From Eledone cirrhosa (taxonomy: Eukaryota): a DNA stretch of 64,000 nt. Positions 1-64,000 of this stretch are shown here, piece after piece. The stretch's first letter is position 1. Every line of letters begins with the position of its first letter. The stretch spans positions 111,786,001-111,850,000 of the forward strand of contig OZ024743.1 of the NCBI GenBank assembly GCA_964016885.1, in the 5' to 3' direction. The notes beneath the pieces were generated by a model. The model ran no database searches. It saw nothing but the letters and a program-made list of their open reading frames with translations, and was not told the DNA's origin. The translations under genes were made by a program, and so were the position numbers.

Positions 1-7
1 GTTTTGG

Positions 8-1424
8 AAATTCTTCCTGTTTTATGTGAAAAAAGTGGCTTGGAAGGTATTAAGATTGGGTTGGTTGTTGAATATCTGTGAATAAGCACTATAAATGTCG
101 TGCCAATTCGTGTGCAAATATTCTTGTAGTCAAAACAATTTTGATTGGTCGGTAAAAGTCACGTGAATGTTTAAATTGATTTTAGCGCGAGCTGGTTTCG
201 CGCCAAATGTAGGTTTGTCGAAGATTATCCGATTCCGCTTGATTGAGTTGCAGTCATGTTGAGAGGTCAACAGTTCAGGTGTCTATTAAGAGAAATATAT
301 TTGCGTGTGTGTGTGGTTCATTGGTGTGATAATGGAAATTAATAGGTCAGTAGAAATATGTGTGTACGTGTGTATGTGGGAGGGGGGTATTTTAACATGT
401 TCAAACATATTCTTCAGCTCTTGTCCTATACGGACCCCGTCTAAACACTTCTTCCTAAGACGAACCCACAACATACGCACGTTGACATACATACCTACAT
501 CAGCATACATCCTACATACATTTCTATCCACATATAAACACAATGGCATACGCAAACACACATGTTCTATGGTGCAACACAAATATACACAAATTAGCAC
601 ACCTTATACACGTGCCGACATGCACACATACACATACGCACACATGTATTGCACATTGAGGGGTGCATACATATGTGTACACAAGTATCCCATACGGCAG
701 GGCCTAATATATTCCCCCTTGCACTGCGTACAATCTGGACTCACACACGCCTTGTTGTTATGACAATACTATACATCATTTCACCTCTTTTGTTATTGAT
801 GTTATTGATGATCTTTTGAGAGAATCAGTTTTGCAAATGACTGAACATATCGAATAATGTACGCCATTTTTACCAGTACCACAAAAATACTGGTCTATCC
901 ACACACACACACACACGCATGCACACGTACGCACAAACATACAGACAGACATACACACACACTTATAAGACAAGAGCTGAAAAATATGTTTCTAACATGT
1001 TAAAATAATCCCCACCCCCACAACCACCACCACGCACACTCACACACACACGTACACACACATTCCTACTTACCGATTCATTTCCATTATCACAACAATG
1101 AACCACTTTGCTACACACACATACACACAGACATATTTCTCTTTTTAGACACCTGAACTGTTGACCTCTCAACATGACTGCGACTCAATCAAGCGAAAAC
1201 GGAAACTCTTCGACAAACCTACATTTGGCGCGAAACCAGCTCGCGCTAAAATCAATTTGAACATTCACGTGACTTCTACCAACCAATCAAAATTATTTTG
1301 ACTACAAGAATTTTGCAACACGAATTGGCGCGAAATGTAAAGTGCTTATTCACGTGACATTCAACAACCAACCAAATCTTAATACTTTCAAAACCACTTT
1401 TTTCACATGAAACAGGAAGAATTT
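8..1424. repeat. Long inverted repeat (arms ~8-425 and ~969-1424, ~540 bp spacer)
   Basis: AAATTCTTCCTGTTTTATGTGAAAAAAGTGG at 8 is the near reverse complement of CCACTTTTTTCACATGAAACAGGAAGAATTT at ~1394-1424. Similarity continues inward to CAGCTCTTGTC (~425) / GACAAGAGCTG (969). Confidence 0.9.
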
Positions 1425-1836
1425 ACTGATCAGATTAGAGCAAAAATCACGAGCACTCTATCTCAAAACTATTTTTGAAAAGCATAAGAAATGCACAACC
1501 GGTAAAAACTGAAAAGTAAAACTGAATACTAACTAATACTTATTACTAATTTATACTTATTCTTAATTAAACTATCTTTCACTGTTGACTGTCACCACAT
1601 ATTAAGAACCTGAAGATTCCGAAAGCATGAGAGTACTTGTTCAATTAACACTTAGAATGTAATATTCTGTCATACTATTTCATTATAATACCATTATACA
1701 TTTTAAAGGATTGTAAATAAAACGAGTAAATCAGACAAAGTTGGAATTCCTCTTATTAATATAATCTTCTATACACAATCATACACACCCGTGTATATTT
1801 ACCTATCTATCTATATATATATATATATATATATAT

Positions 1837-1868
<32 letters not shown>

Positions 1869-1871
1869 AGT

Positions 1872-1947
<76 letters not shown>

Positions 1948-3338
1948 TTGTGTCTTTGTATATGCATATATATATATATATAAACAAATTAACTTGAAAT
2001 AGAGTTTTGAGACGCGAGTGTATTAGGATTCTCATATATAGATAGAGAGCGACAATGTGTGAGAGATATTATTCATGAATTAATAATGAATTAACGAGAA
2101 TACATATTTGTATATTTGTAATATATATATGTGTGTTTATAAATATGTGTGAAGGTGTGGGCTTGTGCGTGCGAGTGCGTATGTGTTGGTGGGTGTGTAT
2201 ATAATCTTTATTTGTTACAGAAATGATTGTATGTCAGACTGTTTAATTTATATATATGCGAGGATGAATATTGGAAATTCATTGAAAACTTATATGTGTA
2301 TATTTGTGTATCATATTTCATATTGTAGTAATAACATCGATTTCTAGTAACTCTGTGATATCACTGGTCAATGTCGATTCGTATCTTGTGTTGAAACTAT
2401 TTTTCTAAGGATGCGTTGAACAAACATTCACTTTCCGTGATATATCATATATATGTAGATTATTTATTTTGTATATTCAAATATGAGGAAACTATCTCAA
2501 TAACAGATTTATATTGTTACCCATAAATTTATATACGCCCGCATATTCATGTATATATAGATAGTAATATGAAATTGAACGTAAATATCGTGACATGAAT
2601 TTGAGCACAAATTCAATCATATGCAGATACAATGTAGGCATAATTTGTACATATTCATCCTGGTAGACAGAGACACGAAAATATATTTTTACTTTTCACG
2701 CAAGCGTATATTGCGATGCAGATCAACGAATAAATATACAACAAGATAGATGTGTACATGTATATCTATTACATATATACAAATAATAAATGTTAAAAAA
2801 TCACTTAGAAGAACGCAACATCTTATCTATATTAGTAAAATACACCTCTTCACAGTTGATGAATTGTTTAACCATATCAGCACTGGGGAAGATAAATACG
2901 CTGTATTTGTCTTCCCGGTAGATATACATATAAAACCGCAGATACTTTTGATATTATTTTTCAGGCATTAGTCAACCCTGTCAGTTAAACCATGACTATT
3001 TCGTCTTATTTTCAGGAATAATGAACCTCAAGATACAGAACTTTCAAATTTCAAAAACGTTCTTCAAGTTATAGAATTTTCAAATTCCAAAGAATGTAAA
3101 ACATTGTAATAGAGAAGTGTTTGAAGTTTATTAGGTTCAATTTCCCTCAAATTTCACAATACCTTCTTCAATTAATGGGTCATGGTGTCATGAAGATTTG
3201 GAAATAGCTTCGAAACAGATATAGTAATCAGTGCAGCATCTCACTTCCACATTCTAGAGTTAGAACGAACCCAGAGAAAAAAATAAATGTCAACCATCCA
3301 TTTGAAATGACAATGTGTTTATTGATAAACATATTGTT

Positions 3339-3369
<31 letters not shown>

Positions 3370-3379
3370 CACCCATAAC

Positions 3380-3439
<60 letters not shown>

Positions 3440-3600
3440 TATATAAATATATATATAGATATACACACACACACACACACTCATATATATATATCCAGGT
3501 AGTCTAACGTAAAGTTACTGTAGATTCACCCAAATGAGCACTCGATATTTAGATTCACGTCTGTAGCGAGGTGTAGAGCTAAACAGAGTGTAAATATAAT

Positions 3601-3860
3601 AATACAAGAATGATTTGCTATGTCTTCGTAAAGTTTATTGATTGGTAACGCGCGTTTCGATAATGATCAGCTCAAAGTTCGATCTATATCGATCTGGCCC
3701 GACTCTGGAATCAAAAACTCGTCATCAACAGAGGTTCGACGAGCTTTTGATTCCAGAGTCGGGCCAGATCGATTCCGATCGAACCTTGAGCTGATCATCA
3801 GCAAAACGCGCGTCATCAATCAATAAACGTAATGAAGGCATGACAAATCGTCCTTGTATT
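3601..3860. repeat. Fold-back palindrome containing a decayed hammerhead-like motif (Penelope-like pLTR-derived)
   Basis: Arms ~3601-3724 and ~3738-3860 are reverse complements. They carry TGACGAG...(G/A)AAACGCGCGT(C/T). The flank 3495-3640 recurs inverted at 59465-59800. Confidence 0.8.
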
Positions 3861-4145
3861 TGTGTTTATATATGTATATGTGTGTGTGTGTGTGTGAGTA
3901 TGTGTGTGAGTATGTGTATGTGTGTGTGTGTGTGTGTGTATGTGTGTGTGTGTGTGTGTGTGTATACAAAAGGCAAATAAACTTATTTTTAAATGAAAAG
4001 ATGCAGCTGATCCATTTGTATATCTTTTTAAAATTATTGCAACATGCAGGGGCATCGGCAGTACATTATTCGACAAACATTAGTACATTTAATAATATGC
4101 AATGATCCTAATAGATCTAAAATCTGGTATTATTCTATATGTAAT

Positions 4146-4265
4146 TCTGAGTTCAAATCCCGCCGAGGTTGACTTTGCCTTTCATCCTTACGGGGTCGAT
4201 AAAATAAAGTACCAGTAATGCACTGGGTATTTGCTGGCCTTGTGCCTAAAGTAGAAACAATTATT
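4146..4265 (+). mobile_element. 5'-truncated tRNA/CORE-type SINE with 20-bp TSD
   Basis: GTTCAAATCC B-box, CTTTGCCTTTCATCCTTACGGGGTCGATAAA core, ATT tail. ATTATTCTATATGTAATTCT is duplicated at 4129-4148 and 4260-4279. Confidence 0.9.
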
Positions 4266-4814
4266 CTATATGTAATTCTAGATTACAGTTTCACCAATAT
4301 TTTTATCGCAATCAGCACCACTGCTTCAATATATTCATATTTCTTTAACTTTGCTTGATCTCAGAACTTCCAATTGGAGTTATATATAAATTCATCTCAC
4401 TATTGGAAAATGTCATACAAAGAAACATGTGAACTCGGAATCTCACAGACATACCGAAATGGTACTGATGTAATTAATAGTGTACATTTGATATCTTTGA
4501 AGATACGTCTAGTTGAAAGCCCCGTCTAATTCACAGCTGCAATGAGTTCGAGATGTTTGTTTTTTTAAGGTAATACGTTGTTCAAGAAACTACTGTTAAA
4601 TAATTGCTTAAACCACCAACTAGGTTTAACTCAATCCCATTACTGCACTAGGGCTTGATGAACACAACAACAAGTATATGGTCCGAACGAGGAAGAGCCT
4701 AACTCCCACTGTCATTGCCTCCATCTCTCTCGCCCTCCCTATCTCTCTGTAAGGTGAGAAAATGGGATCCCACCTGCTGGCCTCCCCACAGCCCCGGCGG
4801 ACAAAACGGAGAAG

Positions 4815-4979
4815 GCGCTGGAAGAGTCATTCCAACTCGCGAGGCTCACACCTGCTGCTGGCCAGCTCAGCGCCTATGGAGGTGAGTAGGGAGGTAGCCC
4901 TAGGGCCGAGGACACCATAAGTCTCCACTGTCAAGGGCACGACCGCGAACCTGTCGGAGAGCGACCGGTACTTGATGAG
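4815..4979 (-). mobile_element. CRE-clade non-LTR retrotransposon C-terminal (REL endonuclease region) remnant
   Basis: Minus strand translates LIKYRSLSDRFAVVPLTVETYGVLGPRATSLLTSIGAELASSRCEPRELE*LFQR, resembling the KY...P..VET.G..G...LFQR motif of CRE-like elements. Confidence 0.65.
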
Positions 4980-5379
4980 TCCATTTTAGAGGTTCATGTG
5001 TTCTGGCGTGAGCCTGATAGACAACACGAAGTTGGAACACTATCTTGACGTTCTCTTACTTGTACATTGAAAACATTTCTAAATGAACCGATCTCAGTCT
5101 CAACAAATGACAACCACCGTGGAGTATTGTCTCCCACTTCCATATATTTAGAAAACGAAGTGTGCATTGAAGAAATGTATGCTTCATGTAAAAAATAATA
5201 ATTTCACTTAAGGCGAGGATTAAGACAGGAAAGATTTCAATGCATATGAGATTGAGGAAAAATATCAAGATGAAAACAACAAATAATAAACAGAGATATA
5301 TGAGAAATTCGATGTCCACTGAGTAAAATATATATTTCTATTGAAGTATAGGATAGATATTTATAAAGATAGATATATA

Positions 5380-5822
<443 letters not shown>

Positions 5823-6193
5823 GACATGGAAGCTTATACATATGTATTCATTTTTCGCTATATTCCTCTCTTCCTCACATATACATTTACAAACATACAA
5901 ATATATCTCCAGCAACACATATGTGCCTAAATGATAAAAGATAGACAATATATAAACATTGAATATATGAAAATAATTCTGTTATTTTCTTATTGTATAT
6001 AACTTTCATTATTTGTTCGTATCTATATTTCTTATAAGTCTCTTACTACTTACCAAATGTTAGGCTTCACCAGCCATGTTTGAGGACATACATACAAATG
6101 TGTGCGTGTGTATGTATGAGGGTCTCTACGTAGATATATGAGTATTAATGTTTATATATTTCTATGTAATAAATCATATATATATATAAAATG

Positions 6194-6238
<45 letters not shown>

Positions 6239-6250
6239 TAATGTGTATAT

Positions 6251-6331
<81 letters not shown>

Positions 6332-6357
6332 GTGTATATATATATACATATATATAA

Positions 6358-6392
<35 letters not shown>

Positions 6393-6650
6393 TAATGTAT
6401 ATATATATATATATATATATAATGTATATATATATATATAATGTGTATATATATATATATATATAATGTGTATATGTATATATATATATACATACACAAA
6501 CATGTATATCTACTTACATATATTCATGGAATCTCTCACAATCGCACACGCACTCACACACACCCACGCACATATATATGTATACATACATATATATATG
6601 TATACATACGTTATATTAACAAATGGAAACTATATTTATAAAACCATATT

Positions 6651-6715
6651 TATTTCATTATACATATTTCAAGGACACCAAGTTAAATTACGGTGTGCTT
6701 TCATCAGATAAAATA
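6651..6715 (-). ncRNA. Type I hammerhead ribozyme motif, family A
   Basis: Minus strand: UAUUUUAU-CUGAUGA-[AAGCACACC...GGUGUCCUU]-GAAA-UAUGU-AUA^-AUGAAAUA. Stems I and II pair. It lies in a unit at ~6615-6935. Confidence 0.8.
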
Positions 6716-7064
6716 TAATATAGAGCAGTTTTATAAATAAATATTGACATACCCTTAAATAGTGCGACCATTTCTGTTGGAAGCTCCCGGATAGTCCAAA
6801 ATAAATATGGTTTTATAAATATAATTTCCATTTGTTTATATATCGTATTTTTACTCCAATAATTTGTTGAGTGCTTTATATCAGTTATAAAAATATTTGC
6901 TTGTTGTATCCCAACAATTTAAATAGAACTTCTACATATATGTATACATATATATATATGTATATATATATATATGTATATATGTATGTGTATGTATGTG
7001 TGCGTGTGTGTGTGCGTTTGTGACAGAGCGTGCGTATACGAATGTATGAATGTAGGAATCTATG

Positions 7065-7141
<77 letters not shown>

Positions 7142-7696
7142 CATTGGGTGTGTGTGTTTGTGAACGTGTGTGTGTGTGAACGAATATATGTATGAATATA
7201 GGTTATGTATGTATGTATGTATGTCTTTGTTTTTTTATTTTTCATATACCTTCTGGCGAGGATTAGGATTAGGATTAAATCTACCAAGCTGTTGTTTCCA
7301 CAACACATCATAAATGAACTTCGCTTCGAAACATTTTAATTTTGTGTCTTTCTTTTCAGAAAGTCTTTTTATTTTAAGAAAGTTGCACATGAAAATGTAT
7401 TGGTCATCACCAAATGCAAATTACTCATTGTATTCGTAACATATGGCCTTACAATATGAGGAGACGTTGAAAGCTTTGGCAACGATTCTACAGATGCAAA
7501 AGCTTACAGACACATATTACACACACATACACATAAGCAGACACGCACATATCTGTATAATATATATATGTATATATATATATGTATATATATACATACA
7601 TATGTATATATGTTTGTATATATATTGTATATATATTGTAAGCACTCGGAATAAATTACCTTTTTATGATGTCTACCTGTTTTATTATTCATTCTT

Positions 7697-7793
<97 letters not shown>

Positions 7794-7940
7794 AAAGTTA
7801 TATTTAAAATTGTTGGGTTACAACTAGTAAATATTTATAACTGATATAAAAGCACTCGACTGCCAGCTCAACCTCTTCAAATGCAAGTCGGTGTTGTTAC
7901 GGTATGTCGAATCTATTTATCTATAAAACTGTTTATATTG

Positions 7941-8006
7941 TATTTTGTCTGAGGAAGGCATAGCATATTGTTAATATGATATCCCCGAAATATATATAAT
8001 GAAATA
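7941..8006 (+). ncRNA. Type I hammerhead ribozyme motif, family A
   Basis: UAUUUUGU-CUGAGGA-[AGGCAUAGCAUAUU GUU AAUAUGAUAUCCCC]-GAAA-U AUAU-AUA^-AUGAAAUA. It lies in unit 7791-8048, which is flanked by (TA)n. Confidence 0.8.
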
Positions 8007-8726
8007 GATATGGTTTTATAAATATAGTTTCCATTTATTTAATATTGTATATATATATATATATGTACGTATGTATGTATATATATGAACACTTCCATCA
8101 CTCCCAATCTGAAGTACAGATGTTTCATTCTGCATAGAAGACACATTGAACGGTGGAAGGTGTACTCTTAGCTTATAAAGATTACATGAGATATCACTTT
8201 GTCCTCCAAAATCCTTATTGGACCAGATTAGTTATTGTTAACACACACGGTAATGCATAAATGGCGGCTTTTATTCATAGTGAAATCTTCATTTGTAATT
8301 ATTTAATTACATCACATCTGTCAACAATTAGATATACACATATACTGTAAAGCGTTTTGGATATACTCAGCTAGTATCAATCGCATACTGTAATATATCA
8401 ACACCTCGGTTCTCTGTCACAGACCAACTGATTTAATCAGCATTCGATGGATGCCAATCATATAGACTAAAGAAAAACAAAGAATGGTTGAGGTGGTAGA
8501 AGGCTGTGCCAGGTAGAAAACTAAGAGCAGAATGTGGCATATTGTGGTAACATTATTGATACAATATGTCGATTTCGTGTTATCATTTCCGTTATGATAG
8601 CTTCCTTGGAGAGTCTGCCGTTAATACTGCTCATAATATTGTTTACGTGCTTCAGTTTATTTCAGTATATTTCATAATTCATATACTTGCGCTATTGCTA
8701 ATTTCTCTATCTCATAATGATATACT

Positions 8727-8805
<79 letters not shown>

Positions 8806-8808
8806 TTA

Positions 8809-8845
<37 letters not shown>

Positions 8846-8848
8846 TTA

Positions 8849-8920
<72 letters not shown>

Positions 8921-10091
8921 TGTTTGCGTGTGTGTGCGCGCGTGTGTATGTGTGTGTCTGTGTGTGTGAGTGCGAAAAACTATCCTCGTTACTATATTAT
9001 TTTTTTAAGATTATTAAAGATTCTCATAGTTAATCACCAGGGAATTTATTTTAATTAACCATTCTTGGTAAATGCTATGAAAATATCCACACTATATTAT
9101 ATAATTATTTATATATATATTTAAATTATTTTTGATTCATTTGATTAATTATTGTTTTACGTTTGTTTATCTTTTTGTTTTAATGTTTCTTTTAATATAT
9201 TTCTGAAGGTCTGATTTCAATAAAATTGTAAACAGAATTTTCACTATTTTCGAAGTCTTCACAAACAGATAAATGAATAAGAAAGACCGACCAGTTTTGT
9301 CTGAAGCCACTCTCGTTCGTTCCATACCATCTCTCGTAGAGTTAATTAGAGTCCTTTAGGATTTCTGAGAAACCTTTCAAATCCCAAACCAATATCTTTG
9401 AAACAATGATGTCATTAATTTGTTAATTAACTTCAACGTGTTCTTCTTTCCAATTCTAACTAGATTATATTTATTTTCTTTCATTTCCTCGAGTTTTCGC
9501 TTCTTTCTATATGATATTTCCTTCCACCTTTCTATAATTTCTCCCTCTCTTTGATTTTCTAGTTATTCTCTCATACCTAAACCTATATTTGTGTTGTCTC
9601 CCTGTTATCTATGTTGTTTATATATGTTTTACTTTTTAATTACAATTGTAATAAATGATGCGCTGCTATTGATGGTGGGGGCATTAGCTGTAATGATCGT
9701 AGTCGAAGTGTTGTTTATTATGGGACTGTTATTATTGTTGCTTGTTTGTTATTTGTCTTTGTTTTTAATTTACCTTAATGTGTTAATGATAGTTTGGTTA
9801 CTTTACGGATCTAAATGATTCCATATTATTTTCAAATTTTTCTTCGCATCCTTAATTAATTTCAGATTTGCATGTTAAATTCTTTCTTTTCCTCGTAATA
9901 TACTAGCTAAATATATTATTATTATGATTATTGTTATTAGTACTATTGTTAATGTTAATATTATTATTATTGTGGTTGTTGTTATTTGTTTTTTTTTACT
10001 GTTTATTTTCTGAATGTTTACTAAAAAGATATGTTGGATATTAATGATGGTGGCTGTCATAAATGAAATATTAATTCCGATTCTTTATATA

Positions 10092-10278
10092 ATAATTGTT
10101 TCTATTTTAGGCATAAGGCCAGCAATTACCCAGTACATTACTGGTACTTTATTTTATCGACCCCGTAAGGATGAAAGGCAAAGTTAACCTCGGCAGGATG
10201 TAAACTCAGATCGTAAAGGGACGTAACTATACTGGAAAGCATGTCCGACCCTCTACCGATACTGACAATTCACCGCCC
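10092..10278 (-). mobile_element. Full-length SINE with 16-bp TSD
   Basis: Reverse complement of the SINE consensus. TTCTTTATATAATAAT occurs at 10081-10096 and 10279-10294. Confidence 0.9.
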
Positions 10279-10549
10279 TTCTTTATATAATAATGATGTC
10301 TTTATAAGCCAGATATGGTCCACATTAAGACAACATTAAAGACGGCACAGGATGATACAGAATGGCACATGAATATGCAATGTGAGTCTTTTTTGTGTAA
10401 ACATTTTTAAACATAAACAACAAACGCAGAAATTCGAAGAAAATAAAACTCCCACTAAGGAGGAACCTTCCGAGTGTCGTTTGTGGAGAAATCCTAAAAT
10501 AAGCCATGGTCACCCTGATCGCTATGACCTGTGTATCCTCTCAATTATG

Positions 10550-12560
10550 CTCATAAAAACAACAGGTGTATGCTCTGAGCAGGGCCATTAACTTGAGCCA
10601 TGTTCACCTTTCTCCTTTCAAAAAACGGGTTGGTGGTTATCACTTCACCCTCTACCCTGATATTCCTCTCCATTTGAAACCCGAACAAGCTGATCGTGGT
10701 TTCACCGAAGACGAAATAACTTCTCTTCAACCTTTTCAAACCTGTGCACCGCACCTCCATTTTTTCCATGGGCTCCAGGGACATTAAAACTGCCTCTATT
10801 TCCCAGCTAGAAGAAGGCGGCGGAGCTATTGTCCCGATGGACTGAAAAGATAAAGGGACCTGTCCTACACGTAACAGTAGGTGTTTGACAAACCCATAAT
10901 TAAGCAATACCCGGACAATCAATGAATGCACACAGGGGTTTATTTTATTAATAAAAAATGTTTCTATATTTGGAAAAAGGCTGGCAAATATCCTAGTATA
11001 TTACTGGTACTTTATTCTATTGACCCCGTTAAGATAAAAGACAAAGTTAACCTCAACGGGATTTGAACTCTCACCGTAAAGGCCCGTAACTCAATGCTGC
11101 AAAGCATGGCGTCGGATCCTCCACCCATACTTAATGCGCATAATTAGCCACGACATCCCCAACCCTCTACGTAGAGGTTGCTGTAACAGAATAACCACCT
11201 CACCAGCAGAACCTAACCTCTCCACAAACATTTGAAGAGGAACCATTCTAATTTGGCGAGGTGCAAACGTGGACAAGGCACGACGGTCAGATGGTTATAA
11301 ACGTGATGTACGCGTTCGCCACCTCCGCCTGACCGTTTCGTAAACCTGTCACAATTCTTATCCAGCTGGCGTTCTGTTCCGAACAAACCCCGAGCATCTT
11401 TACTGGTCCTACCGTCCAGTGCCCGATGACGCTGTTGGACGGCATAGACTTACTTCTCCAGCTGCCGAGCTGCTAGCCCACCTATTTTCTGGGTTTAGTT
11501 TTATTCACGTCAGCCTTTTATATTCCTACAACAGCTTCAGCTTCCGCAGTAAACGCTCGAGAGAGGCACCGTCACGGACCGATTGGTAGATCTTAAACGG
11601 TGCTGAAATATGGCCATTAACTTTGACTAATGAGCATGTACGACTGTGTATTGCAGCGATCCAGCCACTGAAGACGGGACCAAAGCCAGCTGCTTTGAGG
11701 ACAGCTTCCAGGTATCGATGTTCGACACTATCGAAAGCTTTTGCTTTAGTTGAATTGAACAGAACACCCCACCAAAGCTAGATTTACACCCTACCTTCTA
11801 TATAATGTATCGCACGAAGTGGAGGTTGTCGTGAAATGGGCTAATACAATTTTCACCGCTAGTACTTCAGTTTCAATGCCACTACAAATAGTCTCGCTAC
11901 ATTAGCTACCCCCCCTCCTTTCTAACTTTATTAACGCTACTTGTTTGCTTCAACCTATCGAGATTACTCTAATCTATTTTTCTGAGGCTCCACACCACGT
12001 TTCAACATTTGTGTAACTAAATTGTTGACCCCGTCCCTAAACATTGACGGCCGGAAATGTATTTCAACTTCAGATAACCAGGTCCTAACCTGCGTGTCTT
12101 ATATATCACGAACTTGTGATCTGAATATGTTACTATATGAAAAGGTGGACAACCTATACTGTTTTTATCTATTGACCTAATGAAAAGTGATCCTTTGCGT
12201 TTGAATCAGGTCCTCACTGAAATGTCAGGGAAATATAGACGGCACCTGTCGGACAGTTTAAACTGATTGATCAGGTAATTGTGGTTTTGTACTACCCGCT
12301 TCTATCAGCTACTCAGACACAATCCCAGCCTGCGTCTAAGATACCGTTCCAGTCCTCCGCTAACACTAAATGGCGAGTCGTTTCCAGAGTGGCTTCCAGG
12401 TGCCTAAAGAAATCTAGCTGTCTGGCCGCGGTCGGTGCGTAGACGGCCAACTGTCTAAAGGCTCCGGCTTCGTGTCCAGGACCACCCAACGTACCCTCCG
12501 AGTCCTGTAATATCGACTTTGCCTCGAGATCCAGGCCTTTCCTAAACAGTACTGCCAATC
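10550..12560 (-). mobile_element. Decayed Tx1/L1-clade LINE ORF2 (APE endonuclease, RT, C-terminus), interrupted by a SINE at ~10955-11125
   Basis: 12313-12558 gives AVLFRK...AVYAP...EDWNGILD (EEP motifs). ~11650-11750 gives KAFDSVEHRYLEAVLKAAGFGPVFSGWIAAIH (RT). 10551-10770 resembles a Tx1 C-terminus. Many stops and deletions. Confidence 0.8.
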
Positions 12561-12605
12561 CACATCAAACAAACACTCACATATATAGATAAATATAAAT
12601 ATATT

Positions 12606-12650
<45 letters not shown>

Positions 12651-13216
12651 GCATATATATATATATAAATATACATATATACATACACTCACATACACAC
12701 CCGCATACATATATATATATGTGTGTGTATGCCTTTGTGTTTGCATATGCGTATTTTTCTGTAACCATATAATATACACATATGGAGATTTACGTGATAT
12801 AAATTCAATGGTGGCAGGCATAATGCAAGCGGCTGAGATGGACCAGTTCAATTTTTCACGAAACCATAAAAACATCTTTTACACAAACAAAATAGTCTCT
12901 CTTGCTTCAATTTTAATTCAAATGAATAGGAAAATATTATGGAAATTATGAATTTTTGCATGATATTACACGGTTCTTGTTATCATTCGGAAATTTAACC
13001 ATCTAATTAGCGTTCAAAATGTTCTTCTGAATTATTAGCATGTTTAGAATCCCCGACAGAAGTGCAATATTAAAAATATGATATGGTTATCTCTAATGCA
13101 TGTCTTTGTATGCTTTTCCTCCGTATCCTTCATATTTTCGCGCTTCTTTTGTAATCCTTGACACACTCATACGCACACACATACACACACATACACATAC
13201 ACATACGCATAAGCAT

Positions 13217-13286
<70 letters not shown>

Positions 13287-16200
13287 ATGTATGTATGTAT
13301 GTATGTATGTATGTATGTATGTATGTATGTATGTATGTATATATACTGTATCTTTCCTGTCTTTCTATATAATTTCTCTATTTATTGCTTCATTCGTTTC
13401 ATTCATTTTCGCTTCTGCAGTGTTTAACTATGAAGATATTCCCATAAAATGCAGCTGTAAAACCTCAGGTAGAACAATACCACACCATCATCAATTAGCC
13501 ATTACAGAACAAAGCTGGAGAGAAAATAATTAAAACCAGAGATTAAAACGCTCTTCAAAAATTGTTAAAGCTGAATATTTTTTGTGGCAAAGTAAAATTT
13601 TAATAAAAAGAAATACAATACCTGATTTAAAACTCCTCAAGGAGAAATCCTACATAAATTTTACAAAAAAATATATTTTGTTTTCTAGATATTCTTTATT
13701 TATTTATATGTTTTAATGTTTAGTTTTTATCTTTGAAAAAATGCTACAGGGTATATCGTTCAAAGAAACTCTGAACGAAAATACTTTTTCTCTGCCGAAA
13801 AAAAAAATCTTAATTATATTCTTATTGTTATTTCTATCATATATTTCTCGTTGAGCTCTAGAAAACATGGCATATTATATAGGATATAGAAAACCTACTA
13901 GAACTTGTGAAAAATAAAACCAGTTTAGAACAAAAAATCTCACTGTGAATTTATAACCCACGGCTTTAATTGTATTCAAGACTTTCCACTAATTCATTTA
14001 GCTATTTTTCAAACTAAATGTAATAAATAATTCCAAATAAACTAAATTGAAACAAGATGTAATAACATTTCATTTTTGTAAAAATAAAATAAATAGAAAG
14101 AAAATAGAGTACAGATGTAATTTCAATGTGCAGGTTTCGTGGTTGAATTACTCTGGAGAATTAATTACTCCGAATAATTGTTCTTCAGTCAATATATCAT
14201 TTTCATATATACTTTGAAGCTTGTCTTTTAAAACCCGAACAACCTAACACATTTAGGAAGGAAATCATTCTTAATTAGCATATCTCTATGTGTATTATGT
14301 CAGATATAATTCTTAATATATGTTTTATAAGGAAAACAAAACTAAAGATCAAATATTGTGAGAGAAATTGTATCAATTCTATATAATTGTTAAAAGAAAA
14401 CTGCTGAAGCAGATTCTCCCATGGTATGAATTGCATTAGAACAGATGGAATAAAATGACAGGAATTCATTCTGCTCGTCTCTGTATACTTTTCAGACACA
14501 TTTCTAGACAATGATTATATAACATTGTATTGACATTTTACGTCATATTCATCAGATATAAAGCATCTTTCTACAATACGACCAAAGAGTGAAACGACAA
14601 GAGCTAGCCATTTTCCTTAATGTTCAACCGAAGTGGGGCCCAAATGCTGCTCCCATTAAACGTGACCATTGAATATTGCCCTAAATGATTGGCATTAAAC
14701 TGCCAGTTTCCGAAAAGAAGGTAAAGAAATAAGACAGAGGAGATAGAAACTAACATGTAAGAAGAAGACAAGGAGAGAAAAATAGGGATAGATGCAATGG
14801 TTGCGAAAGGAAGAATAGAACATTAATTTGCTTTTTTTCACATAATCCTTTGCATGGAAATTATTAATGAAGCAAGGAAGGAAAGAATGGATGGAAAAAA
14901 GGAAGAAATAAATGGATGTGAATGAATAAATGGAAATTACAATATTTCATTCAGCTACCAATCATCAGAATGAGCAACATGTAACATTTTCGTATTTCGA
15001 CATACAACACTACTTACTATTTAGATTTGTCAGCTGTTAGCGTAATAGTATTGAATGGCATGTCTGTTTAATGTTATAAGAAATATGAGCGAAATGTTTT
15101 TATGTATACAAATGATTTAATATAATAACCGTTTTTTTACTCTCATGACATTTCAAATACTATATTTTATTTTAGTGTATATTTATGTTTTAATGCGTTT
15201 CTAACTATTGGAAATAGATGTGGGATTGATTCATTAAACAATACAAGACAAAAAGTACCGAAAGTAGCCAGAATCTGTAATACACAGCGTGGCGTTTTTT
15301 TTTGTTTTCTTTCTATACTGAAATGTTTAACGTGGTTTTTCTATAAAAAAAACGTTGGACTGCTTACGAAGCGTCGGACAAGCATTTTACTTTGATCGCC
15401 TCCACAACGAACCATCAGTGAGTCGTCTTCGATATGTCGTATCGCCTGACACCACTAAGTCATGATACCACCATGCGTTGGCATCCGGTGGTGATACTAT
15501 CTTGAAAACTTGACTATCATTTTACAAGGTTACTCAGGGTTATATTATATGAGCACGTCTGTACTAACCTCCAAACTAGGCACTAAGAGAGACAAGCTAA
15601 TACTATTAGCATCTAAACTATTCATTGTTTTGTTTTGCTTTATCATATTATGTAGAAATTCAAGATATACCAAATCATTTTTTACATTTTTTGGACTTAG
15701 ATGTCTGTCTTTAATCACAACTCGCAATATCATTTTCTTCGTTTAACATATCTCAATAAGCAGCGTTAGTTATTATCACTCTATGAATGTTAATTAAACA
15801 CGGCAATCTTCAAAGTATAGAGTTTCACTGTGTAACGTAAAAATCAATATCTTAGACTTATATAGTATATTATTTGTTGAGAATGTCTGGTCATTTATCT
15901 TATCAATATTGTTATATTTTGTGTTTATGAATATTCTACTAGGTCTGAAATCATATGTCGATAGAAAAGCCATTTAGTTGAACGAAATGTTTTCGTTGTT
16001 TATAAACTTAAATGCCTGATCTTAACAAGATGGTAGGAAAATTCAGTATGATTTGTGAACCAATTGTAAAAGAAATAATGGTTTCTAATTTTGGCACAAG
16101 ACCAGTAAATTTCGGGGGAAAGAAAAGCCAATATTAAGGAAACTAGTTTTTAACTGCTACATTACTTTATCTACTCTTGAAGGCAAATTAATTTGGTATG

Positions 16201-16967
16201 ATTTGCAGGTAGAACGTCAAATACGGCAAAGCATTTGTGTAACGCTGTAAAGATTATGGACATCTATTCCTCTAATTGTTAAAATAATACTAATGTGCAT
16301 AATTACGAAGTAATCTCAGATTCTCAAAATATATTAAAGTTGTTGGTTACTGATCCAAGCAGTACAAAGAAATGGTCCTTCGCTCAAAAGAAAACTGCAT
16401 GGTACGCTGGATAATATGATTTTCTTTTATTAACAATTCAAAAATTAGCATACATTCTTGCACTCTCTCTCATTTCTCTCAGTATATATATATATTTAGA
16501 TATATATATATATGTGTGTGTGTGTCTCTGTGTGTGTGTCTATGTGTGGTGGTGGTGGGGGGGGGGGGTAATCGAGTGTTCATCTGACTTGTGGATTCTC
16601 GAAGACGTATGACTTGTCTGCTTTTATATATTAAGCTTATATATAGAGAAATAGAGCAGGAAAAAGATGGCTGTCACTGAAATATATATAGCAGTAATAA
16701 ACGAAGCTAAATTTTAAACATTTGACTTTTTATTTAACTTTATTTATATATATATATATATATATAAACGGAACAGATGAAACGAAATATCATTTCTCAC
16801 TCTTAGTACGGCTGTTACTTCAATATAAGTATGTATACGTACATACATATATGTATACAGACGTACAGTAGTATGTATATATATATATATATACATGTGT
16901 GCATGTATGTATATATATATACATACTACTGTACGTCTGTATACATATATGTATGTACGTATACATT

Positions 16968-17018
<51 letters not shown>

Positions 17019-17199
17019 ATATCAAAGGTATATATTGTGTTAGAAACTCAAAGTAGTCTCTTACAATTAAATAGCTCAAAGAAAGAGGTTTTTTTCTGAG
17101 CCGTGTAATATAATTGAATTTAAAAGAAAGATAAACACAGATATAAACATATATGTGTTCAAATTGTAAGGGACCAGATTCGCTAGGGTGAAAAAAATA

Positions 17200-17268
<69 letters not shown>

Positions 17269-17481
17269 GGTTAAAGTATCGTAGGAGAGGATGAAGCGAA
17301 GACAGGTGCGATACAGAATACTAAATGCCAATAGTTGAAGCGTAGTGTGCTCGATGCTTGGGTTAGCAGGGTTAAATATTAGAGGAGGGTAATATTTAAC
17401 GTATGGTTTAAGTAGAACGGGAAAAAGCAAATGAATGAGTGAATGAAAGACTTACTAGCCGTTAAAACATTTATTTATATA

Positions 17482-17520
17482 GCTCTTACAGGTGTTTCGC
17501 CCAGAATGTCTCATCAGAGT
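17482..17520 (-). ncRNA. Degenerate minimal hammerhead motif
   Basis: Minus strand: CUGAUGA-GAC AUUCUG GGC-GAAAC-ACCU-GUA-AGAG. The core is complete, but stems I and II are partly mismatched. Confidence 0.55.
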
Positions 17521-17764
17521 CTGACATTCCAATAGTTATTTCAGTAAGTATACCTACGGTTGAGAAATTATCAAAACTTCATGTCTGCATTCTGTTTGAA
17601 AATAGTAAACACAATGGTGTCGGTGAAGGGACATAACTCGCTAAGGGAGGTAATTACCCTGGCTGGATGTCACTCAGTTAGATTTGACCGTCACCAGCTA
17701 TGGGAAACAATATTTGTTAACATTAGCAGGGTGGGTCTGACTCAGTAGATATCTACTAGTATTA

Positions 17765-17945
17765 ATACTCTTTCTACTTTTATAACAAGGCCAGCAATTA
17801 CCCAGTGCATTACTGGTGCTTTGTTTTATCCACTCCTCAAGGATGAAAGGCAAAGGTAACCTCGGTGGGATTTGAACTCAGAACGTAATGGGCCATAACT
17901 ATGTTGCAAAGTATGGTGTATGGCGCCCTATCAATAGTGCCAAAC
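17765..17945 (-). mobile_element. SINE copy
   Basis: ACAAGGCCAGCAATTACCCAGTGCATTACTGG...GGATTTGAACTCAGA. Confidence 0.85.
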
Positions 17946-18084
17946 CTGAGATTTATACCTATTGCGTCGCCTATTGTTTATAATCGTGGATTAATTTCGC
18001 ACATGTCGCTTGTTTTTTTTTATAACTAAATAATAGTGTTTTTTGTTAATAATGGGGTATACAAACCAGTAAATGATACTTAGA

Positions 18085-19872
18085 ACCGTCTAACATATTT
18101 TTTGATTCCCGGTTCTAAGTGTCATTTACTGGTTTGTTATATCCCAATATTATTTTAAAAAAAACACTATTATTTAATCAGAAGTTTGGGTTTGTGGTCA
18201 GGAGTTTGATATTTCGAAATTTTCATATTTTTCGAGAAAAAACGCATTTTTAAAAAATGTATCAGTTCATATAATAAAATCAACAGAGTATATATTTATT
18301 TTATTACACAACCTTATCAAAAGCAAACAAGTAAAAAAAAATAACACTTATAAAGCAACTTATACACGTCAGAAATGACTGGATTTCTTGGATTTGCGGT
18401 TGTAGTCCAGGTCGCATTCCCGCACTAGCCCCCAGATATAGTCCCCCGTCATTTTTTCATTGTATTGGCCCTGGTACCTCCGCTTTATGTCTTTCACATC
18501 TTGGTTCAATAGTTCGCCTTGTTCTTCTGAGTGGTTGCCCATATTGTCCTTGAACATTTCCAGATGAGCGTCCAGCATATGGAGTTTAAGCGACATCCTG
18601 CATCCCATGGCGCCAAAAGACTTTATCAGATCCTGCACCAGTTTCTTAGTTTTCAGCTCTTTAGTTGCCCAGGAAGCCCTTAACAACTGACTTGAAACAG
18701 TTCCATGATGTTCTCTCAATTCTATTGAGCTTATTGGAGAACTCGGTAGACTCAAACACCTTCCTTATCTGAGGTCCAACAAAAATTCCACCTTTGATTT
18801 TGGCCTCAGATAACTTGGGGAAGAACTCAATAAGGTACTTAAAAGCGGCTGATTCTTTGGGAGCCTACACAAACTGCTTCATCAACCCCAACTTGATGTG
18901 CAGTAGCGGCATGAGCACAATCCTGGGATCAACCAGTGGCTTCCACATGACGTTCCGGGTCCCAACTACAAATTCTGTTCGCTGCTCCTAGTTCTTTCTT
19001 TTGTAGTGGTCAGAGGTGGCTCTGCTGTCCCAAAAGAAGAGGAAGCATTGGAATTTGATAAAGCCTCCTTGGAGTCCAAACAGGAAAGCCACCATCCTGA
19101 AGTCTCAATGGTTTCCCAATTGTACTGGTTATATTGCAGAGCTTCCAAGAGGACTTTCACACTGTAGTAATCTTCCTTCAGGCAGACTGAATGAGCTAGG
19201 GGCAGTGTCGGGAACTTGTTTCCATTGTGGAGGAGGACAGCCTTCAAACTTGTATTGGAGCGGTCTATAAGTAGCCGCCACTCCTTGTGTACAAACTGCA
19301 CCCCAATAACGTCAAACAGTCCAGGCACGTCATGGCAGAAGCAGAAGCCATCTCTAAGAGTGTAAAAGCCTGAGAAAGGTTCGTGTCGACTTCTCTGACT
19401 TGTCACCTGCACTTCCTCCTTGACCAAGTTCCACTGCTTCCTTCGGGAGACGAATAGCTCTGCATTGGACTTGGTCAAACCCATATCCCTGACCAAGTCA
19501 TTGACTTCTTTTTGGTTTGGGAAAATAGGGACTTTTCTGGTACCCCAGTATCAATAAATCTCTTTAATCCACTTTTTAACAATGTTATACTTTATTGCAC
19601 TTTTATAATTTTCTTTAGGTATTACTCTTTATTTTATAATTATAATTTAACCTGAAACATATATAAAAAAAATCATTTAACATACGCAAATTAAATTTAC
19701 ATACAACGTAAAATCCAGCATATAAATAATTCTAGTGAATAGCTTAGAATTTTTACAAACCCAAACTTTTAACCGTTTCATGGCACTTTTTTTTATTTAT
19801 TTGGGATCTAAGCAACACAAAAAAAGCGATTACAAGCCAGGAAGAGAGAAAATGTTTTTTTGTTACACGGTG
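18085..19872 (-). mobile_element. CMC/Chapaev3-like DNA transposon, internally deleted
   Basis: Imperfect TIRs ACCGTCTAACA (18085) and TGTTACACGGTG (19861-19872) enclose a transposase pseudogene. The family assignment is from recalled motifs. Confidence 0.7.
18369..19520 (-). pseudogene. Frameshifted Chapaev3-type transposase
   Basis: Motifs DLVRDMGLTK, WRLLIDRSNTSLKAVLLHNGNKFPTLPLAHS, LLHIKLGLMKQFV (~18870-18908), GCRMSLKLHMLDAHL, SEEQGE...RRYQG...GDYIW are spread across several frames. Confidence 0.85.
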
Positions 19873-20554
19873 AATTTGGCTATTTTCCTTATTCTTATTG
19901 TAGTTTATAGGATATGGAATGGGAACTAGACTTCTTGTATTCTTTGTTTTCTGTCGTTTCGCTCTGCTCTCTTTAATATCTTAATATTTTATTAAATTTT
20001 AAATGTTTTACAATCCAGTATGCATATTTTATTCATTTGAAATCTGCACGACATCACATCATCTTGGGGGAATTGCTAGAGGTTTTACATAAAGGGGATA
20101 CAAGAGAGGGTGAAACAAGGCCGATTATGTAATGGCGTTGTAGTCGTTACAGTAATAATGGATAATCAATGTATATTCTTATACAGAATCTGCATAATTT
20201 GTCGGTTGCAGCTCGTAAATGTCCGTGTCCACCATACACTTTTGGGGGTGTGTTAAGGGTTGGAATATATGAATGATGCCTGTGGTAGGGAATTTTTGTA
20301 GGATATATTAGCCCTAATATAGACATTTAGTTCATGGTTGGCTCGGTTTTTACGAATGTAATTTCACGAGTTTGGAATCCGACAGCCTTGTCCTGTAGAT
20401 GGTTGGCTTATTTTACCAAGATGAATTGTATACACATAGAGCATTCGATTACTGCTTGCGCTTATTCTATATATGTATATAAGTATATATGTGCACACAC
20501 ACATTTTATTTTATAGCACACACACATTTTATTTTATTTGAATCTTCATTTCTA

Positions 20555-20632
20555 TTTTTCACTTTTCATTTTCATTTTTCAATTTCTATTTTTCATTTTT
20601 CATTTTTCATTTTTCATTTTTCATTTTTCATT
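20555..20632 (+). repeat. (TTTTCAT)n heptamer tandem repeat
   Basis: Seen directly. Confidence 0.85.
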
Positions 20633-20821
20633 AATTATTCATTTATTTTCTATTTATTATTTATTTTCTGATTTCCTCATTTTATGTGCTTCTATTGCCT
20701 TCTATTTCTTCATATACAAGGCAGAAAACCACCACCACCACCACGAGAGATGGTGGCAGGATGGATGAAGAAACACACACAGATACTTCTAAATGTCAGC
20801 AGCAGCAAGACATATGCTGAC

Positions 20822-21462
20822 CACAACACCAACAACAACCTAAATAAGGGTAGAGGTCAGATGTACTTAACAATAGCAAAAACAAACACTACAGGGAGCC
20901 TCACCCCAGAAAGAATTTCTATAGACTTTTGACTGAGGAATGCTCTCAAAACTGACCAATGGCAGGAGTGACTTTACACATTTTTCTAACATTGAGATTG
21001 GGTATAACACACATATTATTTGATTATTTTATTTTGTTCCTTTACCATCTTATTCCTTCTAGCACTTTATCATTTTTTTTAGCTGACTCCGACACCAACA
21101 CCAATACCAACATAAGAGTAGAGGTCAGATATACTTAACAATAACAAGAACAACCACAACAGATTGCCTTGCCTCAGAACGAATTTCTATAGACTTTTGA
21201 CTGAGGAATGTTCTCACAACTGACCAATGAGAGGAGAAGATGTCCTTTGACGCTGAAATTCGTTTGTTTAAATTCATATGATTCCAGTTCCTCAGTGAAA
21301 CAACAACCCAACCAGGAACTGGGCATATCAGAGTATTGACAAAGTTAACCACCTCAACAACATGTGTACTCGTCTCTACCACACTAATTCGGACTGCCTG
21401 AAGGGGTCACAATCTGTTGTGGTTGTTCTTGTTATTGTTAAGTACATCTAACCTCTACTCTT
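20822..21462 (+). mobile_element. Family-B unit: two tandem partial copies plus an inverted tail, same family as 60690-62371
   Basis: TTCTATAGACTTTTGACTGAGGAATG...ACTGACCAATG occurs at ~20917 and ~21185, and at 62080. The second copy stops inside the HHR at GCCTGAAGGGGTCACA (21411). 21408-21462 is the reverse complement of 21113-21166. Confidence 0.8.
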
Positions 21463-21466
21463 ATAT

Positions 21467-22253
21467 AGTATTTTAAACTTTATTTTATCATGTGTTAAGG
21501 CTCTATTGATTTTTACCTGGATTTCAATAAATTCTGTTGGATAAATCTATATCCTGATTCTTTTTGAATTGAGTTTGAATTATTTTTCCCACATCTTACG
21601 TTAACTATTTTCCCATTTTGACGCTATAGTCACTTATATATTATGGAATGCTGTTGGCTTCTTGCTACAATATTTTCTATACATTTCATTTATATATTTA
21701 TACTCGGATTTCTTTCCTAGAGTGCTTCAAATATTTGTGACTAATCCCGGTATTTAAAAAAAAAAAAACTGCGATAATATTGCTTTTTGCTGAAATCCTT
21801 ATTGTAGAGTTTTTTTCGGAATGTTTTTGACTGTTGTTTCATGTAAACAAACATTCGTCTCATTCTGACGTCACCAGCCCTGTTTTTCCACATGTGCGTT
21901 TTATTTTCATAATCACGCATGATGTTAAACTAGCCTGCTTTTTAATTCCCTTTTTGGCATATTAATCAGTGAGAATTTGGCTATCGTGTTGAGCTCAGCT
22001 GAGGACCAAATTCCACCCGTGACCATCTCCACTGAAAGTTTTCGTGAAATAGTATTTTCAAGACTATACAGAGCATTTGTAGTTGTCCCAAATTGAAGGA
22101 TGAGTATTTTAAACTTTATTTTATCATGAGTTAAGGCTCTATTGATTTTTTCCTGGCTTTCACTAAATTCTGTTGGATCAATCTATATCCTGATTCTTTT
22201 TGAATTGAGTTTGAATTATTTTTCCCACATCTTACGTTAACTATTTTCCCATT
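21467..22253 (+). repeat. ~150-bp near-identical direct repeats (21467-21618 and 22103-22253)
   Basis: AGTATTTTAAACTTTATTTTATCATG...GTTAACTATTTTCCCATTT occurs twice, ~636 bp apart. Confidence 0.9.
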
Positions 22254-22634
22254 TATTCCAGTCCTCTAACGTCCCACACATAGTGCTAGAAATAACAGCC
22301 GTTTATATGGGATTACAAAATTCAGCTCACCTGGGGGAGCAGTGATAAATAGCTTAGAGTTTAGACTCAAAGAGGTCATTTACAATCATTTCAGCTCTAG
22401 GAATCGCTTCTGAGCAGTATAAATTAATATTTGATGAACATTTACATGTTATAGTAGTTGCAATTGACTAATAAGATCGCTAGAGTGAAAAATCTTAATT
22501 CAACAACATAAGGTCTGCCTGTACGATCTAGAAAATAATAAATCAATACTCACAGACTCATATGGGCAAAAAGCATGATTGTAAATGACCTCTTTGAGTC
22601 TAAACTCTATGTATATATATGTATATATATATAC

Positions 22635-22765
<131 letters not shown>

Positions 22766-22941
22766 AGTGGTATGTGTTTATGTGTGTATGTGGAAAAAGA
22801 CATGTAACAGAGCTGGGACCTTTTCATACGTAAAACAATCCTCTATAATTATATACATTTTTTACTTATCTATATATAGTTGATAGATACATACATACAC
22901 ATTCACGCACACACACACACACAAACACACACACACTCACA

Positions 22942-22972
<31 letters not shown>

Positions 22973-22975
<3 letters not shown>

Positions 22976-23133
22976 TGGTAACACAACAGTTAGTTCACCA
23001 TAACGAGATCAATTGTTTCACCTTAGCGGATCTTCAGCTTGGACTGGTCATGGTTTGACCAGTCCAAGCTGAAGATCCGCTAAGGTGAAATAATTGTTCT
23101 CGGTATGGTGAACTAACTGTTGTGTTGCCACTT
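22973..23133. repeat. 78-bp-arm palindrome with a hammerhead motif in each arm (family C)
   Basis: Arms 22973-23050 and 23056-23133, 5-nt loop. Plus-strand HHR at 23064-23103: CCAAG-CUGAAGA-UCC GCUAA GGU-GAAA-U AAUU-GUU^-CUCGG. Confidence 0.8.
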
Positions 23134-23659
23134 TTACCTAACTCGTCCTATGGACTGAGTGCTCCACCACTACAGATATTACCTTCCAGTGTTCTACCTC
23201 TATATATGTATATGTATCGACACAATTTCCTATAGGAATATTGATATATTTTCGTAAGTGTTGTTCTTGTCAGTATGTTTGTCGGCTATACAGGGTCGGT
23301 AGATATTCTGTTATTTTTCACCTACTCAACACAACTGTAATATACAGATGTTTGTATGTATCTATTAAATTTCGTAAATGTATTGCAAAAATATGTTCTA
23401 TATATTTATAATTGAAAAAAATTTATGACTGCAATATATCCACCAAATTCTCAATATGGTCCAAAAGTAATACATCAACCGATTTACTTAATGGACACTA
23501 CAACAGAACAGTTATAGCAATATGATAGAAAACAATTTTTATTTTCAAATTTATATAACACTATGTAGAAATATATTTAACACGTATTGTATATGAAGAC
23601 TTGCGTATGGAATCATAAGTGTTAATATATATATATAAACATATATATATATATACATT

Positions 23660-23699
<40 letters not shown>

Positions 23700-26110
23700 T
23701 TATATTGCTTTACACATATGTATGTATATATAACTATATATATATACATATTTATTTATATTTAAATATATATATACACATACATATATTGGACCATCTA
23801 TTTCTCGCTATCATCTACTTCTCTTTCTTTTGTGTCTGACTCTGCACATAAGTATGCGTATGTGTGTGTGTGTGTTCACCTTTGTGCCTGTAGGTTTGTG
23901 AGTGGAGTTTATTTTTATATGCGTCTGTTGTATAAGTAGATTTTCACAACCACGCTAACGCTTTATTCAGTAATACTCGTACTGAGTAGATTGCATTCAT
24001 CATCCATTTAATGAAATGTATTTCTAGATTCCTGTCTCTTGTGTGTGTGACTGTGTATGTATGGGGTGTTCATGGACGCATGTGTGTATGATTTGTATGT
24101 GTTTATAGATGTGTTCCTGTGTATTCTATATATGCATATGTATAAGTGTTGGGGAGGGGGGATTGTGTAAAGCAATACAATTGGTCAATTCTCAGCAACT
24201 TCGCAATGTGACAGATCATAATTAGATGCCTACTTGTGCTGCACCCTGCTGTGTTGTAATCTGTTGGTGCGTTCATTAGTAGATATTTATGTTCTAAACT
24301 TTGCCTATCTATATGGACGTATGTGTGCTTATACAACTAAACACAGTTACATATGTGTGTAACTGTTTATATATGGTTCCTGGTGTGTGTTTGTGTGTGT
24401 CAATATGATAGGGTACCTGAAACGAATATCGGCCATCAAAATCCTCTTCAAAAATAAATGAAGTTATATAAGGAAAATAAAGATCTCAATATCGCCACTA
24501 CTCAGCTATATTCCAATACATCTTCAATGACACAAGACAGAGACCACACACGTGAGATTTAATTAGAATTTTCAGCCAAGAATTTACTTAACTCTCTTTT
24601 TTCATCTCGGATTCTATTTTCTTTACTTTACGCAATATTGCTGGCTAGCTGGTTGGCCAAAATTTCTACTCAGAAGTACTCTTCAGATAATTATTCAACA
24701 CGATTCTTTGCTAACTTCTGTAAGAAAGTAGAAGCTCTTCCGAACTTAGTGAAATTAAATATATTATTCTTCTCAAACTGTTGCTAGATTAACATACACT
24801 CGAACATCTGTATCACTTACAGGGTCTCAAATCTTATTTGGCTTTCAAATTTGAACTGACATTTGTATATCTTGTCCCCATACCATGAATGCAGACAGCT
24901 CTCAGCTTTTCAAGTCCACATTTCGATTAGACTCATCCATATATGTTGCTATAGAGACTAGAATATCAGTTGTTTAACTCGAGAGATATAACGCCAGACT
25001 GGGCTTTAGAGTCTACCCCGCCATAGCCAACCTCCCTTACCTTCATTATTTAAATTCGCATTACTTTTTCTGCTTTTTAATATTAATTTTAATATTATAT
25101 AATTTAAATGATATTTAGAGAATACAATCTGTTGCGTGTGAAAGATATGCGGCTTTGTTGTCGTCCAGTCGAAATATATCAATTCAAATATTAGCTTCAT
25201 CTATATTACATATTAATTATCAATGACAGAAAAAAGTCCTAGAGATGATAATTAAATTAAATTCTAATAATTAGAATCATTCTAATAAATTTCGGTATAT
25301 TTCCCGCCTCGTTCTCAATATATTGATAATAAAAAAATTACTTTGTTAAAATCAAGATAAAGGTTCCCCGATCTTGATATTCCTAGGCCCTCTGCCGCCG
25401 ATGACACCGTTGATCAACTTAAACTTCTGCAATATGACATGGATGAGAGTTAATTAAAAATGAAGGATCTCGTGCAAAAAGAATTTTGCATAATGGGGAT
25501 TTCGAAAGTTGGCAAGTGAAACAAACGATTAGATAATAGCGTAAGAGAAACTGTTGCATTCAATGATATTCAATGCAAGTGCTCATAACCTAGCTAGCTA
25601 TGAGCTTTAGAAACATTTGTAGTTGAAATAACGTTTAAAAAGATAGTTTGAGAATGAGTCCTTCATATTTCATATTGAGCCGGATGGAAAACTTTTGAAT
25701 TCACTATACGTTTGTATTACATAACGGCACTTTTGTGGGATAACAACAATCCAATAACTGAGTTATGTAGTGAACAAGCAGTAGTTCAGGGTTGAAATAT
25801 GACCTGCGTGCATCTGAAGATGCAAGCAAGTCTGTGGGACATAGTCTCTAAAATAATGTGAATGTAGGATTCCCAAGAGAAGGATCAACTGTCATTGGGA
25901 AGCCTGGAATGTAAGGCAATTTCGATGGTTTTAATAGTGTGTTATTAAAGATTATAGATGTAGAAAATTATTTACTGGTGTTGCTAGATAAACTAAAGAA
26001 ATGTAAGCTGTTTCTGGACTTTGTGCTCATGGATATTTTGTAGATTCTATGTGAAAGGTCTTGATGACAAGAGTATGATTGTTTTGAGCCAGACATGAAG
26101 GCCTGATAAG

Positions 26111-26295
26111 TGTTTCTACTTTTTGGCACAAGGCCAGCAATTATCCTAGTGTATTACTGGTACTTTATTTTATCGACCCCATGAGGATGAAAGCAAAGTT
26201 AATCTCGGCGGGATTTGAACTCAGTCCGTTAAGGGACGTAACTGTGATGCAAAGCATGGCGTCCGACCCTCTACCGATACTGCCAATCCACCGCA
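26111..26295 (-). mobile_element. Full-length SINE
   Basis: Matches the other copies end to end. Confidence 0.9.
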
Positions 26296-27224
26296 TCATT
26301 GTTAGCGGTGGTATGATGTGTGTCAATAATGTACAATCAAATTATGGAAAATATAGCTGAGCATATGGGCACAGCAGACTGATAATCCTACTCTTTGAGC
26401 CTCCTCTGTATAAGCTGCTATCTTGCAATCCAGAAAGAAGTATCCAGCCAAGAGATAACGTTCCAATGAGTCCTTTCCCAGTCATTGTAAGCATCCAATC
26501 TTGTGTTAGACACTCTCAAATCGTTTTCTGATATAGGTGGAATGACAAAATGTTATTGAAGTCTTCATGGCAAGGAAGTACTGGAGTATGATACAGTGGG
26601 GCCTTCTTCGTAGGACGTACTGCTGGTCGCTGTGGCGAGAAGTGTTGATTCAGTGTGTTCGAGAATTTGGTTTGTAAGTGAGGACTCACTTTTCAGCAGT
26701 ATTTAATTTCCGAAGATCCTAATAAATTTCTAAAGGGAAGGTCAAGGTTAGTTTAGGTTTAAATCGAATTTTCCATTGTGATTTTGAGTGGATATGAGGA
26801 GATGCGACCAAGGAAATGGATATTTGATGGCTTTAGTGGGATAAAATTGTTGGGTATGCACTGGTAGAAATACGGTTTTTTGTGTCACTATTTCCAGAAT
26901 CATCATTTTCGAGCTGGGATGGATACGGATGGTTACACATTGCAATACAGAAAAGGGCTGCAGTTTGTGGTGTGCTGGTTGGTTTAAATATTAACAATCC
27001 CATTATGAAATGAATATATCAAAACGTCTTCAACTACAGCTCAAAAGTTAGGTTATAATAACACATCGAGGTCTCGGCTTAAACCTAAATTTACTAGCTG
27101 CCGTATATTCATTTTAACATAATTTTTCGATATCATTATATTTTTAACAATGTAGTATATATCAAAAGAGAATATTAAAAAAATGGTCTCATTTCTTTTT
27201 TGCTATTATGCATACTAGATGTAA

Positions 27225-27318
27225 CTGTTTCTACTTTAGGCACAAGGCCAGCAAATACCCAGTGCATTACTGGTACTTTATTTTATCGACCCCGTAAGGA
27301 TGAAAGGCAAAGTCAACC
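27225..27318 (-). mobile_element. 5'-truncated SINE
   Basis: 3' half of the consensus only. Confidence 0.85.
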
Positions 27319-27476
27319 TATATACATCATAACATCAAAATACATCCTGTATATACCAATACTAAATGTAGCTGCCATGGCAAATGGTATGTTGCCTGGT
27401 GTAGGAATCTTTTCAAATGCAGACATCATTTTTCTAATCATGCTACGAGAAATACTACTTGATGTTTTGGGATACA

Positions 27477-27521
<45 letters not shown>

Positions 27522-27956
27522 CAATTTATACTTCCGTATAGAGGCCTGGAAAAAGTATTTAGTAATTCTTACAGATGAGAAACAATAAACATGATATTCA
27601 GAGATAAATTAATGAAAAAATAAAAATTAAATTAAAGAAATAAAAAAAATAAAACAAAATATACAACTGACATAAGGAGGCCAATGGGTTACAAAATATG
27701 TACAAAAATGTTGAAGAAAAACGGGATGCATTGAAAGCTGTAATGCAGCCAAGATGTTCTGTAGTTGAATCATGCATGTACTGAACGATCGGCTTCAAGA
27801 TGTCCCCCCACCCCCTCTCTCTCTCTCTCTCTCCATCTCTCTCTCTCAGATTGACAGTTTTTACATTATAACAAATAGTTCCAAAACGTTGCTGGGCATT
27901 CACGCCAAGAAACCAGAGGTGTTACTCTACGGCCAGCTCGTGATGAAATGTAAATT

Positions 27957-28128
27957 AATTGTTTCTACATTTGGCACAAGGCCAGCAATACCCAATGCAT
28001 TACTGGTACTTTATTTTATCGAACCCGTCAGGATGAAAGGCAAAGTTAACCTCGGCGGGATTTGAACTCAGAATGGCATGGACCGTAACTCTATGCGTCA
28101 AAGCATGGTGTCCGACCCTCTACCGATG
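27957..28128 (-). mobile_element. SINE copy
   Basis: Near-full-length match to the other copies. Confidence 0.9.
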
Positions 28129-28234
28129 TCATATGGATATATATATACTATATATTTTTTTTTAACATATATATATATACATATATACATATATATAAAG
28201 GACGACGTGTTAGATGTTAATTACATTCATTGAG

Positions 28235-28299
<65 letters not shown>

Positions 28300-28885
28300 A
28301 GAGCGAGAGAGAGAGAGAAAGAGAGAGAGGGAGAGAGAGATAGAGAGAGAGTGCACGCGTCCATACGTGGTTTCAGTATCACACCTGTGGCCACCTGAAC
28401 TCCAAATATCAAAAGTAATTTGTGGTGACGAATAAGTAATATTTGTCGACAGGTTTCTGTTTGTGTGGCTTCAACATCTTTCCAAAATAGTTGTAATAGA
28501 ATGAATCACGAATCAAATAGACGGAAACATATATTTATTGGCATGGAAATATAGAATGAATAATAAATAAACCACGCTTCTATGAAGTTCCTTCATTTGC
28601 AAGAAATATCAACGAAAGATATATAATTTGTCCTAAATTTGAAAGGGAGCAAAGCATTTAATATTATCTGTAGTCTTAGTTTTAAAAATATCTGACAAAT
28701 TATCAGGATAGACACGGCTGGGGCGCCTTTATTCTTGTCTCCAAAATATATGCTGAGGTGTGGTATATAACGTCTATGAAAACAACAGTTATATTTTGTA
28801 ATCTTATTCAATATATGGATTGGCATCTACAGCTACCTCAGTGTGAGTCACCACGAGAAACAGGACAACAACTCTTTAGATTCAT

Positions 28886-28958
<73 letters not shown>

Positions 28959-28961
<3 letters not shown>

Positions 28962-29361
28962 AAAGTTATATTTAAATTGTTGGGTTACAACTAGTAAATA
29001 TTTATAACTGATATAAAAGCACTCGACAAATATTTGGAGTATATTTACAATATTAAATAAATGGAAACTATATTTATAAAACCATATTTATTTCATTATA
29101 TATATTTCAGGGATATATTAACAATATGCTATGCCTTCCTCAGACAAAATACAATATAAACAGTTTTATAGATAAATAGATTCGACATACCTTCTCAAAT
29201 GCAAGTAGATGTTGTTACGGTATGTCGAATCTATTTATCTATAAAACTGTTTATATTGTATTTTGTCTGAGGAAGGCATAGCATATTGTTAATATGATAT
29301 CCCTGAAATATATATAATGAAATAAATATGGTTTTATAAATATAGTTTCCATTTATTTAAT

Positions 29362-29365
<4 letters not shown>
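28959..29365. mobile_element. Family-A fold-back unit with two divergently oriented hammerheads (29089-29151 minus, 29259-29324 plus)
   Basis: Arms ~29047-29191 and ~29218-29365 are near-perfect reverse complements. Each has CUGAGGA...GAAA UAUAU AUA with stem I UAUUUUGU/AUGAAAUA. (TA)n lies on both sides. Confidence 0.85.
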
Positions 29366-29420
<55 letters not shown>

Positions 29421-29435
29421 TTGAGTCTGTCCGTC

Positions 29436-29467
<32 letters not shown>

Positions 29468-30832
29468 CATGTGTGTGTGTATATGTGTGTATGTGTGTGT
29501 GTTTGAGTTTGTCTGTATGTGTGTGTGTGTGTGTGTGTGTGTTTTGGGGGATTTAAGGTTAAAATCATTGTAAAAGGTATGCCGCAGTTGAATATTTGTA
29601 GTTCAAACAGTGAGTCTTTCCAGAGACATGGATTCACTTTCAGTTATACTAACTACACCAGCAAAATGTACCAATAAAATTATTAAAGAATGAAACATAT
29701 ATAAATTAACAGTTTTGATAAAACGTTCCTGAAAATCACATTATAATCCGGCTCTTGCGTTTGTCGTTGATTCGCCGGTTTCGCACACATTTAGAAAACT
29801 TTAATTCAAAATCATTCCCTCCTTCATTATTTCTTGTATTCTAAAGTTTATGAATTCGTTATTACAGTAATATTTTTTGTTTAAATAGGTTCTATTCTCG
29901 TTTATAGCGGGTCAATCCTATTTTGCATCTATATGTTTTGAAATGCATAACTAGCATACTATTCTACTTCAAGAAGACGATTTTGTAGTCTTCTAATCTA
30001 ATGCAACCGTAGATTGCCAAAACCGGTAGGTAAATGTACTAAAGGGAATTGAGTTGGCTTCATTAAAATCAATATCGATTCAAAGACATAACTCGTGATA
30101 AAAGGCGACAACCTCTTACTATACGGAATTATGTCCGATACTCTAATCGAATTTTCGGCATTTTCCGGGTTTCCTGAAAGAAAGCCGTAAAACCTCACAA
30201 ATGTAAAATACAAACAACTACAGAAATAAAAATATGTTCCCACGAGATTTCATCTTAGGACGTGAAGGAATTAAACTTCACACATGAAGGTGTTTAGTCA
30301 GGTACTGTACCACTTCATTTAATCTAAGAGCACTTTAAAATATATAATATTGAAGTCTGTTGTCTACGTGACTTTCAAAGTTCAAATTAAACCATATGCC
30401 CTTTAAAACACGTGAGGATAGTAATGATTGACTTCCCATCGATAGTTAGTCTGCTTCATCATCGGTATCAAAATATCTTGGGAATCCCGCATAAACCATG
30501 GTTAACTTTGGTCTTTAATCACGCAAACAATAATTCCATATTTCTAAACAACTTCAAGAGAATGAAAACAGGCCCCGAATGAAAGACAATGTCCTCATTA
30601 ACCTCAGTAGAACTCAGAACATAATGAGCCGTATTGTCCGACGCGTTAAGCCTTCTGTTAATCCACAAGGATATTGGTAAAATAATGATTTCTGCACCAG
30701 GAAAAAAGGCAGGAAACATTGGGGTGGAAAATAAGTAAAAATAATTTAAATATATGACTGTTCCTTTATTTTGTTGTTCCCAGAAAGTGAATTTGATCTC
30801 AGAACAAAAGGAACCGGAACAATACTGGTATA

Positions 30833-31757
30833 TCTGTATATATATAAAATTATGTATGTGTGTGTGTCTGTGTGTCTGTGTATTACCTATAGGGGCCTAC
30901 ATCTTACGACCGATTTTCATGAACTTTTACAGGCTCATAGATTATTCATCAGGGAGTGTTTTCTATGTATCAGCATATCGTTTTTTTTTATTCTGGGGTC
31001 ATTCTGCAGATGAAAATCGATAGGGGGTGACCTTTTTTTAGGTATCGAAAAATAAGATTTTTTGGCTCTAGCTCCCACATTTTGCCACCGATTTCGTTCA
31101 AATGTTAAAGCAAAATAGAATTTATCATTGCACATCCTGTAATGGCTTTATATTTTGCATTTTTTGTTCATGAACGGCGTGGCGGCCGCTTAAATATTCG
31201 AAAATACCACCTTTTCGGCTCTAGCTCCCACATTTTTCAACCGATATCGTTCAAATTCGAAACTTCGGCTCTACCTCACACATAAATCAATTTATTTGGT
31301 TCAACTTTTATACTACGAGAGAATATATCATTAGCTCCCACATTTTTCAACCGATTTCGTTCAAAGTCGAAACTACGGCTCCACCTCACACATAAATAAA
31401 TTTATTTGGTTCAACTTTTATACTACGATAGAACCTATCATTGCACATCTTATAGATTGTCAAAGGTAAAGCGATGGCCACTGACGTCGTCTGAGCCTTT
31501 AGTTGTGTATTTGAGAATTCATCGGTTTCCAATCAAGTAGCGTGAGGAAATTTGGCTTAGTGTTAGAGGTCATTACCTCCCTCCCCCAGCATGCCCCTTC
31601 GTCAGTCACTCTCGTTTCTCAGTGATAGAGGTCATCATCACCCGCCCCCGCATGGTCTGTGTGTAGCCATAGATGTGTCATCGAGAAGCAGATCAACACC
31701 TTTTCATCAGAGCAGATATTATTTTACCTACCCAGGCAACGCTGGGTCCTGCTGCTA

Positions 31758-31758
<1 letters not shown>
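30833..31758 (+). mobile_element. Non-autonomous Helitron-type element
   Basis: 5' A|TCTGTATATATATAAAA plus a (TG)n tract. 3' hairpin ACCCAGGCAACGCTGGGT followed by CTAG|T. Internal ~110-bp tandem repeats (TAGCTCCCACATTTT...CCGAT at ~31069, 31221, 31332). Confidence 0.8.
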
Positions 31759-31806
<48 letters not shown>

Positions 31807-31887
31807 ACTAGAATGCAGCCGAGAATATATACATTTCTCGTCTGTGTAAATGAAATGATTAATCTGATATATATATATATATATTAA

Positions 31888-31933
<46 letters not shown>

Positions 31934-31954
31934 TGTATATATATATATATACAC

Positions 31955-31998
<44 letters not shown>

Positions 31999-31999
31999 G

Positions 32000-32085
<86 letters not shown>

Positions 32086-32162
32086 GTGTATATATATATA
32101 TACAATATGTGTGTATATATATATATATATATGAGATTAATATATATATATCAGATTAATCA

Positions 32163-32755
32163 TCTCATTTACACAGACGAGAAAAGTATATATTCTCGGC
32201 TGCATTCTAGTCCAGCAGTCGCAAGCCGTGGGAGGAACCGTCCTAACGAAGGCTAGTTAAGCCTGAAATGCATAGACGGTTGTCCCCCTTGCTCCTGCTG
32301 GACATCACCAGAGGGCGTTAGCCCGTCGGTGTTTGCATAGCTACGGCTTCCTAAAATCGTATTTTCTTGGGGATACGAAATATTTATACATATTGTATCA
32401 AGCTATGCTTGAAGCGAAATCCTATTTCTCTTTTATTATAAGTTGAGCCAACTTATAATACTTCATATGCAAATGAGAATAATCACCTCATTTACACATA
32501 CGAGAAATGTATATATTCTCGGTGTCTTCTAGTCCAGCAGTCGCAAGCGGTAGGAGGGACCGTCCTGAGGAAAGGCCAGTTAAGCCTGAAATGCGTAGAC
32601 TGTTGTCCCACTTCCTTCAGCTGAACATCACCAGAGGGCGTTAGCCACCCGGTGTTTGCATAGCTACGGTTTCCTAAAACTGTATTTCCTTGGAGATACG
32701 AAATATTTATACATATTGTATAAAACTATGCTTGAAGCGAAATCCTATTTCTTTT
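32163..32755 (+). repeat. Tandem ~322-bp dimer, each unit with a minimal hammerhead (family D; 32238-32279 and 32560-32602)
   Basis: Unit 1: CCGUC-CUAACGA-AGGC..GCCU-GAAA-UGCA-UA-GACGG. Unit 2: CCGUC-CUGAGGA-AAGGC..GCCU-GAAA-UGCG-UA-GACUG. An inverted copy of the 5' part lies at 31808-31892. Confidence 0.8.
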
Positions 32756-32764
32756 ATATATATT

Positions 32765-32814
<50 letters not shown>

Positions 32815-32819
<5 letters not shown>

Positions 32820-33516
32820 GGAAAAATGAAACAAATTTCATTTCTCACTCTTAGTACGGCTGTTACTTAAATATAAGTATGTATACGTACATACATATAT
32901 GTATACAGACGTACAGTAGTATGTATATATATATATATACATACATGCACACACATATATATATATATATATATGTACGTATGGATTCACCGAACATTTA
33001 TTATAATACTAGATGTGTTTGTAAACAAACATACCGAATTAAGCCGTACAGTGTCTAGCAACCATCGTTGCTCATTTGTTCAACCCTGACAAAGGAACGC
33101 TGTACTAGTTTCAAGCTTATTAGCTATCGTCAGCAACGTATACCTTCCTGCCAGATGATTGAACGTCTGAAAGTATATACTTTCTTAATGCATATTAACG
33201 GCTGAGCAGCCTTATTTGCATATCGAGTGAGTTAATCGGCTGGGGTACCGAAAACGATAAACGGAAAAAATGAAACAAAATTTCATTTCTCATTCTTAGT
33301 ACGGTTGTTACTTAAATATAAGTATGTATACGTACATACATATATGTATACAGACGTACAGTAGTATGTATATATATATAAACATGCATGCACACATATA
33401 TATATTATATACAGTACATTACTGGTACTTTATTATAATGCTCGGTGTGTTTGTAAACAAACATCCCGAATTAAGCCGTACACTGTCTAGCAACCATCAT
33501 TGTTCATTTGTTCAAC
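32815..33516. repeat. Tandem ~443-bp-period repeat (family E); third partial copy at 16766-16900
   Basis: CATTTCTCA(C/T)TCTTAGTACGG(C/T)TGTTACTT...CAGACGTACAGTAG occurs at ~16792, 32839 and 33284. Confidence 0.85.
33098..33138 (-). ncRNA. Minimal type I hammerhead ribozyme motif, family E
   Basis: Minus strand: CGUUG-CUGACGA-UAGC UAAUAA GCUU-GAAAC-UA-GUA^-CAGCG. Stem III is the palindrome ACUAGU. Confidence 0.75.
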
Positions 33517-33549
33517 TCAATATATACATACTACCGTACGTATGTATAC

Positions 33550-33745
33550 ATTTTATCTGATAAAAGCACACTATAATTTAACTTGGTGTCCTTGAAATGT
33601 GTATAATGAAATAAATATGGTTTTATAAATATGGTTTCCATTTGTTAATATATCGTATTTTTAGTCCAATAATTTGTTGAGTGCTTTATATCAGTTATAA
33701 AAATATTTGGTTGTTGTATCCCAACAATTTAGATAGAACTTCTAC
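33550..33745 (+). mobile_element. Family-A unit with mutated HHR core (CUGAUAA)
   Basis: Matches 6651-6715 (reverse complement) joined to 6805-6935. It ends in (TA)n. Confidence 0.8.
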
Positions 33746-33764
33746 ATATATCTATATATATATA

Positions 33765-33836
<72 letters not shown>

Positions 33837-33902
33837 CCACACATAAGATGTATATATGTATATTAATATTTATATATACATATATACATATATATATATA
33901 TT

Positions 33903-33935
<33 letters not shown>

Positions 33936-34146
33936 TATGTATATATATATATATAATACGTGTATATATAATATGTGTATATATATATAATATGTGTATG
34001 TGTATACATATATATATAATATGTGTATATATATATATGTGTGTGTGTATATATATATATATGTATATATATAATATGTGTATATATATATAATATGTGT
34101 GTGTGTATATATATATATATAATATGTGTATAATACATACATATGT

Positions 34147-34211
<65 letters not shown>

Positions 34212-34392
34212 TATGCAAATGTTCTATTTAAAATTGTTGGGATACAACAAGTAAATATTTTATAACTTATATAAAGCACTCGACAAGTTTTTGGAGTAGA
34301 TATACGATATTAAATATCCAGACAGCTTCCATAAATAATGGTTGCATCTAATAGGGTACGTCACCATTATTTATAAAACTGTTTATATATTG

Positions 34393-34457
34393 TATTTTGT
34401 CTGATGAAGGCATAACATATTTTAATTTGGTATCCCTGAAATATGTATAATGAAATA
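34393..34457 (+). ncRNA. Type I hammerhead motif, family A (unit ~34213-34500)
   Basis: UAUUUUGU-CUGAUGA-[AGGCAUAAC...GGUAUCCCU]-GAAA-UAUGU-AUA^-AUGAAAUA. Confidence 0.75.
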
Positions 34458-34522
34458 AATATGGTTTTATAAATATAGTTTCCATTTATTTAATATCGCA
34501 TATAAATATATATATATATGTA

Positions 34523-34560
<38 letters not shown>

Positions 34561-34610
34561 CCGACACTCAAACGATATTTGCAATCAACCTCTTTTCAAA
34601 TTGAGATGAA

Positions 34611-34797
34611 ATAATTGTTTCTTCTTTAGGCACAAGGCCACCAATTAACCAGTACATTACTGGTACTTTATTTTATCGACCTCGTAAGGATGAAAGGCAA
34701 AGTTAACCTCGGAGGGATTTGAACTCAGACTGTAAAGGGACGTAACTATGCTAGAAAGCATGGCGTCCGACTCTCTACCGATACTGCCAATTCCCCA
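34611..34797 (-). mobile_element. Full-length SINE
   Basis: Matches the other copies. Confidence 0.9.
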
Positions 34798-35107
34798 GCC
34801 AAACAATGTTTATGAAGAAACACGAACACAACCATTATTCATTTGATAGATTTTCACATGATCATGTGCTGACAAATTAGCAGTATGGTTGATTTCATCT
34901 ATATCAGTTTATAACTGACTTGTATGGGCCAAGAGAGAATAACAGATAAATTCAAATCTATTTTACGGAAATTTATTTCAGTAAATATCTTAGGACTTTC
35001 GCACGGCACTTGAACGTTTATATACGTTCGAAATATGCCCGAACAAATACATCAGCCAATAAGTGGTTGTTCCACAGGCTAGAAAGAGCAGATGGGCATC
35101 ATTAACC

Positions 35108-35181
<74 letters not shown>

Positions 35182-35960
35182 TATATATATATATATATAC
35201 TTGTGTCTGTGTGTTTGTTTTCATGTTTATGGTTCTGTGTTTGCATGTGCGTGTGTGTGTGTGTGCGCGTGTGTGTGTGTGTGTTTTACTAAACGTTGCA
35301 TTGATGTAAACTTCAACGAACTGCGAAAATATAAGCCCTGACATCTGGAGAACCGGATCTTCTCATCTCTGCAAACATTTAAGAAATGCTATGTTATGTG
35401 AGTCATGAACGGCGATCGTTGTCGACAGTTACCCACCCTTGCTTCTGCTGGAAATCGCTAGATGGCGCCACGTCATCAGTTTTTCAAAATACATAGCTGA
35501 AGGCTTTGAAATGTTTATTAATAAATATACCGCATATCGCTAGATATACAAAATACTCATACTTATATGTATATAGCTGTGTTAAGAGAGAACAACTCAA
35601 ATCAATTTTCCGGCCGAGACAGCCGACAGACATTACAATTGAGGCTACATAGGTATCAAACTATATTTTTTCTACTATATTGAGTTCTAGCAGAGAACAG
35701 GTTACAGGAGCACTGGCATGATAACGAACATAGATTAAAGCAAAAACTATTATACTTAGGTGCCAAGGAAACACGTGTCAACAGAGCAAAATCCATCCCT
35801 ATATAGCCACTTCTCTGCCATCTTTACCATACCTCTCAATTCTCTCAGTTATTTATTTCATTATGAGGAGTAATTCCATTTTAATAATGTTTTGTCTTCA
35901 GAACTGCATGAATCCACATACGGTCTGATTCCCAACTATATTAATTTGAAATCAATATTA

Positions 35961-36093
35961 ATATAATTGTTTCTACTTTAGGCACAAGGCCAGCAATTAT
36001 CCAGTACATTACTGGTACTTTATTTTATCGACCCCGTAAGGATGAAAGACAAAGTTAACCTCGGCGCGATTTGAACTCAGACTGTAAAGGGAC
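35961..36093 (-). mobile_element. 5'-truncated SINE
   Basis: Matches the other copies up to GTAAAGGGAC. Confidence 0.9.
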
Positions 36094-36502
36094 TTGAGGA
36101 CAACAGTTCAGATATTAATTTTGAAAGGCCAAATGATCTAGATTGGTTGGGAGATTATTGAGTACGAATCGGATTATATATCAGTACGATACAAAATAGG
36201 TGAGGCATTTATGAACATTTGATATTGAATAGGCATATTTTTAGTTTCATATATGCAAACAACTGCAGTTAATAAGGAGCTGCGTTTATACCTTTTAAGA
36301 AGCCAAGGTTTGTATAGTATAAAGTAAAGAGCAGTTTTATTGATTCGTAGATGAACAGTGTCATATATTAGTTCAGTTATGCCCAAAGGAAGGAAAATAC
36401 AAGTGTGCATCCATTCACGTTGCACTAGTGTGTTCATATGTGTGTGTGAATGTGTCTTGTATATGCATGCCTGGGTATAATATAAATATATATATATATA
36501 TA

Positions 36503-36540
<38 letters not shown>

Positions 36541-38272
36541 AGTGAATTTATGTGTATCCGTCAATTTGAGTGTTAACTTTGAAATGGAAAATGATCATAT
36601 AATACTTCAGAAGTGAGTGATCATTTCATGCAAGTTGATCTTCTGTAAACCAACAAAGTGCCGAAAAGCAAAAGATTGGATATCGGCATTCGGTGAACTC
36701 TATGCAGTTTTGCTACCTGACTGGAGTCATTTCTCTACGGTCATTCTATTAATAAATTTAGAGAAAGCGAAAATTCACCGTCATAAATAAAATTAAAATA
36801 TTGTATCTAGTCAAAATAATCTAGTAGTTTAGTTTATGTACCACAAATTAATTTATATTTACAATTTCTAAATAATGGAAAGAAACAAATTGCAACATGC
36901 ATTAAACAAGTCATAATTTCTCACTATATTCCATTCCGAAACATGCGCAAAACCATGTATATTTCAGAATTCTTAAAATGCAATTCGATTATGAATCGGA
37001 TTCTTGTAGGATATGCGTTTTGCCACAAAATATGATGTTTCTATTTCATACGATAATAAATGCTTTTTCCTTAACCAAGGATAAGGACTGGCGAACGTGG
37101 CCATCTTATATGCTTGTATTCATAGAATTGTTATATTCCTTCTTTTTTTTTGTTTCTTTCTCAAAACGACAAAATGTGCTTTGTAGAAAATGTCGTTATT
37201 AATGTTATCAGATCAAGGTGTAGGTCAGAAGTTTGTTCCCTTGGTAGTGTAAGATGAGTGGAAGAAATTTAAATACATAACACCATACTACATTTAACGT
37301 AAATATGGATTATGGTAGGTGTATTATGCAGTAGAGAGATCCGATATATAGTTAAACTAAATTACAATTACTTGTTGATTAGCAACTGTTAAACCTGTAA
37401 TCAGAACATATCAGATTACAATGAAATATATTTCATGTTCTGTTTACAATTTAGTGAATATGTCATCGTAATCCAATCTATATACAATTACTACCATTAT
37501 CTACTTCCAGTTTGCTCAGAATGCCATCAAATTGTGGGATGTGGAAAATAGATTAGATCGAGACCAGTCCATCACAGGTACTATTTCATCAGGCCTCAAA
37601 GAATGAAAGGAAAGTTGACAATGGCAAGAATTCAATATAGCATATAAAGGAATGCAACTACCAATACGTATCGATAACATTAGCTTCCACTGAATATAGG
37701 CAAGCAATAAAAAAGGCAGCCGAAGGGGGTGAACATATAGGTTGATGATTACAGTTAAATAATATTGTTTAGGCTAATTAGGCATAATTCAGTTGCGATT
37801 ATTTTGTTCAAATGTTGGGAAAACAACCGTACATTGGTGACATGCTGCAACATACAAAGAGAATAAAAAAAAGGCAGACTGTCCAAATTCCACAAAAGTA
37901 GTTAAGTAGTGTAAATAGAAGTACAATAGGTAAGTTCATTATTATTATCATCAATCACGTTATTCACTGTCATATCAGGCGCAGATACATAAAAGAGGTT
38001 CATATCTAACAGTATGCGGAAATAACATGGCCAGCGGCAAGTACAAAACTAAAAAGGGGTGTTATATTTACAGGTGGAGTATTTAGGCGTACAGTAATCT
38101 GATTAATTTACCCCCTTAATTTATATCGACGAGAGCGGGGCTAATTATAAGCATCACGCTTATGAATACGAGGTATACATTGTAATATGTATATGTATAT
38201 ATATATATATATATATAGCGGCGATGAATTAGTTTTGCGAGGTTTTTTATATGAAATCGTGTGTCGAAACAA

Positions 38273-38361
38273 ATATTGTTATACTTGGGGAGGGTCATAT
38301 TTGTGTAATATTGCCAGTATTATATTGGCATTATTACACAAATATGACCCTCCCCAAGTAT

Positions 38362-38369
<8 letters not shown>
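38273..38369. repeat. ~97-bp near-perfect palindrome ending in (TA)n
   Basis: ATATTGTTATACTTGGGGAGGGTCATATTTGTGTAAT...ATTACACAAATATGACCCTCCCCAAGTATAACAATAT. Confidence 0.9.
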
Positions 38370-38413
<44 letters not shown>

Positions 38414-38420
<7 letters not shown>

Positions 38421-38733
38421 AGGAAAAAAAAAATCAGTTTTGCGACGAATAGAATTTATTGAATATTACTATCGTTTCTCTGGCGACCAGCTCGAGGCAC
38501 GATCGATTTGATGGTCGAACCTGACTCTGAAATTCGCAAGATCCTCAGATACGTCTTGATAAATCTGCTTCGTAGAATCTAAAATCAAGACGTATCTGAG
38601 AAGCTTGCGATTTTCAGAGTCGTGTTCGATCATCAAATCGATCGTGCCTCGAACTGGTCGTCAGAGAAACGATTGTAATATGTCCAATAAATTCCATTCG
38701 TCGCAACACTGATTCTCTTTTTTTCTGTGATAT
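38414..38733. repeat. ~147-bp-arm palindrome with long-stem-II hammerheads (family F; 38460-38555 minus, 38589-38684 plus)
   Basis: Minus arm: GACGUAU-CUGAGGA-UCU...(~60 nt)...AGA-GAAAC-GAUA-GUA^-AUAU. The plus arm has a mutated core (CUGAGAA) but a 7-bp stem I (GACGUAU/AUAUGUC). Confidence 0.8.
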
Positions 38734-39385
38734 CATACTCTGCTCTATGAGAGTATCGAGTGCTCACAAGGCTTACCGCATACGGACACTTCAAGCATCC
38801 AACACCAATTATATATATATATTTATTAAAATAACAGATTACAATTTAAGCAAAGAATCGCTGCTTTCACCCTTAACGGGATCTTCTGAAACTAAAAAAA
38901 TCAATCTGTGAACGCAGAGCTAAATATTTCGAAAAACGTTGCAACCGAAGGAAGACAGGAAGACGATACTTTGGTTCGTGGAGACGTTCCCTGGCAAAGA
39001 CCGAAAAAAACGAAGATAATACGTCATTATGTAGTGCGTGAGAACAATTACACGCAAAGATAACACCACGTTTATGGTATAACTGAAGTCGTAGATTAAA
39101 ATTCTATTCAGGAAACCGAATGATTCTCGGCTTCAGAGTTAAGAATAATGTAAATAAATTACAGAGGTTATTGAAATCAACTATAATTAAATATATACAT
39201 GCACACATCCATATACGTATATACACATGCATACGCGGAAACACCCGCCATGGGTATGCAAATACAGGCAGGTACACAAAACCAGGCGCAGACCTACAAA
39301 TATCCACGTCTCTGAAAATCAAAGATATGAGGGCGATCGAACATTTAGCAGCTTCTACCACGGTCGGCCGCCCTCAAGTTATTTT

Positions 39386-40284
39386 ATAATAATTGTTTCT
39401 ACTTTAGGCACAAGGCCAGCAATTACCCAGTGCATTACTGGTACTTTATTTTATCGATCCTGGTACTTTATTTTATCGACCCCGTAAGGATGAATGGCAA
39501 TGAACTCCGTACTCGCACCACCAACTACACAAACGAAGACGAGTGAGTTGCATTACTTTGAGTGCTCTCCATAATATTATAATCGAGGTTGGCCATACGG
39601 AATGACCAGTTCTATCCAGTTGGTGGACGAACAAACCTAAATAAATAAATATATATATATATAACACTTATCGAATCCTCTCTAGATGCTGATATATGTA
39701 TTTATTATTATTTTAAGGGCGGTGGATTGGCAGTTTCGGTAGACGGTCGGACGCCATGCTTTCCAGCATAGCTACGTCCCTTTACGATCTGAGTTCAAAT
39801 CCCGCCGACGTTGACTTTGCCTTTCATCCTTACGGGGTCGATAAAATAAAGTACCAGTAATGCATTGGATAATTGCTGGGCTTGTGCCTAAAGTAGAAAC
39901 AATTATTATTATTTGGCTCCTCCTGCTGGCCTTGTGCCAAAAGTAGAAACAATTATTTCGCTCCTCCGGTAGAGCAGCCTTCAGATTTAAAAACTATGAA
40001 GTAACGATACCTAAATATTTCTACGAGATATATTGATGTACCAAATATGAAGACAATACATATTTAATATAATCATTAAAAAATTATTATTTCCTAATAA
40101 TTATTTCTACTTTTGGCACAAGGACAGCAATTATCCCAGTACATTACTGGTACTTTATTTTATCGACCCAGTAAGGATGAAAGCCAAAGTTAACCTCGGC
40201 GGAATTTGAACTCAGACCATAAAGGGCCGTAACTCTTTGCTGCAAAGCATGGCGTCCGACCCTCTACCGATACTGCCAATCCAC
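39386..40284. mobile_element. SINE cluster: 39386-39500 (-), 39717-39912 (+), 39924-39957 (+, 3' tip only), 40097-40284 (-)
   Basis: Match to the other copies on alternating strands. Confidence 0.9.
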
Positions 40285-40659
40285 TAATGATGCGTTAGCA
40301 TGCATTCTATATCGGCCACCAGATAAAGCTGATAGATATCAGGAAAAGTTTGGATTTGAAACTTACAATTACTCTTCAAGCAGCCCAGCTCACACGGTGC
40401 ATCAAATTACGAAAGTGTAGCAAATCATTCCACCAGATTTTGAAGAAAATAGTCCGATGAATTAATGATTCTAATGCTGTGCATGCTAACTCCGATGAAA
40501 TATATAATGTAAACCATATCGATAAAATTGCATACCACCAATTGTTACATAATGATGTGACCAAATATTATCGGAATATAATAAACGACATCAACAACAT
40601 TGGATTAAAAATCACTCTGGGACTAAGTATCCTAATGTTGAAAACCTATACCAGTCTTA

Positions 40660-40940
40660 TCTATTGACCTATATACGATCTAGTTGAGTCTACCCGGTTG
40701 GTCCATGTCCACACAGGCGCATTAGCGAAATCTAGTTGCTTCCTGTCAAACAGTTTGAACAGGCTGATGAGGTAATTGAGGTTTTGCTAACCCAGCTCTT
40801 ATCTGGTATTCAGGTTCTAATTCCCCGCTAACTTTAAAGGGCGTGACGATCCCAGAAAAGCTATCAGACGCCTAAAGAAGGCCGGCCGTCCAGCCGTGGT
40901 CGAGACGTAGACAGCGACCGGGCTAAGGGCACCACCCTCT
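40660..40940 (-). mobile_element. Second Tx1/L1 endonuclease remnant
   Basis: 40743-40806 and 40880-40920 resemble 12247-12310 and 12415-12455. Confidence 0.65.
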
Positions 40941-40949
40941 CTATTGTTT

Positions 40950-40995
<46 letters not shown>

Positions 40996-40999
40996 ATAC

Positions 41000-41045
<46 letters not shown>

Positions 41046-41061
41046 CATATATGTGTGTGTG

Positions 41062-41114
<53 letters not shown>

Positions 41115-41250
41115 CGTCGGATTGTACACACAGCCTGATATCGGAAGAAACTCACCGCATAGAAATAAGAAGGGATATTACAAAACTCTATTTCACCATT
41201 GAGTACTCATTCTCAAGTCGGTTCACATCAATCACACAGATGCATGGGTA

Positions 41251-41293
<43 letters not shown>

Positions 41294-42460
41294 TAGTGTG
41301 TGTATTAATACGCACACAACGGCACTTACACAATAGTAATAGTAATGCGTTATGCGTATTTCATGCCATTCGCAATGTTCATGGATTGTCTTTGATTTGT
41401 TATCATTTATTCACCTTCTTTACAGCGCTTTGTTTTATTTCACTACAAAAACGAAGCAACAACTAAGTAATGAACGAACAAGAATAAAATAATAACAGGA
41501 ATAAGAATGGAACGAACAAATAGAATTAAGAAACATGTTACCCAGCATTGAAATATTGTCAAGAGTAATTCAACATCAGCGCATCTTTTCATTATAATAT
41601 TATATCAATGTGGACAATGTTCTTTTTCTATATACGCCTGTATTTATACATGTATGTATGTATATATGTATGTATGTGTGTAAGTATGTACGTATGTACG
41701 AATGTATGTATGTATATACGTATGTATATACGTATTTAGATATGTATATGTGTTCGTGTATTAGTATGTGCATACATTTATGCTTGTATCGGTGTATATA
41801 TATTATATGCTTCAGCGTTTATATGTTTGCGTGTGTATGTGTATGCATGTGGGCATCTGTTTTACATGTATGTTTGTTCGTATGAGTTTCTGTTCGTATG
41901 AGTGTGTGTTCCTATGTGTGTGACAAGTAGTGTGTATGTTTGTAAGCTTGTTCGTGTCTCTATGTTTGTGTTACCGGTATGTAACGTATGCTCGCTTGTG
42001 GATGTTTCTACACGTGTTTATATGTGTGTGCATGTATGGCTGTTTGTATTCGTATATGTGTGTGGTTCAAGACGTAGCTTTTAACGTTGAAATCCTTTCT
42101 CTTTTGAAGAGCACAGCATTAGACAGTTTACCAAACTCGTTGTCAATGAGGAAAGGATATAAAAATATAGAAATTTCAGTGCTAAAAGGGTGTAGCAATT
42201 TCGTTTCGTCCATCTTGTAAATTGTTTCTTTTTTACCACCACCACCACACTCTCCACCGCGAATTTTGTTGCAGTTGTTGTTGTTGTTGTTTTCTTTCTT
42301 ATTATTCTTCTAATTTTTTTTATTATTGCCATCACTATAATCATCATCAATATGATAACCATCATCATTTTTATCCTTATTATTATTGTTATCTTTTATT
42401 TATATTAAGTAGCTGCAACAGCTATAACAGCGGCGGTAGTAGCAACAACAGCTGCGGGAA

Positions 42461-42490
42461 TACTACTACTACTACTACTACTACTACAAA

Positions 42491-42531
<41 letters not shown>

Positions 42532-42564
42532 ATAGTAGTAGTAGTAATGGTGGTGTTTGTGGAA

Positions 42565-42606
<42 letters not shown>

Positions 42607-42628
42607 ATGGTGGTAGTAGTAGTAGTAG
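42461..42628. repeat. (TAC)n followed by (TAG)n trinucleotide tracts
   Basis: Seen directly. It explains the poly-T, poly-S and poly-Y ORFs. Confidence 0.95.
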
Positions 42629-43029
42629 GTGTTGATATGTTTCAGCAGTTGTTTTTTGTTCGTTGTGTCATCTGACAAATTCATGCTCTCTTTTTAATGT
42701 TTTTTTTATATTTTATTTGAAATAAAAGAAAAAGGTAAAGTAAAATGTAGAAAGACCTAATAATTTTTATAGAATATGCCATCTTTGCACTTTTAATTTT
42801 TGTTGTTGTTTTTCATTTTTATTTATTTGCCTATTTATTCTTCTTTTATTGTTTTTTTATTCGCTTTAAAAAATATTATCGTTCGCTAGAATTGAAATGG
42901 AAGTAAATGGCTTTGAACATGAGCAGATCGGAACACAAAAACAACGACAGAAAATTTAACAGTACTATTAACAGCTAGAATAACCACATCTATAACAACA
43001 ACAACATATAACAACAGTAATAAGTGGGA

Positions 43030-43153
43030 GAAGAAGAAGAAGAAGAAGAAGAAGAAGAAGAAGAAGAAGAAGAAGAAGAAGAAGGAGGATGAGGAGGATG
43101 AGGGGGATCAGGAGGAGCAGGTGTAAGAAGAAGAAAAAAAAGAAGAAGAAGAA
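43030..43153 (+). repeat. (GAA)n/(GGA)n polypurine tract
   Basis: Seen directly. Confidence 0.95.
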
Positions 43154-43906
43154 ATGGCAACAAGAACAACATTAACAACATCGATGACGAAGACAATGTC
43201 GTTGAAAATAAGATATCATAACAAGATTAGCTATGTCATGTTAAATGATTACAAAAATACTATGCGTCTTTTTCATTATAAATCATTCTGGAGAGAAAAT
43301 TCAAAAACGAGCAGTTTCAAGTATCCGCTTATCCAGTGTACTGCGCCACTTTTAAGATTTTAAAAGCTCTTGCCGTTAGGGAAAAAGAGAACGATTATGT
43401 TTTGCCTCAAAATGCGCAGTAAGAAATTTACTCTTTAACATATTTAATTGTTTCCTTGTCACACTGTTACCGAATATGGACAGATTTCACTATGCCTGTC
43501 CATTAAGCTTCCTGTATATTATTCTAGGAGTGTTTATGTTTTATTTTGTTTATTTTGTATTTATTTGTGTGTGTGTGTGTGTTTTTTTTCTTTTTGTTCA
43601 TGGGCACACATGACATACTACGTTCAAGTGTAAAAGGGTTCGCATGAAATATGAAGATAGTAAAATAATACACTCATCAACACTACCACCACCAACCCAC
43701 AAAACTGATGGGGTTGATTGTAGAATTCCGCCCGGGGAAGCTGTATAAATGTATTAACTCTCACTCAGAAGGATTTTTCTCGAAAATGCTGTAACTCTAT
43801 ATGCGTCTTTAAACCCTTGGTACTGTTTGGCCGAAATTACTACCCTTTAATGAAAGTAATAATTGTTAAAATATTTCATGTGATAGATAACGTTACATTA
43901 AAACAA

Positions 43907-44744
43907 CTAGCTGGTGTACCCAGCTTCGCCCGGGTAAACAGATGATAAGAGAAGACAGGTAAAAGAGAAAATGACTGTATTAGATGTTTGTCTGATTACA
44001 GTATGAGGCGAGTCCGTGGTGTCTGTATGATACAAAAACAGTAAATTACATCTTCCAGATATACCAGATACTTCGCTGTACCGTTTGTGAAATTCTAGGT
44101 GCTCCCATCTAGAATAGTGATCTCTAGGAGATGGTTCAGCTTCTGCCTAACTGTAAAACGTGTATCATTGAATAGATGTGGTTGTTCCACGTTTCTCAAA
44201 AGGATGATGGAAGTTCCAAACTGTTATATTATATGTAGATATAGATAATTAATATAAAAGATGATGCTCAGCCAGTTCGTCTTCAACCATCGAAGCACGC
44301 CGTCGCTGCTTGGATCCAGTGTTTCGTTGGCGTTGTTCAGCCAGCTCCTCGTCATTCATGCCCGCACGTCTTCGCCTCTGAAGTTCGGCGTTCCGATGGC
44401 GCTGTTCGGCCCGTGTTGAATCATTCCTGGCTGCACGCCGTCACCGCTATAGTTCACTGTTTGATAAATGTGGAATGGCTTTTACTTTCTGTAGAACGCT
44501 GCACGCACGCACACGCACATAAATATACGCGCACGTACATACACACGCACACATGGTAATAGTTACGGCGTTCATTTTGCCTCTCTGTTTCTTACTCTCC
44601 CCTCTCACTCCCTCATAGGCAGTATGCATATTAATTTAAGTTTGGCGTCGTTGAGGTGGGCTGAGTCGTTTGAAACCTATGAACCAATGATAATCGAGAA
44701 TTATGACACTCGGAATAGTGACATTGTTGAAATTAATATATAGA
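43907..44744 (-). mobile_element. Deleted Helitron with a remnant 23-aa repeat coding segment
   Basis: Plus-strand A|CTAG at 43907 followed by hairpin TACCCAGCTTCGCCCGGGTA is the minus-strand 3' end. ATATATAGA|T at 44744 is the 5' TC end, with an alternative end at ~44245. 44264-44440 minus encodes 23-aa repeats. Confidence 0.7.
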
Positions 44745-46894
44745 TTACATATATCTAATAGTGAAAGGGGGCGAAATACAGTAGATATGAGAAATGAGAG
44801 AATGCCGGAGTAAATGCTTTCGTGTGTTTCTTCGCCTTCTTCTTTCTATAGACTGCGTCCAAATTCACTTAAGTGCATTACCTCATTACTCAATAGTATA
44901 TTGAATTTGCATTAATGTTTCAGTGTAGAGGGTTGTATATTGGTGGAGTCAGGAAAGCGTTGAATAAATGATTACATTTGTTCCTGATCTTTATTTTTTA
45001 GTTCAAATTACACTTAGATCAAATTTACCTTTCATCGTTCAGTGGTCGATAAATTAATGTAACCTTTAAGTTATTTTATTTTTAAAAACCACTTTCCCAT
45101 TTCCCCTCCCCGAATTTCAGGCCATCTGGCAACGTCCGATAGACTTATTATGTCCAGGATAAGAGTAGTAATTTGGTAGAATCATTCCGGCGTCGGACAA
45201 CATGCTTGAAACATTTAATTATGGCTTTTTTACTTTCTGGTGTCAAATCCAACCCAAATAAACATGGTATTTCATCCATGTAGGATCGATAAATTAAAGA
45301 TCCATTTACGCACTGGGATAGATATAATAGTTCTCTAATCGAATTTCTCCGTCCCTTAATCGCTGGCCTTGTGCCAAAATTATGTTCAAGGCTTACTAAG
45401 TTGTACATCAGTTTGCTTTTGTACAGTAAAATAGAGCCATATGCACAATTGGGGGGGGGGGGGGGGATTCGGGGAGTGTAAACTATATGAGTTATTTTGA
45501 CACCAGCACGTGGATGCTATTTATTTTATCGATCCTAGGAAGACAAAAAGGAAGAACAATTTAGACTGTGTTGGGATATGGACAGAAAGACACCTTTAAA
45601 AATGTCAGAACGTATTATGTAAGATTCTCTATTGTTTCTGATTATCTTTCTCATGCATACGCTAATATATTCCGTTTGTATCAATCAGTTCAAATGTTTT
45701 CGAAGTTCACTTAGTGGATTCTCCTTTGTTCTAGTCGATATTCCGTTATTCAACCGGCGGTAATACCCTCTGGTGTATGTAATTTGTAATTGAAAATAAG
45801 TTTTCAACAAACATGTGTACAATTAATACAATATGTATTTGGATCTTTGAAATAACGGGTACATTCAATCGAGATAAGCAAAACAGAAAGAAAGAAAGAT
45901 GAGAGCGCGGGGGGGGGGGGGTGTAAAGAGAATAGAATTGTTTGCTGTGCTCGTTCCGACCCTCTACAGTTAAGACCCATATGAGATTTGTGATTACTTT
46001 ATCGTTATCAAAAAGAATGAAAGACAAAGTTGATCGCGGCAGAAACTGAAATCGGAGTATTGTGAAAGGAATCTAATACCACAAGGCATACTAGTCGATG
46101 CTCCAAATTATTATTTCATTAGCATCTGAATTCAGATCGCAAAGAGCTTGGGCGATTGCCGCAATGCAATCTCCCGACGCTCCTAGGCAAAAGGTTGCTC
46201 CACTTTTGAGGTTGACTGAACCATATACTCATGATATAAATATATTACATCAATCAACTATTGCAGCTGGCTTCAAACCATACAATAAATTCTAAGATCG
46301 AGCTATCACGACTCAGCTAAAAGGTTCTCCGATCAATGAATGCCATTTTTCTCTCATATTTTCAAACAGGAAGGAAAACAAAAACAATGTTCGTGAACAA
46401 GATTCTTGAGTCAGTAGCGAATTGACTAATTTTCGACATGTTTTCCTGAGCGTCAGATCAACTGTGATTGAAAATATGTACGAGTAAATGTATCACAGCT
46501 GTGACCACGGTGTATTGTTTATGTTTAGAAATATATTGTACAATATATTCTTCCTCCTATAAGATGGTAGCATGAAATTTGATAGTGGTTAGCTGTAATT
46601 TCTAGCAAAAATGTTGGCCTACTGGTAGTTATTGTAAAAATCTATAATAATTTATCTGTCGGTACGGTTGACTGATGAGATGGTTGTTCCTCACTTACAG
46701 CCCATATTTTACGAAACACGGCTTCCAAGACCAAGGACTATATCATATTATTTGTCATTTAACCCATTAGAAAAATGTGGCTGTTAAAATACACATTGTC
46801 ATTACATGAAATATATATAAATGATTGTGGGAATATGTGTACTTAGGGGAATCTATTCATGTATGTGCGTATGTATATATATATGTATGTGTGT

Positions 46895-46992
46895 CGGGTG
46901 TCCCAAAGAATGTATACACACGTTCATTACCTGTACAGACAATATTTATTAGAATGCTGTTGAAGTCTGCATACATTTTTTGGGGACATCCT
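46895..46992. mobile_element. Tc1/mariner-type MITE
   Basis: Imperfect TIRs GGGTGTCCCAAAGAATGTAT / ATACATTTTTTGGGGACATCC, followed by TA. Confidence 0.65.
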
Positions 46993-48366
46993 ATATACAG
47001 ATGGAGTGGCAAAGTATGAAAGAAAATGAAGGGAGAAGTAGGTGGGGGCGAAATGTGGCAGAGGTTGTGACAGAACTGCGCAAACCGTGTTGGCTATACG
47101 AATGTGTTTGACAGTAATTATAGAAAAATAACGAAGCTATTGTGTACGGTTAATCCAACATATTGTCATTGCTCTTCATTATCAAGCCGGCCGATGTGAA
47201 GGGAATGAACTAAGTTTAGCAACGCACAATACTGCCCATTAAAAAAAATTGCGTTAAAATTGAATCCTAGAGTTTTACTGTGCTACAGTATAATGATTCG
47301 TCACACTATAATATCTTCACTATTTCGTAATCTCTATTGGTATGCTTGAATGTGACATTCTCATTTTCTTCATTTCTGCTGGTTACAAATCAACAACGCG
47401 GGTGGTACATTTGGAATAGAAAATGTTGCCACGTGGCGCTGATTGCATTTTACAGAAACGATTTGCTTGCAGGTTACCGAAAGTTGCTAGCATGCTGGGA
47501 AAGTTGTTGAGGTGTAATTTCTCTACTCACTGTATCATTTATGGTTTCTAAATGAAACTTAAACTAATGTATGGCATTTTTTTTTATTTCGGTTACTGCT
47601 GTTGTTTATTTCTATTATTCATTAAAACTAATTATTTAGTTATTTATTCTTTATTTATTTGTAGAAGTGGGTGTTTCTCGAATATTTTTTCACGCTCTCC
47701 AATGCAGTCCTCGAAATGTAAACATTTTTAGTTGCCAGGTGGTTCAAAGAATTGGAAGCATTGACTAACTAGCATTAAGACCATTTCACTGAAATTAATT
47801 TCATCAAGCAGTAAGGTTTAATGGATTTTATTTTTATCAAAGGATCAGTGTTTAAAACACCCTAACAAAATCGATGAATATTATGGCAGTAAAGTATAAG
47901 GATTTGGTTTTAAATATTGTTATTATTATTGCTGTTATGAGTTTTCAAAAATTTCATATGAAATTTTAAATTCAACTCCAGGTGCACATCTCTGTTCCTT
48001 AGGTGTGTGCAGCATTGTCATTCTGGGGTGAGGGAAGCTCTTTGCGTTACATTTAATTCATTGAATTATGTTGCTTTTCTTTTTTGTTTCTTTTTTTTCC
48101 CTTTGCTGGATGTCGAATGTTTTTAGATATTTTTAGTATATTTTAGAATTTTTTTAGATGTTTTTCGGAATGAAATGAGTAGAATATGTTATTTATCCAT
48201 GACTTCATAGAATCGCATTAGTGATGAAGAATGCACGGGAAAACTTGTACGGATATTTATTACATTGTGTGTAAATATGTCAGCCCTTGTATGCTTCTTT
48301 AATATTTCCCCTTATATTCAGTATATAGTGAATGGATTATTAATATGATACGTGAATTTCTACATG

Positions 48367-48403
<37 letters not shown>

Positions 48404-48414
48404 AAGGGTAAAGA

Positions 48415-48685
48415 AAAGATTCTCATCCGAGGATCAAGCCCGGGTAAGAATGTTAGTGGATGACCAGCAGTCGCCGATACATACCGGTCTCCCCTCTCAA
48501 CACCACCTATGTTTTCCTGGGGAAAAACAATGACCAATACAGCTTGTCACCAGTGACGTAGAAACTTATTTCTACAACTGAGTAACCTGGAGCAACGTGA
48601 AATAAGTGCCATGCTCAAGGACGCAACGCATAATCTGTTATGAGAATCAAACTCTCAAAGTCCTGCTTGCAAGCCCAACAATCTA
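48415..48685 (-). mobile_element. Diverged SINE of a second family
   Basis: Minus strand: GAGTTTGATTC (B-box-like), then GTCCTTGAGCATGGCACTTATTTCACGTTGCTCCAG, resembling a conserved SINE central domain. Confidence 0.55.
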
Positions 48686-48699
48686 GGAAAACCGTAAAC

Positions 48700-49395
48700 A
48701 TTTCTAGCCTCTAGTGGAAAAGTTGGGGTATTCACCAAGAATTTTGCGACTCATTCCAACATCTTGATGAAGGCATGAATGCTGACGTGTTCATTGGTGG
48801 CTGATTATCAGACCGTTTTGCTTTCAGAGTCAGCGTAAAAAGATGGTATGTATTAGCTCTTTCAGCCTCTTCTTCATGGCCTTTACTCTCCGCGCGGGGT
48901 GAACTCTATCCTGCAATGAAATCACGGCCGTTTAACATCCATTCAATCTAGAAGTTAACACAAAATGTAAAATCTAAAATGGTTTCCATTCACAACCTGA
49001 GGTTACCTCTTTGTTAATCTACCTCGGACCCATACAGTCTAACAGCTGCTTTATGGATGTGGAGTTTTATTATTGATTACAAAAGACATCTGCAGATTTC
49101 GGTTGATTTCGAACCATTGTTCTGCAGCAGAGATCTGACAATTAAGACGAAGCTTGCTATGCATCAGGACAAAACTTTATCCGTTATTTTATATAGTCCG
49201 GAAACCTGGGAGGTTTACTGCAAGGTCCTGACAATTCTTGAATCCTTTCACGTTAAGTGTCTGCAACGCATGCTTGGCGGCGTCTCGTCGGAAGTTGGGT
49301 TTCCACATCAAACTATCTTTGAACGATGCAACTCCTTTAGAATTGAATACCATATTGTCAAGACTCAACTTCGCTGGATTGGTCATCTCACCAGT
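48700..49395 (+). mobile_element. RTE-clade LINE RT remnant
   Basis: TIKTKL...LSVILYSPETW...ESFHVKCLQRMLG...QLRWIGHL, with decayed RT sequence upstream. Confidence 0.8.
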
Positions 49396-50289
49396 AAGAA
49401 TACGCTCCTAGCATAGAAAAAGAAAAATATTTACTAACCGTACATAATCATTTTCAGCTCTGATAAGTGTTATGCACATTAAACATTTATTTTTAGTTGC
49501 ATTTGTGCGTCACAAATCATCGCTTTGCCTCTAGGATTTTCATGTTATTTCGTACGACCATTATATCATAACCCAATTAATACGATTATTACAAATCTGC
49601 CATAAGACTTGTGACTAAGTTACAAATGTTCACGTTGACGTTATAACCACTAGATATTAGTAGTTTACAATTCACAATATGTACCTTAGTCGTCATGGTG
49701 AACTAAATTATAATATTAGATTCTTTCTAGTACCTACGATGTTGCTGTTCTGTAATTATCATTGCACATGGGAAATTTCATTGCAGTTGCTTGTACTACA
49801 AATCAGAATCTGTCGATATGAAACAGAAATATTTATCGATAATCAATTCCATAAACCTATTTTAAGAACGAGACTTTTAAACGAATCTATAAAGATGATA
49901 AATATATGCATTAAGATAAATTTCAGGTTAGAAGAGAAGCTGAAATATACTAAATTGATCGATTAATATCGTAACGATAGCATTATGAAGAAGTTCTGTT
50001 TGTAACCATGAAATATGCCTCTAACATTCCTTTCGGAGGCCTCAGTCATGTGGCAAATGTAGTAAAAGCCTCGATATCAAAGTCAGACATCAAACATTAC
50101 TGTAGATCTTACGTCTAAAACCACATGACTAAACGTACAAATGTTACACGACAACTAGCTTTAAAATTTGTACTGGTAACTGTTGTTGAATAGTTGATAC
50201 ATCAGTCATATGGAATATTAGAAGTGTGCTTCAATTTCGAGTAGAAAAAATGAATGACACTTAAAATTACACTACAGTCGGCTAGAATT

Positions 50290-51150
50290 TGCAAACGTCA
50301 TGGTATTACTTAACACGACAGAAGGTGATCTCGGACTTGCAATTGATAGGTTTCATACCGTGTGCTATATGGATGAATGAAAATCAGTGCTGCGAAGTCT
50401 AAGTCACTCGTCCTCGCAAAGAAGCCTGCGCAGTGCAATCTACATGTGAATGGAATACAACAGAAGCAAGTGGAGAGCGGGAAGTTTCACACGGCCTCGT
50501 TCATGAGTGATGAAAGACAGTTGGCTGAATTAAGTGAAAGGATTGCAGAAACTAGCCAAGTAATATGCCAGCTTCAGCTTTTCGCAATCAGAAGAAGGGA
50601 AGTAGATATAAAAGCCAAACTTGCTGTCTTCAATTCGTATTTGTGTCAGCTCTTACCTCTCTTGATGAATCTGGGTAATTACCGAAATAATACCAACGCG
50701 AATACAAGTGTCCGAAATGAGGTTTCTCCGAATTATACTTGAAGTAACGTTACTCGATAGAGTGCGTAACTCGTAGATAAGAGGGTCGCCTTTCACCGAA
50801 TTGAGAGAGCACAGCTCCGATACTTCAGGCATGTGGTTAGAATATCTCAGGAAAGAATTGCTGGACAGATTTTACGAGCAAAACCAACTGGCAAGAGACA
50901 CAACGGTAGATCACAAGCAAGATGGCTGGAAAACATCCGTCATCTCGGATGGTCTCACTTGGCGATCCAGCCGGGTCGACTGGAAACAGTTGTTTGTGAA
51001 AGGACCCGCTAGAAGGAATGATTGAAGAACTTGTCCCCACGACCCTCTCAGGAATAAGTGGGCGTAGAAGAACAAAAAGAAAAAGAAAAAAAGAAGAAGA
51101 AGAAGAAGAAGAAGAAGAAGAAGAAGAAGAAGAAGAAGAAGAAGAAGAAG
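50290..51150 (+). mobile_element. RTE-like LINE 3' remnant with (GAA)n tail
   Basis: MKISAAKSK..., KAKLAVFNS, QLRYFRHVVRISQERIAGQILRAKPTGKR..GR..ARW in broken frames. (GAA)n at 51092-51150. Confidence 0.75.
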
Positions 51151-51402
51151 CTCGTAATGATAATTTGTTGGAGAATTTAGCTGCTATTTCTAAAAGTTCG
51201 AACGATTAAATAGACGACTAAATAGATGATTAAGTATGCCTCTGTGTGTTTACTCAGTGTGTTAAGATACACTTATAAGTAGTGGTTTAAAGAGTAGGAG
51301 CTGTACCAGGATAATTTTGGAGGTGTCGTCTAATATGTATCGTACGTGAGTTTTGTAGAATAGCACCAACTTGTAATATATTTCGCCATTGAATATATTG
51401 CG

Positions 51403-51520
51403 GTGCAAACATCTGATATTCTGAGTCCTCGCAAGAGTGAACCCCGTGAGTTGGAACGACTATTTCAACACATCTCTCTCGCTAGCTTCCGGGTAACGCT
51501 TACACTATTCTATCCACTTC
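51403..51520 (+). mobile_element. Second CRE-like C-terminal remnant
   Basis: EPRELERLFQHISLASFR, then (frameshift) GNAYTI. Homologous to 4815-4979. Confidence 0.6.
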
Positions 51521-52086
51521 AAACACGAGAAGACAGAGACTTGGAGCTCTACACGTTGCAAAGGTTGAGTACTCGAGTGGAGAAGCATAACAACGTTTCA
51601 TATACTAGTTCCTGCTTTTATCGTGTGGTTACTACATACACAGATATATGCATACTCAAGACTCTACTAAGCAACTGAAGCAGATGAGAATATGTTTTAG
51701 GGTGTTTTGAATATCCCTCTTCTTTAGAAAATAGGAAAATGTTAAACATAAATGGATTCGCTCTCTGAAGTCATCAAATATTTAGAAACACATCAGTTAT
51801 CATGACATTTAGGACAGTACTTCTGCATTGTTTATGTCTAAAGACTGCGAGTACAATAACGTTTCCATAAAATGTGTAGCGTCAGTGGCATATGTTGTTG
51901 AAATTTATTGTTTTCACGTCCTATTTGTTGCATTGTCATAATGCATAGAGTTAGAATTATGGAAGTTATTAGAAGAAGCATGGGATACAGCAAAGTTGAT
52001 AAATTTGATTAAAGTTTGACTGATGACATATGCTACAATAGACGATTCTGGAAATACAATTTTGATTCATCAATTTAGAAAGTTAC

Positions 52087-52128
<42 letters not shown>

Positions 52129-52379
52129 ATAGTGGTAGTAGTTATTGTTGTAGTAGTAGTAGTATATTTGCTGTTGTTATCGTTGATAAACAGTACTGAA
52201 TATTCCCTATCCCGGGGTTTTCTTGTGTGTAGAACACCCAGACTGTAGAGAGTGTTTGGCTAGCTTTAGCAGCTAATTCTTGCAGGCTCCCTATATAAGA
52301 AATTCTCCGTCGTATCATCACACGTTGTCATATCTTCTTCAAAGGCTCAACGTGTCTGACAGAATTTGTTTTTGTTCTA

Positions 52380-64000: not shown

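What the first reader, a model, noticed from the sequence alone, without database searches (positions are those of the whole stretch)
28959..29365. Family A: five related HHR units, all anchored in (TA)n, sharing a fold-back design
Seen: units at 6615-6935, 7791-8048, 28959-29365, 33550-33745 and 34213-34500. Four combine the terminal segment with an oppositely oriented HHR arm. The 7791 unit is nearly identical to the 28959 unit, including loop sequence CAAATGCAAGT..TGTTGTTACGGTATG, but lacks the left arm. All share the same end (..GAAAGTT(A/C)TAT(T/C)TAAA) fused to (TA)n. Stem II differs between copies but still pairs (GCAUAGCAUAUU/AAUAUGAUAU vs ACACC/GGUGU). Inference: the element targets or seeds TA microsatellites, and the inversion is either inherited or recurs during reverse transcription.
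Basis: partly seen in the sequence, partly recalled or inferred. Interest (0 to 1): 0.7.

Follow-up and report, generated by a model that had tools for sequence, protein, structure and literature searches.

The report
Hydra-clade Penelope retrotransposon inverted stubs
These five hammerhead-bearing repeats are cut-short ends of an abundant Penelope-like jumping gene that sits in TA repeats, four of them joined back to back in a known layout; across the genome the two halves nearly always end at two different fixed points, likely because both ends of the cut DNA start copying the element's RNA.

Summary
The five units are real. They are not a stand-alone ribozyme element. They are 5'-truncated ends (pseudo-LTRs with a minimal type I hammerhead) of three subfamilies of a Penelope-like retrotransposon. 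Full-length copies in the same genome encode a 737-aa RT plus GIY-YIG-type protein with the Hydra-clade motifs. (TA)n targeting and inverted pLTRs with a one-sided tail are published for this group. The inversion recurs at each insertion, because junctions differ between loci. TA arrays look split rather than seeded. What goes beyond the papers read is quantitative. Head-to-head insertions pair one long and one short fixed 3' end, 88 nt apart (62 of 65; 34 of 34 in sister subfamilies). Both arms come from one source (0.7% versus 4.6% divergence). In 29 of 59 insertions neither arm lies within the other, which excludes simple fold-back there. Each end lies just before a copy of the same small hairpin motif, and short arms often stop at one initiator-like site. 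The likely mechanism is priming from both ends of a break. The scan already reported this pattern on other DNA of this genome. Verdict: new family of a known kind, with modest mechanistic interest.

The parts
28960..29191 (-). Unit 3, long-end arm: pLTR end with hammerhead plus 88-nt tail, ending at the long (L) site
   Evidence: 97.9% to reference unit positions 3624-3858
29189..29365 (+). Unit 3, short-end arm: pLTR end with hammerhead, ending at the short (S) site; 3-nt overlap with the other arm at 29189-29191
   Evidence: 96.8% to reference 3594-3778; S end at 29365
29097..29143 (-). Minimal type I hammerhead core, stems II and III; predicted cut after 29097
29267..29316 (+). Minimal type I hammerhead core, stems II and III; predicted cut after 29316
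29022..29039 (-). Small hairpin motif just after the S site (a second copy follows the L site in full-length elements)
28888..28959 (.). (TA)36 target array, left part
29366..29404 (.). (TA)19.5 target array, right part
7792..7860 (-). Unit 2, long-end arm cut to the last 69 nt of the tail
   Evidence: 98.6% to reference 3791-3858
7859..8047 (+). Unit 2, short-end arm starting exactly at the initiator-like ACT site; hammerhead core 7949-7998
6613..6795 (-). Unit 1 (sister subfamily), short-end arm starting at the ACT site; hammerhead core 6707-6659
6799..6935 (+). Unit 1, long-end arm starting just past the hammerhead cut site
33550..33745 (+). Unit 4 (same subfamily as unit 1), single long-end arm; hammerhead core with G8 changed to A
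34215..34316 (-). Unit 5 (third subfamily), long-end arm, tail only
34315..34498 (+). Unit 5, short-end arm starting 2 nt after the ACT site; hammerhead core 34401-34449

Best explanation
The units are 5'-truncated ends of a Hydra-clade Penelope-like retrotransposon, four of them head-to-head pairs, likely made when the element's endonuclease cut a pre-existing (TA)n array and both broken DNA ends primed reverse transcription on RNA from one source copy. Shown: the parent element (3858-nt unit: ORF, 1.3-kb 3' UTR, pLTR with hammerhead); two fixed 3' ends 88 nt apart; one of each per inverted insertion; the same source for both arms; variable 5' junctions; TA on both sides. Inferred: one DNA end starts at the long site and the other at the short site. 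Each site lies just before a short UA-rich stretch and a copy of the same hairpin, which probably position the enzyme. The two cDNAs stop early and are joined 5'-end to 5'-end through short microhomology or inserted bases. Many stubs, including three arms in this window, stop at an initiator-like ACT site about 100 nt upstream of the hammerhead, probably the RNA's 5' end. The stubs are probably dead; self-cleavage is untested. About 95% for the identity, about 60% for the two-ended priming scheme.
For: Parent: L032 shows tail arm, inverted, then an ORF fragment, 3' UTR, pLTR and TA. All 150 scored genome hits to that ORF fragment are 99-100% identical. Full-length 737-aa frames follow the pLTR tail directly. 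Hydra motifs are present (against Craig 2021 section 11). Sister subfamilies lie beside frames 69-83% identical. End rule: of 74 head-to-head junctions in 100 loci, 62 are L+S, 2 L+L, 1 S+S and 9 unscorable (p 2.5e-15 for 62 of 65 against 0.5). In sister subfamilies 34 of 45 are L+S, none L+L or S+S, 11 unscorable. Same source: 0.67% between arms versus 4.6% between insertions in 55 of 59 insertions with enough overlap. Not fold-back: in 29 of 59 neither arm lies within the other. Target: 159 of 171 outer ends in TA versus 8.1% of window positions. Locus-specific interruptions are shared across the insertion in direct orientation (0.36) more than inverted (0.15) or between loci (0.17), 17 versus 3 among 24 informative of 62. 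One paralogous empty site holds a TA array. Junction microhomology of 2 nt or more occurs in 18 of 29 insert-free junctions versus 20% expected. Hairpin copy after L is the best match to the one after S in the whole unit, 4 of 5000 shuffles as good. Stop hotspot: 42 of 98 stub arms that reach +6 stop within 8 nt at ACT. In vitro precedent: the anole PLE protein cuts and extends both strands and starts at two internal sites that define the tail (PMC11167929, parts 1-2 of 4 read).
Against: No biochemistry or RNA data for this family. No empty allele of the window's site was seen. Three of 65 pairs break the end rule. Three of 24 flank pairs are more alike inverted than direct, and only one empty paralogous site was found. 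The microhomology excess is inflated by a tolerant extension (a stricter pass kept 19 of 59 junctions: 10 with inserts, 5 of 9 with 2 nt or more); 18 of 47 resolved junctions carry inserted bases. Arm similarity could be helped by gene conversion. The ACT hotspot is nearly absent in ORF-selected insertions (1 of 164 arms). The stub queries began just downstream of ACT, so the hotspot may be a wider zone. A cap-derived extra G is not significant (3 of 7, p 0.15). The two hairpins are weak (-4 to -5.6 kcal/mol; the region's z-score is -0.66). In 46 of 59 long insertions both arms run upstream of ACT, so one linear RNA starting there cannot supply both without being copied twice. Tandem arms longer than one unit are unexplained by it. 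Several stub pairs have near-perfect palindromic junctions, as self-priming would give.
Confidence: 0.7

Rival explanations
1. Self-priming or snap-back: one cDNA (or an antisense RNA) folds back on itself and is copied, giving the inverted arm; the tail arises when the endonuclease resolves the intermediate.
For: Proposed for rotifer PLEs from palindromic junctions (PMC3846280, passages); tail ascribed to endonuclease resolution (PMC8557442, passages). Arms share a source. Near-perfect palindromic junctions occur in stubs such as L002, L003, L021 and L222. In 29 of 59 insertions the short arm lies within the long arm.
Against: In 29 of 59 neither arm contains the other. Units 1, 2 and 5 of this window are of that kind: the short arm reaches further upstream, the long arm alone has the tail. 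Palindromic junctions are also expected if both arms run off at the same ACT site.
Confidence: 0.12
2. Circular template: the hammerheads in the two pLTRs cut out a unit-length RNA that is ligated into a circle, which is primed at L and S from both DNA ends. This is a variant of the best reading.
For: Arms up to 1.45 units long. No arm stops at the predicted cut site (0 of 148). Cores are intact in 160 of 171 young copies. Both arms run upstream of ACT in 46 of 59 long insertions. Retrozymes are thought to use circles (bioRxiv 10.64898/2026.07.22.740005, part 1 of 5 read).
Against: Uncleaved tandem or read-through transcripts predict the same. Hammerhead cleavage was not needed in vitro for the anole PLE. 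Minimal PLE hammerheads cleave poorly (PMC4209133, passages). The ACT stop hotspot implies linear RNAs for stubs.
Confidence: 0.25
3. The element seeds its own TA arrays, by telomerase-like slippage or by copying a (UA)n tail of its RNA.
For: PLE RTs are sister to telomerase. Nearly every end has TA. Three of 24 flank pairs are more alike in inverted orientation.
Against: Locus-specific interruptions continue across the insertion in direct orientation in 17 of 24. One paralogous empty site has a TA array. Hydra elements are listed as preferring (TA)n. Later expansion of the arrays is not excluded.
Confidence: 0.08
4. A stand-alone non-autonomous fold-back element or retrozyme with an inherited inversion, or local segmental duplications.
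For: The five units are short, non-coding and hammerhead-bearing. pLTR depth in raw reads is about a hundred times that of the ORF (RAD-seq, biased).
Against: Junction positions differ at nearly every locus. The same pLTR is contiguous with the ORF. The units are not tandem monomers. Unique flanks do not align.
Confidence: 0.03

Closest known systems
Hydra clade of C-terminal EN+ Penelope-like elements, e.g. Hydra-1_Obim of Octopus bimaculoides and Penelope-13_HM (Craig et al. 2021, PMC8557442; passages, section 11 whole, supplement passages and part 2 of 59 read)
   Same: RT then C-terminal GIY-YIG-type domain; RWR for RWK, DKT, CxCx5C linker, no CCHH, CxxC and CxH; sense-strand hammerhead near the 3' end; (TA)n insertion. 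Penelope-13_HM is listed with a 5'-truncated inverted copy.
   Different: A different family: the Hydra-1_Obim hammerhead and protein differ by eye (no computed alignment). The unit is 3858 nt with a 1.3-kb 3' UTR, against generally under 3 kb. The tail is 88 nt, against 30-40 bp described for PLEs.
PAc, Poseidon PLE of Anolis carolinensis (Frangieh et al. 2024, PMC11167929; parts 1-2 of 4 read)
   Same: Two internal RT start sites downstream of the hammerhead define the tail; AT-rich target; both strands cut and extended; predicted dimer.
   Different: PAc starts inside the ORF at sites not homologous to the target. Here both sites are in the 5' UTR (the ATG is 49 nt past L), each precedes a UA-like stretch and a repeated hairpin, and the sites are used one each per insertion, which the parts read do not report.
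[quoted passage not shown]
   Same: Type I core, palindromic helix III without a real loop, location in the pLTR, variable stem II.
   Different: Activity untested here. Arms in a fold-back pair face away from each other and would pair with each other's complement instead of forming the tandem dimer.
Twin priming of LINE-1 5' inversions
   Same: Both ends of the target break prime cDNA, which are joined head-to-head with microhomology.
   Different: In LINE-1 the second priming site is variable and the arms do not overlap. Here both sites are fixed and both arms repeat the same pLTR.
Metazoan non-LTR retrozymes (bioRxiv 10.64898/2026.07.22.740005, part 1 of 5 read; PMC7229834, search listing only)
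   Same: Short non-coding repeats with type I hammerheads linked to PLEs.
   Different: The units here are not tandem monomers and are contiguous with an autonomous ORF in longer copies.

Membership tests
EN+ Penelope-like elements | Single ORF with RT and GIY-YIG endonuclease | tested here: met
   737-aa frame with RDD and IVY...YVG. 156 homologs at E<=1e-20, many annotated PF26215 and one PF00078. Direct Pfam scans of the query gave 0 families, so domain assignment rests on motifs and on by-eye match to published Hydra proteins.
EN+ Penelope-like elements | Partial tandems forming pLTRs, inverted 5'-truncated copy, tail at one end | tested here: met
EN+ Penelope-like elements | Hammerhead motif in the pLTR | tested here: met
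   Core intact in 160 of 171 young copies; pairing counts
Hydra clade | RWK motif, DKT instead of DKG | tested here: met
   RWR at 37 (conservative variant), DKT at 118
Hydra clade | CxCX5C linker; CCHH absent; CxxC and CxH around the conserved E and N | tested here: met
   CxCx5C at 596; one cysteine only between IVY 615 and YVG 630; CxxC at 694, CxH at 721
Hydra clade | Insertion into (TA)n | tested here: met
   159 of 171 ends
Hydra clade | Generally short (under 3 kb) | tested here: not met
   Unit 3858 nt owing to a long 3' UTR; a tendency in the paper, not a diagnostic motif
Hydra clade | Placement in the Hydra clade on an RT tree | not tested
   Published reference proteins were read in the supplement but were not available as tool inputs
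Naiad/Chlamys PLEs | N-terminal endonuclease, no canonical hammerhead | tested here: not met
   Endonuclease is C-terminal and a canonical core is present
Neptune/Nematis/Poseidon PLEs | CCHH motif inside the GIY-YIG core | tested here: not met
Non-LTR retrozymes | Non-coding tandem monomers, each with a type I hammerhead | tested here: not met
   No such tandem in the five units; pLTR contiguous with an ORF
Hammerhead ribozymes | Self-cleavage | not testable with these tools
   Fold only; the free fold of single arms does not favour the hammerhead strongly (z -0.37 to -2.78)

The most novel reading that the evidence does not exclude
Hydra-clade PLEs carry a duplicated RNA hairpin that marks two start sites. 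An asymmetric enzyme dimer uses one site for each end of a break in (TA)n, pairing the nicked TA strand with a UA-rich stretch before each hairpin. This single coupled reaction would explain the inverted pLTR, the one-sided tail and the mass of hammerhead stubs that run off at the transcript's 5' end, and replaces self-priming as the source of PLE inverted repeats.
Probability: 0.4. Interest if true: 0.62.

Novelty: new member of a known kind. Interest (0 to 1): 0.3.

Why it matters
As an element it is ordinary: one more Hydra-clade family with published habits. Its use is as a natural dataset. How PLEs make tandem and inverted ends is named as an open question in Craig et al. 2021 (passage). 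This young family has many near-identical intact frames and gives three sharp, testable rules: one long and one short end per insertion, both arms from one source, and a repeated hairpin behind each start site. An in vitro assay of the kind already published for the anole element could test them directly. For annotation, thousands of short hammerhead fold-backs in such genomes should be read as PLE stubs, not as regulatory RNAs.

Tried and rejected
Rfam: no hit at gathering score; miRNA-like hits reflect the long palindrome and are all below threshold. Pfam on the ORF: 0 families. Segmental duplication rejected: among nine flanks the only alignments were an overlap of two of my own flank windows and one 26-bp match. 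Empty allele sought by laying four runs on window 28300-30200: contigs break at the TA arrays and no joint across the insertion was listed. Run search: no RNA holder listed, so expression and cleavage were not examined. Linear hammerhead-cut RNA as template: 0 of 148 arm starts within 4 nt of the cut site. Cap-derived G: not significant. A-to-G bias between arms: none (20 A/G of 82 differences). Negative correlation of arm lengths set aside as an artefact of selecting loci by the ORF. Divergence among the three pLTRs of tandem insertions (about 1%) does not separate circle from tandem source. Primer-template pairing at L is suggestive only. 13 of 16 internal copies start ATG after L; 10 of 70 outer L ends start ATG, versus 1 of 69 S ends starting TATG (p about 0.009, computed on 10/71 and 1/68 through a miscount of one). 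Literature: 'Penelope, pLTR, tail, twin priming' gave 0 papers. Searches listed none that I saw stating the one-long-one-short count or the repeated hairpin. Subscription papers, and the supplements of papers other than PMC8557442, were not seen. A search of earlier notes by sequence gave only an unrelated hit.

Full report
Observation. A motif scan finds type I hammerhead cores at +7949, +29267, +33557, +34401, -29143 and -6707. Stem III is the short palindrome typical of minimal PLE hammerheads (PMC4209133, passages). Over six arms 93% of cells pair, with two double-sided changes in stem II; these come from only three lineages. The 33557 core has lost G8. Nine of nine 3' ends run into TA, against 8.1% of window positions. 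Unique flanks do not align with one another. Rfam has no match at threshold.

Finding the parent. The window lies in a 3.0-Gb genome. The 28959 arm gave 691 candidates, 40 scored, at 94-100% identity on many contigs. One copy, L032, reads: TA, inverted arm with tail, a reading-frame fragment, 1.3 kb of UTR, the same hammerhead end, TA. That fragment found 150 scored places, all 99-100% identical. I fetched 100 loci around these hits: 20 picked for long frames or paired hits and 80 taken largely in list order. Full copies have the layout pLTR, tail, 737-aa ORF, 3' UTR, pLTR; the unit is 3858 nt. The protein has RWR, DKT, RDD, CxCx5C, a GIY-YIG-type core without CCHH, then CxxC and CxH. These are the diagnostics of the Hydra clade in Craig et al. 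2021 (section 11 read whole). Its supplement lists Hydra-1_Obim from Octopus bimaculoides and (TA)n preference for nearly all members. Pfam itself gave no hit. The best named homolog is an Argonauta protein at 39%. Units 2 and 3 belong to this young subfamily. Units 1 and 4, and unit 5, belong to two sister subfamilies whose loci include frames 69-83% identical.

Architecture. Arms end at one of two fixed sites: S, 49 nt after the predicted hammerhead cut, and L, 88 nt further on (BLAST places S at -80 because it absorbs TA-like bases). Raw reads from two runs show the S end followed by TA in over 5000 reads each, so it is no assembly artefact. Of 74 head-to-head junctions in the 100 loci, 62 pair L with S, 2 are L+L, 1 is S+S and 9 cannot be scored; three of the 62 are stubs of other subfamilies. 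In the 60 sister-subfamily loci, which include the window's units 1, 2 and 5, 34 of 45 are L+S and 11 unscorable. All four paired units in the window obey the rule. The 5' junctions differ from locus to locus, so the inversion recurs and is not inherited. An inverted 5'-truncated copy with a tail often at one end only is the published PLE layout (PMC3846280 passages).

How the arms were made. The two arms of one insertion differ by 0.67% against 4.6% between insertions (55 of 59 insertions), so they come from one source, though conversion could add to this. The long arm reaches further in 29 and the short arm in 30. In 29 of 59 neither arm lies within the other. There a fold-back copy of one cDNA cannot give both, and the self-priming model of Arkhipova et al. 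2013 cannot be the general route. Junctions show either short microhomology or inserted bases. A tolerant pass resolved 47 of 62 junctions: 18 had inserts, and 18 of the 29 insert-free ones had 2 nt or more against 20% expected. A strict pass kept 19 of 59 and gave 5 of 9. This fits two cDNAs primed from the two ends of a break and joined at their 3' ends, like LINE-1 twin priming (recalled). The anole PLE protein cuts and extends both strands and starts at two internal sites that define the tail.

What marks the sites. Following a lead from earlier scan notes, I tested for a repeated signal. The 45 nt after L are the best match in the whole unit to the 45 nt after S, with 4 of 5000 shuffles as good. 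Both fold into a similar weak hairpin 8-10 nt past the end, and the motif is kept in all three subfamilies after S and in two after L. Each site is followed directly by a UA-like stretch; only about 4% of positions in the region match TA at 7 of 8. The majority variant after L carries a G. The perfect TA tract in stem III is not used as an end, so pairing alone does not pick the site. A second lead from the notes was run-off at the RNA start. In stub-selected loci 15 of 28, 13 of 33 and 14 of 37 arms that reach +6 stop within 8 nt at a conserved initiator-like ACT, about 100 nt upstream of the hammerhead. Of the 56 that pass, 15 stop in the next 40 nt. The short arms of units 1, 2 and 5 start there. 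In ORF-selected insertions the hotspot is nearly absent (1 of 164), and both arms run upstream of it in 46 of 59. So stubs probably come from priming near the 5' end of a pLTR-started RNA, while long insertions need the 3' pLTR copied twice, two RNAs from one source, or a circle. An internal promoter is reported for Drosophila Penelope (PMC2377424, abstract only). No arm starts at the hammerhead cut (0 of 148).

Target or seed. 159 of 171 outer ends lie in TA. Where both flanks carry interruptions (24 of 62), they match across the insertion in direct orientation (0.36) more than inverted (0.15) or between loci (0.17); 17 favour direct and 3 inverted. One paralogous repeat without the element has a TA array at the matching place. 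No empty allele of the window's site could be seen. Targeting of existing arrays is the better reading and agrees with the published clade preference.

Verdict. The element is a new family of a known clade with a known layout. The strict end rule, the non-nested arms and the repeated hairpin were not found in print. Most subscription papers and most supplements were not visible. Earlier scan notes on other DNA of this genome already report the end rule, the twin hairpins and run-off. I reached the identity and the end rule before reading them, and took the hairpin and run-off tests from them; they are not independent support. Interest 0.3; the bold mechanistic reading would deserve about 0.6 if shown in vitro.

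Noticed in passing
window 60793-60745, - strand: A second, unrelated type I hammerhead with a strong stem II and palindromic stem III, followed about 70 nt later by a TA run; probably the end of another PLE family.
   Followed up: no
window 60502-60433, - strand: A third hammerhead-like core with a long stem II insert, 290 nt from the previous one.
   Followed up: no
window 32153-32759 and 31222-31442: Two-copy tandem repeats of 323 and 110 bp; the first is bounded by TA arrays.
   Followed up: no
window 56210-58619: A 2.4-kb degenerate TA array.
   Followed up: no
L031 3979-5364, - strand: [quoted passage not shown]
   Followed up: no
   Followed up: no
L070, L093, L097 flanks: The simple-repeat flanks on the two sides are more alike as mirror images than in direct orientation, unlike most loci; unexplained.
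   Followed up: partly
L078 and L111: Exceptions to the end rule: L078 has two long ends with two near-full arms; L111 has two short ends, one arm being a rearranged tandem.
   Followed up: partly
L082, L112, L114, L117, L131, L144 junctions: Extra 70-240-nt pieces of the ORF are patched into the head-to-head junction, suggesting template switches before joining.
   Followed up: no
L069:4370-6625 laid on runs X4 and X7: Related frames occur in runs labelled as other organisms, so the family extends beyond this genome.
   Followed up: partly
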